Positions 1-64,000 of a stretch of 64,000 bases of DNA are shown one piece after another. Under the pieces are notes generated by a model. The model was not told the origin of the DNA. It saw only the letters and a list, made by a program, of their open reading frames with translations, and made no database searches. The position numbers and the translations under genes are program-made. Origin of the DNA: Narcine bancroftii. Lineage: Eukaryota. Positions within the stretch are counted from its first letter, which is position 1, and each line of letters starts with the position of its first letter. The stretch is from assembly GCF_036971445.1 (NCBI RefSeq), contig NC_091470.1, positions 357,244,001 to 357,308,000 on the forward strand, written 5' to 3'.

Positions 1-566
1 CTGAGTGTGAATAATCTGGCTGCACAAATTCTCCATACATTTTTAAAATAATTTTTAAGTTAGTAATACAGTAAAAAAAAAACCCTGTTATTTGGAGTTC
101 AAGCAACTGGAAAAAAAGTGGAAAATAAATGGGAAAAAATGCAAAGTTTAAAATTGGCATGCCTCATCATTATACAGCAAGCAATCTCAAACAACCGGAA
201 AATTCATTTACCTACATCTACCAATCCCCATAGGTGTCAGATACCAAGGGTCTTACTGCACCCTATACTTAATAAAATAAACTAAAATAAACTAAAATAA
301 AATAAACTTTATAAAATACTGTATAGTATCTTTTAATGACTGGATTCAGAATACAATTAATTCTGTGAGGGAAATTATTAAATAAAATGTGAAAGATATA
401 TAGCTATTGCACGTCGAGAGTTGATCATAGGTTACTATAGAAAAAGGTCATTCCTAAAATACAGATACATCAGGAATAGAAACCCTTGCATAACCTGGTG
501 GCTGAATGTATTTCCCAATTTGCACCTTCAAATTACTTTTTCGCTTGAACTAATGTGGCTTTGCAT

Positions 567-660
567 TCTTTCTTCTCTGGCTTGACTTCGCGGACAAAGA
601 TTTTTGGAGGGGTACGTCCACGTCTGCTGCAGGCTCATTGGTGACTGACAAGTCCGATGC
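567..660 (-). mobile_element. RTE LINE 3' end stub
   Basis: Reverse complement of the RTE 3' end seen at 58230-58322. Confidence 0.8.
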
Positions 661-1092
661 AGCATTACCTCTTGGTTAACCACAATCCATCATGATCCCA
701 AGCTTGTCATCTTTGTTACATTAATTAATAGTTCTGCGCAAACATCTCTGCTGACTATAAATGTATTTATAGATCATTGTCCCAATCTTCTGTCCTTTTT
801 GGTTTTAAAAAAAAAATATTTTTCACTTAGGAAAACAACTGAGTTATTGATCACCAACATAATAGACTTTGCTCCTAGTTTATAGATGCTTGAATTTGGA
901 TTGTTTTTACCATTTGAATAAACTACGTGCGTCCAATCACACAACTGAAAGTAATGGGAATAATTGGGGAATTAAAAGGTCATAGGAACAGGTGGGTGAG
1001 TAGAGCAGAGTCTGCACCCAGATCAGCTGTGACCTTATTGAATGATAGAGCAGGCTTGATGGACCTGATGGCCTACCCCAGCTGCTCTTTCT

Positions 1093-2750
1093 TACAGAAC
1101 ATAGAACTTTACAGCACAGCACAACACAAGCCCTTTGGCTCACGATGTTGTGCTGACCGATAGAAAATGAATCAACAAACAAAACATTCCCTACCTTACT
1201 TACACCTATAACCCTCTATTTTTATTGCATTCATGTTCCCATCTAAGAATTTTAAATGTGCCTATTGTACAAGCCTCCACATCACTTATTCCAAGTGGCC
1301 CCTACTCTGTGAAGAAATAAAAGCAAACAAAAACTTGCCCCTGATATCTCCTCTGAACTTTCCTCTCCTCACCTTTTGCAAATGTCTTCCAGTATTTGAT
1401 ACTCTCGCCCGAGGAAAAAGCTGCTTGCTGTCCACCCTACTATGCTTTGCGTAATCTTGTATACCTCCATTGTCACGTCTCATCCTTCACTCTAAAGAGA
1501 AAAGGCCTAGGTCTGTTTCTATCCCATCCTGACCATCTGCATTTTCTGTCTGGGCACTCTCCTGCCAGATGGAATTAACATCGACTTCTCTGCTTTCCCC
1601 TCCCCTTTCCAGTTTATCCAGTTCTCCCCCTCCCTTCCCCCTCCACCAACCTAGCTGTCTCTCTTTCCCCGTCTCTCTTTCCCCTGATCGCTGCTATCCT
1701 CTCCCTCCCTCCCCACCTATCATCTTTTGTCTTTGCCTCCCCCCCCCCCCCGCCAATCCTTTTGTTCAAATGCCTGTTGACATTTGTTCATACCTTAAAG
1801 AGCTCAAGTCTGAAATGTCAGTTATGTATTTTTACTTTTGCAACATAAAGGACACTGTTTGACTAGCTGAGTTTTTCCAGCATGTTTTTTTTAAAACCTC
1901 TGTTAACCTTGCTTCAGAAGACACATTCTCTCCTCGAGGCATCATCCTCATAAATCTCCTGTGCACACTTTCTAGAGCTTCCACATCCTTCCTGTACTGA
2001 GATGCCTAGAACTGAACACAATATTCCAAGTGTGGTCTCACCAGAGTTTTAGTAAAAACACAATGTTGGAGAAATTCAGCAGGTCTGCAACATTTCCTCA
2101 TGACTCTTGAACTCAATCCCTTGACTCATGAAGGACAATACCATAAGCCTTCTTAGTTAGCTACCTTATAAACCTGCACAGAACCTTGATAGATTTATGG
2201 ATTTGGACCCCAAGTTCCCTCTGTTCCATGTTCTTATAAATCCTGCTATTAAACATATACTTTGGCTTCAGGTTTGATCTTCCAAAATGCATCACTTCAC
2301 AATTATCCAGATTAAACTCCATCTGCCACTTTTCTATATCCTGTTGTGATCTACGACCATCTTCCACACTGTTCACAATGTTCCCAATCGTCATGTCATA
2401 TGCAAACTTACTGACCCATCCCTCTGTTTTTTTCTGGTCATTTATAAAAACCACAAAGAGCAGGGGGCCAGAACAAATCTCTACAGAAGTCCACAGGCCA
2501 CTGACCTCCAGGCAGAATGTGTTACATCTACTACTACCCTCTGCCTTTTGTAGGCAAGCCAATTTTGAATCCACACAGCTCAGATTCCATGGATCCCATG
2601 CCTCATGACTTTCTGAATAAGTCAAATGCCTTATTAAAATCTATATATACCACATCTACCACCCTCCCTTCATCCAATTCTTTTGTTACTTCCTCAAAAA
2701 AGCTTGATTAGGCTCGTGAGGCATGATCTACCCCCCACAAAGTCTTGCTA
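1093..2750 (-). mobile_element. Decayed CR1 LINE 3' portion with nested SINE-like insert (~1530-1895)
   Basis: GPLLFVVFIND, WQMEFNLDNCEVMHFG; CR1-type tail at ~1095-1160. Confidence 0.75.
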
Positions 2751-3072
2751 TCCCTGTGAAGACTTTACAAGATTGTATAAAAAGGGGGAGAAATCAGCAT
2801 ACAGGAGAGAGATTGAAAGCTTGGCTGAATGGTCTACAACAACAACAACCTCGCATTCAATGTCACCAAAACTAAGAAGCTGATTGTAGACTTTGGAGTG
2901 TACATTCCAGTGGTAATTGGAGGATCAGAGGTGGAGAAGGTGAGTAAATTTAAATTCCTGAGAGTCTCTTGCTGAATCCAATGCACTAATGTCATCGTGA
3001 ATGAAGAAAAATGTCAGCACTCGTACTTCCTCAAGAGTTTGCGGAGGCTTGGTACAACAGCAAAAAACCCTA

Positions 3073-3198
3073 GCAAACTTTGACAGATGTAATGCAAACT
3101 TCAACAGATGTAATGCAAACTTCGACAGATGTAATGCAAACTTTGACAGATGTAATGCAAACTTCGACAGATGTAATGTAAACTTCGACAGATGTAAT
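3073..3198 (+). repeat. Minisatellite, 6 x 21 bp (GCAAACTTYGACAGATGTAAT), inside a Rex1-like fragment (~2755-3230)
   Basis: Direct inspection. Confidence 0.95.
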
Positions 3199-4470
3199 GG
3201 CCACAATGTGTACTGATGTTGGTCTCCCCTTGTTCCTAATATCACTTGTATTGAAATAAAGACATTTCATATCCTCCAACTGAATACAATTATTATGCTC
3301 CCTGCCCCTGCTCTTTCCTCTGCCTTCTCTTACTGGTTCCCATCTCCCTGCCAAACTTGTTTTAACCTCCAGAGCAGCACTAGAAAGCCTTCCAACAATG
3401 ATATTGATTCCCACCCCCCCCCCCCCCCCCCCCCCCTCCAGTTCAGATGCAAACTGTTCTGCTAATACAGGCCCCACCTTGCCTGGAAGAGTGCCCAATG
3501 ATCCAGAAATCTGAAGGCCTCCATCTCTTTAGCCACCTGATAAGATGCATTATCCTCCTTTTTCTAACTTCATTTGCATGGTGAACGTTCCTGAGAATGT
3601 TGGCACCTCACCCCCTTAACTCTCTTTGCAGGACCTCAACACCCTTCCTAGCCATGCCATTGGACTAGGATATCTGCCTTCCCTCCTGAGAATGCCATGA
3701 ACTCGATCTGAGATATTCCAGTTCTGGTGGAAGCCTCCATTCCACAAGATAAAAGCATGCTCTTTTGAATCCTTTATCTTGACAGGTTTGCATAAAAGTC
3801 GTGTTTTGTTTTTCTCTTTAATCTCAAAGTATTACATGTGCTATTTCCAAAAAGATAACTAGTGTAGAATAATATCTTTTTCAGTCTTGTAACTATCCAC
3901 TCAGCTTTTGCAAATGCAAAATGAAACTGTCCTGCTTTCATAGAATGGAGTATTTGAAAGAAGTAGTTAAGAAATCCCACAGCTACCAATACTGAAATCC
4001 AAGTCATAAAGTGGAGAATGGGAGTCATTATGTTAGAGGTGAAGGATAGATGGAACCCAGTTGGAAGGAAGGGGGTAAAATATGAATAATAGGTGGAAAA
4101 AAAGCAGAAGGGAGAGAGAGGTGGAGACAGAATGGAAAAGGGAACAAACCTCGGAGGACCAAAGGAATGGATCAGGTGTAGAGCCAAGGGGAAAAGAGGA
4201 GGGAATTTCTCCACTGAGCTGTACCTATGCATCAATTTTTACTCCTCCTTGCTCCACCTGTCACGTACTGGGTCCTGGCTTTCCTTCTCTTCATTTACGC
4301 TAGCTATCTTCCATCTCTCCTGATGAAAGTCTCAACCTGAAATCATTACTGTTCCTTTTACCCCCTTCTCAGACTGCTGAATTTTGTTCTCTCAGCATCT
4401 GTTGTTTCAATGTGACTAAATGATAATGAAGCAGTTACAGGATTTTGGATTTTAATGATTTTTGGTGTAT

Positions 4471-4896
4471 TGTTAAAGTCGATCCGCGTTGTAATAAAAC
4501 AAACAACTGCAGAACCAAAGAGCATACAAACACGTCTTTATTGCATTATGCTAGCGGGAGTGAGGAGTACAAAGAAAGAGTAAACAATGTAACCCATGCT
4601 TTTCACTGATCCCCACTCAGAGTACACAGTATCCTTGCAGAACTTCTGTTGGCCCTTAGACAGTTGCCTACATGCAGTTCTACATATTTTTTACTATTGG
4701 CAATCTTATGTTCTTGCAACTTCTGTTCTTCACAGCTACTTCTGTCCTTCACCGTTTCTGTAACTTGGAACCCAGCAACTTTCTGATAAACCATATCTCT
4801 CGCTTAATACTCCCATCCCAGTCATGCTATGCTCTGCAGTGTGGACTCTTTAATCTACTAAAGCATTAACTCTTTGTTGGCCAACTTACCACAGCA
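4471..4896 (-). repeat. Putative 3' LTR of the ERV
   Basis: On - strand: PPT GGGAAGGGGG (4910-4901), TG start near 4896, AATAAA (~4544-4539), ends ...GACTTTAACA at 4471; no partner 5' LTR seen. Confidence 0.55.
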
Positions 4897-5239
4897 GAAG
4901 CCCCCTTCCCATAATTATTCCATGATAACTTATTTGGTTTACCTTCCTATTCTACATCCTGTTGGCGACTATTCACATGACCTGTAATCTGCAGGCTTCA
5001 GCAATATATATAGCTTGAGTTTTGAGAAAAGGATGGTCTCGGTTCTTGCTTCTTGCAGCTGTGCTACCAAAAGAAAACAGTTTCTTTAACCGATACTAGT
5101 ATTTTCCCAGAAAAAATATTCTTTTTTAAACCTTCTCTTACTGCTCTAATTTATAGAAAGGATATAAGCAAATAAAGCAAATCTAATCTGTAATCTATAA
5201 TATCGTGATAATATAACGTTAGTTGTAAGGCATGAATGG

Positions 5240-5795
5240 ATCATACAAAAGAATCGCAAAACAAAACAACACAACCAATAGAGTGATGGCTAGGATGCAT
5301 AATTCCTGAGTAAATGCTGTTGTCCATCCCTTAAAAGGTCACCAAGATGGTCTCAGGGGGGTTGTAATTGTGGAATTGTTTTCCTACTTTCTGCACCTCA
5401 TATATCTGTTTTTGATGTGGTTTGCAAAATGGGTAATATTTTCTGAAGTGTTGGATACAAATACAACATTCCTGTCCTACTCCTTCTTTTTCTGCCAAAA
5501 GTAAATCTAAAGCTAATCGGTTTTGTCAGGCCTCTGTTCATATGGCCGCTACTTCAGGGTTGAGTTTGTGAATTTGGGTCTGTTTGTTTTCCTCAATCCA
5601 AGCTGTTATAACACGCAGAGTCCAGTTGGAGTGACATCTCCATGCTAGATGTTCTGTATCGTTAAAGGGTATTGCTACCATAGGAAACACTTGATCACTA
5701 TAGTTCGGCATATGGGTACAGGCCCAACAGTGGGACACAGTTAGAGTTTCAACATACATTAAGGACATGAGTAAATAAGTATTGTCATACAGTAA
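5240..5795 (-). pseudogene. ERV env remnant, internally deleted (signal-peptide part at ~8190-8280, split off by CR1)
   Basis: SU motif HCWACTHMP...PMVAIPFN; TM immunosuppressive domain QNRLALDLLLAEKEG (5525-5481) followed by ECC; hydrophobic anchor LCILAITLLVVLFCFAILL. Confidence 0.85.
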
Positions 5796-8189
5796 GAGGG
5801 CTGGATGGACTAGAGTTTGTCAAATGTGTGCAAGATAGTTTTCTTAATCAATATGTAGAGGAACCAACTCGGGACGGTGTAATACTGGATCTCCTGTTAG
5901 GGAAAGTGATAGGTCAGGTATCTGAGGTTAATGATGGAGAGCAAATTGGGTCTAGTGATCACAACTCTATCAATATAAGGGTAGTTTTAGGGAAGAGCAA
6001 AGAAGGGCCTAAAGTTGAGGTTCTGGATTGGAGAAAAGCAAATCTCGAAGGAATAAGAATGGCTTTGGGGAGTATTGAGTGGGACATGATTTTTTTCAGG
6101 AAAGGATGTAAATGAAAAATGGAGAATATTCAAAAAAGAAATTTTGAGAGAACAGAGTAGATATGTCCCAGTGAGGATCAAAGGAAAGTCTGGAAGTCAT
6201 AGGGAGCCTTGGTTTTCAAGGAATATTAGAAATTTGGTTAGGAGAAAGAGGGAGGTGTACAAGAGGTATAAACAGCAGGGTGCTGAGAAATTAAAAGAGG
6301 ACTACAAGGAGTGTAGAAAAAATCTTAAGAAAGAAATTAGAAAGGCCAAAAAGAGGCACGAAGAGGCTTTGGCAGACAGAGTAAGAATAAATCCAAAGGG
6401 TTTCTATAGGTACATTAAAAGTAAAAGATTAGTGAGGGGTAGAATTGGACCCCTTGTAGATAGTGAGGGTAGGCTGAGTGAGAAGTCAGAGGAAAGGGGG
6501 AAATTTTAAATGATTTCTTTTCCTCGGTATTCACTAGGGAAAAAAAATATTGTACCAGTTGAAGTGGAGGAAAATAGTGGGGAGGTTGTGAATCATATAA
6601 GGATAACTGAGGAGGTAGTGATGGCAGTGTTAAAAAAGATAAAGGTGGACAAATCTCCGGGTCCGGACAATGTATTCCCAAGGACACTCAGGGAGGCTAG
6701 TGTACAGATAGTAGGGCCATTAACAGAGATATTTAGGATGTCTCTGGTCACGGGGGTAGTGCCAGAGGATTGGAGGGTGGCTCATGTTGTTCCGCTGTTT
6801 AAAAAAGGGTCCAAATGTAAGCCAGGAAATTATAGACCTGTGAGTCTGACGTCTGTAGTGGGTAAGTTGATGGAAAGTGTTCTGAGGGATGGCATTTACA
6901 AATATTTGGAAGAACAGGTAGTAGTCAGCATGGTTTTGTCAGGGGTAGATCATGCTTAACAAACCTTATAGAGTTTTTTGAGGGGGTTACAAAAAAGATT
7001 GATGAAGGGAAGGCTGTGGATGTTGTCTATTTAGACTTTAGTAAAAAGTTCCCCACAGGAGGTTAGGAAAAAAGGTGGAAGCATTAGGTATAAATAAGGA
7101 GGTAGTGAAATGGATTCAGCAATGGATGGATGGGAGGTGTCAGAGAGTACTGGTAGAAAGTTGTTTGTCCAATTGGAGGCCGGTGACTAGTGGAGTTCCT
7201 CAGGGATCGGTCCTGGGTCCACGATTGTTTGTTATATATATTAACGATCTGGAAGTAGGGGTGGTGAATTGGATAAGTAAGATGATACAAAGATTGGTGG
7301 TATTGTGGACAGTGAGGAAGATTACCGTAGCTTAAAAAGAGATATAGGAAAGCTAGAGGAGTGGGCTGAGAAATGGCTGATGGAATTTAATACAGATAAG
7401 TGTGAAGTGTTGCATTTTGGAAAGGCAAATCTAAATAGGTCATATACATTGAATAGTAGACAATTGAGGAGTGCAGAGCAACAAAGGGATTTAGGAGTGA
7501 TGGTAAATAGTACCCTCAAAGTTGATACTCAGGTAGATAGAGGGGTAAAGAAGGCATTTGGAATGTTGGCCTTCATAAATTGGAGTATTGAATTCAAGAG
7601 TTGGGATGTTATGATGAAATTGTACAAAGCATTGGTGAGGCTAAGTTTGGAATACTGTGTGCAGTTTTGTCACCGAATTATAGGAAGGATACAAACAAAA
7701 TAGAGAGAGTGCAGAGAAGGTTCACGAGAATGTTGACAGGATGTCAAGGTTTGAGTTACAGAGAAAGGTTGAGCAGCCTGGGGCTTTTTTCTCTGGAGCG
7801 TAGAAGATTGAGGGGGGATTTGATAGAGATGTTCAAGATTTTAAAAGGGACAGAGAGAGTCAACGTGGATAGGCTTTTTCAATTAAGAGTGGGGGGATAT
7901 TCAAACCAGAAGCCATGGTTTTAGATTGCAGGGGGAAAATTATAAGGGGAACATGAGGGGAAATTTCTTCACACAATGGATGGTTGGGATGTGGAATAAG
8001 CTTCCAGCAGAGGTGGTTGAAGCAAGGACGTTATTTACATTTAAGAAAGACTGGATAATTACATGGAGGGGAGAGGATTGGAGGGGTATGGACCACGTGC
8101 TGGTCAGTGGGACTAGGAGGGTGGGGATTTGTTCCGGCATGGACTAGTAGGGCCAAACTGGCCTGTTCTGTGTTGTATATGGTTATATG
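5796..8189 (+). mobile_element. CR1 LINE, 5'-truncated ORF2 with frameshifts, inserted in the ERV env
   Basis: [47 protein letters not shown] motifs; CR1-type 3' tail. Confidence 0.93.
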
Positions 8190-8279
8190 CCATGTCTGGT
8201 TTGGAGTCTCTATCAAGTCACTCACTACTGGGATGCCCAAAGCACCTATAAGTATAATAATTGTCTTCTGTTATGTCAT

Positions 8280-9313
8280 GCTATCTTTTTTCCAGGGCCA
8301 ATCTTTTTACAGTTGGTGTGATGTATCCACCAAGATTGCCCCTCAACCTTTACTGCAATGGGTTTGGTGTGTAATACTTGCAAGGGGCCCTTCCCAATTC
8401 CTTATCAGAACATAATCTCAGGGCTGGATTTTCGGTAAGGGCCCTTCCATGTTGTCCTTTTTTCTGTGAGCGTTACGTACCTGCGCATGCAAAGTCTCAA
8501 CAATTTCAGTTCGTTCTTTCACTTAAGGGCATGCAAATCAAGACACACTTCTACATTTTTATCTGCTGTCCAGGGTGTACGCAGCAGTTTTCCAAACAAT
8601 ATTTTTGCCAGGATTAGTCCTGTGCTAGTGTGTGGTGTTATTCTCTTTTCAAAAATGGCCAGCGGGAGTCCTTTTAACCAGTTTAGTTCTGTTTCTTCAG
8701 TTAGTTTGGCCAACTTATTGTTTAATGCTCCATTTGTTCTTCCCATAATTCCAGCTGCCTGTTAAATTGCTGTTTTATTCTCAGATGGTGGCATAGCTCT
8801 TCATTTACTTCAGCAGTAAATGCAGCCCATTTTCTGAGCTAATACTAGTCGGGGATCTAAATTGGGGTATTATTTCCTGTAATATAATTCCTACCGTTGC
8901 TTCTGCTGTCATGTTTACTGTTAGTAATGCCTCTATCCATCTATTGAAAAAATCAATAACAACAAAACAGTACTTATAGCTGTGTATGCTAGGCAATTCT
9001 ATAAAATCAATCTGTACACACTCAAAAGGTCCTGTAGGCATTCGTGTCCTACCCGGAGGGCACTTAATTGCTTTGCCAGGATTATTTTTCTGACAGATAA
9101 TACATTCCTATGCCTTTCTTTCTTTGTACCGCTTTTCTTAAATTAGGGTGCCACCACATTTGTAATGTCCCTCCTACTATTCCCTCCTGACCCAAATAAT
9201 TAATGTATATAATTCATTGATATAGGTGAAAATGCATCAGGTACACAAAGTTGTCCAGCAGCGGTGGTCCATAACTGAGCATCGGGATTTTTGGTGCACC
9301 CATGCTGTTTCCA
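8280..9313 (-). pseudogene. ERV integrase remnant
   Basis: WWHP..CIICQKNNPGK zinc-finger part; PTGPFECVQIDFIELP..VIDFFNRWIEA core; RTNGALNNKLAKL..W..LPLA; C-terminal QVLHTKPIAVKVEG..WIH. Confidence 0.88.
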
Positions 9314-10026
9314 AGTCAAGTCAAGTCGTGTTTATTTGTTGTTCACACCATTAACATTGCAGTGTACAGTGAAAAACGAGATAGCTTTTCTCCAGACCGT
9401 GGAGCTAGTTATTTATATTGATGAATTACATCAGAAACTTTTTTATAAATAATGTATCACATAAATATCATTACAAATGCTTGCCTGGAGTTCAGAAGCC
9501 TCACGGATTGGGGGAGAAAGCTGGTCGTGAGGGCCCCAACGCTTCGGTACCTCTTCCCGGATGGCAGGAGGGAGAAAAGATTGTGGGAGGGGTGTGTGGA
9601 GTCCTTCACAATGTTTATAGCTTTCTGCAAACAATGGCCATTATAAATGTCCCATCATGGCAGGGAGAGAGACACCAATGATCCCCTCAGCAGTCCTTAC
9701 TATCCACTGCAGGGACTTGTGTTCTGAGATGGTATAGTTCCTGAACCAGGCAGTGATGCAGTTACATAGGATGCTCTCAATTCTGCCCTGTAGAATATAG
9801 TGAGGGTGGAAGCTGAACTTTCCTCAACCTCCACAAGAAGTAAAGGCATTGTTGGGCTGGCTTGGCAATGGATCTGGTGTTGGAGGACCAGGAGTAATTC
9901 TCCACACACCAAGGAATTTGGTGCTCTTGACTACCTCGATGGTGGAGCCGTTGATGGTCAGTGGAGAGTGATCTCCCCCACCCCCCACTCCAACCCCAGG
10001 CTCTGCTGAAGTCCACCACCACCTCC
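9314..10026 (-). mobile_element. Rex1/Babar-like LINE 3' fragment inserted in ERV pol
   Basis: EVVVDF..., IEVVKSTKFLGV, LYFLWRL; short tandem tail (caagt)n at 9312-9327. Confidence 0.75.
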
Positions 10027-10460
10027 AAAGTTGCAAGTTCAAGTTGATTTGCAGGGGCATCCCCATGTCAGGCAGGGTCTGTCTATTCAACAGTTGTTTG
10101 TCGTCATCTGAATATGGATAGCAGGAGCCTTTATGGTTACATCCGCTTGGGCATTCTCCAGGGAAACGAGGTCCTAGGCATCACACTTAATCATGGCCAG
10201 GTGGGAAGGTTAGGACAGAGAAGCCAACAGGTTGGACACAAACGTTGCAGTTTTAAGAAGGGCACCCGAGGAGGTCAAGAATCCACGATACTGCCACAAA
10301 ATTCCAAAATCATGGGCAACTCCAAATATGTATCGCAAGTCTGTGTAAACGTTAAAGGGTATATCCTTTAATGCAGGAGCGTGTTAGTAGAAAGAGTTCA
10401 GCTTGTTGTGCAGAGTGGAGGTGATGGAATGCCTCTACCACTGTATCAGTATCTCATTAG
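10027..10460 (-). pseudogene. ERV pol RNase H remnant
   Basis: HSAQQAELFLLTRSC, FNVYTDLRYIFGVAHDFGILWQYRGFLTSSG and ENAQAD motifs typical of class I retroviral RNase H. Confidence 0.85.
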
Positions 10461-10502
10461 GGACTGGCAAGTGTGATTATTTTTGGGCACTTTTTATTCC
10501 TA

Positions 10503-11188
10503 GAAAAGCTGACCTGTATCTTCTGATGGCAGTGGTTCAGGTACATGCATCCCTGCTTCATAATCAAAACTAAATTTCTCTACCAATACCACACCTCCTT
10601 GTTCTTTTAGCCTAATTGCTGCGTGATAAAATATTGTGCCTTTGGCATTGTACTGAAAGCAATTGTTCACAATCAAATTAAAATCTTCTTCAAATTGGTC
10701 AAACGTCCGATATCGATAGCCTTCAAGCTATTTCTTCATTGTTTGGTAGTCCATTGGCATTTTGATGTGATCCAAATAATCTTTTAATGGCGCAGGTTCA
10801 CCAAAGATGTTTCCTGTGTCTGTCTTCTGTAGCTGTTCCAACGTGAGGATAAGGAAGGGGGTCAACTGTAGCTCCATTGCAAACTGCTATATCTTGACCT
10901 CCTCACTCTTTAGCTTTTCCCTTTTCCAGATTAACTTGATGAGGAGCCATGCTCTTTCTAAGTCATGCTGCAGTCACTGCCAAGATTCAACTGCTCTTTT
11001 AGTGCACAATTTTTCTCCTCTGATTCTCCTTTCTCTGCATTTCACGGAGACTGCAAGTGGGACTGTAAACGCCGAGGAAGTGGAACACCATTTCTTGACT
11101 GTCGCTTTAATGCCCAATAGCTGTGAAGCCTCTGCATGAATTGGCTTTTATGTTTAATTGATAGTCGACCTGTGATCTTACTTAATCT
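10503..11188 (-). pseudogene. BRPF1: Intronless, decayed BRPF1 (peregrin) cDNA fragment: EPC-II/coiled-coil region and bromodomain
   Basis: Manual translation: [47 protein letters not shown]...HDLERAWLLIKLIWKREKLK...[41 protein letters not shown]...[34 protein letters not shown]...GMHVP; four internal stops and one frameshift. Confidence 0.92.
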
Positions 11189-11189
11189 G

Positions 11190-11850
11190 CCAATTTAATT
11201 CTACAAAGCTCTAGTGAAGCAGATCTCATTTTTGTTTCTGACACATTATAGCTTTCTGTTAGATCTGGGCTTTGTTTTTACACGTTCAGCTTCTCCTCCT
11301 CCTTCATCGAAACTAGTGAGAGACTGGTCTTGGTGGGGGGGCTGGGGGAGGTTGGTTGCTGTAGTGGGGGTTGTGATGGCTGGGGTACATATGGGGGTGG
11401 TCTTGCCAACAAGGAATCTTCCAATTCCTCCTCATTCTGCAAGAATAGGGTCGCCATGCCCAACAACGGGTCACCTTGTTCCTAACGTTGCCATATATTT
11501 CTCTACCTTCGGGTCACCCTCCTTTATACATACTGCTATCCCTCTTCTATTTGCTTTGTCACTCCAACTATGTGCCTTTGTCCTCTCTCATTATTTTACG
11601 CCTTCCTCTTTCCATTCTTTTATTTGTTTTTTCCACTTTTTCCCTACATTCTTTTCCCATAATTTTTCTGCTTTCTCTATCACCCTCACTGACCACATGT
11701 CACCAATCAACCATTCTTCGTTGCCTAACCTTTAAAAAAAAATGCTGCTGACATTTGTCGATATTCCTTTTGATGTTTTGGGTGCAAATCACACATTTGT
11801 TGTACCGGCCTCTTCATCCTTTTTAAAACCTGTAGGGGCTGTTGGCATAA
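11190..11850 (-). pseudogene. ERV gag N-terminal remnant (matrix-like region and PPPY late domain)
   Basis: Basic W-rich segment RLGNEEWLIGDMWSVRVIEKAEKLWEKNVGKKWKKQIKEWKEEG followed by LLARPPPYVPQPSQPP; upstream of pol remnants on the same strand. Confidence 0.6.
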
Positions 11851-14800
11851 TGACTAGGCAGTTGGGCTTAGTGGAGGAGCACTGTCTCTGCTCCCCACTC
11901 TCCTGGGTCCACAAGCTCATCGAGTCTGCCCTGTCATTCATTCATGAGCTGATCCATTTTCCCACTGCCCGGCCTTCTCCCTATATCCTTTGATGCCCTG
12001 GCTAATCAAGAACCTATCAGTCTCTTCCTTAATATACCCAATGATTTGGCCTCTGCAACCACCCTCTGGTTGAAGAAACCCATCCTCTATTCTAAGTGGA
12101 CCCCCTTCAATCTTGAAGTTGTGCTCTCTTTCCTAGACTCTCCCAGCATGGGAAACAACTTTTAATATCTGCTTTGTCCATGCCTTTCAACTGTCAAAAT
12201 GTATCAGTGACATTCAAAATCTTTCAACTACACCAGTGGAAGCACTTCCATTATAGCAGCTGCAGTGGGGCCACCAAGTTTCAATGAAGGAACAGTACTA
12301 TGCTTTTGAGTCTGTGTGTGACTGTGAGGAGGCTCTTTGCACTGCCCAAATTTTGAGCAGTACAAATATACACATCAAAATGTTGCAACGCTAAAACAGG
12401 CACTAATAACTCCTCAATGGTTGAATAATTTTGTTGATGGTCATTAAACTTTTTCGAGGAGTATGAAATAGGATATTCTACTCCATCACCATCCTTCTTC
12501 TGTAATAGTACTGCACCAACCGCTTTGTCACTGGCATCCACGGCTAAAGAGAATGGCTTTTCAAAGTTAGGGGACATAAGTACAGGCTGATGGCATAAAA
12601 TTTAACTTCAGAAACACTTCCTGGCATGCATCTGATCAGATAAATTTTTCTTTCTTTCTTTCCAAGTAGTTATGTTAATGGAAGTGCAATTTCTGCAAAA
12701 TTTTTACAAAATCTACGATAGTAGCCAATCATACCTAGAAATCTCTGAAGAGCTTTCTTATTTCCGGGGATAGGGAACACAGTGATAGCCGATACTTTCG
12801 CTCCAACCGGTGCCACCTGTCCCTGACCTACCACACAACCCAGATAAATTACTGTGGCATGTCCAAACTTACTCTTGTGCAAATTCACTGTGAGGTGTGC
12901 TTCCACCAGTCTCTGATATAACTGCTCTAATTCAAGCATGTGTTCTTCCCATGTATCCATACTAATTACTAAATCATTGATATAGGCCCCTGTGTTCTCT
13001 AAACCCTGAATCACTGCATTAATCATTCTCTGAAATGTGCCAGGTGCATTTTTCATCCCGAAAGGCATAACATTATACTCAAACAATCCTGAAGGTGTAA
13101 CAAATGCAGAAATCTCCCTACCTTTCTCTGTCAAAGGAACACACCAATATCCTTTTAAGAGATCAATCTTTGTAAGAAACTCAGCCTTCCCCACCTTATT
13201 TATACAATCATCTATTCTAGGAATAGGGAACGCATTAGTCTTTGTCACCATGTTTACCTTTTGATAATATGTACAAAACCTAATTGAGCCATCTGGCTTA
13301 GGCACCAGAACACAGGGTGAACTCCAATTGGAACTGATTTTTGGATGATGTCATTTTTGAGCATATAATCCATCTCTTGATCCAACAATCTGCTCCTTTC
13401 CTGATTAACTCAGTAAAGATCCTGCATAATAGGCTTAGCATCACCGACCACATCATGACAAGCCACAGTAGTTCTTCTTGAAACATCTGGGAATATATCC
13501 TTAAATTTCATAAGTAATTTCTTCCCTTTCTGATTTAGTCAAATGCATTAACTTGGTGTCTAAGTTTTACAAAACTATAGAATTTTCCAACTTGGGGCTT
13601 ATCACTTTCTGTGCTCCATGACCTTCCACGAAACTTATCTCCTCCTTACTTTCCTCTATAACTAGCACCTTGGTTGAAATACTAGTCTCCTCCTCAGTCA
13701 TTTTCTCAAAGTAAGGTTTAAGCATGTTTATGTGACAGACCTGTGTCTCTCTTTGACGATTGGGTGTATCAATGACATAGGTGACCTGGTTAATTTTTGA
13801 TTTCACCTTTTATGGTCCTGAAAATTGAGCTCTCAAAGGATATGCTTCACCACCAATGCCTTTAATTAAATTCTCATCTCCAGTATCTGTCTCCTCACCA
13901 AAATTCAAAACGTTGCTTAATACAAGCGATTGGGCTGCTCCAGTATCCCGCAAGATTTTAACTGGCACTTGATTGGATCCTTCTTTAACTGAAATGAAAC
14001 CTTCAGTTATGAATGGTTTAAAAATATCCGTAACTTTTTCACTCTGAACACAGACAGTTGGTACCACCCCTTTCTCTTTCTTCCTTTTCAGTACAGGACA
14101 ATTTGCTAAAATGTGCCCTGCCTTTTTATAATAGCGGCAAATAACACTCAAAAATTTTTCCTTCACCCATTTCTCTTCATCTCTTCCTGTAACCTCACTT
14201 CTAGATTTTCTTTCTACTCTACTTGGATTATCAGCAGTATTCCTTTGAAAGGTTTTCCCTGGTGTCCACTTAGACTCATGGGTTAAAGCATATTCCTCTG
14301 CGAATTTAGCCAATTCTTGCCAAGTTTTTATATTTTTCTCTGCCAAGTACACTTGAATATCATCAGGAACATAATTTTTAATCTCAATCAGAATGATTTC
14401 CCTCGATAAATCAAAGTTATTTTCTACTTTCATTGTGGCACATCACCGATCAAAACACAACCTTCCTATAAGCAAAATCCAGGTAAGATTGGGTTACTGC
14501 TTTTTTAAAACTCCTGAACTTTTGTCTATAAGCCTCTGGGACTAGTTCATAAGATCGGAGTATAGCCTGCTTTACAAATTCGTAATCAGCTGCTTGTTGT
14601 ACCGTGAGACATGAATCCACCTGTTGGGCTTTCCCTTTAAGAACACGTAGCAGGAGTGACCACTGGTCTGGTGGCCATTTTAAATTTACAGCTACTTTCT
14701 CAAAATGTTGAAAATACTGGTCTATTTCAGCTTCCTCAAATGGAAGAACTAACCTCACTTCTCTACTGACTAGAAACCTCACCTCTTGACCAGCACGTGG

Positions 14801-15347
14801 ATTTTGGGCTTCTACCTCTCCTTGCATTAGGGTCAGCTTTAATTTAGCTAGTTTTAGCTCATGCTTCTGTTCTTTCTCTCTCTCCTCCCTTGTGGCTGCC
14901 CTTTCCTCCATTTCTGCCTGCCTTACTGCTTCCCGTTCGGCTTTCCTTTCTGCCTCTCTTTTTTCTTCTAACTCTAATTTTCTCAAAGCCAACTTTCTCT
15001 GAAGTTTTCTCCTTTGGAAACTGTTCTAACGCAGCTTCTTCAAATACCCCCTTTCCTACATAGTGCTTAACAATCTTTTGGGCAATTTCCTTTTTTTCAT
15101 CCCAGTTCTTACTGTAAGAAGTTTTAATTTGCCAACTATAACCATCAGTTCTGACGTTTTAGCCATTTTTAAATTAACCACTGAAGGGTTCGCTATGAAC
15201 TGGCCAATATTCATAGTTGCTGGTTTTCCTGCTGGTGATTTATACACTCATCGTTTATTTTTAATTTCAAGCTGGAGGTTGAGTCAAACTCAGACAACTG
15301 ATAACTAAGCACAAGTTAATTGTCCCTAAAGCTTCCATATTGGTTTG

Positions 15348-15366
15348 ATCCTGGACAATTCCCCCA
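15348..15366 (-). promoter_or_regulatory. Primer-binding site, tRNA-Pro-like
   Basis: TGGGGGAATTGTCCAGGAT just inside the LTR, resembling the tRNA-Pro PBS TGGGGGCTCGTCCGGGAT. Confidence 0.7.
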
Positions 15367-15371
15367 AATTA

Positions 15372-16089
15372 TGTTACAAGATCAAACCAGCAACCATAAA
15401 GAAGGCAGATCACACAGGGGTAAAGATGAACAATTACTTTATTAACAAAAATTCACCTTCAAACTTTAATTTAAAATCCTCCCTTTTATAATAATGCCCA
15501 CTGGTTAATTAATATGCAACTTTCTATAACAGTGTAAAACTAATAAATTCCCCAGCCTAAATATAACATTTGCAATTAAAGTCTGTTATATTTCCAACCA
15601 GCCCACAGAAAAACTTAGACACAAACCTAACACAAAACACACAAGACTTTCAAAACTTCGATCTCAACTGAAGCAAAGATCATAAATAAAATTCAGTTTA
15701 TTTGGTGAACTGAAGCCAAAAGATCTTTGAGAGAGAGAGAGCACAAAATTCGAAGTTGTCTTCTTGTGTTGCTTGCAGAGAGAGGAACAATGGCTTGGTC
15801 TGGATCCTTCTGGCTGCCTTCTAAATGTTCATCCCTTTAAAATGTCTAATATTCTAAACTGCCTCCTAGACAATGACTCTGCTTGGGCATCCTTCCACTT
15901 CACAGCCACACCCAGTGGTGGTTTGTCTTCCAAGTCCAGAAATTTCTAGATCATCTTCTGCACATGCCCAATCCATCTCCCACTCTCTCAGCAGTCTTCC
16001 TTCACCTTGGCTCTCTAAGGCAAACTGTCACTTTCCAACACAAAACCACACAACACATAGGCCAATACACAACACACAACTCTGTAACA
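15372..16089 (-). repeat. 5' LTR of the Gmr1-like element (718 bp)
   Basis: Terminal inverted repeats TGTTACA...TGTAACA; - strand AATAAA at 15443-15438; PBS adjacent. Confidence 0.85.
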
Positions 16090-17074
16090 GTGGGCTATAT
16101 GTCCAGTTTATCTATTTTGATGGAATTCGGTGGTTAGGTAGGTTACTTCAAATATCACTTAAAAGTTAACGATGAGACTATTGGTCTGGGTATGTACACA
16201 AAGTAAAAATGGCAAATTTCTTCCCTGTAAGAATGTGTGAACTACGTTTTTTTAAACTGCTCATGGTTTGTGTTCACCGTTACTGAGGCTAATTTTATTT
16301 CCAGCTAATTTGATTAATTTCTCAGCTGCTTCTGTCTTGATTATTGTTCAAAGATGTGTGTGTTTTACCATTAGTCTCTTCTATACCTTTTCTGAGACGC
16401 TATGCTCCACTGCAGTTACATTATACTCGCAAAAGAAATTGTTCATCTGTTGATTGATTTTAAAATTAATTTTTTTTCCACAAGGCAACATTGAAGTTTT
16501 CCACATTTCTCAGAAACTGAGAACTGAAATATGTTCATTAGAAATTTATTCCGATCCTTAGAATTAAAGTGAGGCAATAATATACAGGTTGAAACTCTTT
16601 AATCCAGTGACTTTTGGACCTGGCTATTGCTGGACCACAGAAAATGCTATAAAATAGAAAATGCACAGAAAATAGCTGTCAAAGGTGTGGTAGGTGCCTT
16701 GATGAAACCCATTTTCTAAGCTGAAAGGATCAAATATATCACAGATAAAATCCTGGTTAGTGCAATGCCTTTACAATACTAGTGATCAAGACCAGGGCTT
16801 GAATCACATACTGTCTGTAAGGATTTGTATTAATGGTGGCAGATTCAAAACATGCTGGACCATGGGAGTTGTCGGACCAGAGAGCACTGGATAATGAAGG
16901 TTCAACCTGTCATTGCATTTTTGCATCCATGGATAAACAAAGCACCAAAAAAAGTCCCTGGTTGGGACTTGGTCACAACACGATCTGGGCAATGGGGAAA
17001 AATTGCATATTCAAATTAAATTTTTAAAAAATCCTGGGTTTTCAAAACTAATCTTTCTGTTTTCCCCTCTCTAG

Positions 17075-17178
17075 TAATGTTACAGCCTTTTGACTATGAT
17101 CCCAATGAGAAAAGCAAACACAAATTCATGGTACAAACAGTCTATGCTCCAGCGGGTGCTGCAGATATGGATGCAGTA
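17075..17178 (+). CDS. VAPA: VAPA coding exon (MSP domain; equivalent to human exon 3)
   Basis: Polypyrimidine acceptor tttcccctctctAG|TA ATG TTA CAG; encodes (V)[34 protein letters not shown]; donor GTAAGT at 17179; 104 nt. Confidence 0.95.
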
Positions 17179-18204
17179 GTAAGTATTACATTTTACCAGA
17201 AAAGATTTGCTGTGTTTCCTACAAAAGCTGGAAGTGATCATTTACAGCTAGGCTACAATTTAAAGAAAAACTTGTTTTGTATTTGTGTACTGCATAAAGT
17301 TTTATTGATTACAGTTGGTGTCTTTTAAAATCAATTCTTCCCGTCCTGTTCCTAACACTATGTCAGTTTGTCAGGTGGGAGAATCTTAAAGAAAAGCTGA
17401 CCTTCTATTTCCTAAATCTATTAGTGAAAAACATGGATATATTATATAATGATTACTGTATGTTTTTGATAATATTTGGAGGCATTCAAATAATGTTCAA
17501 TAAAGGTTCAAAGGTTCCTTTTATTGTCACTTAATGATGCTTTAGAGATGCAATTTCCATGATGTACTTCAACTTTTGTCTGCCTTAATGCAGTTACCGT
17601 GAGCATTGCCTGGCACCCCTAACAATAGGAGAAAGAGAAGCAAAAGAGAATTCCTTCAGACCCTGAGTGTCCATGGATTTGCTTGCAGTTGCACAGACTC
17701 TAGCTCAAACCATCAGCAGCCTGAGCTCTGGATCCAAACCTATGAGATGATCAGGAAGTTCTCAGTGCCTGAGGCCCTTTGGGAGCCCTTCTTGCCCTCA
17801 GCACCCTCTTGGTTCTGATACCTGGTTCCCATGAACACTTCTCCAGCAACCTGTAGCCAATGTGGGTCCTTCAGCCTCTGAGCCCCTCACTGGTCCACTG
17901 TTGTGGTCACTATCCCCATTGGGTCATCTCCTAGGCTTCTCCTCAAGAGAGGGTGGGGGCAAGTGCTCTCCCCATTTCTGATGCCCTGTGCCAGTCCGTT
18001 GCTCTTCTGGAGCCTGCAATCCCTCATGGTACATTGCCCAGCACAGGCACAACCATCTTGGGCACAGACTCCCATGGTTGCTGGATTTTTAAAAAAATAT
18101 GCTGGCTCCTTTAACAGGCTGTTTAAAGCCTGTACAGATCTGTTAGCATCAGGACCGGATGGTAGGACCCTGCAGATCAATGCTGTGTTGTATAGAGTTA
18201 ACAT

Positions 18205-18610
18205 ATAGGAACATAGGAAGTAGGAACAGGAGTAGGCCAAAAACGGCCCATCGAGCCTGCTCCGCCATTCAGTATGATCATGGCTGATCTAATTTATGAC
18301 CTAACTTCACCTACCTGCCTTCTCCCCATATCCCCTAATTCCTCTATCACGTAAAAATTTATCTAACTGAATTTTAAATATGTTTAATGAGGCAGCCTCA
18401 ACCTCTTCCCTGGTTAGAGAATTCCAAGCATTCACTACTCTCTGGGAAAAAACTATTTTTCCTCATCTCTGTCCTAAATCTACTCCCCTGAATCTTGAGA
18501 CTGTGTCCTCTCGTTTTAGTTTCCCCGGCCAGTTCAAAAAACCTTCCTACATCTATCCTATCCATACCCTTCAGAATCCTATGTTTCTATAAGATCTCCT
18601 CTCATTCTTC
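18205..18610 (-). mobile_element. CR1 LINE 3' end
   Basis: Near-identical reverse complement of the CR1 tail at 49255-49540. Confidence 0.85.
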
Positions 18611-19399
18611 AGTTGCATTATATTTTTAAAAGTGGAGTGGGGCAGTTTTAAAATTTCTTTTGTTGCCAATATTAAAAATAGTGCAGAAGTTCCCAGAACT
18701 AAGAAAGGTTATAAACATTTGATTCTAGTGAATTAAATCATTTATTAAATCAAATGGAAGTACAGGCAGTCCCTGGGATTACATAAGAATTCCGTTCCTG
18801 AGAAATTTCCATTTCTCCCCCCCCCCACTTAAAAATCAGAAGCTAACAATTTCAATGAAGGTCAATTGACATAATTGTGTATTTGTTCTCCCTGTATAAT
18901 TACAATGGTACAGAATCCGAATGTTCCACATCCACATGTTCTACAAGTAACAATAGAAAAAAAATGACGTGGCAATTTCCAAAGAAATCCTTTTAAGTAG
19001 TCTCCTGCAGTGAACGGAACAGACTATGATGTCTCTTTACTGTGGGAAGGTTACATATATACAGTTTGTTTTTGGAGTCTGTCTTTTGAATTAACTAGCT
19101 GTTATTCCTCTTCCTTTAATCCCTGAAGATGTCTCTATATCCTATCTTGGAAAAAAATTAACAATTAATGGGAGAACTTGTTTCAAATTAGATTTCCCCA
19201 AGTCTGATCTTTCCTAACCTGTGAAGACCATAATGTATGGAAATTCTGTGTTTTAATTTCTGCTAATAATACACAAAATTGAAAACAAAATTTCATTGAC
19301 CAAGTTCAAATGCAGTTTTTCAATTAATTAAATTGTGGTTAATTCAGCTGAGCATAATGAATAGGATTGTCGTCAGCTTTTGCAGAATGTTATAGCTTG

Positions 19400-21310
19400 T
19401 GAATCAGAATTTATTGTCATGAACATATGCCATGAAATTTGCTTTGCAGCAGTGTTACTTGTGTAAAAATGTCTATAAATAAAGTTAATAAATAAAATTA
19501 GCACCAGGGAAGAGAAAAAGTAAGGTCGTGTTGTGGTTGATTGTCTGTTCATAAATTTGATGGCGGAGGGGAAGAAGCTGTTTTTGTACCTCCTTCCTGA
19601 TGGTAGCAGTGAGAAGAGGGCATGGCCTGGGTGGTGAGGGTCCTTGATGATAGAGGCTGTTTTCTTGAAATACCACCTCTTATAGATGCCCTTAATAGAA
19701 TGAAGACTAATGCCCATGATGGCGCTGGCTGAATTCGCCACATTCGGTAGCCTTTCCTGTTCTGTGCCTTGATACCATCGCACCAGATGGTACGATTCAA
19801 CCGATCAGAATGCTCTCTACAGTACACCTGTAGGAATTTGCGCGTCTTTGCTAACATACCAAATTTCTATAGCCGCTGGCGAGCCTCCTTCATGATTGCA
19901 TCGACATGAATGCTCCAGGATAAATCTGTAGAGGCACTGAGGAATTTGAAGTTTTTACCCTTTCCACTGCTGACCGCTCATGTTCTCCTGTTTTCCCCTT
20001 CCTGAAGTCCAGAATCAGCTCCTTGGTTTTGCTAACATTGAGTGCAAAGTTGTTGTTGTGACAGCACTCAACTAGCAGATCTGCCTTAATCTTCTCTGCT
20101 TCCTCAATGTCGCTTTTGATTCTGCCGATGTCATCAGCAAATTTGTTAATGGCATTTGAATTGTGCTTAGCTATGCAGCCATGGGTGTAGAGAATGTAGA
20201 GCAGTGGGCTAAGCATGCATCCTTGAGGTTTGCCTGTGTTGATTGTCAGTGAGGAGGAGACGTTGTTACAGATTAAGTGGTCTTCCAATGGAGTTGACCA
20301 TCCAGTTGCAGTGGGAGGTGCAGAGGCCCAAGTTCTGACCAGTACTAAGCAATATGGTGGTTTTGAAAGCCGAGATGCAATTGATGCAAAACAACCTGAT
20401 GTATGAATTTGTTGCTGTTGTGTAGGTGACCCAGGGCTTAGTGGAGAGCCAATGAGATTGCATCTGTTGTTGTGTGATTGTGGTAGTTAGGCGAATTGCA
20501 ATGGGTCCAGGTCTTGGGTACAAGTTGATTCTGGCCATGACCAACCCCTCAAAGCATTTCTTCACAGTGAATGTGAGTGCTACTAGAGAATTACCGCAAA
20601 CGTTCGTGTATAATGCGTTTCGTGTATAATGAGGGGAAAAAGGGGGAAAAATTTTACTCCTGTGTATAATATGACCCCCTTCCCTTCGCCCGCCCGATTA
20701 GCACTGGCTTCTCTCTCCCTCTGCCCGCCCAAGTTGCACTGGTGTCTCCCCGCCCGCCTGAGTTGCGCTGCAGTCTCTCCCTCCTCGTCTGCCCGATTCG
20801 TAATGGTGTCTCCCCCCCTCACTCGCCCGAGTCGCGCTGGTGTCTCTCTCCCCCCTGCCCGCCCGAGTCACGCTGCCGTCTCTCCGTCCGCCCGCCTGAG
20901 TCGTGCTGCCATTTCTCCCCCTGCCCTCCCCCCCCCACCCCCCCAAGTCAGCCTGCTGTCAATGTAGACGTTAAACCTGGCAGAAATTTTTTTTAAGTTA
21001 TAATCTCGTCTATAATGCGACCCCGCCCCTTACTTTGGGCTCATATTTCGGTACAATTCTTTTTGCATTATACTCAAATATTTGCGGTATTGATTGAGCT
21101 CACTCTGCTTTTATCAGTCACTGGTATAATTGATACCCTTTGAAGCAGGTGGGAATCTGACTGCAGGAATGAGTGACTGAAAATAACTGTGAACACTGCA
21201 GCTAGTTGGTGAGCACAGATTTCAGTACCTCGCCAGGTACTCCGTCAGGGTCTGATGTCTTGCAAGGGTTCAGCCTCTGGAAAGCTGTTCATATGTTGGC
21301 CTCAGAGACA
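19400..21310 (-). mobile_element. Rex1/Babar-like LINE, decayed, interrupted by a MITE
   Basis: KCFEGLVMARIN, TGKPQGCMLSPLLY, KFADD, LNVSKTKELILDFRK, HPGHALFSLLPSGRRY. Confidence 0.85.
20592..21089. mobile_element. Tc1/mariner-pogo-type MITE with TA target duplication
   Basis: TA-CCGCAAAcgTTcGtGTATAATGC ... GCATTATActcAAatATTTGCGG-TA imperfect TIRs; GC-rich internal repeats. Confidence 0.75.
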
Positions 21311-22547
21311 GATGTAATAGAATCAACTGGAATTTATTGAATCTTCCCTAATGATGATGTGATTAGATTTAGTTTTTTTGCTGCTGCGTTTCTTTTAGTA
21401 AATCACTGCACCCTGGTCCAGAGTGTAACAAGTTTTATCCTGGAGCTGTTGATAACATTTGAAATTTGCATTCTGAATTTTCAGCTTCATTGCTTTCACT
21501 TGATTTAGTTCACCTTTGCCAAAGCACTGAACAATCATGTTCGGATCATTGATGTAACCCTTAATTGAAATATAGGGACTCTTTAATCCCTGAATTTACT
21601 GCAGACTATCAAAATGTTTGTCATGTCCTGATGTCAAGAATAAATGATTATCCATCAGTTATATGAAGTGCAATGAATGGACTCCAAACTGTAATAATGC
21701 TTTTCTGTCATTAGAATGCAAGTGCTTGGTGGGAGCATTCAATTCTGTTAATGTTAACTTATTTTGGACATTGTACTAGCACTTCTACTGAATGTGGCAT
21801 TCACAGTATGTGCTGCATCTTGGAGGGTTTAATCGCTTTGTAATATCTGGACAAATGTACAGCTCAACTTGGGGTTTGAAGTAGAGCATAATTGGCATGG
21901 TGCCATCTGAATTTAAAGTAATTTGATGATAGAATATTTCAGGTTATAATCTCTTAGTTTATTTACTTTATTCAAATATTAAGATAGCCATTGCCTTGCT
22001 TTGCCTGGAGTAATGCTCAGTTTTTTTTCCAGATCTGTAGAAATTCTGTGCAATATTTAAAAACCTCCACTTGATGAATTTGAATACATAGGTTCTTAAT
22101 ATCTAGATTTTACAAACGTGTTGAAAACTATTTCACTGTAAACTGCAAAGAAACCAAACAAATTAGGTTTGTTCTGTGATTGAATCTTCTTGAAGAGACA
22201 CTGTTCCCCTGCCTATTATTTTCTTCGATTGGATTCAAAAATGCTGTTAATTTGGTGTTATAATGTGTTTACTTTTTACCCCCTCCATAAATCTTTGTCC
22301 GCGAAGCCAAGCCAAAGAATAATGTGTTTAATAGAATTCTTCGTTTGCTGCATTCCGAGGTGTGAGATTTACCCAAATCTTGTTCAATTTCCAGTTTAGA
22401 CTTGATCTGCACTGTGCATTATAGAAACTGCATGTGGAATGCTTCTGATGCAACTCCATTTTGTGCTTCAGTTTCCGTTGGCAAATTTAAATTTTATGCA
22501 ATGTTTTAGAAGGGGTTATTTATTCTTTTTTTTTTAAATTTCTCAAG

Positions 22548-22628
22548 TGGAAGGATGCAAAGGCTGAAGATCTAATGGACTCCAAACTCAGATGTGTCTT
22601 TGAACTGCCTTTTGAAAATGAGAAATCG
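22548..22628 (+). CDS. VAPA: VAPA coding exon (end of MSP domain; equivalent to exon 4)
   Basis: Acceptor tttctcaAG|; encodes [27 protein letters not shown]; donor GTAAGA; 81 nt, phase 0-0. Confidence 0.95.
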
Positions 22629-23179
22629 GTAAGAAGTTGAAGAAAAGTAAAAATTACGTGTCTGAATTCTACAAGTTGTTAGGATTTTCTATATTGAGCA
22701 GCTGCGACATTGCTGCTGGTACGATTGGATTTGATTTTGCCTGATATAATCGTTACTGTTTATACTCAATGAACATGAAATAATATCATTCATTAACTGC
22801 AAAGACAGAGCATTTTAAATTTGGTTAATTTTTCCCCCCTTTTTTAATCTGAATATTAGAAAAACTAACATGGGATTATACACTGGGAGGATTTAGGTTT
22901 CTCGAATTTAAGAAATATTATTTATCAGTACAAGCAAGATTTTTATCATTCTTCTTTGAAGAAGACAGTCCCCCCCCTTGGATCCAAATGGAATCGAATT
23001 CAATAAAAGAGAAGACAGTGAAGGACTTTATTTACAAGTGGAATGTTAAGTTAATAACAAAAAAGACAGCTAACCCTATATTAATACAAATGATTAGAAT
23101 ATGGCAAGAAATAAATGAGTGTATTGGGAGGGGAAAAAGAAGTATATCACCAAGAACACCATTATGTAAAAAGGTGTAA

Positions 23180-26100
23180 ACTCTCCAGTAGACTCTCCAG
23201 TATGTATGAATATGTGTGTACACAAAACAAAACAACCCCTTCCCCCTCCCTTTTCATAATATAAATCCACACTCACCCTGTCAGGGCTCACATTTATATC
23301 GATCATTAAAAAAATTCTCAATGGGGAAGTAATTTGCATTTATACCATAGCAGCATCTATTATTGTTCTTTTTATTATTGTAGATATAATTGGGACCCTA
23401 TATGACCCAAATATAGCTTCCATATCTTGATAAATACATCATGTTTGTTCTTTAAGTTGTATGTAATATTTTTTCCATAGTATGCAACTATTCATCTCAG
23501 CAGTCCATTGCGCTATTTGTAGAGGGGAGTTAGATTTCCAATTAATTGCAATACATTCTTCACCACTGCCAAGGCTATTTTAACAAATGAAATTTGGAAT
23601 TTAGTTAGTTTATACCTTATTTCAATAAAGTTGTCCAAAGGATAAAGCTCTGGATTACCCGTGAAGGCCACCCCTGTTACCCGGTTACCAGAAAAGTCAC
23701 TTTCACACATTAGTACATAGCATGCAAGAATGTTCCAATTTCTGTCCCACACCTAAAACACATTTCTGATATTTCAGATTTTGATTTATGCAACTTTTGT
23801 GGTATGAGATGTAATTGTAGGAAATTATATTGCACTAATCCATATCAGGCATTTAAAATTGATGTCACATTATCCAAACACCAATCAGACCAACACCTAG
23901 ATCCGACTCCCACCTCTCTCTCTCCCTCTCAATCAATCTCTGTAAACCTAGTTTTGCAATCTCATTCTGGAGAGCATAGTACATCTTAGTTATAAATAGA
24001 GGTGTATTTCCCCAGCCAAATTGCTTGTTCCATTTCACTAATTTCAAATGGGGACAAATTTGGCCCCCATCTTTCTCTTAGGAATAATCTTAGCTAGAGA
24101 AAACAAAAGAAAGTCCCAATAGCTATTCTGTATTTATTTCTTAATTGTTCAAAAGACATAAGAAATCCCTCCACATAGTCATCAATATATCTTATTCCTT
24201 TATCATACCATGAATTCAATATTTTGTTAATAGGCAGGAACACCTTTTTACATAATGGTGTTCTTGGTGATATACTTTTTTTTCCCCTCCCAATACACTC
24301 ATTTATTTCTTGCCATATTCTAATCATTTGTATTAATATAGGGTTAGCTGTCTTTTTTGTTATTAACTTAAAATTCCACTTGTAAATAAAGTCCTTCGCT
24401 GTCTTCTCTTTTATTGAATTCGATTCCATTTGGATCCAAGAGGGGGGACTGTCTTCTTCAAAGAAGAATGATAAAAATCTTGCTTGTACTGATAAATAAT
24501 ATTTCTTAAATTCTAGAAACCTAAATCCTCCCAGTGTATAATCCCATGTTAGTTTTTCTAATGAAATTCTCAGCATTTTGTTATTGTGTCGGAATTGGCT
24601 TATGTAATTATTTAAATATTTTTTTTTAGGTAGTGCAATAGGGAATGATTGAAAAAGATACTGTAATCTTGGCATCACTGTCATTTTAATATAATTTACT
24701 CTTCCCACTAAAGTAATTGGCAAGTCTTTCCATTTCTATAAATCTTTCTCTATTTTTTGTAAGAGGAGTGTAATTAAACTTAAATAAGTTTTATAATTTA
24801 TTATCTGTCATTATTCCTAAATTTTTGATGTCTTTCATTTAATTCTACTATCTTTTTGATATCTTTCATAATCAAAAATTTTCAATGACATTATCTCACT
24901 CTTATCCATATTTATTTTAAAACCTGATATTCTTCCATATTTTTCTAATATTATTTGTAATTTTATCAAGAATTCAGCCGGATCAGACTCATATAATAGC
25001 ACAAAATTGGCAAATAAACTAATTTGATGTTTTTCGTCCAACTTTGAAGCCTTTAATATCCGGATCTCTCATTATAATCTCCGCCAGTGGCTCGGTAGCT
25101 AGGATAAAAAGTGCTGGGAACAGAGGACACCCCTGTCTACTCGATCTACTCAAGGGAAAAAACACTGACACCTGATTATTAGTTATAATTTTGGCTTGTT
25201 GTTTATGATAGAGTTTTAATCCAATTTGTAAATTTTCTGTCTATACCAAGTTTTTCCAATGTTTTAAATAGAAAAGACCATTCTAATCAATCAAATCCTT
25301 TTTCTGGATCTATGGAAATAATTATATTTGGATTCAACTTTGATTTTCCCATATGTATTAAATTAAATAGTCTACCTAGAACCTTTGAAGTACATCTTCC
25401 TTTGACAAGTTCCAACTGGTCTGTATGTATTAATTTTGGTAGATATTGTCCCAGTCTATTAGCTAATGCCTTTGGCAATATTTTATAGTCAGCATTCAGA
25501 TGTGAAACAGGCCTATATCACTTTGGTATCACTCTAATTATAGCAGTTGAGAAAGATTCTGGGAGGGTCGTGGTCTCCACCGCCTGGTCCAATGCATCAT
25601 AAGAGGCATCAATAAATCTTTAAATTGTCTATAGAATTTGGGAGGAAACCCATCCTCCTCCAGAGATTGGTTAGCTTGTAAAGTACCCAAAGCTTTCTTG
25701 ATTTCTTCTCTTATGAAAGGGGCATCTAAATCAATTTGTTCTATATCTTCTAATTTTGGAAGTTCAACATTTGTTAAATATTTGTCCATCTCATTTTCAT
25801 CTCCTAATAATTCTGATTTATATAGTTTCCTATAATAATGGCTAAAATATTATTTATTTCTTTTATTTCTTTTATTGCATTTATCATTCGACCTCTGTAT
25901 TTACCTGCCAAGATAAAACTTTTATGCGCCCGCTCTCCTAATTAATAATATTTTTGATTTATTTTTTATAATTTTTTTCCCTTCTATATGTTTGTAATCT
26001 GCTATATTTCAGTTATTTTCTCTAATACTCTGTTTTTATTGCAACCCTGCACCCTGATATTCTTTTGCCAATTTTGTTACGTTTTTCTCTAAACCATCCA

Positions 26101-28230
26101 ACTCTATAGCACATTCTCTCAAGATTTTTTGGATAAGAAATAATTAGATAAGCTTTAAGCATATCCCATATTTAAAAAAAAACTATTATCAGTAGAAGAA
26201 AGATTAGTTTCATAGAATAGTTCTATCTGTCTCTTAATAAATCCACAAAAGTCCTTTCTTTTCAACAGTGTGGCATTGAGATGCCATCTATACACACTTT
26301 CTTGTTTTTCCAGTTAAAGTTAATGGCAAATGATCTGATAAAAGTCTCGCCAAATATATATTTTTAACACTACTTTTTAACTGGGCAGACATTAAAAAAA
26401 AATCAATCCTTGTATGTGAATCATGTACCCTTGAGTAGAGCGAGTAGTGTCTTTCCATGGGATTAAGCTGCCTCCATATATCAATCAAATTTAAATCCTT
26501 CATAAATTATAATGTTGCTTTTGCAGCTTTTGCCCTTGTCACTGTTCTGGCTGATTCATCCAGTTTTGGATCTTGACAGAAATGGAAATCTTCTCTGACT
26601 AGTGTATTTTGTCTTCCTCCTGCTGTTTTTAAAAAGATAGCTTTCAAAAAGGCTTCACTGTCATAGGTGCATAAGGTATTCATAAAAGCCCATGATTCTG
26701 CTTAAATTTTACAATGTGCCATTACAAATCTTCAGGCTTGGTCAGTCAATGTCTCTTCTATTATATCTTTATTAATTAAAATCACTTCTCCTCTTGCTTT
26801 TGATTCAAATGAAGATGATATTACTTGTCCCATTCATCCTTTTTTTATTTTAGCATGTCCCGATTTGATAAGATGTGCTTCTTGTAGAAAGATTATATCT
26901 GCTTTAATTTTTGTAGATGAGACAAAACTGTTTCCTTTTCACAGTCCCATTTATCCCATTAATATTAAGACTAATAAATGTTAATGTTCTTTTCATATCA
27001 ATTTTTAAACAAATATTGTTAAATAATAAAGCCTTTTTGATTGTTTAAATAATACTGTGCACTTTCCCCTTGAGAAAACATATGCAATGTCCCTGCCCTG
27101 ATGATAATGTAATCAGGAAACCCTGAAAGCAATGAAAAAAGACTGTGGAATATCTCAAGGAAGAAGAACCTCTCCCTTTAATGCCTTCTTTTTTTTGATA
27201 CTTCTCTCTGGGTGCCATTCTTCCCCCAAGACCGGAGTCTCCACCCTACTACTACTTTTTCCAAGTTTTCACTCTTTACTGAGTTCTCCATGGATATTTC
27301 AATAAAGTTTATTTTTCAACAATAAATACAAGATGGTTTTAAAAAAAAATACAACATTTTAAACGTTCTTCACTGTCTTCTTCTTTGGCAACCTTAGTCT
27401 TTTCATAAACCATGCAGGAAGCCTTCTTAGTCTTGAAAAATCGCTGATTACCTTCTGTTACTTCAACCGTCAGATTCTGAGGTTATATCATCAATAATTT
27501 CAAGTTTTTGGAATGCAATTATCTTTTTACATTGCCAAACTCTTTCCTTTGCTTAATTAAAATAGGACTAATATCATGAAAAAATAGCACTTTTTCATGG
27601 TCAATCTCAAGTGAGCCATTATTTTGCTTAGCGTATTCATATGCTGCTCCCACCTGTTCCCAATAACTCAAAAGTCCTACCAGGGCCGGTCGTAGTTGGT
27701 GATCGCGGCTCTCTTTTCAGCCTGATAATTCGAACATTGCTTTGTCTGCTAAAATTCTCCATGTGGTCGATCTTGTTGAGCAGGCCTTGTCTGTCCGACT
27801 TCCATTTCTTTGCAACTCTTTTCAAAACTTTCAGCTTATCTTGTGTTTTTGCCAAGTCCACTTCTGCTTGTCTATTCTTTCCATTAAGTCTTCAACAATT
27901 TCTTTAATTTCAGTCATCCTTTCAGTCACGTCTCTCATTACTGTTTCAACACCTGCAAAATCCATTGCTCAAGTTTTCCATTTTCTCCAGGATAATATTT
28001 AGTTCTTGTCCCAACTCCCCAGCTCTGCTGGGATCTGCTGGTCCCGAGACCACTCTTGTGCGGCTCCCATTCGGGGTTTCCCTCGTTGAATAGAAACTTG
28101 CACAATTTTTGTTCTTGGCTGCCTTGGTTTCTTCAAACTAATTTTTTGTTGAAAAAATTCTGTTTTAAGATTTTAACCATATTTTTGATACTCTTCATGG
28201 AGAGCTCGATCAAAACAAGTCCTTTGCATG
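23180..28230 (-). mobile_element. Near full-length decayed L1/Tx1-clade LINE (ORF1 and ORF2)
   Basis: ORF1 (IDHMENFSRQSNVRII), endonuclease (LIDIWRQLNP, RIDFFL, SDH), RT region (LANRL..LPKLIHTDQ, GRVNYIKM). Confidence 0.88.
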
Positions 28231-29788
28231 TCCATGCCCCCGTTTTTATTTTCTTGATACAATTCAAAATTTAAGACTTGAATATTAGAAATAGAAATAC
28301 CACACAAATCTCTATTCGTGTTTAAGATAAATGTGTATCCATTCTTCAGAGATGGTGAAGGATTAACAAATGATGAGGTAATCATAGTTAAACAGCAAGG
28401 AAATGGATCCTACTGTTCAGCTCATCCATGTTGTCTATCAACGCTAATCCCATTGCTGAGTTTATTGCAGAAATGCGGAGTTCCTCCAGCCTTTCTGTGT
28501 GTTTTTACTAATTCCATTTGCTTGCATTGGGCCCATTTCCATCTAAATGGAAATGCTATCCACGCACTTGTCCAAATGTCTTTTAAAAGTTCTTGCCTCT
28601 ACCACCTCCTCAGCTGCTCATTTCATTTACCCTAACAATTATTCATCATTTTTCTAATGCTCTAAAAGTTTATGCTGATAAGAAAGAAAATTTTTGTCAC
28701 CCTCAGACACTTGATTCAATTTTTTTCTCCCTCTCGTCTTCTAGTTAGCTGGTGCTTCTTTGAAATCTTGTATGGTCAGCATTTAGCCATTTTATACATC
28801 TCCCTGATTTGCCCCAACCTTTGTCAATCTCTTGCTGGGATGGTTAGTCAGCAGTATTAGTTGCCTTATTTCCTTAGTTCTCACTATCTTAAATAAGCCA
28901 AAACACTTTGTTTAAAAAAAAATCAAATATTTAAATAGAGTAGATTTTTTTGCTTTAATTTTTTTCCTTGGATCGGAGACTGCTCTGAAATATTTTAATA
29001 GTTTTATTTCAAGGGAATATAATAACGCTGATGTTTAGATTATGATTTTAATAGTTCATCAATAATAAAATTTCAGGTGCTTAATCAGGATTAATTCACC
29101 TCATTGCTCTTGTAGATGTGTTCTTAATGGTTCAAGAGCTTATGAGTATAGAAATTTATTTATAGTGCAGACACAAAGGATTCTAATGCTGAAACTGGAG
29201 GAAAAATCCTGGGGGAACTTAGTGGGTCAGACAGCGTTTTTTGCTGAAGCAAAGTTAATGTTTCTGATCGAGTGTAAAGGGGGACATAAGCCAATATAAA
29301 AAGGGGAAAGGTGAGGCAGGAATTGGCAAGCTTCTTTCAGGCTGGCAATTGTACCTTTTTTATTTGTGGAAATGCAGTGCAGTACTCAGTACAAAACATC
29401 CTTTATGTCCTGCATGGTGTGTTGAAAACCCGATGACCTTATTGAAGTGGTAATTTATGATTAATTGCAAGAAATGTTGTGAGAGAGAACTTGGCTTATA
29501 AGAAGGGCATGCATTTTTTTTGTAATAAGCTTCTGTACGTGTGTTGAAATATGTCCCCTTCTGTAAATATGCCATTGGTAACAGTGGATAAAACTTTGTC
29601 AATTTATTGCTATCTGAATCAAAGCCGGCAGAGGAGTGTGGCATTTATATAAACAAAAATCGATTTCAAATTATATTTGCTTTCCTTTTAGGCCTCAAAG
29701 AAATGCAAGCTCTGCTTATATAGTGTCACAAGAAAAGCTAGTTATTACTGCATGCGTCTTCCTGAAGTTTTGTTTTTCTATGTGGCAG

Positions 29789-30052
29789 AAGGAGATTGTA
29801 GAGTGCGACCTGTTAGGCAGTGATTTAGACACCCCATTAGATACAGCAAAGATGAATCTGCATAGCTTTGTGCACTATTGTGACGGTGCTCGACGACCTC
29901 CACGTGCTGTATCCACACCAGGAAGTGGGCTCAGGTTGCATGCTCCAGTCCGAGGTGGCGTCCGTCAGACTCCAATCACTGGTAGCCATAGAAGTGACCT
30001 ACAGGGATTTGTATCTACTGCCGCCAGTGAAGTCAGAGTGCAAAAGGGCCAG
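29789..30052 (+). CDS. Candidate alternative (cassette) VAPA exon, 88 aa
   Basis: Acceptor ttttgtttttctatgtggcAG|, donor CAG|GTCTGT, 264 nt, phase 0-0, no stop; GC/CpG-richer than flanks and no recognisable repeat. Confidence 0.5.
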
Positions 30053-31033
30053 GTCTGTTCTAGTGAGAAGCGATAACTGCAAATATTGCAGCAAGAATTG
30101 GACAGTGGATTCCTATTGTCATTTCTTGGAAGAAAATAATTTTACTTTATATTATGTGGTCACTCGTTACAAGGTATTTATGTCTGATTATTTTCCATCC
30201 GAATCAAAGGGCAGTGATCATGGTTTCCCCAGATGTTTGCTGTTCCAGTGCAAATGGGTTTTTTTTTTTAACTCTTTTTTGGCAGAGAGCTTTGAGCACT
30301 CATCTGGCTGGTATGACAAAAAAAAAAATTCTGCATATGAAATTGAGAAAATACCTGCTGAAATAACGGACAAAGACAATAAGAGGAGTCCACTGTTCTT
30401 TTATTTACATATAAATGTGACATTTTTGCAGAAGGTGGATAGGGTTTGGGGATTTTGAATCACAGGCATGTACGAGCATAAGTAATAGAATAGATTTTTA
30501 ATGTGGTTATAAATCTTATGAACTAGTTCATTTCTAGTTGCATCAAGTTAGTAATGGAAGTACTGGGCAGAGATTGTCAGGCTCTAAGTTTAATTGGCAG
30601 TGATGTTTGCCAAATGTTACCTAAAATTATAAATTGCATTAAGGAAACTCTTCTACTTCAGCTTTTTGCTGTTTTTCAAACATTGTTATGACTGTTGAAA
30701 CAAATGTGAAAATGTACTCGTATGGAAGGGGTAGCAGTCTGTATAATGCACTTTGAATGGTTACACAGAAATAACTTTGAAAGATTATGAATTTAATATT
30801 ATTTGAGAGGAAAAATTATGGTGGTTATCTGGGATTTTTTTCCCAAAAGTGTTAATATAGGCTAAAATTTAGAGGAAATATTTTCCTCTAAGTTAATCTG
30901 GACGATATCTTTACAATTGACTTAAAATGGTGTGATCTATTTGTATATTTTGCAGCACTAACTATGTTAAGTGACTTTCTGTATATATACAGTATTGTGT
31001 ATGAGTCATACTTGATTCTTAAAATGTTCACAG

Positions 31034-31213
31034 AATGATCTAGAAATGAGTAAATCTGCTGCAGTAACGAATGCTCCCAAGTCAGAAGGTCCAGCAATAC
31101 CAAAGTCAGCCAGTACTTCAATGGATGACATTGAAGTGAGAAAACTAATGGATGAATGCAAGAGGCTTCAAGCTGAGCTGGTCAAAATAACAGAGGAGAA
31201 TCGGCAGTTGAAA
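31034..31213 (+). CDS. VAPA: VAPA coding exon (linker plus coiled coil)
   Basis: Acceptor ttcacAG|; encodes NDLEMSKSAAVTNAPKSEGPAIPKSASTSMDDIEVRKLMDECKRLQAELVKITEENRQLK; donor GTAAGC; 180 nt, phase 0-0. Confidence 0.93.
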
Positions 31214-31740
31214 GTAAGCCTTTATCAATTTATGCAAAAAGCTTTTGGATGGTATAAGACCATTGATTACTGAATGTAATAAATTGGGGAGATTGTTCTT
31301 AATCCAAGCAATTAGAGGCAGATTCTGGAGCCATGCATAGCTGAAAGATACAAGCAGTGAGAAGTATGAAGTTTTGATTTTCAACAGACTTTGAGATAAG
31401 GTGTGAATGAATAGTAAAAGGGCAAGGAATCCTTTTTAAGTTGTCCAGCGAATAGATTTGAAGGTGTGTACAAAATGGACTGGTGTGTTCAAGCATAGTG
31501 TGGAATAATATTCCTTTTAAGAATTCAGTATTTTCCTTTGTAATGCTTTATTTTCCCAATATGTTAACATTTACATGACATCTTTCTGAACAATTCGAAT
31601 CATATGCACTTAAAGATAATATTATAGTATTAAATATGCTTAAATGTACTTGGATATCAATCAGGTGTGGCTCTTTGGGAGGTCAAATGCAAAGAAAAGG
31701 TATACAGTTAATGCCAGGGCCGTCAGCAGGATTGAGTGCA

Positions 31741-32034
31741 GTGGGTTCTGGGGTTCCAAGTCCATACTTCCCAGAAGGTGACCATGCAAGTAAGTGGGGT
31801 AGTAAATAAGTCATACAGCATGCTTGCCTTCATAGTGTGTGGGTTCTGGGGTTCCAAGTCCATACTTCCCAGAAGGTGACCATGCAAGTAAGTGGGGTAG
31901 TAAATAAGTCATACAGCATGCTTGCCTTCATAGTGTGTGGGTTCTGGGGTTCCAAGTCCATACTTCCCAGAAGGTGACCATGCAAGTAAGTGGGGTAGTA
32001 AATAAGTCATACAGCATGCTTGCCTTCATAGTGC
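31741..32034 (+). repeat. Tandem triplication of a 98-bp unit within a CR1 fragment (~31660-32590)
   Basis: Units start at 31741, 31839 and 31937 and appear identical by eye. Confidence 0.93.
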
Positions 32035-33059
32035 ACTGAGTCCAAGAGTAAGGAAGTAATGTGGCAGCTCTGTAAAACAGTACAGCTGCACTTGAAGTAT
32101 TGTGTGCAATTCTGTGTACCCCCCTCCCCCGCTTACAGGAAGGAATGAAAGAGTACAGATTAACCAGGATGTTGATTGGATTAGAGGGTATGAGCTATCA
32201 GGAAAGATTGGACAAATGTGGGTTGTTTTCTCTGGAGTATCAGAAGCTGAGGAGAGACCTCATTGAAGTTTATTAAAAAATTATGAGATAGAATCTTTTT
32301 CCCAGAGTAAAAAATAGCACATGTGAGAGGATTTGCTTTTCAGGTGTGGGGGGGGGGGGGGGGCGGCGGTGCAGTTTTTAAAGATGATGTTGGGGCATGT
32401 TATTTTGTGTCTGGAAGCAGATATGAAAGGCGTGCATAAGAGGCCTCGAGGAGACGTGTGGATGCGCAGGAAATAGTGGGATGTATATCATGTGCAGTTA
32501 ACAGAGTTTTAGATTAAATTGGGGATCATGTTTTGTGCTGATGTGGGCTGAAAGGCCTTTTCCTCCACTGTACTATTCTATATTCTATTTAAGAACTGGT
32601 GCATTATTAGCCAGATGTTTTTGAATATTTGGTTTTCTTGCTGTGATTGACTGACTGAATTTTAAAATGTGGAAAGAATAAAACATCTTGGATTTATTTT
32701 GTGTTCAATTAGCTGTTCAGTTATTTGCATGTGAATCTTATCATTTTGACACTGACAATTCACAGTGAAATTTTTGTGTTGTTGAGTGATCAATTAAATC
32801 ACAGATTTCATTACAGGAAGAATGAGTCAGCCATGATTTCTGCAGTGGATTTGCATATATGAGTACATTTGCCATAGTACCTTAAATTATTGTATTACTC
32901 TGTCTAATGGAAATAATTAAAATATGTTGAATGCCTATGTTAGGATTATCAATATTCATGATATAGTCACCTGGATAAATCTTGAGCTCTTAACTTTCAT
33001 TTCTTGTTTATTCGAAAGGAGAAGCACTTTTCAATTTCTGATCACCTTTCTGGTCCCAT

Positions 33060-33790
33060 GATTGCATCATGTAATTGTGCAGAGAGACCCTGTGTACGAA
33101 TCGCAAAGTTCTCAGGTGCAGCAGGTAATCAAGAAGGCAAATTGGATGTTGGCCTTCATTAATAGGGGGATTGAATTGAAGAGCAGGGAGATTCTGCCGC
33201 TATTCTGCAGGGTACTGGTGAAGCTGCACCTGTGTACATTTCTCCTTTCCTTACTTGAGAAGGATACTGGCTTTGGAGGCAATGCAGCACAAAGTTGATT
33301 CCGGAAATGAAGAGGAGAGATTGGGTAGATTAAGACTATACACATAGGAGACTGGAAGATTTTGAGAGAGGAACATTTTAGATAAGTAAATTAATGAAAG
33401 GAATAGATAAAAGGGGATTAGGGTGGTTTTTCCCACTGGCAAGAGCAGATGAGCCTCAAAATTCAGGGGAGTGGATTTAAGGCAGAGATAAGGAGGAAGG
33501 GATCAAGCTGGAAACGTTGGTAATATTTCTTGACCACATGGACACCGCGAGACCATCTGATTCCTCCAGCATTTCTGTTTTGACGATAATCCCAATGTCT
33601 GCAGACGTGTGCATTTCAGAGATGAGGAGCTGCTTCTCCCAGATAGTAGTGAATCTGTGGGTTATCTGCTTAAGGAAGCAGCAGGACGCTGCTTCATTGA
33701 GTGTATTTAAGGCAGTTAGATAGATTTTTGAATAGGGGTTATGGAGAACAGACAGGGAAGTGGAAATCCAGATCAGCCATGATCTCGAAT
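33060..33790 (+). mobile_element. Decayed CR1 3' fragment with short nested insert
   Basis: VIKKANWMLAFINRGIELKSRE; CR1-type tail. Confidence 0.7.
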
Positions 33791-35811
33791 TGCTAATTTC
33801 CATGAGCATTTAAAAACAACACACGCTAAATATAATTACTCTGTCCTCCCAAGAAGTAATTAAAGGAGTTATTTTGCTTCTCTGATAATTATTCATGTGA
33901 TCTGTATCCTTTGAATACATTTGATATCCTGAAAAATTGTGCCAGTCATTGTACCCAATTAGATTTTTTTGAAGTACTTTTGCTCATTTGGTTAACATTT
34001 CCTATCCTAGTTTATTTGGATGGCAATTGTTAGAATGAGTTCTACTCCCTCATTGATTTTCAAATGCAGGTGATTTAATTGGGTAAAAATCATATCAATG
34101 TTGGTTGGAGGTTCTCTGAGTGCATTTAAACATAGTTGTTGCTTTTGGTTCAAATTTAGATTTTGTTGAAATTTTACAAAAGCTTTTGTGAATATTTTAA
34201 GTTTGAATTGGGATTTATTTTTCCATTTGCCCACTGTACTTTGAATTTTTGTATGAAAGGCCATGTGGAATAGCCGTAACTGAAGACTAAATTCCAGGAT
34301 TATTTCTATCAAAAAACATTGAATTGTGGTTTTTTTTTTAACATCTGTAGAAGTAGTTTTTAATTGAGGCATTTCACCCAGTACCATGACTGGTTTCTGG
34401 GCGTTTTCCTTGTATTTCTTCATTTCTTCCCCACTGCTGCCCTCTCCACCCCCAGTCACTCAAACAAGCGTTTCAATACAAACTGAAGAATAGAAAATAT
34501 TGATAGAAACCAGAGCAGTAGTCGTCATGCAACACTGAGACCATGCTAATCATCCAACGCCCATTAACCTGCAAAGATCGCTTTTTAAAATTTCTCCCCA
34601 CATTCCCATCAATGCTCTTTCACATTCCACTACCCAGTTATTTAATTTGGTTATAACATACAAATGTGCACACATCTTGGCAAAGATGAGTTTTCGTACT
34701 TCCCCCTTCCTGCTACTCATTACTACCCCACACCTATTTCTGCTGATGCCTTGCAGTTCCAGTAACCTGGACTTGGTCCTGACCTTGAATGCTGCTTGCA
34801 TTCAAGCCGAGTAGATTTGCAACTGTGAAGCCACATCTCAGTGTACAAGAGACGACTCTTAAACTCATCCACCAAGGCATATGTAACTTTTCAAAATCAC
34901 ACAGAAATGTACAAACTCTATCTGTATAAAGCTCAGGAAGAATCAAAGAGCGTTGAATAGTACAGCACAGGTACATGCCTTTTGGTCTGCAAAGTCTGTG
35001 CTGAATACAAAGGTTAAGTAAACTAAATCTTTTCTACCTGCACATTTCCTGCATATTTAGATGCACATCTTAAATGCACTTAATCTGATTCCACCATTAC
35101 CTTTGGTAGCCTCTCGTTCAAGGTGGCTACGCACATTTGCTTTTTAGCACATTTCCCCCTCCACCCTGGCCCTAAATGCATATCCTTTAGTACTTGATAT
35201 TCTTCCCCTGAGAAGAATGATTCTGACTATCTATCCTATATATTCCTCTCATAATTTCATAAACCTGTCCCTGGGCTTAAATCAAAAGCTAGAATTAAAG
35301 TATTTATTTCTAAATTCAGGAAGTCCACATTTTTTTTTTGTCTCCTCTTTCCCCCCCCTCATCTCCCCACTCTTTAAATACATTAAACCTCAAATCAATT
35401 GACATGTCTCTGTTAGTTAATGTATTGGTGTGGTCTTTGGTATATATTATTCATTTAAACTATATTGTATTGTTTTTCAAAACCAGTTGTCATTCCACAC
35501 TGAAAGTACAGATAACTTGTTAAAAGTACCAAATATATTTTGTAGCTGGCCACTCGATGATTCACAGAGCAAGCTATTGATTTTGTTTTTCCAAATGCTT
35601 ATACCTGGTCTGTTTTCAACGAGCTTTGTACATGAAATTGTTGAAGGGTATCGTGAGGTTTCGACTGTGCTTTTTGTGGCCTGCGCTACTTGTTTGATAT
35701 TGAAAGTCAATTGAATGTTAGTGTGGAAAACTGAATTCCACGTTTGGACTGACTGAGAATTTGTAAAACAGTGTCTTTCCTTTTGTAACTCTATTCTTTT
35801 GATCCCTTTAG

Positions 35812-35973
35812 GATGATGGACTGAGGCTGAGGAAGGCAGCTCAGTCAGGCAACCCAGTGTCATCCACATCTAATGCTGCAGTCAGGGACAACGGCTCAAC
35901 TGCTCTACCCTCTCTCCTTGTTGTAATTGCAGCCATTTTCATTGGATTCTTTCTAGGGAAGTTCATCTTGTAG
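35812..35973 (+). CDS. VAPA: VAPA last coding exon (C-terminal transmembrane anchor and stop)
   Basis: Acceptor cccttTAG|; encodes [53 protein letters not shown]; the tail [22 protein letters not shown] matches VAPA rather than VAPB. Confidence 0.96.
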
Positions 35974-36980
35974 AGGAAGCATGCAAGTTATTGGGGCCTG
36001 AAATGTTCTGTTGATCTGCCATATCGTTGGTAGTATGGCTCACAGTGACCATGTTCGTGTACAGCATCTTACAGGCCTTCCCTTTAATGATCTCACACAG
36101 TTAGAACACAAAAATACTTTCAGTTCTTGGATAATTGGAGTTGTATATTGTCAAAACATCAATAGCAGGTGTCTCAAGGTTACACATAAAAATCCTTGGA
36201 AAATAATGAGTTGTTCTCTCTGTGGTTTAATAAGAGTTGAATGAAATGTTAAGTGTCTTGTAAATGTTATTTTAATCCTTTTAAATTTTGTTACCTGTTG
36301 CTGGATACCTCTTGAAATTTTTCATTTTATAGTCAAGTTGCTCATGCCACTTGTTTGCCAGTAATGAGAAATGTACTGAAAGAAAATGGTGCCTCCTTGT
36401 AAATTATCCTCCATTTCCTTGCTGTTTGAAAGCTGGCAAGTTTATCAATGCAGAGTTTTTCCCTCCCAACCACGGAAACATCCCCTGTGAGGCAAATGTT
36501 GATTGAATGCTCTTCATTCTTACCAATTCTGTCCCATGGTATTTAACAAAAATAAAATCTTTAACATGTTAAGCTTTTGTGTATTTTTTGCCTCATTTTG
36601 ACAATTGTACTTGTTGATGAAGTTTATGAACCTAATTTTTAGTGTTATTTTTCTTGATTACCTCTGCATTTCTGAAATATCCCTCTTGGATCAAGGTGAC
36701 TGTGCCACCTTGTGATCAACTGGTATGATATAGGAGGAGTTAACTTACCGTACTCTCTAGTTTTCCTAACCTTTCCCAGACAGACTGACTCACCATCTTG
36801 GGTAACCTGAGAAGATACTTTGTTCGATCACTTGCTATAATCGGTTTGATTTGATCACCATATGTTCAAATACGGCAATGATTTCATGAGCAAGGTGGTC
36901 TCTTTGTTGAAAGAGTCTTGATTATTTTTTTATTTCTATCGGTGCTGGAATTAATAAATTGAGTGGAATTACTAAACTGA
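35974..36980 (+). other. VAPA: VAPA 3' UTR with candidate polyadenylation signals
   Basis: Repeat-free AT-rich sequence after the stop; AATAAA at 36551-36556 and 36953-36958, each followed by T/GT-rich tracts. Confidence 0.6.
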
Positions 36981-38403
36981 AATGTTTTACATTTTAAACT
37001 TATGTTATATTTGAGTAATCTCTAGAGGTTTGACTGTTCCTCAGCATGGCACATAGAAAGAGCAGAGTGTGTAATTTGTATATCTGATCCTGCTGTTCCA
37101 GTGGGGGGGGGGGGGGGTGGGTGGGGGGGGGGTGCAAGAACAAGAGTATTGGGACTGACTGTTGGTGACAACACAAGAAGTAGAGATCCAGAGTGTAACA
37201 ATGCCAGGTTGTCCCTGGAATCAGAGGGAGATTTTTTCTTTGTTTGACTCTCTATCTCACTGCTCTGTATTCAGTAGAATAGGGCGCCTCCCTTATGCTG
37301 ACTGACTCTATACAGTAATTATCTTCCCTCATCCACACTCTACAACATGTCACAAATCAGCAAAATTTACTGCTACAAGGCCTTTTTTATTCTAATCCTC
37401 CTTTAACCCAAGTATCCCTTCCTAAAGCTGGAAGGTCAAGGATCTGCTTTGGATTTGATATCCCAATCCAGCCTCTCCCACAAGTTAAATCTTGCTGACA
37501 GTTTAATTCTCCCCACAGGGCTACCAATGTCCAAGACACTCTCTCATTCGTGCTGAACTTGTGCTTACAACCACACTTGGGCAGCCATTGCTTCCTATCT
37601 TTACAGAACAGTTGTTAGTGTTATTAAAGTGAAAAGTTTTCCATGTGCATCAAATGATCCTTGAAAGTAGTTTCTGGTGACCTCTGCTTTAGCCTCTACT
37701 TCCCAATTAGCCTATTGATAAAGCTGATGTTGTAATTATTCCGACTTTACAACCTAGTTGCAACAGATGGTGGCAATATTTGTTCTATACTTTAGCAAAG
37801 TTGCATGATGTACTATGATTTTCTATTTACCCACAGAAAGGACTATGTGTTCTGTTAGTTCTATGTAATTGATAGCCTATTTAAGTGTGATTTTAAAAAA
37901 AAGTATTTGTTGCTCTTTGAGGATTATTTTGAGTACCAATGTTTTCCATGGAGTAAAGGAGGCGGAGGAGTGACCTTATAGAGGTTATGGGGTTTAAAAA
38001 ATTGGTCTTTTCCTCAAAGTAGGGGAATTAAAGCTGGGGGGGGGGCATAGATTAAGGTGAGAGAGGAAATGTTTGAGAGACCTGAGGGACAACTTTTTCC
38101 ACACAGAACGTGTCCTCTATATGGAATATAAATTGGTAGAATAAGTGACAGAAGCAGATACAATCACAATGATGTTTAAATACATTGGGACAGGTGCTTA
38201 AATTTGAAAGTTTTAAAGAGATGTGGGGCAAACACAAGCAAATGAGTTTAGCTCAGACAGACATCTTTGGCATGAAGGAGTTGGGCTGAACATCAGTTTC
38301 TGTGCTTTACTACCGTACTCTGACTCTATCCAGCTCCCAGGGATGAGTGCTAGATAGATTGCTCATTCTCGAGTAAGATTAGTGGGTTTTAGTTAATCAC
38401 CAC

Positions 38404-38870
38404 ATCGAATCCACGCTGCTGAAGATCCAACTGCGCTGGGTAGGTCACGTCTCCGGAATGGAGGACCATCGCCTTCCCAAGATCGTGTTATATGGCGAGC
38501 TCTCCACTGGCCACCGTGACAGAGGTGCACCAAAGAAAAGGTACAAGGACTGCCTAAAGAAATCTCTTGGTGCCTGCCACATTGACCACTGCCAGTGGGC
38601 TGATATCGCCTCAAACCGTGCATCTTGGCGCCTCACAGTTCGGCGGGCAGTAACCTCCTTTGAAGAAGACCGCAGAGCCCACCTCACTGACAAAAGACAA
38701 AGGAGGAAGAACCCAACACCCAACCCCAACCCACTAATTTTCCCCTGCATCCGCTGCAACCGTGCCTGCCTGTCCCGCAACGGACTTGTCAGCCACAAAC
38801 GAGCCTGCAGCTGACGTGGACATTTACCCCTCCATAAATCTTCGTCCGCGAAGCCAAGCCAAAGAAAGAA
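38404..38870 (+). mobile_element. RTE LINE 3' fragment
   Basis: RLPKIVLYGEL..RYKDCLKKSL..C-terminal zinc finger (CIRCNRAC..SHKRAC); same family as 57085-58322. Confidence 0.92.
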
Positions 38871-40879
38871 CATCTGCAATTAATTTGATGCCTGAGAAGA
38901 GGTTTCAAAACCAGAGGAGTTGTCTGAGGGTAGTGGACTGATTGGTCATGATCCTGTTAGAAAGAAACTATTTTAATAATTTGTGGATATTTTGGAGGTC
39001 TATAACTGAGTCTCATGGCTGTTTAATTTTTTTAAAGATTGAATTCAATTAATTTTTGAACTACATTCACACACGGTGATCAGAAACCACAGGCAACTCT
39101 GCAGATTTTTCTAATGAGCCACAACTGGTGTACAGTGCAGAATTCAGATCATAGTGTTAAAGGAAGGATGAGGTGGCACTGGGAGATTGCAGAGGAGATT
39201 CACTGGGATGAAGAGATTAGGCTGAGGACAGTCTAGAAAGATTTTTATTTCTTTGGAGTCGAGAATGTACCTGATGTATACAATGTGGTAAGTAATGTAG
39301 GGTAGATATAAGGGAATATTTCTCTATTGCAGATGTATCCAGGAGTAGAACGCAAAAGTCCGCAGACACTGTGATTGAAGTAAAGACATAATGCTGAAGA
39401 AACTTAGCAGGTTAAACAGTGCACTTTATATAGCAAAAATAAAGCGACATAATCAGCTTTTTGGCCCCTGTTCCCCTCCCTCTCCCCCTCCCCCCAATCA
39501 TTTTGATTGGGCGCCTGCCTGTATTTTGTTCATACCTTGATGAAAGGCTCAAGCCCGAAGCTTGAGATGGTCTGAGTTCTGTTCAGACTGACCGGTTGGA
39601 TCTTGAAATGGACCTAAGTCAGCCCTAAGTATTTTACTCTGGGCCGACGCGTTCTTAAACTGGAGCCATGGCACTTCGCTCACAGCCCAGCCCTCCCGCC
39701 TGGCTCTGGAAGGACCCGTTGCCTACCAGCACCTCGCCTGCGCTCACCTCCCTGAGCTCGAACACCCAGTCCACTACTCCCTTCGTGTCCCGAAAATTGA
39801 ACTCAGCAGCAATGGAATCTCGGTGCCCTCCCGGCCCATTGGTTCTTCAAAATAAACAGCCCTCTGGATCCCCAGGACCTAATGCATAATTATTGTATTT
39901 ACATGTATAAAAAAAATTTATACAGTACCTTTTTCAGTCATACGTAGAGATGGTTGTAGGTCGCATAGGTCGTAAGTAGTGTATAAAGTACACTATTTGA
40001 CCTGCTGAGTTGCTCCAGCATTGTGTTTTCACTTGGATGTATCGTGGGACAGGGGGCATTAGTATAAATGGTAAATGATTTGGATTTTTTTTACCCCTAG
40101 GCTGGTTGAGATTTGGAGCTGGACATTATCACTATTAACATGTTGTTGAGCAGTTGAAATGTCATGGTGTTGACAGTTTCAGTTCAAGTGCTGGAAATGG
40201 GATTAATATAGTAGGAGCTGATTTATGTCTTATGCAACTTACGACCACCTGACTGGAAACAATACTGTATTTAAAAAAAAATGTAAAAATTGCGCTTTTT
40301 GGGTAAAAGTAGAGGCCTATCAATGGGAATAGCGCCAATGGCAGGGATGGCCAACCTCTTGCGAGAGCTGGCCTTGGTGGCTTGCATATTGTATTTGGTG
40401 AACGATCAAACAAATATAATGAATTTCTGACATGTGTCGATTTTGAGGTACGACCGATCTGTCAGAATGGAGCTTGGTTGCAAGTTGGGGACTACTTGTA
40501 CTTGATGGCTAAAGTAGATGTAGCAGATTGAAGGACCCTGCTTTCAGGAAAATAGACATAATCTTACTGAAGAGCAGCATGACATTTTGAGGGACAATTT
40601 GGGCTTCCCTCTGTTCCTGCTAATTTCCATCCATGATGTTGAATTAATGCATTTGTGATTATGAGGGCTGGATTAATTGATCAAATTTACATAACTTTTC
40701 ATGATCCATATCCCTCCATTTTCCTGTGTGCTCATGTTCCTGTCCAAATGCACTACCCTGGACCACATTTTTTTTTCAAATGATTTACTTCCTGTGAAAC
40801 AATTTCAAGATGAACATAAAGATCATTTCAGATTTGGTGAAATTGGAGAAACATTAACTTTTATTGAATTTAGCATGTG

Positions 40880-41470
40880 TCACTGTATGATTTACCTCTG
40901 AGCCAAGCTCACAGGTTGACTTGCACATGTTGCACAACAAATGTGAGGAGCCCAGGGTTTGTCGTGGTCATCAACTTTAAAATGGAAGTTGAGCTCAGAG
41001 GCTTTCTTAATAAGTGCAGTCATGCTGCGTCTTTGAACCTCAAGTGTATACTCACCACAAATGAAACAGAATGTATCACAGCTGTTGCAATATTGATAAA
41101 CCATTTCTGCTGTACTGAATCTTTCTGAAAACAATATATGCTATTGTTAAGTATATTCACTATGGTATTACCTGAAGAACATGCATCCAATCTATAATTA
41201 ATGTAATGCACAGCATCTGTATATGTGAGCTGCTTTTATAGCCTGTCTGCATCTAAGCATGTTGCCCAAGGCCACATTTGCATAGCACCCGCACTAAGAC
41301 TGACCAAAACAGCTTACAGAATACTTAGGATATGACAGGAAATAACAAAAATAGGACAGATCTAAAAATTGGTACAAGATCATTTTAAGGTGATTTTTGC
41401 GATCAGCAGCCCAAAATCCTTAAAAATACACCAAGTGTTCAGGAAGCAAAATCTTCATTGTCCAGTGCTA
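40880..41470 (-). mobile_element. DNA transposon fragment (N-terminal Cys/His-rich transposase-like region; superfamily not determined)
   Basis: FCFICGEYT..KKA...DDHDKPWAPHICCATC; a piece of the same family recurs at ~46665-46740. Confidence 0.55.
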
Positions 41471-42441
41471 TTGCATCTGGTTCTCTCAAATCTTGTACTT
41501 TCCCCATCTCCCAGCAACACATTCCAGCTACCATTCTGTTTGTACATCTCTTACAGCTCTGCCCTTTATTTGAAAATGAAATTGTTTCGATTTAAAAAGC
41601 TATCTTTTTGATAATGGTGAAATATTAGATTCTCAGAAAACAATTAATTTTATTCACTGATGTTTACATGGAAAGGATTTTTTAAAAGTTAAATATAAAT
41701 TAAAAATATTTTCAAATTATATTTAGATTTACAGCATGGTAACATGCCTTTTTCGCCCATGAGACCGTGTTGCCCAATTTATACCCAATTATCTTGTGCT
41801 CTGGTACATTTTGAATGGTGGGAGGAAACCGCAGCCTCTGGCATGGGGAGAACATACAGGCAGGACAGGATTTGAACCCTGGCCCTGATTGTTGGCGCTG
41901 TTGCCCACTATATTTGGTCTGGCCTTTTATGGTTCATGGGCAATATTTAGCCATGCCATTCCATGACAATTATTTACAGAAAAGCTTTAAGTTTTTAATG
42001 AAGTTTGACTAAGGAATAGGGGTTGTGATTGGAGACACCAGATAAATGGAAAAAAAATAAAAGAATGCTGAAAACACCAAGCCATGGAAAATTTTGTGGA
42101 AAGAGTAACAGTTATTATTTCGGGTCCCAGAACCTATTGTAAGTTTGCATGCAAATCTTTTTTAAAATGCTTTTTAAAAAAAAAACATCTATCGATTTTT
42201 TTTCCTTCTGTGAAGTTGATTTATGTTAAGCTGTCAGCAAGCCTTTATTGAGGTTGGTGACTGAATTTTTTACAAGCTTGGTTAAGAATTAGCGTGTGAA
42301 GTGAAGTGAATAAACAGTTAAATGTGGTCGTATTCCTGAAGGTTCAATGAATACTTTCCTGGAAAGACCTCTGGCTACTTAATGGGAGCAGAATACTCCA
42401 GACTGCTGCCTTCCTTGTACCTGAACACAAAGAAAAAACAG

Positions 42442-42492
<51 letters not shown>

Positions 42493-42606
42493 TTCCCTCC
42501 CTCTCCCTTTACCTTCTGTCTCACAGAGAAGGGCTCAGGCCCGAAGTATTGGTATTATATCTTTACCTCTTATGGACACTGCAAGACCGATTGAGTTCCT
42601 CCAGTA

Positions 42607-42840
42607 TCACGGTTGGCAAGACAGTAGTGCAACGCCTTTACAGCGCCAGCGATTGGGACCAAATCCGGCACTGTCTGTAAGGAGTTTGTATGTTCTCCCC
42701 GTGTCTGCGTGGCTTTTCTCTAGGGGATCCAATTTCCTCCCACCCTTCAAAATATACTGGGAGTATAAGTTAATGGGGTGTAAATTGGGCAGCACAAACT
42801 TGTGCCGAAATGGCCTGTAACCGTGCTGTAAGTTTAAATT
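42607..42840 (+). mobile_element. tRNA-derived SINE (related copies at ~58905-59120, ~62535-62730, and - strand ~41725-41910, ~60250-60360)
   Basis: Shared core ctgtctgtaaggagtttgta(c/t)gttctccc..gtctgcgtgg with a tRNA-like head. Confidence 0.75.
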
Positions 42841-45800
42841 TTTTTAAAGTGTGTTTTTACAAAGAAGAACATGAAGTGCTGGTAATATTCAGTCGGTTAG
42901 GTCAGGTCTTTGAGAGGAGACCCTGAGTTGCTTTTTCTGGGACCAATATTTTGATTTTTTTTCCCATGAGTTACAGAGCTTTGCTGTGACTGCAACTCAG
43001 CTCTGAAAGAAACATGAGAAGTTGTAAGTGGTTAACGGCACCACCAGGTGGTGCACAAAGCAAGCTAAGGGAGCTAACAGGGAGCATCCATGAGTAGAAA
43101 TGGTCAATCCTTGTTTCTGGTGTGAACCCTTTATCAAGACTACTCCGTGCAGGCTTTAAAGGGTATGTTCATGGAGCTGACAGTGGTTTTATTTTAAAAT
43201 TCTGCGACTGCGGGGTCTGCACCCAAGTTGGTCGGCAGCAGCCAAGAAGGATTACAGAGTGGGGAAGCAGAGGACTGGTGTAGGGCAACAGAAAACAGGG
43301 AGATAACCCCTTCCCACCCCACCCCACCCCACTGTTTGAGAAGGAGAAGCAGAGGAGATGACCCTCCTGGTACTGTGACCACAGTGGCGGATCAGGGAAG
43401 GGTTCTGTGGCTGAAGAACACACAGGTGGGCTGCTGGTGACTCGAGGCAAAGAACCTGCACAGGCTGCGGGCTGATGGCAACTGCAGGTGAGGGATTCAC
43501 TCCAAGTGGTGGACAGCTGGAGACTGGCTGAAGGAGCACCTGGTATTGGAACTGGGATGCGAGAGGTGTGCTGAAGGGCTGATCATGTCAGAGGTTGGGA
43601 TTGAGCACAGGCCGCTGATGGTTTGGACTGGACTCTTGAGTGGCTGCGGGGGCTGCAGCAGCACCGGAGGTGAATCGATGGACAAGTGGGGACTCTTATT
43701 TTTGCTTCTCTTTCTCTGACTGTAAGAGGTGCTTCAGGCAATTTCTGCTGACGGTGAATTCCACATGATATTGCACTTTTAAAAAATATTTTAAAAGTTT
43801 TAAGACACAATTACATTTCAATTAATAATGAATTATATATAAAAAAAACAATACATGTGGTAGATATAAACCTTACTCCATCACCCACCTCCTCCAAGTC
43901 AGAGAAAGAGAAACAAAAAAAGAGTCCCCACTTGTCCGTCGATTCGCATCCGGTGCTGCTGCAGCCCCCGAAGCCACTCAGAGTCCAGTCCATCCCATCT
44001 ACCCTCTAAAAATACATACACAAATTCAAATCAACTGCTGTGAAACTGAAAATCACCACCAGGATGGGCTATTGAGAGTTTAAATCTTCAGACCAGCATG
44101 TTGTAAATATGGGCTCCATATTTTCAGAAAAAAACGATCTTTATCACGTAAACTAGAAATTATTTTTTTCAAGAGGAATACAAGATCTCAATTCAGTATG
44201 CTGTTTTGCATTCCTAAATCCATATCAAATTTCTAAATAATAGTTTCACATTTCCTAGAAATGGCTACGGCTAATCGTAAAAATTCAAATTGATACAGTT
44301 AATTTTAAACTAACCATTTTAACAACTCTCATTAAAAACAACATTGGATTGAATGGAAATTTAACCCTTAATATTTTCTCCAAAAATATTTTAACTTGTA
44401 TCCAAAAAAATTTAACCTTAGTGCGTTGTCAAGTCGAATGGAAAAATGAACCTATCCCTTCACCACATCTAAAACATAAATCTGATAATATTAAATTATA
44501 TATTTTTAATTTTTGAGGAGTTAAATGTAATTGATGTAAAAATTATATTGTACTAATCTATAACTCATTAATAATTTTAGTCATATTATCTTTACATAAC
44601 ATTCTCCAATAATTTTTATCTATCTTTCCATTTAAATCAGTTTCCCATCTCAATTTTGATTTATGAATATTTGGTTTAGACATTTTTCTTTGAAGTAGTT
44701 TATATATTTCTGAAATAAATTTATTTGTATCTCCTTTAGTAATTAATGTTTCTAATTCAAACTTTCTAGATAATCTTAAATGTTGACCTAAATTATCCAA
44801 TAGAAAAGCTTCAACTTGATAATAACAAAAAAGTATTATTTGGGAAATTATAATTTTCCTTTATTCGTTGAAATGAAGTAAAATTACCAGCTTCAAAACA
44901 ATTCTCAACTGTTTTTGTCCCCATTTGGTTCCATATCTTCAAAAACTGATTATTTAGTAAAAGGAAAAAAAGCTTATTTTGATATAAAGGCGTTTTATGG
45001 GAAATCTTAACCTTTCCCACCTATTTTATTCCATAATTCAATCAAATGTTTCAATGTAGGTAGATCTTTGGTACCTATTAATAATTTTGAATTCCATATA
45101 TAAATAAATTCCTGTATAAAGTTTAGTATTTTAGTTAATTCTGTCTTAGCCCACACTGAAAGTTCATCTCAATCAAACATACCACTAATAAATGTCAACT
45201 GAGCAGCTTTATAATAATTTTGAAATGTGGAAGTTGTAAACCACCTAATTCAAATTTCCAAGTTAATTTTTCCAAAAATACTCTAACCATTTGCTCTTTC
45301 CACAAAAAAATTCTAATAATGTAATTTAAATTCTTAATTTTTTTTTGAGGTAATCAACAAGGAAGAGATTGAAAAAATACTGAATCCTCAGAAAAATATT
45401 CATTTTAGTACAATTTACTCTACCTATTAAAGTAATAGGTAAATCATTCCATCCATTTAAATCATCTTTAATTTTATTAAGTAATAGTAAATAATTCAAT
45501 TTACATAAATTATCCAAATATTTATCTATTTTAATACTTAAATATTTAATTGCAATATCTGTCCATCTAAACTGGGCAATCTGTTTACACTGATTATAAT
45601 CTCCCCTAATCAATGGCATAATTTTACTTTAATCCCAGTTAATCCTATAACCTGATTTTTCACCATTCTTTTAGTCTCATATATAATGACGCAAATAATT
45701 TTCAGGATCTGTTATATAAATCAAAACATCATCACCAAACAAATTAATTTTAAATTCCTCATTATTAACTTTAATTCCTTTAATATTGATATCTTGTCTT

Positions 45801-47029
45801 ATTGCTTGTGCTAAAGGTTCAATTGCCAAAACAAATAATGGTGGGAACAAAGGCTATCCTTGTTTAGTTGATCGAGTTAATGAAAAAGCAGGAGAAATTT
45901 GTTTATTAGCCATCTCTTTAGCAGAGAGATTTTTATAAAGTTTTAACCCAACTAATAAATACTGATCCAAATCCAAATTTTTCCAGTACATTAAATAACT
46001 CCATTCTAATTTATTGAAAGCCTTTTCAGCATCTAATGAAAAAACTTCTGCCAAATCTGACTTCTTCTGAGATATATGAATTAAACTAATTAATTTTGCA
46101 ATATTATCTGTGGAATATTGTTGTTTTTTAACAAATCCAGATTGATCCACATGGAGCCATTAATAGTTCTTGAAGTCTGTTGGCCAAGCCAGGACCTTAT
46201 GTGCCCTTACCCCCAATTCATAATACTTCTGCCTGGTTCTTTTGACTGATTTGTCTTTTCTTATAAGTTTGTATTGAATTATAATATATTTTCTTATTTA
46301 TTAAATCTGTTTTTTTCCTTTCAGATGGATCTTTCTGCAATTTTTTTCTCTAAAGTCTTTATTTCTTTCTCAATTTATCTACTTCTATACGATAATCTTT
46401 TTTTTAATTTTAGTAGAGTAACTTATTATTTGACCTCTTAAATAGGCTTTCAAAGTTTCCCAGAAACAAATTTATTATCAACAGAATCAGTATTAATATC
46501 TGAATTTGATTCCTTATGTAATTATAAAAATCAACATTTCTCAATAATGAAGAATGAAATCTCCATTTATAAATTGAACAAATTGTTTCAGAACCTAAAC
46601 ATGAAATCAAAAAAGGTGAATGATCTGATAAAATTTGAGCTTTACATTCTGCATGTATAACATGCGGTACTGAATCTTTTTGAAAACAATATATACTATT
46701 GTTAAGTATATTCATTATGGCATTACCTGAAGAGCATGCGCATCAAAATGCATTCAATCGTATGTTACTTTTTCTAATGGAATACATTTATTCATTTCTA
46801 TGTACCATTGTTGTATTCTCAAATTATCTTCTAATTTCCAGGTTGACATAATACATTTTTTTGCTACAGCTAGGGCTATCATAACAAATATTTTTTGTGG
46901 TCCATCCAAATCAAGTCCAAATTCTTTGTTTTTTATATTACTTAGGAGGAAGATCTCTGGGTTTTTTGGTATATTGCTTTTTGTGATTTTATTTAGTATC
47001 TGGTTTAGGGTTAGAGTTAGAGTTAGGGT

Positions 47030-48266
47030 GGTACACTGGTATTTTGAACATGTGTATATAGACCTGGTTGGACCATTTCCAGTATTTCAGAGCATGAGAT
47101 ACATCCTGATGGTCATAGACTGATTCACGCGCTGGCCAGAGGACATCCCGTTGCCATCTAGTGACATTGGAACATGCGCCAGAGCATTCATTGTCAATTG
47201 GATCGCTAGATTTGGTGTCTCGACACACATAACTTCAGACCACAGAGCACAATTCACCTCTGTGTTATGGACTGTCCTTACACATTTTTGTGGCACACAA
47301 CTGCATCACACTACAGCGTACTACCTGCAGTCCAAATGTCTTGTGGAACTTTTCCACCGACAACTCAAATCCGTACTCAAAGCCCAACTCACTGGGCCCA
47401 TTTGGATTGAAGAGTTACCGTGGGTTCTACTGGGAGTGCGCACTGCTCCCAAGGAAGACTTGCCTGCATCATCCACGGAGATGGTTCATGGTTCAGTTCT
47501 CTCGGTTCCAGGTGACGTTCACTTCTTGTCCAACTCTGACCTGGACGTGTTTCAGCAACTTCAATGTGGCGCCGCAGTTAGTAAACCTATTCCAAACAGC
47601 TGTCATGGAACCCCTAAACAATATGTGCCTCCACCTTTCCTTGACGCTCACTTTGTGTTTGTGCGCAGACAGGCTCCAGAAGCACCATTGCAACAGCTGT
47701 ATGATGGCCCTTTTTGCGTGGTTAAGTGGGACGGAGCTGTGTATACTTTGGGCATGGGGGGGGCATTCGCAACTGTTTAGTCTTGACAGACTCAAGCCTG
47801 CACATGTGGATCCTATCTCACTCAGTCTTTGTCCCCAGCCCAGGTGACAAGGGCATCTGCCAAAGGTGCATATGGCCAGTTCATTTGTTTTGGGCAACAA
47901 TTTGGGGTGGTGGGGAGTAGTGTAGCGGTTGTGTAGCAGGCTGAGCGGACACATAGCACGGTATCGTGAACTGTTGCTGATGTGGCTCACCAGCGAACGC
48001 CTGGGCAATGGACTGCGTACACATGGTGCTGCATGCTGAATAATGGCATGCTGGATTGCTATGCCTCTCTGGATGGTGCAGGGCTCCCACCATGTTTACT
48101 TTAAACCTGCCAGCCCCATGGATTGGTGGCAAACACATAGTGATGTCACCCCCCTGTCCCGTGGAGCCCGAGATGAGAGGGGTATAAAAGAAGCATGGTA
48201 AACTCAAATAAGCAGTCTTTGGTTGACTAATTCTCTGTATGTGTGTTGATTTAGTAGCTTGTGACA
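47030..48266 (+). mobile_element. Gypsy LTR retrotransposon 3' part: integrase, PPT and LTR (47921-48266)
   Basis: HVYIDLVGP, WIARFGV..ITSDHRAQFTS, LPWVLLGVRT, YDGPF; G-rich PPT at 47901-47920; LTR TGTAG...TGACA with TATAAAA. Confidence 0.88.
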
Positions 48267-48581
48267 GAATAATCCTTTTCTTTTGGATTTAATTTCCTCC
48301 AAATATCAACCAGGTTCAAATCTTTCATAGTTCAAATTTTTTTTGCAGTTTTGGTTCTAGTTTATTATTTTTGCATTTTATCTAATAGTGGATCTAAACA
48401 GCAATTAAAGTCACCACCAATTATCACATTATCGTTTGCTTCTGCAAGATGAAAAAATGAATCCTGAATAAATTTTTCATCATCTACATTAGGTGCATAA
48501 ATATTTGTGTCCAAAATTCTGAATAAATTTGGAAATTTACTAAAACAAACCTTCTTGCAGAATCAATAACAGTAGATAGTA

Positions 48582-49078
48582 GCCGTTTTCAGGTGGCCAG
48601 AATACCCAAATGGAAAGCCGCCTAAAATACCCCAATGTGGCAGTTGGGAGGCCACCTGAATGCAGAAAACCCATCCCCGAGGAGCACTTAACCCATCTCA
48701 GGGTGGTATATTCTCCACTTCTGAGCGCTCCCCCTTGGCACCTGGAAGCAGCAAGGTGGCTAGCAGCTTTCAGGTGCCTAGCAGGGGGCGGGCTGATGAC
48801 AGTCAGCCAGTGACCCAACTCCCTGCTGCCGACAGCCCCCTCCCTGCTGCCTGACAGCCCCCCCACTGCGGGATGTCAGGGCTGGAGTGGCCGGTGTGGG
48901 ACTACGAGGCTGGGGAGGCCGGCATGGGAGGGGGGGTTGTTGGTAGTGGGAAGGGAGGCTGTTAGGCAGCTGCCCCTGCCTCGATTCAGGAGCCGGCGTT
49001 TGCTCCACGGCACCTCTCCCTGCTGCAGACATTTCAGGTGGCTGAATACCACCTTCAGCGCTGCCACCTGAACGTCTC
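48582..49078. mobile_element. Probable non-autonomous DNA element with imperfect TIRs
   Basis: Ends gccgttttcaggtggc / gccacctgaacgtc; GC-rich insert inside AT-rich L1. Confidence 0.45.
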
Positions 49079-49254
49079 TTTGCAGACACCCGCAGCCGGC
49101 TCTGAATTCTCCCAGAAAGAGGCTTGTAATTAAAAAGGCAACTTCTTATTAATTAAAATAGCAACCACCTTTGCTTCAGAATTAATAGATGAAGCTATAA
49201 CTTGATCAGCCCAATCCCTTTTTAATTTTTGATGTTCTCTTTCAGTTAAATGAG

Positions 49255-49540
49255 TGTCTTGTAGATTTAGGACAGAGATGAGGAAAAATAGTTTTTCCCA
49301 GAGAGTAGTGAATGTTTGGAATTCTCTAACCAGGGAAGTGGTTGAGGCTGCCTCATTAAACATATTTAAAATTCGGTTAGATAAATTTTTACATGATAGA
49401 GGAATTAGGGGATATGGGGAGAAGGCAGGTAGGTGGAGTTAGGTCATAAATTAGATCAGCCATGATCGTATTGAATGGCGGAGCAGGCTCGATGGGCCAT
49501 TTTTGGCCTACTCCTGTTCCTACTTCCTATGTTCCTATGT
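49255..49540 (+). mobile_element. CR1 3' end inserted in the L1 endonuclease region
   Basis: FSQRVVNVWNSL motif; tail ...cttcctatgttcctatgtt. Confidence 0.85.
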
Positions 49541-50159
49541 TGTAAAAAAGCAATATCAACTTTCAAATTTTTAATATAATTTAATATCTTTTTTCTCTTA
49601 ATTGAATTATTTATCCCATTTGCATTATAAGTTACAAAATTCAAATTATAAATCTAAAGATGGATAACTCTCACCACTCGTCTCGGCTCCAGAGCAGTTT
49701 CAAAAAATAATATCTCCTAATGAAAGAAAGTAAGAAACTCGTAAATGAGAGAGCAAATTCCCCACTCAAAAAAAAAGTACTGATATAAAATAAACCAGTA
49801 TTACTCCCCTCTATGGCAAGCGGCCTTCACCACTCAGTGGCATGAGGCTGCGGCAGGAGCCAAATTTCCCCTGCAGCCGCTGCAACCGTGTCTGCCTGTC
49901 TCGCATCGGTCTTGTCAGCCACAAACGAGCCTGCAGCTGACGTGGACTTTTACCCCCTCCATAAATCTTCGTCCGCGAAGCCAAGCCAAAGAAGTATGGT
50001 AAGCTTCTTCGAGATCCTCATTTACTTAATCATCATCAATCTTAATCGATTCTCCGCACTCCATCATCTGAGATCTATCTCTCAATTTATCTTGACTCAA
50101 TTTAGGTTGTTGAAAAGAATAATTTTGAGTAACATCTTATTTATCTTATTTATTATGAG

Positions 50160-51385
50160 AGCAATGAGCTCTCTGAACCCTTCTCCATTAACAATGGCGT
50201 GAAGCAAGGCTGTGTTCTCGCACCAACCCTCTTTTCAATCTTCTTCAGCATGATGCTGAACCAAGCCATGAAAGACCCCAACAATGAAGACGCTGTTTAC
50301 ATCCGGTACCGCACGGATGGCAGTCTCTTCAATCTGAGGCGCCTGCAAGCTCACACCAAGACACAAGAGAAACTTGTCCGTGAACTACTCTTTGCAGACG
50401 ATGCTGCTTTAGTTGCCCATTCAGAGCCAGCTCTTCAGCGCTTGACGTCCTGTTTTGCGGAAACTGCCAAAATGTTTGGACTGGAAGTCAGCCTGAAGAA
50501 AACTGAGGTCCTCCATCAGCCAGCTCCCCACCATGACTACCAGCCCCCCCACATCTCCATCAGGCACACAAAACTCAAAACGGTCAACCAGTTTACCTAT
50601 CTCGGCTGCACCATTTCATCAGATGCAAGGATCGACAATGAGATAGACAACAGACTCGCCAAGGCAAATAGCGCCTTTGGAAGACTACACAAAAGAGTCT
50701 GGAAAAACAACCAACTGAAAAACCTCACAAAGATAAGCGTATACAGAGCCGTTGTCATACCCACACTCCTGTTCGGCTCCGAATCATGGGTCCTCTACCG
50801 GCATCACCTACGGCTCCTAGAACGCTTCCACCAGCGTTGTCTCCGCTCCATCCTCAACATCCATTGGAGCGCTTTCATCCCTAACGTCAAAGTACTCGAG
50901 ATGGCAGAGGTCGACAGCATCGAGTCCACGCTGCTGAAGATCCAGCTGCGCTGGGTGGGTCATATCTCCAGAATGGAGGACCATCGCCTTCCCAAGATCG
51001 TGTTATATGGCGAGCTCTCCACTGGCCACCGTGACAGAGGTGCACCAAAGAAAAGGTACAAGGACTGCCTAAAGTAATCTCTTGGTGCCTGCCACATTGA
51101 CCACTGCTGATATCGCCTGATATCGCCTCAAACCGTGCATCTTGGCGCCTCACAGTTTGGCGGGCAGCAACCTCCTTTGAAGAAGACCGCAGAGCCCACC
51201 TCACTGACAAAAGGCAAAGGAGGAAAAACCCAACACCCAACCCCAACCAACCAATTTTCCCCTGCAACCGCTGCAACCGTGTCTGCCTGTCCCGCATCGG
51301 TCTTGTCAGCCACAAACGAGCCTGCAGCTGACGTGGACTTTTACCCCCTCCATAAATCTTCGTCCGCGAAGCCAAGCCAAAGAAG
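50160..51385 (+). mobile_element. RTE LINE, 5'-truncated, young
   Basis: 292-aa ORF: KQGCVLAPTLF, LLFADD, FTYLG. Confidence 0.93.
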
Positions 51386-51899
51386 TATGGTAAGCATCTT
51401 CGAGATCCTCATTTACTTAATCATCATCAATCTTAATCGATTCTCCGCACTCCATCATCTGAGATCTATCTCTCAATTTATCTTGACTCAATTTAGGTTG
51501 TTGAAGAGAATAATTTTGAGTAGCATCTTATTTATTATCAGGCAATTAATTAGCAAAATCTGAAGATTAATCTTTATCAGTAAAAAATTATTATCGATTT
51601 TCTCAAAAAATAATTCAAGCACAGAAGGCAAATTTAAATCCCTCTTTCCATAAAACAGATTTTGCCAGATTAAATTCTTTTCTTTTAACAATAGACATAC
51701 TTATATTGTTTTCTAGCGTTTTTGATTGCCAATCTTAATATAATTTCTTTATCTTGATACTGCAGACATTTAATTGATAAATGTTTGTCCCGGAAATAAT
51801 TTATTTCTAATAGCTCTATGAGCTCTATCAAGTTCCAGTCCATTCGGAAAATTTTCAGGACCTAAAATTTCAGGAATTCATCTGATATTGCATTCTTTA

Positions 51900-54630
51900 T
51901 TACATCACAAGAAAGGAATCTTAATGAGGCTGGTGATCCAGATCTCTACAGGAAGTCCAGGGACGACCTGCGGAAAACTATCGCAGCAGTGTCACAGGGA
52001 TCGCGGACCATGACATCCTGCAAGGCAAGGCCAAACACCATAAATGACTGTGATGCTTCACTACCTGATGAGCTGAACACTTTTTATGCCCGCTTTGAGA
52101 AAGAGAGCTCAACGATACCTATGAGAATCCCTGCAAAAGCTGACGACCCTGTGATATCAGTTGCTGAGGCAAACTTCTTTCAAGAGGGTAAACTCTGGCA
52201 AGGCCTCAGGCCCTGATGGTGTATCTGGCAGGGTACTGGAAATCTGTGCCAACCAGCGAGCTTGGTGTTTATGGACATTGTCAACCTCTCATTCCTGTAG
52301 TCAGAGATTCACACCTGTTTCAAAATCATCCTGGTGCCCAAGTAGAGCGGGGTGGGCTGCCTCAATGACGATCATCCAGTGGCACTCATGTCTACAGTAG
52401 TGTGATAAAATGCTTTGAGTGGTTGGTCGTGGCCAGAATTAACTTGTACCTTAGTAAACATCTGGATTCACTGCAAATCGGCACAGTCACTCCACAGCAC
52501 ATGCAATATCACTTGCTCTCCACTCAGCTCTGGATCACCAAGTCTCCTCTTCAACGACTGCAGCTCAGCTTTCAATACCTTCATATCCTCAGTGCTGGTA
52601 AACAAGCTCCAAAACCTAGGCCTCTGCAACTGGATGCTGTCTTCCTCATAGGAAGAACACAGTCAGTATGAATAGGAATCCTCCGCACTGACGATCGACA
52701 CAGGTACACCCCAAGGAAGTATGCTTAGCCTACTGGTCTACTCACTATGGGCCCATGACTGTGTGGCCAGGCACAATTCAACTACCTGTCTACAAATTTA
52801 CTGATGACACCACAGTCGTCGGCAAAATCACAGACTGCAATGAGGTAGAGTACAGGAGGGAGATAGATCATCTAATGGAGGGATGCCGATTTGCAGTGAA
52901 TCCAGATGTTTACTAAGGTACAAGTTAATTCTGGCCACGACCAACCATTCAAAGCATTTTATCACACTACTGTAGTACAAGCTTGTACTCAATGTTAACA
53001 AAACCAAGGAGTTGATTGTGGATTTCAGAACACAAACTGGCTCTCATCAAGGGTTCAGCAGTGGAAAGGGTTCAAAGCTTCAAGTTCCTGGGTGTCGACA
53101 TCTCCGAGGATCTGTCCTCAGGCCTCCATGTCGATGCAATCACAAAGAAGGCTTGCCAGTGGCTATAATTTGTGAAGGAGTTTGAGGGGATTTGGTGTGT
53201 CACTGATGACAGGTGTACTGTGGAGAGCATTCTGACTGGTTGCATCATGGGTCTTTTTCACACCACCAACCCTACGAGGAAATTAGTAAACTTACTGGGC
53301 CTTCTGCTCCTTGTGAGCCTTTCCCACTGCACCAGGATTTACCTGGTAAATTGGCAATCCGGCAATTTAAGGGTGGGGGTCCTGCCTCCAGTGATAATGT
53401 CATAAGTAACGTATTATGGACTCGCAGCGGGAGTAAAGCATGAATGGGCTCATATTTAAAAGACTGTGGGGGGAAAACGCACACAAGCTCAATCATTAAA
53501 AGATCGTGAGAAAATCTCCTGCAGTGGGCTTCAGACTGTTCAAACTTAGGAGAAACCTTCAGACTAGCTTCTCATTATTCCCTAAACAATTGAGTATTAC
53601 AGTAGGTCACGTCTCCAGAATGGAGGACCATCGCCTTCCCAAGATCGTGTTCTATGGCGAGCTCTCCACTGGCCACCGAGACAGAGGTCCACCAAAGAGG
53701 TACAAGGACTGCCTAAAGAAATCTCTTGGTGCCTGCCACATTGACCACCGCCAGTGGGCTGATCTCACCTCAAACCGTGCATCTTGGCGCCTCACAGTTC
53801 GGCGGGCAGCAACCTCCTTTGAAGAAGACCGCAGAGCCCACCTCACTGACAAAAGACAAAGGAGGAAAAACCCAACACCCAACCCTAACCAACCAATTTT
53901 CCCCTGCAACCGCTGCAACTGTGCCTGCCTGTCCTGCATCGGACTTGTCAGCCACAAACGAGCCTGCAGCTGACGTGGACATTACCCCTCCATAAATCTT
54001 CGTCCGCGAAGCCAAGCCAGAGAGAGAGAGAGAGAGAGTGAGAGAGAGAAAGAGCATTACATTGTATTCGGTATTAAAAGTAATCTTTTGATGATTAAAG
54101 GACAGGTATATGCTGACACCCCTCCCGGCCGCGCTGTGAAATAAACTGTGCAGTTGGTCGGGTTTCAGTGCAGGGCTGGTGGAGCTGATAACGTGCTTGA
54201 AATCATCTCAAGGTTGCCTATAATACTACCAAACCTATGCAAGCACGCATGCCCTAACGTTACTAATGGTACCAGGTAATTCATGTAGACCATTCACATC
54301 GCCACAGAGTTAACTCAGCTGGGCTCTGACATTTGCTCCCATCCAGTGGTTGAATTTAACTCACCCTACCTGGTTAGGATGTTTCATACTGCTCAATTAC
54401 TGGATATGGACCTGGTAAACTACCCGGTTAACCCACATATCATCGGCGGTACCTGGTGTGGAGGTGCCAATGCACAGGACAAGAAGAAAGCTTCAGAGCA
54501 TTATGAACTCGGCCAGTGCCATCACAGTCATCAGTCTCCACTCCATTGAAGACATCCATAAGAAAACATCCTCTATCCTCAAGGATTCCCACCACCCAAG
54601 TCATACCCTCTTCACATGCTAACGTTCTGA
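51900..54630 (+). mobile_element. Rex1/Babar-like LINE, decayed, with nested inserts (~53250-54450) including an RTE 3' fragment (53602-54050)
   Basis: LPDELNTFYARFE, KASGPDGV, KCFEWLV, KFTDDTTV, VESILTGCI. Confidence 0.8.
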
Positions 54631-55682
54631 CATTACAAGCTAATTGTTGAACTAAATTCTCACAATCAATCTGACATTGAGCAAAAGGATTAGGGTGAAT
54701 GACCTCCTGGAATAAAATTTGATCTTAAGTTGTTTGCACATTACACAAACTAACGTGGTGGAATAGCAAAGCAATTCTAAGGGAAATCTGGGTGACTTTA
54801 TTTCACTGCTGTATGAGTGAGGTGATATCTCGAATATTGTAATTTGCTGTTGAGTTCTAAATTTACATTTTGAATAGTTAATCTATATTTGGCATGAGAG
54901 TAAACACCCATTTTAAAATCATGTTCTAAACAATTAACTGAGGAATTGCGCTCTATTTGTAAGACGTTTGAAACTTGTTGCCTCATTGATGCATTTTTCT
55001 TTCTTGTGCTTGACTTGTATACTAGAAAATTATCAGCCTGCTTTACTTGTAAAATGATGCTCTTTGGATAGAAAATGATCTCTATTGAATTTTAGCATTG
55101 TACGTACAATAAAACCGTGGTTATGTAATTCAGTATAACTTCTAATGGCAACCAAGTGGACATCCATTATTTTATTAATACTTGAGGTGCTTTTTTAATT
55201 TTAAAAGGTTTGCGGTTTAAGTTTAATATCTATGACCTAATTCTAATATTTCTGTATAACTGATTGCAGAGAGCCTGCTAAATTCCTATTCTAGCATTTT
55301 ACATTATAATGTCACATCAATGGCATCTTGTAACTGAACTAGCATAGCAGCAGATGGAAAATATTACCAGCTGCATAACCTTCAGTAGATAAATTATGAG
55401 CTTTTGTTCAGTTGTATTGAGCACACAACTCAATCAAATATTAGAGTTTAAATTTCAAACAGACCGTAATATGGTTTTTAGCTTCAAATTTAATGATTCT
55501 CAAGTTCAGAGCAAGGCTAACTACAAGGGCACTCTCTTTGAGTGGATGTCATCTATTTTCAGATCAGTAAAAGCTGCAAAGTAATTTGAAACATTTGTTT
55601 AAGCAAGACTTCAATGTGCAGTCCATGCTGCAAATTTTAGCTTGAAACTTTAAGAACAATTCTCTGCACGGTTTGAAGATGA

Positions 55683-56610
55683 GCAACTCGCTCCTCCCCC
55701 ACATTAGCCGCATATCTGCCCTGGCCCCTTCCACCCTCATACGCAGCAAGGACAGGATTCCTCTTGCCCTCACCTACAATCTCACCAGCCTCCATGTCCA
55801 ACATGCCCTCCTCTGCCATTTCCACCACCTACTATGTGATCCCACCACTAGACCCATATTCCCCTCTCCACCTCCTGCAGGGACCGCTCCCTCCGTGGCT
55901 CCCTTGTGCATCCTCCCTCCCCACCAATCGTCCCCTTGGCACCTACCCCTGTGATCCCAGGAGATGCTCCACTTGCACCCACACGTCCTCCCTCACCACA
56001 ATTCGGGGCTCCAAGCAGTCCTTCCAAGTGAAGCAGCATTTCACTTGTGAATCTGCAGGGGTCATCAACTGCATCCTGTGCTCCTATTGTAGTCTCCTTT
56101 ATTTCGGAGAGCACCCCACTGTTGAGCACCTCGGCTCTGTCCCAGTGGGCACCCATTTTAATTACCCACCTCATTGCCTTGCTGATACGTCCATGGTCCT
56201 AATGCACTGCCAGAGGCTACTCACAAATTGGAGGAACAACACCTCGTCTTCTGTCAGGGCAACCTCAAACCAGGTGGCATTAACATCGACTTCTCTGGTT
56301 TCTATTAAACTACAACACTCCACCCCCCTACTTTCTTCTACCCCATTGCCTTTCCCCCTTTTCTCTTTCCTCGGTCTCCTTTCACAAACTCATACTTCCC
56401 TCTCTCCTCATCATATCCAATTAACACCTTTTGTTGGTCTGGACTCCTCCTCCTGCCAGACGACAGACTTTATTTTGATGCCTTCCTGTTCTTTGCTTAT
56501 TCCTTGAAGAAGGCTCAGGCCTGAAACGTCGGTGATGTATCTTTAGTTCCTATGGACCCTGCAAGACCAGCTGAGTCCCCCCCCGCCCCCAGCATTTCTG
56601 TGAGTTTTTA
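55683..56610 (+). mobile_element. Penelope-like element fragment (GIY-YIG endonuclease end) with SINE-like tail
   Basis: PLGTYPC..C..C...KQSFQVKQHFTCESAGVINCILC..CSLLYFGE. Confidence 0.75.
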
Positions 56611-57084
56611 AACCGCATTTGAGTGCATGAATTCAAACATTGCTTCAAAAAACCTCTTAACTGCTCAGACTAAAATGAGCAATGTCTGCAGCTTTCAAGG
56701 GCCCTGGTTTACATGTTTTAGACTATAAAATCTTGATCCACTCAGCTGATACTTTGAATGAACTCGTCTTAAGCGACGTTGATGCCGGACTGGGAGATTT
56801 TGTGGACTGTTAGATACTACACCTATTAATACATTTTATTTACCTTGGATGGATGTTGCACTGTGGAATAAAATATTTTTCCAGTGATTTTAAGCAGTGA
56901 GATTTGAACATGTCTTAGATCAGAGAAACGGAACTCTTGCTGCTGGTTGAGTAATTTGACATTTGTCTTTACCTTAATTCTTATTTTATTTCCTCAGTTC
57001 AGTTTGATTAAAATGAATGAGGCCAATTTTTCAGGGGTGCATTACACTGTGCAACTGCAACCATATGTGGCCATTTAGCTTATG

Positions 57085-58322
57085 GTCGGGTCAGATACAG
57101 CAATGAGCTCTCTGAACCCTTCTCCATTAACAATGGCGTGAAGCAAGGCTATGTTCTCGCACCAACCCTCTTTTCAATCTTCTTCAGCATGATGCTGAAC
57201 CAAACCATGAAAGACCTCAAAAATGAAGACACTGTTTACATCCGGTACCGCACGGATGGCAGTCTCTTCAATCTGAGGCGCCTGCAAGCTCACACCAAGA
57301 CACAAGAGAAACTTGTCCGTGAACTACTCTTTGCAGACGATGCCGCTTTAGTTGCCCATTCAGAGCCAGCTCTTCAGCGCTTGACATCCTGTTTTGAGGA
57401 AACTGCCAAAATGTTTGGCCTGGAAGTCAGCCTGAAGAAAACGGAGGTCCTCCATCAGCCAGCTCCCCACCTTGACTACCAGCCCCCCCACATCTCCATC
57501 AGGCACACAAAACTCAAAACGGTCAACCAGTTTACCTATCTCGGCTGCACCATTTCATCAGATGCAAGGATCGACAATGAGATAGACAACAGACTCGCCA
57601 AGGCAAATAGCACCTTTGGAAGACTACACAAAAGAGTCTGGAAAAACAACCAACTGAAAAACCTCACAAAGATAAGCGTATACAGAGCCGTTGTCATACC
57701 CACACTCCTGTTCGGCTCCGAATCATGGGTCCTCTACCGGCATCACCTACGGCTCCTAGAACGCTTCCACCAGCGTTGTCTCCGCTCCATCCTCAACATC
57801 CATTGGAGCGCTTTCATCCCTAACGTCGAAGTACTCGAGATGGCAGAGGTCGACAGCATCGAGTCCACGCTGCTGAAGATCCAGCTGCGCTGGGTGGGTC
57901 ACATCTTCAGAATGGAGGACCATCGCCTTCCCAAGATCGTGTTATATGGCGAGCTCTCCACTGGCCACCGTGACAGAGGTGCACCAGAGAAAAGGTACAA
58001 GGACTGCCTAAAGAAATCTCTTGGTGCCTGCCACATTGACCACCGCCAGTGGGCTGATATCGCCTCAAACCGTGCATCTTGGCGCCTCACAATTTGGCGG
58101 GCAGCAACCTCCTTTGAAGACGACAGCAGAGCCCACCTCACTGACAAAAGGCAAAGGAGGAAAAACCCAACACCCAACCCCAACCAACCAATTTTCCCCT
58201 GCAGCCGCTGCAACCGTGTCTGCCTGACCCGCATCGGACTTGTCAGCCACAAACGAGCCTGCAGCTGACGTGGACTTTTTACCCCCTCCGTAAATCTTCG
58301 TCCGCGAAGCCAAGCCAAAGAA
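57085..58322 (+). mobile_element. RTE LINE, 5'-truncated, uninterrupted 376-aa C-terminal ORF
   Basis: RT motifs QG..LAP, LFADD, YLG; C-terminal zinc finger; short 3' UTR ending gccaagccaaagaa. Confidence 0.95.
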
Positions 58323-59450
58323 AACTGCAGATGAACTTGAAGTCCATGGTGTTAAACAAGCTGGAAAAGTAAGGCCCACTTGTTTCTAATGAGAGGAAAT
58401 AACTTCCAGAGCTCCTGTGGGGAAAAGGTAAAATTTGGTTTCATACATCAAATTCATAAAAATGTGTTTGAGAAAAATAAGGGGTATTGAGTGGGTTTTG
58501 ATGTAGTCGAATCTTCCAATGCACTTTTAAAAGTAAAGCACTTGGAGGTAGGAATTAGACTTGGCTTTGGCCTTGCATAAAATAGTAGATGTTCTGACTA
58601 ATTTTTCCACATTTTTCAGCAAATGCTCCCCAATCTGACCCTTCAAAGGAAGCAATGTACCAGTATCTTGAATTGCTGATGTTCTTGTGTTGAAGATAGT
58701 TCCACCAGTGATGAAGGAAATTACAATTATCCCAGGTAAAATGAATAGAGTGCAAATCTATTGAAGTTCTAAAAACCTAAGGAGATTGTGTATATTTCCA
58801 TGGAAGGAAGTTGTTAAATATTAGATATTAAACTGACATATTGAAAGGGTAAAATGTTGATTGCAATTATTCAGCCTATTTGACCTTCTTTGTTCAATGA
58901 AAGTATGGGCAGCCTGGTTAGTGCAATGCTATTACAGTACCAGCGACCCAGATTCGAATCCAATGCTGTCTGTAAGGAGTTTGTACGTTCTCCCTGTGTC
59001 TGCGTGGGTTTCCTCTGGGAACTCTGGCTTCCTCCACCCTTTGTAAACATATAAGGGTTGTAGGTCAATTGGGTGTAAATGGGCGGCATGGGCTCGTGGG
59101 CTGGTTATTATGTATGCCTAATTTTAAAATATATTTAATAGCCAAATATAGGTCTTGAGAACATCTTTATAATAATACATTGGCAAGCAGTGTTCAGCAT
59201 TGATTTAAAGGACTTATTTGTTCAACCTCAATTTTCATGTGATATATTTTGTAACTGGGAAAAAAAAACCTCCAATTAAGCTAAAGACTGGATTTAAGGT
59301 TGTTCTCAGGTACAAATATGAAATTGTGTAAAAGGCTAGAAAGCAATGATACACTAGGTGGCTTGATTGCATAATATATTTCTGTGACTTAGAGAGACTT
59401 GTAGTGAATGCAGTAGGACCTGGGCTAGCTAATATGTATGACGTGAACAA

Positions 59451-59776
59451 TACGGAAGTCCAAAATTCCAGTTGCCAGAAATCTGCACTACCTGAGAACC
59501 TAGAAGTCTCGAACAGTCTCGGCTTTTGTGTACATGTGTAAGCACCATCGAAGCACAGTGGTGCCAGCGACCATGCTTAAGTTGGGGAAATGTAAGCAAA
59601 TACATTTATTTAGGTTTTTGTTTGTATTTTGTATGAACAAATGTTCCGTTAAAAAGCTATCAAGTTTTACCTGTTTGTTCTACTTAAATTTGAATTTTAA
59701 AAGTACTGCCCGAGAATCCAGAAGTCCAGACTGACCCAATCCCTGAACAGTCAGGAATTTAGGACTTTTACTGTAA
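59451..59776. mobile_element. Possible Tigger-like MITE
   Basis: Ends tacggaagtccaaaattcc / ggaatttaggacttttactgta. Confidence 0.45.
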
Positions 59777-61446
59777 TTTGCGTTTGTAAATTCCCTTTTA
59801 ACATAGTCACATCTTTTCAAGGTGCATTTTCAAACAGATTTGAAACTGAACCACCTAATGGCTTATTGAAGCAGGACAACAAAGTTGTAACTGGGAGCAT
59901 CTCGGCTGCAAAAAGAGAAGCTGATAGTTTAGGGTGGGAGTTTATTGAGCTTGTTGTTTAGGAGATGAAATCAAGCCCACCAAATGTGGAGTGGTTAAGC
60001 ATATGGGTTAGTTGGAGGCTGGAATTGAGGCAGAGCAGATATTTCAGATGGTATTTCTTTTGAGGAGACAAAAATGCGATGAATCTCAAGCGTAATAGAG
60101 ACTTTGTTTAATTATTGGAGATAGAGAGGATGGGTACAAGTAAGGAATGTGATGAAGTGCAGTTTCATGGAGGATTGCACCTCCAACTATGCTCAAGTAG
60201 TCATACAGCATGGAACAAGGTCTTTTGACCCATCATGTCATCCAAAGAAAATCCATGCAGACACGGGGAGAACCTACAAACTCCCTATAGACAGCATGGA
60301 TTTGAACGCTGGCCACTGGTGCTGTAACAGTGCTGTGCTAACTGCTACACTACCTGTGTCCTCTCTAAGGCCTTGCTATTGGTAGTGCATGCCCTAGCCG
60401 GGTTAGAACTCTCAAACTGCCACCTCTTACAAACTCCCAGCGTAATTTTCAACCCCTTTCATCCACTCATGGATGTCACCCTGTAGTTTAATGAACCACC
60501 AGGATAGAAGTAGCCAGTTCGAATATCATATCCACCATCAAAGCATTCACTTCATCTGCCACCACAGACCTCATCAACTACAGTTGAGTGACCTGTGTGA
60601 CCCCAAGTGAATGTACATTATTGAAAATCATGTTACCTTACAGATGGTACGACAACTCACTTGGTCGCCTCACATTGCCAATAGGATGACTGATTTCATA
60701 CCGTTTTGAGTGCTTTATTTATTCTGCTTGGCCTCCTCTACCTACTGGGTGCTGTTAAAACAAGAGTTCAAAGATAAAAGTTATCTTTTACTCAGTAGCA
60801 CAAAGTGTTCGTCGGCTACATGTTCTTAAATATGGCCATATCTAAATTTTAGTATTTTGATGTGTTCAAATGGGGCTGGTTAGACTAATCTGGGTTCAAA
60901 TTCCTTTCACGCCATTGAGCGAGGAGTAGGGAAGTTGTATCTTTGATCTTTGAGATTCTCTCTTTCTTTTGGCTTCCTCCACTCCAACTTAGTCATGAAT
61001 GAACACCAATTTTTATTTGGGCACACCGAACAGCACAGTCCAATGTTTGGGCTTCCCATTGGTGTGGGAAATCTTCAGAGATGTTTGAAGAATCTTCTGG
61101 TCTCCTTTTTCTCTTCACCACAGGACTGTTTGCCTTTAGAGAATTCTCCACAAAGTAGCTGCTTTGGTATTCTATAATCAGACATTGTTTTAACATGTCC
61201 TGCACATCTCATCTCATCTGTGATCCCTCTCCCCCAACCCCCACCACACCCCTGCCACCTGTGTATAAATGTTGGGGAAGTTTGTGTTGGACAAAATAGC
61301 TGTATCTGGAAGTAGTTTGTGCAGACAGTTCATGTGGTTGTCTGGTGTACACTGCCCATGTCTTGTAAACGTAGGGTTAGGACAACAGCAGCTCCATACA
61401 CCTTCTGCTTGGTCTTTAGGCTGGTTAAAGGGGAAATCATAAAGCC

Positions 61447-61731
61447 TGTAATGATCACATGAATCTTTCTACTCTCAGCTGCTGGTAGAACCTGTGATAG
61501 GACAGATTCTATCACCAATGTGTCTATGTACAGATGTACAGAGGGTCATGTAGGATGACTGTGATTGTCTGAGAGTGTAGCACCACCTACTGGCAGGTCT
61601 TAAAGGATTGCTCCTAGCCAGACCAGGTCATTCTGGACTGGTCGACCTACTTGTGATATGCTCCAGTCTTTTAGTTAATAAAAGCCTTGGGTTGGATCAA
61701 CAAGTCTTTGGTTCTTTCGACGCGCATTACA
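61447..61731 (+). repeat. Solo LTR (285 bp)
   Basis: TGTAATG...CATTACA termini, internal AATAAA at ~61677; flanks aagcc/gaacc only partly match. Confidence 0.65.
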
Positions 61732-61739
61732 GAACCCAT

Positions 61740-62520
61740 GTTGAAATCCTGTTAAATTGACTGATTACTCGCGTTGGGTGTCTGCTCCCCGCAGGAAGTG
61801 TGGTTTCTGTGAAAGACGTGATCTTTGCAGCAAGACAATTCCAAGAGCTGTGCCCAGAACTAAACTGCAGCCTGTTCACCTTTGACAATCTCACTGCAAT
61901 TCTTGATGTCGTCACGAAGGCCTATGGGAGATTGTGACACAGTGTTGCCGCCCTGAAAAGTTCATCACAACTCAACAGTACAATGGCCAGAGTAATGGAT
62001 GACAGGGAGACTTCCGACCCATTTCTGGCCACCAGTGGTATGAAACAAGGCTGTGTGCTTGCCCCCCTGCTGTTTAGTATGTTCGATGCAACACTGGGTT
62101 ATGCCTTCCCTAAAAAAGAAAATGGAATCAACCTTGGATGGAGGACTGACAGAGATCTTTTTAAACTAAGAAGAGTGTTAACTAAAACCAAAGTATCAGA
62201 AACTAACTTAAGGGACTTCCTCTTTGCTGACTTTGAACTCCATTCAAGATCAGAAGCTAATGGGCGGGAAAGCTTGGAAAGATTTGCCAGTGCCTCTGGC
62301 AACTTTGGCCTCACAATTGTTGCAATGAAATCACAAGTTCACCATCCTGCATCAAACAGTCCATGCACAGACCAAACATCCTCGTGAATATTCAAAGGCT
62401 TACAGTGGTGTATAAGTTCACATACCTTGGCTGCACTCTCAAGATTGATCAACAATGAATTGTTTGTTCTCGCAAGTACCAAGAGATAGTGGAAAAGCTT
62501 CATTTGGCGAGGTCTCCAGG
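61740..62520 (+). mobile_element. Older RTE-clade LINE fragment
   Basis: SGMKQGCVLAPLLFS, DFLFAD, FGLTI. Confidence 0.75.
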
Positions 62521-62984
62521 CAAGTTAATTGGGGCAGCTCAGTTGGTGTAACGGTTACAGCGTCAGGTATTGGGACCGGGGTTTGAATCCTGTGCTGTCT
62601 GTAAGGAGTTTGTATGTTCTCCCTGTATTTGTATGGGTTTTCCATGGGGGCTCCAATTTCCTCCCAGTGTAATTGAGTGGCAAGGGCTCATGGGCCAAAA
62701 TGGCCTGTTACCGTGCTGTATGTCTAAATTTGTATGTCTTCATTTAACCTATCCTTGAGTATTGCAAAATAAAGCAAAAGTATAGATTGTGATGTTACAA
62801 AGAAAGGTTTAATTAAAACAGTTTGAAGACAGCATCATTTCACTAATGTGAACAGCAGTGAAGAAACTTGAGGAAAGCAAATGCCATCTCTGCTTTTGGA
62901 AGACTGAGAAGTAAAGTATGGGCAGATCACATCATAATATCTGGCATGCAACCTTGCCAATCTGATGGACGATGATAGTTTTTT

Positions 62985-64000
62985 TGGAATATTTTATTTT
63001 TGATTTTCAAACACTTGTATACATTCAAACAAACAATACAATCTCTTTCAACGCCAATATGACACAGAGTCTGTTTTTATCCCACCCACCCCTCCCCCTT
63101 GCCCCAATGCAACTGAGAATAAAGTCATATTAATTATACAGATAAGAAAAACCCAAATGCTGGTGGGGTCAACGACCCCTACAGAAACATAGGAAAAAAA
63201 AACCAACCAAGGTGACCGGGTAACCATAGGTAAGGAATAAAAAGAAAAAAAACACTTTTTTTTCCACATCCCACTTCATTGATCCCAATCGTTTCCCTGT
63301 TGGGACGGATTGTTTCATTACCCTTGTTCCGTAGGGGGATAGTCGCATCCGCATGCCAGCATATGTCGGATGAGATTGCCACACTCTAACGAATGTGTCA
63401 TATTTCCTCCATAAATCATTTGTGATTTTCTCCAGGGCAATACAACTCTGCATTTCCATATTCAATTGTGTAATATTTAGTTGGTAGTCGGGCTTCCACG
63501 TGACTGCTATACATTTCCTGGCTACCACCAAGTTGAACTTCACAAACTGAATTTGATACTGGGACAGTTTAAAACCTACGTCCATAATGTTTCCCAGAAG
63601 ATACAATTCCAGATCCTGTGAAAAATACGCCTTTGTAATTTTTTTCAGAATGTCTCCCAGATGGATTTGTACACAGCCAGGTTGAATGGATAAAGGTTCC
63701 AATCTCCACACCACATCTAAAGCACATTTCTGAGATTTCTGGTTTGGATTTATGTAATTTTTGTGGGGTCAGGTACAGTTGATGCAGGAAGTTGGATTGC
63801 ACCAACCTGTACCTGGCATTAATAACTGCTGTCATGCTGTCCCGACACAGATCTGACCAGGGCTGTTGTGCCCAAGTCCAACTCCCACCTTTCCCTCAAC
63901 CTGTGTAATCCTGGTTTCAGGCCCTCACGTGGTAATATGAAATACATCATAGAAATAAACCTACGCACATTCCCCCTTTAAATTAGAATCTCCACGTCAC
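62985..64000 (-). mobile_element. L1/Tx1-clade LINE 3' end
   Basis: NARYRLVQSNFLHQLYLTPQKL..CFRCGVEIGTFIHSTWLC; T-rich tail near 62980. Confidence 0.85.

Follow-up and report, generated by a model that had tools for sequence, protein, structure and literature searches.

The window analysed here, a 64,000-nt stretch of the Narcine bancroftii genome (positions 357.24–357.31 Mb of contig C5, NC_091470.1), carries on its minus strand the remains of a retrovirus that contains part of a host gene. A six-frame reading between 8200 and 12400 gives, on that strand, gag with a PPPY motif, then BRPF1-like peptides that stops and frameshifts break up, and sequence for RNase H and integrase; the Pfam matches in the copy are Bromodomain and rve. 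The preliminary description of this DNA had reported an endogenous retrovirus (ERV) with co-oriented BRPF1 sequence between gag and pol on the minus strand, and this is confirmed for an element larger than first noted; it was also right that CA, NC, PR and RT are absent. Its boundaries needed more correction. What it called gag (11850–11190) is indeed gag with PPPY, but homology starts only near 11808 and 11187–11256 is a host exon; the proposed insert (11188–10503) is indeed BRPF1, but really spans 10465–11256; and the gap of about 50 nt before RNase H is short, as described, but 10465–10491 within it is the start of another host exon.

Read along the minus strand, on which all features lie unless stated otherwise, the copy opens in the 5′ part of gag (MA and the p12-like region with PPPY; 11257–11808), which aligns at 70–79% to other copies. 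The BRPF1 insert (10465–11256), made of six spliced host pieces, then takes the place of CA-NC-PR-RT. Its first piece, E0 (11187–11256), is a captured 70-nt cryptic exon of the BRPF1 intron after the PZP exon, 90% identical to C11:9262529–9262598, where a GT donor follows. Next come two coding exons, E1 (11030–11188; 94% to C11:9264440–9264594), which we take to be the EPC-II region of BRPF1, and E2, the coiled region (10897–11028; 90% to C11:9266739–9266871). E3 (10780–10900; 83% to C11:9269099–9269228) encodes the first part of the bromodomain and E4 (10494–10782; 86% to C11:9269344–9269650; Pfam Bromodomain, E 2.9e-8) the remainder. The last piece is the decayed start of exon E5 (10465–10491), which agrees with the beginning of the host exon in 22 of 28 alignment columns; it is 45 nt long in other copies. 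Neither a poly(A) tail nor a target-site duplication (TSD) was found at the insert, again as described earlier.

Beyond a linker of about 10 nt (10455–10464) that is neither host nor adjacent pol sequence, the viral genes resume with a pol remnant encoding RNase H (10060–10454), 77% to another copy and represented in relatives by Pfam RNase_H matches below the cut-off, and continue with an integrase remnant (8261–9313; Pfam rve, E 2.1e-8). Between these two lies a later non-LTR retrotransposon insertion (9314–10059), present in this copy only, seen as an alignment gap against the other copies, of very high depth and classed by eye. A second later insertion, a CR1-like LINE on the plus strand (5800–8190; ORFs present, class by eye), sits within env, which resumes on both sides; the env remnant itself (4953–5788; 78% to another copy) retains a motif that we liken to an immunosuppressive domain. 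The 3′ LTR (4471–4919) is 76–79% identical to 5′ LTRs of other copies. The window copy is 5′-truncated, lacking the 5′ LTR, primer-binding site (PBS), leader and gag start codon, and no 5′ LTR occurs elsewhere within the window.

The surroundings of the provirus hold other elements. Just upstream of its truncated 5′ end, decayed pieces of gag, protease, RT and RNase H belong to a Ty3/gypsy-like element (12281–15025, minus strand); this RT-bearing element is unrelated to the BRPF1-carrying family. At 17041–17180 the plus strand has an exon with a VAP-like MSP domain (Pfam E 4.6e-5, below the cut-off), suggesting that the provirus is placed within or next to a gene for a VAMP-associated protein, in antisense orientation. 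The window also contains a 21-nt tandem array (3052–3219), a perfect 98-nt triple repeat (31741–32034), and a 323-nt inverted repeat pair whose arms are 1062 nt apart (22855–24562).

The donor of the insert is the host BRPF1 gene, a single match cluster at C11:9.26–9.27 Mb where tblastn lays out the full gene. The best solved-structure matches of the host exon are Peregrin/BRPF1, and it is 97% identical to Hemitrygon and 96% to Amblyraja peregrin, which bears out both the naming of BRPF1 and the early guess that the host was a cartilaginous fish. In the window insert, five distinct stretches align to the host gene at 83–94%, in addition to the decayed start of the sixth. Introns occur in the host gene at all five joins, so that the parental region is not a single exon, and in copies aligned on both sides of a join the exons abut directly in 44/46, 14/14, 6/6, 10/10 and 18/18 cases. 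The insert therefore derives from spliced RNA, and the earlier view of a defective provirus in which spliced BRPF1 RNA replaces internal viral genes holds.

The host intron that contains E0 follows the 513-aa PZP exon. E0 runs up to a GT donor, each of its three reading frames contains stops, and it is absent at its join from five annotated chondrichthyan BRPF1 isoforms (P0001–P0005). The last 32 nt of E0 and the splice donor occur twice, identically and about 1 kb apart, in the same host intron (C11:9261589 and C11:9262567; repeated stretch at L032:1589–1628 and 2567–2606), which appears to be a recent duplication or conversion of the cryptic donor. One of the annotated isoforms, Hemitrygon X2 (P0001), skips exon E2, indicating alternative splicing in this part of ray BRPF1.

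The window copy is one of many. Searches with BRPF1, gag and a further insert termed X5 (see below) led to 87 loci, with three more bringing those examined to 90. BRPF1 pieces occur in 65 of the 87 and in all three of the others, giving 68 loci on 12 contigs, each with BRPF1 adjoining viral sequence. This is a lower bound, as the E1 search scored the best 40 of 91 candidates and the insert-X5 search the best 40 of 138; a DNA search with window positions 10400–11300 gave at least 62 matches (best 40 of 96 candidates). Copies that are nearly complete retain TG..CA LTRs together with a primer site; 4-bp TSDs were found in three of four elements with both ends, two of these three bearing BRPF1, and the TSDs are distinct. 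True LTR pairs enclose the insert in 11 of 18 repeat pairs, the other seven having been dropped as not LTR pairs, and K2P distances of the 11 range from 0.12 to 0.26 (median 0.17). Considering the shared junctions, LTR pairs and 4-bp TSDs together, the chimera replicated as a unit, as had been proposed. An absolute age was attempted with the rate of 7e-10 per generation stated in PMC10587355, but the outcome of about 1e8 generations for 8% per LTR is implausible and no age is given.

Relatives match MLVIN_C at E 1.1e-6 (28.7 bits, under the cut-off of 29.2) and Gag_p30 weakly (E 0.024), a gamma-type TM motif was judged by eye, and RT survives as fragments only. A search with the integrase gave one match, without a name, and distant PDB matches to foamy virus and HTLV integrases; an RT fragment had no match. 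The PBS resembles the 3′ end of tRNA-Ser, and no tRNA gene was found at five loci checked, of 76 motif sites genome-wide. Exactly the same primer site is apparently used by a different, younger-looking LTR family (L218–L221; 76 sites genome-wide), four of whose sites are clustered within 3.5 kb at C9:177890791–177894258. Two BRPF1-less copies, L169 and L170 (C8:235.84 Mb and unplaced C187), are identical over gag and are probably a haplotype duplicate or a recent segmental copy in the assembly; L170, with RT fragments kept, may be near a helper type. Some copies have grown tandem repeats internally, including a 42-nt unit in integrase, a unit of about 30 nt after insert X5 and a duplicated E2/E4 join (L113:1790–2532; L196 after insert X5; L123:3110–3304).

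Four BRPF1-less relatives run on into CA from the same point of gag at which lineage A (defined below) enters BRPF1, and thereby reveal how the 5′ junction is built. At that junction, virus and host share 5 nt of microhomology. None of the four relatives has a GT donor at the junction point, and a splice-made junction was therefore rejected; the 5-nt match and the missing donor fit a template switch. The same relatives set the gag frame. Past the lineage-A junction, this frame meets a stop at codon 3 in seven and at codon 6 in two of the 10 copies that could be aligned (the other six of 16 lack the junction or do not align), and the tenth has a deletion. With the gag frame stopping within six codons in 9/10 copies and E0 closed in all frames, the Gag-bromodomain fusion once suggested for this element is not supported. 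The gag frame also stops by codon 61 in 38/38 loci bearing insert X5, before E0 wherever E0 could be placed, which is weak evidence since decayed copies stop anyway. At the 3′ junction, the BRPF1 frame enters that of RNase H in only two of 12 short-pol copies; a bromodomain-integrase fusion was rejected, being out of frame in the other 10, and in most copies a stop terminates the insert frame a few codons beyond the junction.

The family falls into three lineages. Lineage A (16 loci, including that of the window) has the order gag-E0-E1-E2-E3-E4-E5 start-RNase H. Lineage B (21 loci) has gag-X5-E0-E1, a short viral piece and the start of E2, followed by a deletion into E4 and a longer pol remnant. 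Lineage C (20 loci) has gag-X5-E0 and part of E1, after which capsid follows again. The remaining eight of the 65 classed loci are mixed. Bromodomain sequence has thus been lost from 41 of the 65, the 21 B copies lacking the first half and the 20 C copies all of it. In a gag tree of 43 rows, A and the BRPF1-less relatives fall on one side and B and C on the other, a split supported at 100/100, so that the insert sits on two viral backbones; otherwise the tree is star-like, and selection acting while the family still replicated would hardly be visible. The linker of about 10 nt after E5 is common to A and B, and the sequence after E1 is common to B and C. These identities make it likely that B arose by recombination, taking its 5′ part from a C-like and its 3′ part from an A-like element.

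Insert X5 is a further 240–340 nt in the gag of B and C (for example L028:1780–2120, minus strand; about 138 candidate loci). DNA searches of the assembly gave no host-like locus for the insert (best 40 of 138 candidates) or for its 3′ part (23/23 scored), and the 100 kb around BRPF1 held no match. A protein search yielded no source among 150 of 175 matches scored, four frames against Pfam gave nothing, and Atlas gave only leads under 0.8. One new-looking match was considered as the source and turned out to be another copy. Insert X5 may represent a second captured RNA.

Independent contigs from four of 13 runs listed were compared with the assembly. Run X5 comes from another sample of this organism and a separate study, and one of its contigs is identical over 11160–11964 and crosses the gag junction, so that the junctions are indeed backed by independent data. 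Identical contigs also cross three exon joins (runs X1 and X5) and the RNase H junction (run X1, possibly the source sample). None of the runs listed is recorded as RNA; run X5, guessed to be so, covers the window copy evenly, flanks included, and thus says nothing on expression. In organism C (run X8), a 212-nt contig spans the E0–E1 join with 15 differences, alongside RNase H and IN pieces; in organism B, a 151-nt contig of depth 2 is identical across the E3–E4 join and may come from a close relative or carry-over. With the joined form present in a second species, the family likely predates this one.

Decay and selection were assessed by comparing 65 copies with the host frame, CpG sites excluded. 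Private changes amount to 386 nonsynonymous and 109 synonymous, against 383 nonsynonymous expected, and are thus neutral; 27 of 133 private indels keep the frame. Lineage A differs from the host near fixation at only two nonsynonymous and five synonymous sites, possibly through host-side changes, and the near-fixed differences in E1, E4 and E5 are common to other lineages. Such low numbers imply that the copies spread soon after capture. Changes found in two or more lineage-A copies number 49 nonsynonymous and 38 synonymous, and only 6 of 500 neutral star-model simulations were as low in nonsynonymous changes; the ratio is under 1 in 16/21 A/AB copies. Fisher p values run from 0.015 to 0.10 across four lineage-A tables, and B shows little or nothing. 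Of 68 carrier sets, 10 recur, a mostly random pattern that suggests mutation hot spots. The synonymous excess in lineage A is weak and marginal among many tests. No intact BRPF1 ORF exists in the 56 copies with a match, the longest open stretch being 114 of about 256 aa, and a co-opted intact retrogene was rejected on this ground.

The reading that we favour, at a probability of roughly 0.74, is that the window copy belongs to a multi-copy ERV family that acquired BRPF1 exons by template-switch capture and spread them as a helper-driven passenger. The observations behind it are the anatomy, the five missing introns, junctions common to different copies, TSD-flanked LTR pairs, the stops that follow gag at its junction, and the neutral decay of integrated copies; from these the following course can be envisaged. 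Spliced BRPF1 RNA that included the intronic cryptic exon would have been co-packaged with the virus. Reverse transcriptase would have switched to it where the p12-like region ends, at the 5-nt match, and then returned into pol. The product, keeping LTRs, PBS and leader, would have been packageable by intact relatives that supplied helper proteins in trans. Recombination of co-packaged genomes could then have carried the insert between the two viral backbones, and trimming would have produced the full form in A, the internal deletion in B and the first two exons only in C. Counting against this passenger reading are the synonymous excess in lineage A, the missing source of insert X5 in B and C, and the fact that no intact helper virus was found.

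The excess would find a place if the captured piece had worked for the virus, which is unlikely. Lineage A would then have made a truncated BRPF1 that has the EPC-II region and bromodomain but neither PZP nor PWWP. Translation would have begun internally in E1, through re-initiation behind the short Gag or on a spliced RNA, and the product would have acted as a dominant-negative chromatin reader aiding expression, cell growth or germline spread. It is similarly doubtful that such a protein interfered with MOZ/MORF complexes or protected the provirus against silencing, which would make the family a fossil germline counterpart of a v-onc virus, derived from a cryptic-exon isoform and exchanged between two viral subfamilies. 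The whole bromodomain retained in A, the few near-fixed differences, the closing stop just past the 3′ junction and the shared synonymous excess agree with a working product, and crocodilian captures described in PMC4299795 are under purifying selection. But there is no Gag fusion, the fixed differences are explicable on the host side, the carrier sets are as hot spots predict, the bromodomain was lost in the more numerous B and C lineages, and the excess is marginal. Classic read-through transduction is also improbable: a former provirus in the BRPF1 intron would have activated the cryptic exon, and its chimeric RNAs would have recombined with helpers, perhaps repeatedly, insert X5 being lost intronic or proviral sequence. 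This would account for an insert that begins at an intronic exon and for two backbones that both carry the same leading exons close to one position in gag. Yet the present intron and the flanks tested hold no LTR, gag or insert-X5 match, the lineage-A junction has microhomology in place of a splice donor, and the single 3′ linker of A and B points to one capture of the 3′ part.

Far less probable still is a LINE-made processed BRPF1 copy that inserted in a provirus and was followed by deletions, an idea already largely refuted. The genome is LINE-rich, and two LINEs did later enter the window copy, but the insert shows neither a poly(A) tail nor a TSD, the viral genes are replaced and not interrupted, and the sequence 3′ of the junction is single-copy. 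No free retrocopy was found either: with E3, all 12 non-host matches (13/13 scored) lie in proviruses; with the host exon upstream of the insert, the three matches (3/3) are the gene and two likely paralogues; and the remaining E5 sequence has a sole match (1/1), the host gene. Finally, an assembly artefact or chance juxtaposition is hardly credible, with nothing found in its favour, and is refuted by 68 diverged loci with shared junctions and by identical contigs obtained from another sample in a separate study.

The family documents retroviral gene capture in a cartilaginous fish on a large scale and in a good state of preservation. Since at least 68 copies, insert-less relatives and the donor gene occur in the same genome, the junctions and later recombination steps are directly readable. 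A captured host fragment can evidently reach high copy number on a defective ERV without a Gag fusion, and caution is warranted in that gag plus host cDNA need not mean an oncogenic virus. An ancient splice variant of BRPF1 is preserved in the copies as well, one whose intronic exon occurs in none of the annotated isoforms examined. Should the weak sign of selection in lineage A prove robust, the family would represent a retrovirus that used a chromatin reader.

Acutely transforming retroviruses such as MC29 and Abelson MLV carry gag-onc fusions. As in these viruses, host cDNA replaces capsid to pol after MA/p12 and the element is replication-defective, with helper dependence probable; the likeness noted at the outset is one of layout only. 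Unlike them, the BRPF1 elements have no in-frame fusion, are fixed in the germline, and show as a possible sign of selection no more than the weak synonymous excess of lineage A. The TG..CA LTRs, PBS, 4-bp TSD and PPPY, with a possible MLV-type integrase C-terminus and gamma-type TM motif, resemble class I (gamma/epsilon-like) ERVs as described in PMC6001957; a genus-level placement near its clade Mu is suggested by host range only. The features of a LINE-made processed pseudogene (mRNA 3′ end, poly(A), own TSD) are absent.

No published report of BRPF1/peregrin capture by an ERV was found among titles and abstracts of the openly accessible literature on ERVs, gene capture and cartilaginous fish. 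The BRPF1-carrying retrovirus is thus real, replicated and apparently undescribed, and the early remark that no such case was known stands for BRPF1, but the kind of event is known and has published precedents. The closest are the chimeras of LTR-mediated retroposition described in PMC5131818, including HERV-K/FAM8A1 as cited there. The family has their hallmarks, an intronless insert in an LTR element, replaced ORFs, microsimilarity or a linker, and further rounds of copying. By the account in that source, a partial spliced mRNA likewise replaces internal ORFs, with junction microsimilarity, a short de novo linker, further non-autonomous copying rounds and possibly several donor RNAs. The BRPF1 family differs from the chimeras described there in its at least 68 loci, two backbones, old age (LTR K2P 0.12–0.26), cartilaginous fish host and intronic cryptic exon at the front. 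The crocodilian lineages CrocERV29 (KIT ligand) and CrocERV31 (nectin3), described in PMC4299795, are likewise germline ERV lineages of a non-mammalian vertebrate with captured host mRNA in several copies. As presented in that source, they carry whole ORFs between pol and env or replacing env, in 6–9 copies and under purifying selection, whereas the BRPF1 family carries a fragment in gag-pol, out of frame with gag, that has decayed neutrally and been progressively deleted.
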